In this document: piece by piece, positions 1-4,352 of the stretch
Layout of the letters: the number at the start of each line of letters is the position of its first letter
Position numbering within the stretch: the stretch's first letter is position 1
Translations under genes and position numbers: made by a program
The notes under the pieces: model-generated
Database searches by the model: none
What the model was told of the DNA's origin: nothing
The model's input: the letters and a program-made list of their open reading frames with translations, nothing else
IMG/VR virus record: IMGVR_UViG_3300029499_000061
Direction: 5' to 3' (one strand)
Source of the DNA: a virus
Lineage: Duplodnaviria > Heunggongvirae > Uroviricota > Caudoviricetes
Length of the DNA: 4,352 nt

Positions 1-1
1 C

Positions 2-298
2 GGTTTTAAGGGATTAATTCCTTCAAAAGTAAAATCTCGCCCGCAATGTTGTGACGATGACGCGATGATCATTTGCGGGTGCATGGCCCGTCTGAAAAAG
101 AACAACAGCGATTTGCACGATTTATTAGTAGATTATTATGTAGTCGGTATGACATTCATGTCACTGGCAGGTAAGCATTGCTGCTCTGATGGTTATATCG
201 GGAAAAGGTTACAAAAGGCTGAGGGCATAATTGAAGGGATGTTAATGGCATTAGATATCCGGTTAGAGATGGATATCGTTGTTAATAACTCTAATTAA
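2..298 (+). CDS. Putative late-gene antiterminator Q-like protein, C-terminal part (5' end lies outside the window)
   Basis: The reading frame is open from position 2 to the TAA at 296-298; the ORF track only shows it from the internal Met at 65. Cys-rich clusters (QCCDDD, CGC, HCC) are compatible with a Zn-binding Q-type protein. The call rests mainly on position immediately upstream of the lysis module, not on recognised sequence identity. Confidence 0.5.
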
Positions 299-315
299 TA
301 TGCCAATTGTTTACT

Positions 316-349
316 AAAAATTATTAAAAATGGGGCGTTGAGACGCCCC
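316..349 (-). terminator. Candidate rho-independent terminator for the porin transcript
   Basis: 7-bp GC-rich stem (332-338 GGGGCGT / 343-349 ACGCCCC, 4-nt loop). Read on the - strand it is followed by AUUUUUAAUAAUUUUU (complement of 316-331). Lies about 140 nt past the porin stop. Confidence 0.45.
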
Positions 350-437
350 CAAAAATAAAGGGTAATATATAACAGAAGGTTTATATAGTTAGAAGCAAGG
401 TTGTGCTTCTAAAGGAAGTGGCTTGAGGGAGCCACTT

Positions 438-477
438 ATATGTTGGGGAGGCAACGCCTCCCGCAACATATCTTTTT
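438..477 (+). terminator. Candidate rho-independent terminator on the + strand downstream of the Q-like gene
   Basis: About 15-bp stem with one bulge (438-452 ATATGTTGGGGAGGC / 456-471 GCCTCCCGCAACATAT, loop AAC) followed by C-TTTTT at 472-477. The T-tract is on the + strand only. Confidence 0.6.
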
Positions 478-487
478 CGTAATCAGA

Positions 488-1570
488 TTAGAACTGGTAA
501 ACCAGACCTACAGCAACGATGTCATCAGTATCAATACCAGCTGTTTTGGTAAACTTACTATCGTCAATTAAGTTGATTTTGTAATCAACAAAAGTGGACA
601 TGTTTTTATTAAAGTAGTAAGTAGCACCGACATCGACATACTTGACTAAGTCTCGGTCACCATGAACACCAAGGTCTTTACCTTTTGACTGAAGGTAAGC
701 AACAGATGGGCGCAGACCGAAGTCAAACTGATATTGTGCTACTGCTTCAAAGTTTTGTGCTTTGTTTGCAATATGGTTATTACCAAAAACGGTCATATTC
801 TGAGTTTCAGAATATGTGGTAGCCAGATAGATATTGTTCGCATCATATTTCAGGCCTGCAGCCCATACTTCCGCATTTTTGCCGGAGGCATTGAATTTGC
901 TCTTACCATAGGCGACCTGACCGTCAGTGCGATCTGATTTAGCATAGGTTGCACCCACGCCGAATCCTTCATACTCATAAGTAGTGGAGAAACCGAAACC
1001 ATCACCATTGGCTTCAGTTACGTCAGTGCGGTCATTTTTACCCTGATACTGAGCAGCAAAGTTCAGGCCATCGACCAGACCAAAGAAGTCGTTGTTACGA
1101 TAAGTTGCAACACCAGTAGTGCGACCAGTCATGAACACATCTGTTTGGGTCCAGGTATCACCACCGAATTCTGGCAGGACGTCAGTCCACGCACCGATGT
1201 CGTATGCTACACCGTAGTTACGGCCGTAATCGATTGAGCCGTAATCACCAAATTTCAGGCCTGCAAATGCAAGACGGGTTTTGTCTTTGGAAGAACCTTG
1301 AGATTCAGCGCGGTTGCCTTTGAATTCATATTCCCACTGACCGAAACCAGTCAGTTGATCGTTGATTTGGGTTTCACCTTTGAAGCCAAGACGGGCATAA
1401 GTAGTATCACCATCATCTGCATCATTAGAGGAGAAGTAGTGCTTAGCATTAACTTTCCCGTACAGATCCAGCTTGTTACTGTCTTTATTATAAATTTCAG
1501 CTGCCTGAGCAGACATCGCCATCAGTACTGATGCAGCTACAGCAGAAATTGCCACTGTTAATTTTTTCAT
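488..1570 (-). CDS. nmpC: Outer-membrane general porin, OmpC/OmpF family (phage-encoded NmpC/Lc type)
   Basis: 360-aa ORF. N-terminal signal peptide [23 protein letters not shown] with an AQA-AE cleavage motif. Mature N-terminus [16 protein letters not shown] matches the AE(V/I)[13 protein letters not shown] start of enterobacterial porins. C-terminal VGLVYQF with terminal Phe is the typical OMP beta-barrel signature. Opposite strand between Q and S, as for nmpC/lc in lambdoid prophages. Confidence 0.95.
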
Positions 1571-1998
1571 CGTGAGCCCTTTTTTTTGAACTATTATTAA
1601 AAAATGATGTCACTGCGCGATAAATATTCATCTAATCAATGTGATTATTTCAAGATGTAAGTTTTGGTTTCTCGTTTAATTTGTGAAGTAGATCTCTATT
1701 TTTATCTGAACTTTTTTCTATCGAATCCTATTCATGGCTCTTGGCTGAATAAAAATAAATCTATTAGCCAATTTATATTAATGGCTGTTATTTATAAGTG
1801 CTCTATAATTTGAAGGTTCAATTTAAATTGGCTAAAAATAACGCTGGAAATTATTTGTTGGTTATTTGTTGAGATTTGCTTATGTATTTGTAGTGGTGTT
1901 TTCAATACTCGGTAGCATTCTCGCAAATATCATTTAGTGGTTTACGTACGTAAAAAATTGGTTATGCTGTTAAGAGTGGTTACTTCGTCACACAGCTT
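1571..1998 (-). promoter_or_regulatory. AT-rich upstream region of the porin gene (promoter and 5' UTR presumed to lie here; exact -35/-10 not resolved)
   Basis: Long AT-rich non-coding stretch directly upstream of the porin start at 1570, with a weak AGGG Shine-Dalgarno 7-10 nt before the ATG. No convincing sigma70 hexamer pair could be assigned by eye. Confidence 0.3.
1851..1891. repeat. Helically phased short direct repeats (TTATTTGTTG x2 in tandem, then two degenerate copies)
   Basis: TTATTTGTTGG at 1851-1861 and TTATTTGTTGA at 1862-1872. The ATTTG core recurs at 1853, 1864, 1874 and 1886, spacing 11, 10 and 12 bp. Confidence 0.5.
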
Positions 1999-2030
1999 AA
2001 ACCCGCCGTCGAGCGGGTTTTTCCATTTTT
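1999..2030 (+). terminator. Candidate rho-independent terminator on the + strand about 115 bp upstream of the holin gene
   Basis: 8-bp stem (1999-2006 AAACCCGC / 2013-2020 GCGGGTTT, loop CGTCGA) followed by TTTTTCCATTTTTT. Confidence 0.6.
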
Positions 2031-2143
2031 TGAGTCTCGATATTAGCTGATAACCCAATACCTGAGTTATTCACTGACTCCGAGTCTGTTACGTTTCGTA
2101 GTATTCCCTCAATTTACACCCGCTTTGTCTGCGAGGTGGGGTT

Positions 2144-2359
2144 ATGAAATCCATGGATAAGTTAACAACGGGTGTCGCCTATGGCACCTCAGCAGGTAGT
2201 GCCGGGTACTGGTTTTTACAGCTGCTCGATAAAGTCACGCCCTCACAGTGGGCAGCAATAGGTGTGCTGGGTAGCCTGGTATTTGGCCTGCTGACGTACC
2301 TGACAAACCTTTATTTCAAGATTAAAGAAGATAAGCGCAAGGCTGCGAGAGGTGAATAA
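2144..2359 (+). CDS. S: Class II holin (pinholin) of the phage 21 S type, with dual-start motif
   Basis: 71 aa beginning Met1-Lys2-Ser3-Met4, the dual start that gives the 71-aa antiholin and 68-aa holin in S21 (alternative start at 2153). Two TMDs: a Gly/Ala-rich SAR-like TMD1 ([21 protein letters not shown]) and TMD2 ([18 protein letters not shown]), then a charged C-terminus [19 protein letters not shown] Shine-Dalgarno upstream. Near-identical to my recollection of S21. Confidence 0.92.
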
Positions 2360-2856
2360 TGCCTCCATCATTACGAAAAGCTGTTGCTGCTGCTATTGGT
2401 GGCGGGGCTATTGCTATAGCATCTGTGTTAATCACTGGCCCAAGTGGTAACGATGGTCTGGAAGGTGTGAGACATAATCCTTACAAAGACATAGTTGGTG
2501 TATGGACTGTATGTTACGGGCATACAGGAAAAGACATCATTCCCGGTAAAACGTATACCGAAGCAGAGTGCAAAGCCCTCCTGAATAAAGACCTTGCCAC
2601 TGTCGCCAGACAAATTAACCGGTACATCAAAGTCGATATACCGGAAACAACGCGCGGCGCTCTTTACTCGTTCGTCTACAACGTGGGTGCTGGCAATTTC
2701 AGAACATCGACGCTTCTTCGCAAAATAAACCAGGGTGATATTAAAGGCGCATGTGATCAGCTACGGCGCTGGACATACGCTGGCGGTAATCAATGGAAAG
2801 GACTGATGACTCGCCGTGAGATTGAGCGTGAAGTCTGTTTGTGGGGGAAACAATGA
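2359..2856 (+). CDS. R: SAR (signal-anchor-release) endolysin, T4-lysozyme-like muramidase
   Basis: 165 aa. N-terminal Gly/Ala-rich weakly hydrophobic SAR domain ([20 protein letters not shown]). Glu35, Asp44 and Thr50 sit at the Glu-9-Asp-6-Thr spacing of the T4 lysozyme catalytic triad. Start overlaps the holin stop (TAATG); stop overlaps the Rz start (ATGA). Confidence 0.93.
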
Positions 2857-3320
2857 GCAGAGTAACCGCGATTATCTCCGCTCTGGTTATCTGCATCATC
2901 GTCTGCCTGTCATGGGCTGTTAATCATTACCGTGATAATGCAATCGCCTACAAAGAACAGCGCGATAACAAGGCCAGTGAACTGGAGAAGGCGAACGCCA
3001 CCATTACTGACATGCAGCAGCGCCAGCGTGATGCTGATGCACTCGATGATAAATACACGAAGGAGTTAGCTGATGCGAAAGCTGAAAATGATGCTCTTCG
3101 GCGCAAGCTTGATAATGGTGGTCGGGTGCTCGTCAAAGGAAAATGCCCTGTGCCATCCTCAGCCGAAACCTCCAGCGCCTCCGGCATGGGCAATGATGCC
3201 ACCGTCGAACTCTCTCCAGTTGCTGGACGAAACGTTCTCGGTATCCGGGACGGAATTATCCGCGACCAAACAGCATTGAGAACGCTTCAGGAATACATCA
3301 GGACGCAATGCCTTCGATGA
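2853..3320 (+). CDS. Rz: Rz inner-membrane spanin (i-spanin)
   Basis: ATG at 2853 overlaps the endolysin stop; the track ORF begins 4 codons earlier at a GTG (2841). N-terminal TM segment [20 protein letters not shown], then a charged, helix-prone periplasmic domain. The N-terminal ~90 residues closely resemble lambda Rz as I recall it; the C-terminal part differs. Confidence 0.85.
3073..3279 (+). CDS. Rz1: Rz1 outer-membrane lipoprotein spanin (o-spanin), embedded in Rz in the +1 frame
   Basis: 68 aa. Signal peptide [19 protein letters not shown] with lipobox VVGC, so Cys19 would be the lipidated residue. Proline-rich mature part ([16 protein letters not shown]). AGGAG Shine-Dalgarno 7 nt upstream of the ATG. 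Lies wholly inside Rz. Start context MRKLKMML parallels lambda Rz1 (MLKLKMML). Confidence 0.8.
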
Positions 3321-3493
3321 TAGCGATAATTTTACTCATCATCCTTCACATCTGGCTCTGTAGACAGGGTGGTGCTCACTTCTGGAGTGAATCCAGATTA
3401 AACATCTCATTGCTGATGCTTGATATTGAGCATTTTGCGCGCGGTAAGGGGCTGCGTTGAGATAAGAGCCAGTCATTACAAATACCAGGATTT

Positions 3494-3517
3494 AGCCTCG
3501 CATTCGCGGGGCTTTTT
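3494..3517 (+). terminator. Candidate rho-independent terminator downstream of the spanin genes
   Basis: 7-bp stem with one G-U pair (3495-3501 GCCTCGC / 3506-3512 GCGGGGC, loop ATTC) followed by TTTTTATT. Confidence 0.5.
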
Positions 3518-3811
3518 ATTGCCATTACAAAAGCCACTTCCTACAGAGTGGCTTTGATAATGGCTTATACCCTACACGGGATAACTTAACTGATATCCCT
3601 TTTAAAGGATAAAGGTATTCAAGCCTGACACATCATGCGCTGTATCGTCGCCGTATTCCCGTATTAACAGAGACCGTAGCCCGACGGGGAACTCCTTCTG
3701 CGCGAGTGTGCGGGAATAATCAATAACGATGCACACCGGGGTTACCGGGTACACATATTTCATCATGCCAGCGAGTCCGGTTCTGGCACGGAAGAAACCG
3801 GACGTTATGAT

Positions 3812-4222
3812 TTAGTGCGGAAATATTTGTGTAGTGTTCTGAATGTTCTCAGTAAAGAGTAATGAATTATCAAAGGTATAGTAATACCTTTTGTTTTCGT
3901 GGATATTTGTAATCCATCTGAAAACCCCTGCTGTAGCAAGATTTTTCCTGTATTCGTAAAATGATAACTCTCCTGATTTGAATCCTTTTAAGGTGGCTTC
4001 TATAAGGCATTTATTTTTTGAAAATCTTACATTTACAACCTTACTCTGTCCTTTTATTAAAACCGTATTATCGTTTTCAAGAACAAGATGAATATTCTCT
4101 GTGGCTAAATAGTAAATGTAATGTGAGACATTGTGACGTTTTAGTTCAGAATAAAACCAGTGATAGTTTAAATTATTTCGCACTTTATCGAATATTTGTT
4201 TAAAAATGGCAACCTGAGCCAT
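3812..4222 (-). CDS. ybcV: DUF1398-family protein, YbcV-like (homologous to the gene next to bor at the right end of lambda and in DLP12); function unknown
   Basis: Track ORF is 3812..4237 (141 aa). The internal Met at 4222 is preferred because GGAAGG sits 7 nt upstream and the 136-aa product begins MAQVAIFK, matching the lambda/DLP12 homologue as I recall it. Position beyond the spanins, on the opposite strand, matches synteny. Confidence 0.7.
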
Positions 4223-4352
4223 TGTAGTACCTTCCATGTGATATGAAGGTACCTAGGGAAGGTGCGAATAAGCGGGGAAATTCTTCTCGGCTGACTCAGT
4301 CATTTCATTTCTTCATGTTTGAGCCGATTTTTTCTCCCGTAAATGCCTTGAA

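Follow-up and report, generated by a model that had tools for sequence, protein, structure and literature searches.

The DNA analysed here, a 4,352-nucleotide stretch of the IMG/VR virus record IMGVR_UViG_3300029499_000061 (hereafter the window), covers the late-control and lysis region of a lambdoid E. coli prophage of the DLP12 type. Within it, an intact nmpC/lc conversion cassette appears to lie between the gene for the antiterminator Q and pR', the late promoter, with the porin and the lysis genes forming divergent transcription units, a reading to which we assign a probability of about 80%. The features on which this reading draws are listed below in window coordinates.

2..298, plus strand: 3' part of quuD, encoding a Q-family late antiterminator of 127 aa in full (PF06530, E 7.8e-35; named quuD in identical genomes).
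322..349, minus strand: predicted intrinsic terminator of the porin transcript, with the hairpin GGGGCGTCTCAACGCCCC (349..332) and a U-run after it (terminator scan, RNA fold).
322..487, minus strand: structured 165-nt porin 3'UTR comprising three stem-loops and the terminator (RNA fold).
488..1570, minus strand: porin gene of the NmpC/Lc type, 360 aa (Porin_1, OmpC subfamily, structure-sequence matches, alignment to Lc and NmpC).
1571..1935, no strand assigned: AT-rich control region (28.8% GC) that occurs only together with the porin (GC content; matched only by porin-bearing phages).
1588..1620, plus strand: sigma-E-like promoter GAACTA-N16-TCACT (1588-1614, motif read from the sequence) and probable DLP12 lysis start (+1 at ~1619, from an amplicon description).
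1679-1699, no strand assigned: CRP-type site ATTTGTGAAGTAGATCTCTAT (exact match to a CRP site annotated in the PA-2 record).
1941..1968, plus strand: predicted late promoter pR', with -35 TTTACG (1941-1946), a 16-bp spacer and -10 TATGCT (1963-1968) (homology to annotated pR').
1971..1998, plus strand: probable pR' start at A1975 and conserved early transcribed region (13-mer identity; fit to the 258-nt Sakai RNA).
1999..2032, plus strand: tR'-like hairpin AAACCCGCCGTCGAGCGGGTTT with a T-rich tail (terminator scan; homologous to the first terminator of 933W and VT1-Sakai).
2144-2359, plus strand: essD, holin of the phage-21 type (Pfam Phage_holin_2_1).
2359-2856, plus strand: rrrD, SAR endolysin (Pfam Phage_lysozyme).
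2853-3320, plus strand: Rz (Pfam Phage_lysis).
3073-3279, plus strand: Rz1, embedded in Rz (Pfam Rz1).
3812-4222, minus strand: DUF1398 gene (Pfam and RefSeq annotation).

As the earlier note had described, the porin gene sits between a Q-like gene and the lysis genes, on the opposite strand. The Q-like gene on its left is recognized by PF06530, and the holin, endolysin and Rz genes on its right are all on the plus strand. RefSeq names the genes at an identical locus quuD, "porin OmpC", essD, rrrD and "lysis protein". QuuD is 78% identical to Q of phage 933W up to the residues ...RLEMD (at about window 278), beyond which it diverges and ends 17 aa earlier, and it distantly matches the Q21 structures 6P18 and 6JNX. 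The prophage in a genome identical to the window keeps bet, gam, repressor, replication and nin genes, and the RefSeq annotation of that genome lists nothing phage-like to the right of the DUF1398 gene. There, an IS5 begins at window position 4257 (the window's final 96 bp match the end of K-12 IS5B at 100% identity) and envY comes next. Since phage genes are lacking past DUF1398, the "late operon" of this locus consists only of the lysis cassette of a defective prophage.

The open reading frame at 488..1570 on the minus strand starts with ATG, encodes 360 aa and is confirmed as an intact general porin of the NmpC/Lc type carried by this DLP12-type prophage. Porin_1 (PF00267) aligns with the product over its entire profile (positions 1-337 of 337, E 1.9e-151) at 504.7 bits against a cut-off of 23.7, a match to the porin family that is far above chance. 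The product also passes the NCBIfam cut-off for the OmpC subfamily (521 bits vs 484), and its residues 24-360 match the crystal-structure chains of OmpC, OmpK36, PhoE and OmpF at E values from 1e-137 to 1e-111. Judged by its sequence, the porin is exportable and intact: the 23-aa Sec signal peptide, encoded by 1502-1570, has the same sequence as the lc sig_peptide in J02580, the PEFGG motif of the constriction loop is present (...VLPEFGGD...) and the C-terminus has an aromatic end (...VYQF).

For a direct comparison, we used Lc translated from lc in the PA-2 record J02580 and the K-12 NmpC sequence obtained, without IS5, by joining the two annotated nmpC fragments. With each of these the window porin shares 331 of 365 aligned positions (90.7% identity), and the family suggested beforehand, that of the OmpC/OmpF general porins, is the one in which the protein falls. 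Unlike nmpC of MG1655, which is annotated as fragments with IS5B, the window reading frame is whole, so the earlier description of a full-length, uninterrupted copy stands. The N-terminal 180 aa are almost identical to those of Lc and K-12 NmpC, and the differences are concentrated in the C-terminal half, in five short segments (~183-190, 219-232, 268-272, 308-311 and 340-350) that, from the OmpF/OmpC topology, are presumably the surface loops L4-L8.

The 190 bp of intergenic DNA that separate the stop codons of Q and the porin (299-487) are taken up by the porin 3'UTR and its terminator. The 3'UTR folds with a minimum free energy of -63.4 kcal/mol (z = -9.0 vs shuffles), its sequence is identical in K-12 and PA-2, and the terminator is conserved in K-12, PA-2 and other phages. 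The nmpC gene of the P1-like phage P7 shares 75% DNA identity with the window over 357-1633, which indicates that most of the 3'UTR travels with the porin gene; in the P7 copy the hairpins are kept while 8 pairs are changed on both sides. As in the NmpC/Lc porins, the stop codon and an intrinsic terminator therefore enclose an ipeX-type 3'UTR, and we take 322..487 (minus strand) to correspond to the ipeX region of nmpC/lc. In work by Castillo-Keller and colleagues from 2006, ipeX is reportedly the untranslated stretch from the nmpC/lc stop to the terminator, and its RNA is said to lower OmpC/OmpF. An Rfam search at E values up to 1 returned no family in the porin 3'UTR, so Rfam gives no confirmation of ipeX. 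IpeX is listed as a regulator of ompC in two papers (PMC3333887, PMC5745476).

Where late transcription starts relative to the porin was addressed by determining which parts of the two spacers flanking the gene are shared with other phages. The spacer from the porin start to essD (1571-2143, 573 bp) matches 356 phage records, 277 of them at only 60-80% identity, and the sampled matches in this identity range, mostly porin-less Stx phages, all cover only window ~1940-2022. In 933W and VT1-Sakai, the counterpart of this block is located at the Q stop and is annotated as pR', a qut site and a rho-independent terminator, and the -35 of pR' overlaps the last Q codons in both phages. The window and the 933W pR' block are identical at 64 of 83 positions (77% over 83 nt); pR' of 933W (20666-20693) consists of TTTACG, 16 bp and TATCAT, and aligns with TTTACG, 16 bp and TATGCT in the window. 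Across six porin-bearing loci, no part of the spacer is more conserved than the block, and pR' is nearly invariant in the five besides the window. After the -10, TAAGAGTGGTTAC (1971-1983) is an invariant 13-mer that occurs once each in K-12, PA-2, 434B, 933W, VT1-Sakai and SfII, a Shigella phage without the porin; it is a candidate region for Q loading or pausing.

In both Sakai Stx phages, the primary pR' start and the 3' end have been mapped by dRNA-seq and Term-seq, respectively, and the pR'-tR' RNA is 258 nt long (PMC7547250). The coordinates in that paper belong to a sequence version other than NC_002695.2, and the published length was used to fit the start site. In NC_002695.2, counting from the A that lies seven nt past the -10 (TATCAT) gives exactly 258 nt to the point where the T-run of the second terminator ends, and this A aligns with A1975 of the window. 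Promoter, early transcribed region and terminator are each homologous to those of the mapped pR' unit. The pR' hexamers themselves are weak (8 of 12 consensus matches): a consensus sigma-70 scan at 9 of 12 gave nothing useful, and a relaxed scan at 8 of 12 returned weak sites near Q and near essD alike, so that it had no power to single out pR'. The assignment of 1941-1968 as a predicted promoter rests on homology and conservation.

The hairpin at 1999-2020 with its T-rich tail is the sole terminator-like element that the terminator scan detected between pR' and essD. In the Stx phages, RNA extends beyond the homologous first hairpin to end at a second terminator, which the window lacks, so we regard 1999-2020 as a putative tR' of uncertain efficiency. 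Neither the terminator scan nor the alignment with Stx phages revealed a second terminator before essD, and a StxS-type sRNA unit (a ~258-nt RNA with a 74-nt 3' fragment and the second terminator) was not found, the Stx homology stopping after the first hairpin. At E values up to 1, Rfam identified no family in the pR' region, where a sub-threshold match to Trp_leader (1904-2026) merely reflects the terminator hairpin. The same search gave a sub-threshold match to STnc560 at 3392-3583. We also considered ~1908-1940, upstream of the -35, as a remnant of the 3' end of Q, and rejected it because the similarity to the C-terminal coding sequence of Q933W is too weak.

The AT-rich region that separates the porin start codon from the pR' block may hold a further start for the lysis genes. 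A reporter amplicon for the DLP12 lysis promoter was described as spanning -121 to +650 (PMC7918800). On the window, the forward primer falls at 1498 and the reverse primer at ~2266, which places the cited +1 of the lysis cassette at ~1619. Reconstructed in this way from the amplicon description, a lysis start would lie in the porin leader DNA and be oriented away from the porin. The regulators listed for the lysis cassette are a Q-type antiterminator, RpoE and Hha (PMC7918800). The PA-2 record annotates a second "CRP site", the counterpart of which is window 1975-1995 and coincides with +1 to +21 of pR'. Because the porin-less Stx phages conserve 1975-1995 too, this stretch is better explained by pR'/Q function.

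These positions bear directly on the relationship between the two units. The pR' homologue is not adjacent to the Q gene; its distance from the Q stop (298) is 1.64 kb, it lies ~370 bp past the porin start codon, and since it points away from the porin, the porin and the lysis operon are predicted to be divergent rather than overlapping. The homology of Q to 933W ends at window 247-278, and the gap between the Q-body block and the pR' block amounts to 88 bp in 933W vs 1692 bp in the window. The simplest reading of these boundaries is that a porin cassette of ~1.66 kb (~278-1935) separates the body of Q from pR'. This probable self-contained lysogenic-conversion cassette, inserted between the body of the antiterminator gene and the late promoter, contains the AT-rich control region with the CRP-type site, the porin open reading frame, the 165-nt 3'UTR and a terminator of its own.

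The earlier note had held that any Q-dependent late transcript must cross the porin antisense over about 1.1 kb, a claim that assumes pR' directly after Q as in lambda. Under this arrangement, late transcription would be convergent with the porin and would shut it off during lytic growth. We consider it highly improbable. It is true that pR' adjoins the Q stop in lambda, 933W and related phages, that three weak 8-of-12 sigma-70 matches are found on the plus strand at 252-390, and that a Q-modified polymerase could read through the porin. However, 299-487 bears no resemblance to any known pR' and is instead the porin 3'UTR and terminator, part of which moves with the porin into P7; a pR' homologue complete with early transcribed region and hairpin is located at 1941-2025, to the right of the porin; and the published lysis-promoter construct omits everything left of 1498 (PMC7918800). 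No late start was found upstream of the porin 3' end, from which a transcript would cross the gene, and both candidate starts (~1619 and A1975) are to the right of the ATG at 1570. The claim of an obligatory antisense late transcript is therefore not upheld. The late transcript most likely starts beyond the porin and runs away from it: pR' (start A1975) and the terminator at 1999-2020 would lie beyond the porin 5' end, with the promoter firing rightward into essD-rrrD-Rz/Rz1, and the Q-dependent transcript would not cross the porin.

Any antisense RNA over the porin would instead have to come from the early transcript that carries Q. Such RNA could arise if the early, pR-derived quuD transcript, and not a late promoter, were read through into the porin, limited by Rho and untranslated past the Q stop. 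We regard this as a minor but real possibility. The terminator scan detected no convincing intrinsic terminator on the plus strand in the interval from the Q stop at 298 to the porin: its single plus-strand candidate (254-277) is a weak hairpin with three GC pairs inside Q, and the hairpin at 332-349 has its U-run on the minus strand only. On the other hand, synthesis of untranslated RNA is generally expected to be ended by Rho after no more than a few hundred nt. Because early read-through concerns only the origin of antisense RNA, it lends no support to the claim about the late transcript.

A more elaborate version of the divergent arrangement would couple the two units. In this version, the cassette inserted into the 3' end of an ancestral 933W-type Q, clipping ~17 residues and moving pR' by 1.6 kb, and the 370-bp AT-rich divergent region couples both units; a sigma-E-type promoter (1588-1619, plus strand) sets lysis transcription head-to-head with the porin, and the early transcribed region of pR' (1975-1995) doubles as the lc "CRP site" annotated in 1986, so that porin output and lysis/vesiculation output are reciprocally wired. 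We find this coupling quite doubtful. If it were true, envelope stress would start transcription of the lysis cassette against that of the porin, either head-to-head or at its expense.

Returning to a porin that is divergent from, and not necessarily coupled to, the lysis genes, the literature on Lc and NmpC suggests what the cassette may do. The lysogen would express the porin from the gene's own promoter, of the host type, and the protein would insert as a general diffusion trimer; the 3'UTR of the porin mRNA would lower OmpC/OmpF, so that the major porins are swapped. The swap may in turn alter permeability and deprive superinfecting phages of OmpC/OmpF as receptors. It is also conceivable, though in our view unlikely, that the porin is quiescent cargo, silenced in its AT-rich context, and that the intact reading frame has no phenotype in this strain. 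The GC content of the upstream region (28.8%) is typical of targets of xenogeneic silencing, and the genome identical to the window carries a defective prophage. Against silence, the reading frame and the 3'UTR are intact and very widespread, PA-2 lysogens make Lc according to the classical literature, and NmpC has been found at the protein level in STEC proteomes. The designation "quiescent porin gene" for nmpC appears in the title of a reference cited in PMC3333887 and PMC5745476.

The organization of the window can be compared with the late control region of the Stx phages (Q933W/H-19B-type Q, pR', StxS, tR' and stx). Both have a homologous Q (78%), pR', early transcribed region and first hairpin, and both carry accessory cargo between Q and the lysis genes. 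In the Stx phages, the cargo (tRNAs and stx) is downstream of pR', on the same strand and expressed late, whereas the cargo of the window is upstream of pR', on the opposite strand and predicted to use its own promoter. The second terminator and the 3' part of StxS are found in the Stx phages and neither is present in the window. Placing the cargo between Q and pR' on the opposite strand corrects the presumed architecture and suggests a self-promoted gene expressed in the lysogen: the porin would be neither a passenger of the late transcript, like stx, nor a target of convergent late transcription. This affects how prophage RNA-seq is to be read, as well as the assignment of antibiotic-permeability or phage-receptor phenotypes to chromosomal vs prophage porins. 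Phage 1H12 was considered as a second example of the architecture, as it has the same truncated Q and a lipocalin gene on the reverse strand, and was rejected because it lacks a pR' of this type.

Work on nmpC/lc as a porin gene carried by phages goes back to the 1970s-80s. The locus is already known and ordinary, and the window holds its common intact form. In the cryptic prophage DLP12 (qsr') of K-12, the gene order is the same (quuD, nmpC on the minus strand, essD, rrrD, rzpD/rzoD and, further on, ybcV), and the 3'UTR and the pR'/hairpin region are identical to those of the window. The two differ in that K-12 nmpC is split by IS5B after codon 346, whereas the window copy is intact, and in that the window lacks borD and has the IS5 end at 4257 in its place. 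The lc gene of PA-2 (porin Lc, "protein 2", J02580) shares the signal peptide, the CRP-type site (window 1679-1699), the 3'UTR and a position adjoining the lysis genes; Lc differs in length (365 aa vs 360 aa) and in carrying another loop allele, and PA-2 is viable as a phage, in contrast to the prophage of the genome identical to the window, which lacks its right arm. P7 nmpC belongs to the same porin family and has a structured 3'UTR, and its context, between ssb and odaA, is unrelated. The chromosomal general porins OmpC and OmpD are of the same porin family, and the window porin has full-length similarity to the OmpC, OmpK36 and PhoE structures; chromosomal OmpC differs in not being phage-borne. 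The RefSeq label "porin OmpC" hides the prophage origin of the window gene.

At least 80% of the porin gene is present in 2503 of 5426 complete E. coli genomes. With the intact form in nearly half of complete E. coli genomes, the locus has little importance beyond its correct annotation. The search of E. coli genomes returned 1187 records that match the porin gene at ≥99% identity, and some copies are split by IS1 or IS5. Among phages, the module of Q, reverse-strand porin, S and R occurs in ~36 lambdoid records, including PA-2, ev207, mEp332 and 434B, the last being a 434 derivative that acquired the K-12 qsr' region together with its IS5. At least 80% of the window was found in one place in 897 of the 5426 complete E. 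coli genomes, and the whole window was recovered in one piece at 100% identity in three complete genomes; a fourth matches with its porin split by IS5.

The window ends within an insertion sequence, which we delimited as follows.

4257-4352: terminal 96 bp of IS5, forming the window's final 96 bp and matching the end of K-12 IS5B at 100% identity

The insertion point lies directly 3' of ...ACCTAG, and position 4256 is also the limit of the window match in most other genomes. The porin gene itself is thus free of IS5, but a copy of the element is located 2.7 kb from it. In NZ_AP022173.1, which is identical to the window, envY, ybcH and nfrA lie directly to the right of IS5 (L001 16257-19749), and the K-12 genes ybcW, nohD, tfaD, appY and ompT are missing. 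A deletion at IS5 appears to have taken the right arm of the prophage together with ompT in this genome.

An IS5-interrupted porin is found in 434B (OL657227), a laboratory derivative of phage 434 that carries the K-12 DLP12 Q-nmpC::IS5-S region (L004 2307-5898), with IS5 after codon 346 of nmpC. The depositors labelled this region as non-434 DNA, and it looks like a qsr'-type recombinant acquired from the K-12 host. The 434B record also annotates a dual-start holin/antiholin (S71/S68), and essD in the window has the same arrangement, its start (MKSMDK..., 2144-2155) including two in-frame Met codons at positions 1 and 4.

Reverse-oriented cargo may recurrently occupy the interval that separates the Q body from the late promoter pR'. 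In phage 1H12, Q is truncated at ...RLEMD, the same point as in the window, and is followed by a reverse-strand lipocalin gene, blc (L007 2415-3473). In phage SfII, a pR' homologue is immediately preceded by genes on the reverse strand (L008 421-1577). Two further signals were noted between the porin ATG and essD. The distal "CRP binding site" of the 1986 PA-2 lc record (L003 1730-1750) corresponds exactly to window 1975-1995, i.e., +1 to +21 of the predicted pR', an early transcribed region that is conserved in Stx phages lacking the porin. The second is a promoter-like motif.

1588-1620 (+): sigma-E-like motif GAACTA-N16-TCACT, 20-50 bp past the porin ATG on the strand opposite to the porin

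This motif coincides with the +1 (~1619) that follows from the amplicon published for the DLP12 lysis promoter, and it would be positioned inside porin leader DNA.

Downstream of Rz, whose C-terminus differs from that of K-12 Rz, borD (flanked in K-12 by rzpD and ybcV) is missing at 3300-3640 and replaced by ~340 bp of non-homologous DNA with two features.

3308-3460: 50-aa ORF, PHROG 11822, unknown function
3494-3513 (+): terminator-like hairpin

The hairpin, 3' of Rz, is overlapped by a sub-threshold Rfam match (3392-3583, +; 19.9 bits versus a gathering threshold of 55, E 0.47) to STnc560, a Salmonella Hfq-binding sRNA, which may reflect chance or a distantly related prophage sRNA. The same ~340-bp segment is carried by phages mEp460, Ayreon, and Kati.

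Follow-up and report, generated by a model that had tools for sequence, protein, structure and literature searches.

A phage 21-type pinholin/SAR-endolysin lysis cassette with a mosaic spanin gene, from a probable defective lambdoid prophage at the E. coli DLP12 locus

Positions 2144 to 3320 of the window, by which we mean the whole 4,352-nucleotide stretch of DNA analyzed here, very probably hold a four-gene lysis cassette of the essD-rrrD-rzpD/rzoD type, belonging to a defective lambdoid prophage at the E. coli DLP12 locus, with a mechanism that can be predicted by homology. The joining of a small-hole holin, a membrane-tethered lysozyme and a two-part spanin is a well-known and ordinary combination, and a sequence-only reading of this DNA had already called the system a known one. 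The comparisons bear this out, as the cassette is of the ordinary phage 21/DLP12 type, and every sequence feature described in that reading was found in its place. Within the interval the list of open reading frames places four closely packed genes, for the holin, the endolysin, the i-spanin Rz and the o-spanin Rz1. These genes and the elements around them are as follows.

1999 to 2030, plus strand: terminator-like hairpin and T tract from a consensus scan, 114 nt upstream of the holin start
2144 to 2359, plus strand: class II holin gene of the essD / S21 type; open reading frame of 71 aa, PF04971, essD in RefSeq
2359 to 2856, plus strand: SAR endolysin gene of the rrrD / R21 type, a GH24 muramidase; 165 aa, PF00959, with PDB matches
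2853 to 3320, plus strand: i-spanin gene Rz; 155 aa from ATG, PF03245, with an N-terminal TMD and a periplasmic domain
3073 to 3279, plus strand: o-spanin gene Rz1, embedded in the +1 frame of Rz; 68 aa, PF06085, lipobox VVGC (Cys19)
3100 to 3101, no strand: mosaic joint, from blastn of the window against lambda, phage 21 and K-12 DLP12
3494 to 3520, plus strand: terminator-like hairpin and T tract from a consensus scan, downstream of the cassette

The genes abut tightly, with the holin stop and endolysin start overlapping as TAATG and the endolysin stop and Rz start as ATGA. Matched to PF04971, "Bacteriophage P21 holin S", the holin scores 121 bits where the cut-off is 26 (E 2e-35), and the Pfam matches of all four genes lie far above chance level. 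It is identical at 61 of 71 residues (86%) to S21 of phage 21, for which the expert-annotated genome in GenBank, OL657228, served as reference. Phages Kati and Ayreon encode exactly this protein (71/71), as does E. coli K-12, where it is named EssD. The N terminus reads M-K-S-M, a dual start at Met1/Met4, and the gene shares with phage 21 a conserved GAGG Shine-Dalgarno sequence and the dual-start motif ATGAAATCCATGG. Since both starts are annotated in phage 21, as antipinholin S71 and pinholin S68, the Met-Lys-Ser-Met dual start noted in the sequence-only reading is well founded, and the two starts would give a predicted 71-aa antipinholin and a 68-aa pinholin.

The two-TMD layout of S21, also proposed from the sequence, agrees with hydropathy. 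Residues 8-27 (TMD1) are weakly hydrophobic, with 60% G/A/S/T and a mean Kyte-Doolittle value of 0.38, and residues 36-57 (TMD2) are clearly hydrophobic, with a mean of 1.44. The profile as a whole agrees with that of S21, from which TMD2 differs by L47F and F49L only. Outside TMD2, the substitution W27L lies within the aromatic patch YWFLQW, which according to a preprint stabilizes S21 pores; K-12 EssD and isolated phages have the same residue there. Folding of the RNA around the holin translation-initiation region gave a local hairpin that takes in the GAGG Shine-Dalgarno sequence; the overall z-score is -0.75, and we claim no regulatory structure. A PDB search with the holin returned chance-level matches only (E of at least 0.036), and to our knowledge no pinholin structure has been solved.

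For the endolysin, by comparison, solved structures at ~93% identity are available. It matches PF00959, Phage_lysozyme (E 2.3e-48), and its residues 1-165 align to PDB 4zpu (DLP12 RrrD; E 3.8e-104) and PDB 3hde (R21; E 2.7e-103). Identity amounts to 153/165 with R21, including all of residues 1-37, the SAR domain; to 155/165 with K-12 RrrD; and to 162/165 with the endolysin of phage PhiR49_1, which has the same R38/H39/N40. Twelve positions differ from R21, with S38R, Y39H and I40N falling between the catalytic Glu35 and Asp44. The pairwise alignments to S21 and R21 that had been suggested as a check of the sequence-only reading therefore gave very high similarity.

The active site and the membrane anchor attributed to this enzyme are both recognizable. 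A single E-X8-D-X5-T match, the catalytic motif defined in PMC9239132, spans residues 35-50 and supplies the Glu35/Asp44/Thr50 triad that had been named. The Gly/Ala-rich SAR domain corresponds to residues 8-26, where 12 of 19 (63%) are Gly, Ala, Ser or Thr, preceded by R6-K7. In principle, A-I-A at residues 19-21 might be taken for a signal peptidase site, and cleavage or absence of the N-terminal segment had been named as a finding that would count against a SAR endolysin. The segment is present, and the same one is retained in full-length 3HDE and 4ZPU: the solved chains of R21 and RrrD include residues 1-165, and the SAR helix forms part of the fold. By homology to R21, an uncleaved membrane tether and release upon depolarization are predicted for the endolysin.

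These comparisons bear on whether the cassette might work in the manner of lambda S/R, with large holes and an ordinary cytoplasmic or secreted endolysin, despite its resemblance to phage 21. Such a working is extremely improbable. What the cassette shares with lambda (S105/S107, R, Rz/Rz1) is the S-R-Rz/Rz1 order, a dual-start holin, an embedded spanin and the first part of Rz; the gene order and dual-start holin are generic, being common to both systems. In lambda, a cytoplasmic enzyme escapes through large holes (PMC9636201), and a cassette of that type would show a three-TMD holin of ~105 aa with an endolysin lacking an export signal. The window instead encodes a holin of 71 aa with two hydrophobic segments, closest to S21, whereas lambda S, with three TMDs in 107 aa, is 22% identical to it globally. 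Likewise, the endolysin carries the hydrophobic N-terminal segment that is the R21 SAR domain; lambda R, at 21% global identity, is without one. A review adds that S21 68 is unable to complement lambda S (PMC9636201). The assignment made in the sequence-only reading, to the phage 21 pinholin and SAR endolysin type rather than to the large-hole type, is thus strongly favored.

A pinholin/SAR-endolysin pathway can be proposed from the close homology to characterized proteins. The Met1 and Met4 starts would yield two holin products, the longer of which, with its extra Lys2, would be the antiholin. Holin would build up in the inner membrane until the weakly hydrophobic TMD1 exits the bilayer, and TMD2 would then oligomerize into nanometer-scale pinholes that collapse the membrane potential. 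For this protein we infer from the 86% identity to S21 that the holes would be of nanometer scale, would not release a cytoplasmic endolysin and would act through depolarization. Exported by Sec, the endolysin would stay inactive while its uncleaved SAR domain, Gly/Ala-rich and N-terminal, holds it in the membrane, and depolarization would allow its release and refolding to an active muramidase acting via Glu35, Asp44 and Thr50. Once the wall is degraded, a complex of Rz in the inner membrane and Rz1, an outer-membrane lipoprotein, would disrupt the outer membrane. In the characterized systems, S21 68 forms heptameric channels of ~2 nm and collapses the PMF, S21 71 is the antiholin, and SAR endolysins are freed by depolarization (PMC9636201, PMC12642591, PMC9239132). 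The cloned K-12 DLP12 cassette, whose holin is identical to that of the window, gives a lytic phenotype (PMC7918800). Isolated phages carry the same holin (Kati, Ayreon), Rz (Kati) and Rz1 (Ayreon), and we count this as support, since these are functional alleles.

The spanin genes tell a more composite history. Rz, which starts at a GTG at 2841 in the mechanical list of reading frames and at the ATG at 2853 in RefSeq, matches PF03245 (E 3.8e-29) and phrog_13, "Rz-like spanin" (E 1.2e-74), and has a TMD at residues ~4-23 with a mean Kyte-Doolittle value of 2.71. Rz1, which is unannotated in the RefSeq record, matches PF06085 (E 3.8e-21) and phrog_3198 (E 3.8e-26) and is preceded, 7 nt upstream, by an AAGGAG Shine-Dalgarno sequence. 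It is a lipoprotein precursor with a proline-rich mature part, and its VVGC fits the lipobox consensus [LVI][ASTVI][GAS]C. Rz1 spans 0.47 to 0.91 of the length of Rz, as is usual for embedded spanins (PMC6139136). Two cysteines of Rz (Cys98 and Cys153) and one of Rz1 (Cys27) have positional counterparts in lambda, namely Rz Cys99 and Cys152 and Rz1 Cys29, making these periplasmic cysteines candidates for intermolecular disulfides.

Along Rz the affinity changes abruptly. Residues 1-83 are identical to lambda at 71 of 83 positions; from residue 84 to 155 the count is 25/73 to lambda, compared with 69/72 to HK620. Overall, Rz is identical to HK620 at 143/155 residues and to the Rz of phage Kati at 155/155. 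Mature Rz1 agrees with lambda Rz1 at only 17 of 51 residues, and the full protein is identical to Rz1 of phage Ayreon (68/68). At the DNA level, blastn homology to lambda, phage 21 and K-12 DLP12 ends at 3100, 28 nt into Rz1, and resumes at 3636; in between, over 3101-3635, the sequence has been replaced by one that phages Kati, Ayreon, mEp460 and HK620 carry at 95-99% identity. Judged by these identities, Rz is a mosaic, lambda/21-like through nucleotide 3100 and HK620-like beyond.

The description of the cassette as fused to a lambda-like spanin is therefore correct in part. The architecture and the first 83 residues of Rz are lambda-like; the near-identity throughout that a lambda allele would display is missing from the distal part of Rz and from mature Rz1, which are of HK620 type. 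The idea of a chimera between a phage 21-type lysis pair and a foreign lambda spanin does not hold, as the Rz and Rz1 that belong to phage 21 itself match those of lambda at 149/153 and 59/60 residues (97-98%), so that the pairing of 21-type with lambda-type is native; the near-identity is also stated in PMC12642591. The HK620/Sf6/mEp460-type spanin has the same embedded Rz1 and is followed by the same 50-codon reading frame; in HK620, unlike in the window, it comes after a holin and an endolysin of lambda type, which match lambda S at 105/107 and lambda R at 156/158 residues. Because HK620 pairs this spanin with lambda-type S and R, the spanin module is exchanged independently of holin/endolysin type.

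The 50-codon reading frame is present in the window at 3308-3460, where it overlaps the Rz stop codon and has a hydrophobic N terminus. In dozens of phages it is found together with the distal spanin module of HK620 type, and it remains open in a 72%-identical Klebsiella phage copy. Pairs of copies differ by just 3-6 substitutions, too few for dN/dS to serve as a test of coding constraint. We consider it unlikely that the frame is more than spurious and supplies the lysis cassette with a fifth, unrecognized component or a regulator.

The cassette is flanked by two terminator-like hairpins. RNA polymerase modified by Q presumably reads through the one at 1999-2030; between this hairpin and the holin start, K-12 DLP12 and phage Kati match the window exactly (2060-2143). 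The one at 3494-3520 is likely the end of the lysis transcript, and in phage Ayreon a terminator is annotated at the homologous place. A sigma-70 promoter scan returned fewer sites than shuffled sequences, none positioned to drive the cassette, and did not locate the late promoter. The RpoE-like promoter pattern GAACTT-N14-18-TCNNA had no match. A scan of the window for tRNAs found none, and a scan of the whole window and of 3300-3700 against Rfam gave nothing at gathering score; matches below threshold were taken as chance (Trp_leader, 20.8 vs 41; STnc560, 19.9 vs 55; mir-458, 24.7 vs 59).

Private substitutions in the endolysin, or loss of the promoter, might have left a decayed, non-functional cassette. 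The prophage is truncated and has IS5 adjacent, the sigma-70 scan did not find a late promoter, and R88, N144 and K164 of the endolysin occur in none of the seven others compared (R21, K-12 RrrD, 434B, Kati, Ayreon, PhiR49_1 and a Klebsiella phage). Nevertheless, decay is very unlikely, as none of the four lysis reading frames is broken, their ribosome-binding sites are conserved and their stop and start codons overlap; the catalytic motif and SAR domain of the endolysin are intact; isolated phages have the identical holin, Rz and Rz1; and an intact quuD lies upstream in the matching genome.

The genomic surroundings place the functional pinholin/SAR cassette that we favor within the DLP12 locus. 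E. coli chromosomes match the window here at 100% identity, and at least 80% of it is present in 897 of 5426 complete E. coli genomes. In the matching genome, quuD upstream is accompanied by a DUF1398 gene, IS5, envY, ybcH and nfrA downstream. K-12 DLP12 (b0554-b0556, b4510) has the same neighborhood of quuD, nmpC, lysis genes and a ybcV-like DUF1398 gene, along with the shared holin and closely similar endolysin. It differs in carrying the lambda-type distal Rz/Rz1 and borD where the window has the HK620-type module and the 50-codon frame, and in having nmpC split by IS5, the porin gene being intact in the window; overall DNA identity across 563-3100 is just 91.5%. Phage 21 has the gene order, the overlapping junctions, the MKSM start, SAR residues 1-37, E35/D44/T50 and an embedded two-component spanin in common with the window, from which it is unrelated upstream: pR', a terminator and two tRNA genes precede S in phage 21, and an antisense porin gene and a different Q, of the QuuD type, lie there in the window. 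DNA homology between the two runs from 2143 to 3100, the distal Rz/Rz1 being another allele, and the window is without bor.

After the cassette, matching genomes contain IS5 and then host genes, and no virion genes. It follows that the cassette can only lyse or remodel the host envelope, or be recombination stock for superinfecting lambdoid phages. One possibility, which we hold tentatively, is that it has been domesticated for a host function such as low-level peptidoglycan turnover, vesicle control or biofilm, driven by host-controlled promoters and with full lysis rare or never occurring. Besides the neighboring IS5 and host genes, the number of E. coli genomes that retain most of the window speaks for this, as do reports that the K-12 cassette is under a Q-type antiterminator, RpoE and Hha and affects outer-membrane vesicle production, for which domestication was proposed (PMC7918800). 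Against it, the cloned K-12 cassette is lytic (PMC7918800), and the four intact genes are near-identical to those of isolated phages; recent prophage decay or recombination with active phages explains the situation equally, an example being the 434B record, which holds a DLP12-derived segment with the IS5-disrupted porin. Domestication concerns biological role and is compatible with a pinholin/SAR molecular mechanism.

The main value of these results lies in correct annotation, as pinholin/antipinholin, SAR endolysin, i-spanin and o-spanin, of genes that RefSeq labels "phage lysis protein EssD", "lysozyme" and "lysis protein", with the embedded o-spanin gene omitted. The cassette is also a clean textbook case of lambdoid mosaicism, with one recombination joint 28 nt inside the embedded Rz1, and the same holin-endolysin pair adjoins at least three spanin alleles, the lambda type (K-12, phage 21), the HK620 type (window) and a third type (PhiR49_1). 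Finally, an intact and probably lethal lysis cassette without virion genes behind it is relevant to prophage domestication, a matter already studied for K-12 DLP12.

A mechanical ORF list and a Pfam scan of the window give the following layout.

65-298, 3' end of the Q antiterminator gene (PF06530)
488-1570, minus strand, intact porin gene of 360 aa (PF00267, E 1.9e-151)
between the porin and holin genes, AT-rich spacer of 574 nt containing a terminator-like hairpin at 1999-2030
2144-3320, plus strand, four tightly packed lysis genes
3308-3460, plus strand, small ORF of 50 codons
3494-3520, terminator-like hairpin
3812-4237, minus strand, DUF1398 gene
from 4257, IS5 end (4254-4352 matches the K-12 IS5B end at 100% identity)

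Several E. coli chromosomes are 100% identical across the whole window, and at least 80% of it is present in 897 of 5426 complete E. coli genomes. In the matching chromosome NZ_AP022173 (L001), the window lies within a lambdoid prophage, with bet, gam, a cI-like repressor gene, O, P, ren, rusA, and quuD, the Q-type antiterminator gene, upstream. The lysis genes are followed there by the DUF1398 gene, IS5, and the host genes envY, ybcH, and nfrA. This locus is the DLP12 neighbourhood of K-12. The NZ_AP022173 prophage contains no packaging, head, or tail genes and is therefore defective; IS5 directly adjoins envY, so it lacks the stretch from nohD to ompT that K-12 has in its DLP12 region. The IS5 end at 4257-4352 (GGAAGGTGCGAATAAG...) is preceded by CTAG, and its junction is covered by only 4 among the best genomes listed, most matches ending at 4256.

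A phage-21 pinholin/SAR (signal-arrest-release) endolysin cassette had been proposed at 2144-3320 in the sequence-only reading; the description is borne out at these coordinates, and homology supports its main interpretation. The cassette is already known, both as S/R/Rz/Rz1 of phage 21 and as the DLP12 essD-rrrD-rzpD/rzoD module. The holin stop shares TAATG with the endolysin start, and the endolysin stop shares ATGA with the Rz start. The NZ_AP022173 record labels the holin "phage lysis protein EssD"; at L001 14853-15320 it calls Rz only "lysis protein" and leaves the embedded o-spanin gene Rz1 without annotation.

The 71-aa product of 2144-2359 opens MKSM, as had been noticed, and scores 121 bits in the Pfam scan against PF04971, "Bacteriophage P21 holin S" (cut-off 26). 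The expected two-segment pinholin layout is also present, with a weakly hydrophobic segment at residues 8-27 (60% G/A/S/T, mean Kyte-Doolittle 0.38) and a clearly hydrophobic one at residues 36-57 (mean 1.44), in a hydropathy profile superimposable on that of S21. For phage 21 we used the expert-annotated genome OL657228, which marks the S21-71 antipinholin, S21-68 pinholin, SAR endolysin, i-spanin, and o-spanin. Alignment with S21 gives 61 identical residues of 71, the ten differences being I7L, S8T, I11V, W27L, Q30K, S32T, L47F, F49L, R61K, and R64K. The holins of K-12 (EssD) and of phages Kati and Ayreon are each identical over 71/71 residues, whereas lambda S has a global identity of 22%.

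The 165-aa endolysin encoded at 2359-2856 matches PF00959 (E 2.3e-48, Pfam scan) and, over its full length, the solved structures of R21 (3HDE, E 2.7e-103) and K-12 DLP12 RrrD (4ZPU, E 3.8e-104), in which the N-terminal helices are the SAR domain, the membrane anchor of the enzyme (PMC6024848). The proposed Gly/Ala-rich SAR segment was found at residues 8-26 (63% Gly/Ala/Ser/Thr), after Arg6-Lys7, and the catalytic triad, Glu35, Asp44, and Thr50, falls in one match to E-X8-D-X5-T, a motif for recognising true-lysozyme endolysins (PMC9239132). Identity to R21 is 153/165 and is complete over residues 1-37; lambda R, in contrast, is 21% identical globally and has no N-terminal hydrophobic segment. 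Codons 38-40 (window 2470-2478), in the loop between Glu35 and Asp44, encode R38-H39-N40, and codon 53, just past Thr50, encodes Y53, where R21 and RrrD have S-Y-I and H. Phage PhiR49_1 (162/165 identical) shares all four of these residues near the active site, and positions 38-40 read R-Y-N in a homologue from a Klebsiella phage. We read these variants, from such comparisons, as natural variation and not decay.

In the spanin, Rz (2853-3320) matches PF03245 and Rz1 (3073-3279, +1 frame) matches PF06085; Rz1 is embedded, spanning 0.47-0.91 of Rz length, with a VVGC lipobox, and the spanin cysteines are at positions equivalent to lambda's. The cassette had been described as fused to a lambda-like spanin, which holds for the architecture and for Rz residues 1-83 (71/83 identical) but not for the distal half, which is not the lambda allele: only 25/73 residues are identical over 84-155, and only 17/51 in mature Rz1. 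In phage 21 itself, 149/153 residues of Rz and 59/60 of Rz1 are the same as in lambda (96% and 98% in a preprint, PMC12642591), so 21-type genes with a lambda-type spanin are the native phage 21 arrangement. By blastn, the window ceases to match lambda, phage 21, and K-12 DLP12 at 3100, a point 28 nt inside Rz1, and matches them again from 3636. The segment replaced in between, 3101-3635, has 95-99% identity to phages Kati, Ayreon, mEp460, and HK620, and HK620 Rz matches the window's at 69/72 over residues 84-155. In HK620 this spanin accompanies S (105/107) and R (156/158) of the lambda type, and in PhiR49_1 a holin and endolysin of the same types as the window's occur beside a third Rz allele. 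The spanin is a mosaic, its distal, Rz1-containing half being exchanged independently of holin/endolysin type.

In place of bor, which follows Rz in K-12, phage 21, and lambda, the window carries the 50-codon ORF. This putative ORF (3308-3460) is the only loose end of the lysis cassette. Its first 13 nt overlap the Rz stop, and its product has a hydrophobic N-terminus and ends ...ARGKGLR. It matches phrog_11822 (unknown function), whose members lie immediately behind Rz in 44 phage records, HK620, Sf6 (gene 65), epsilon34 (gp67), and CUS-3 among them. A Klebsiella phage copy, 72% identical, is open as 45 codons; substitutions between copies are too few for dN/dS or a coding-constraint test. 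A 34-nt stretch spanning its end and stop (GCGCGCGGTAAGGGGCTGCGTTGAGATAAGAGCC, 3436-3469) is identical in Klebsiella phage ST16-OXA48phi5.2, with flanks ~70% identical, and may represent a recombination sequence at the module boundary or an element acting at the RNA or DNA level. A sub-threshold Rfam hit (19.9 bits; gathering score 55) to STnc560, an sRNA of Salmonella that binds Hfq, covers 3392-3583 (+) across both hairpins beyond the cassette and is probably chance. A 54-codon ORF at 3602-3766 (-), partly within the resumed homology, has no Pfam or PHROG match; phage Kati has a hypothetical protein annotated at about the equivalent place.

Upstream, the intact nmpC/lc-type porin gene lies antisense between the Q and holin genes, whereas in K-12 and the 434B record it is split by IS5. 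Over 1-529 the window has 99.6% identity to K-12, where the sRNA IpeX is reportedly processed from the porin transcript (PMC12197685). The porin-quuD spacer (299-487, -), downstream of the porin stop, has four hairpins in a row, one (349-332) terminator-like by consensus scan. Scans of the window found no late promoter for the cassette; a transcript starting near quuD would cross the porin gene antisense and the hairpin at 1999-2030. The K-12 DLP12 cassette, which has the same holin, is reportedly lytic when cloned, and a Q-type antiterminator, RpoE, and Hha are reported to control it (PMC7918800).

Close homology predicts that the cassette works by the lysis pathway of phage 21. In that phage, S21 68 assembles into heptameric channels of ~2 nm and so collapses the proton motive force; S21 71, which bears an additional positive charge at its N-terminus, is the antiholin; and depolarisation frees the SAR endolysin, which refolds to its active form (PMC9636201, PMC12642591, PMC9239132). 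Pinholin and SAR endolysin would build up in the inner membrane until small channels collapsed the proton motive force, the longer dual-start product acting as antiholin; the endolysin would then be freed and refold into active enzyme, and the spanins would finally disrupt the outer membrane. All sequence features tied to these steps are present and intact in the window.

No virion genes follow the cassette, which therefore cannot serve release of particles of its own prophage. Its role may be host killing on induction, that of a recombination reservoir, on which the deposited 434B genome bears with a DLP12-derived segment including the IS5-disrupted porin gene, or a domesticated one in envelope maintenance or vesicles, as proposed for the K-12 DLP12 cassette (PMC7918800).
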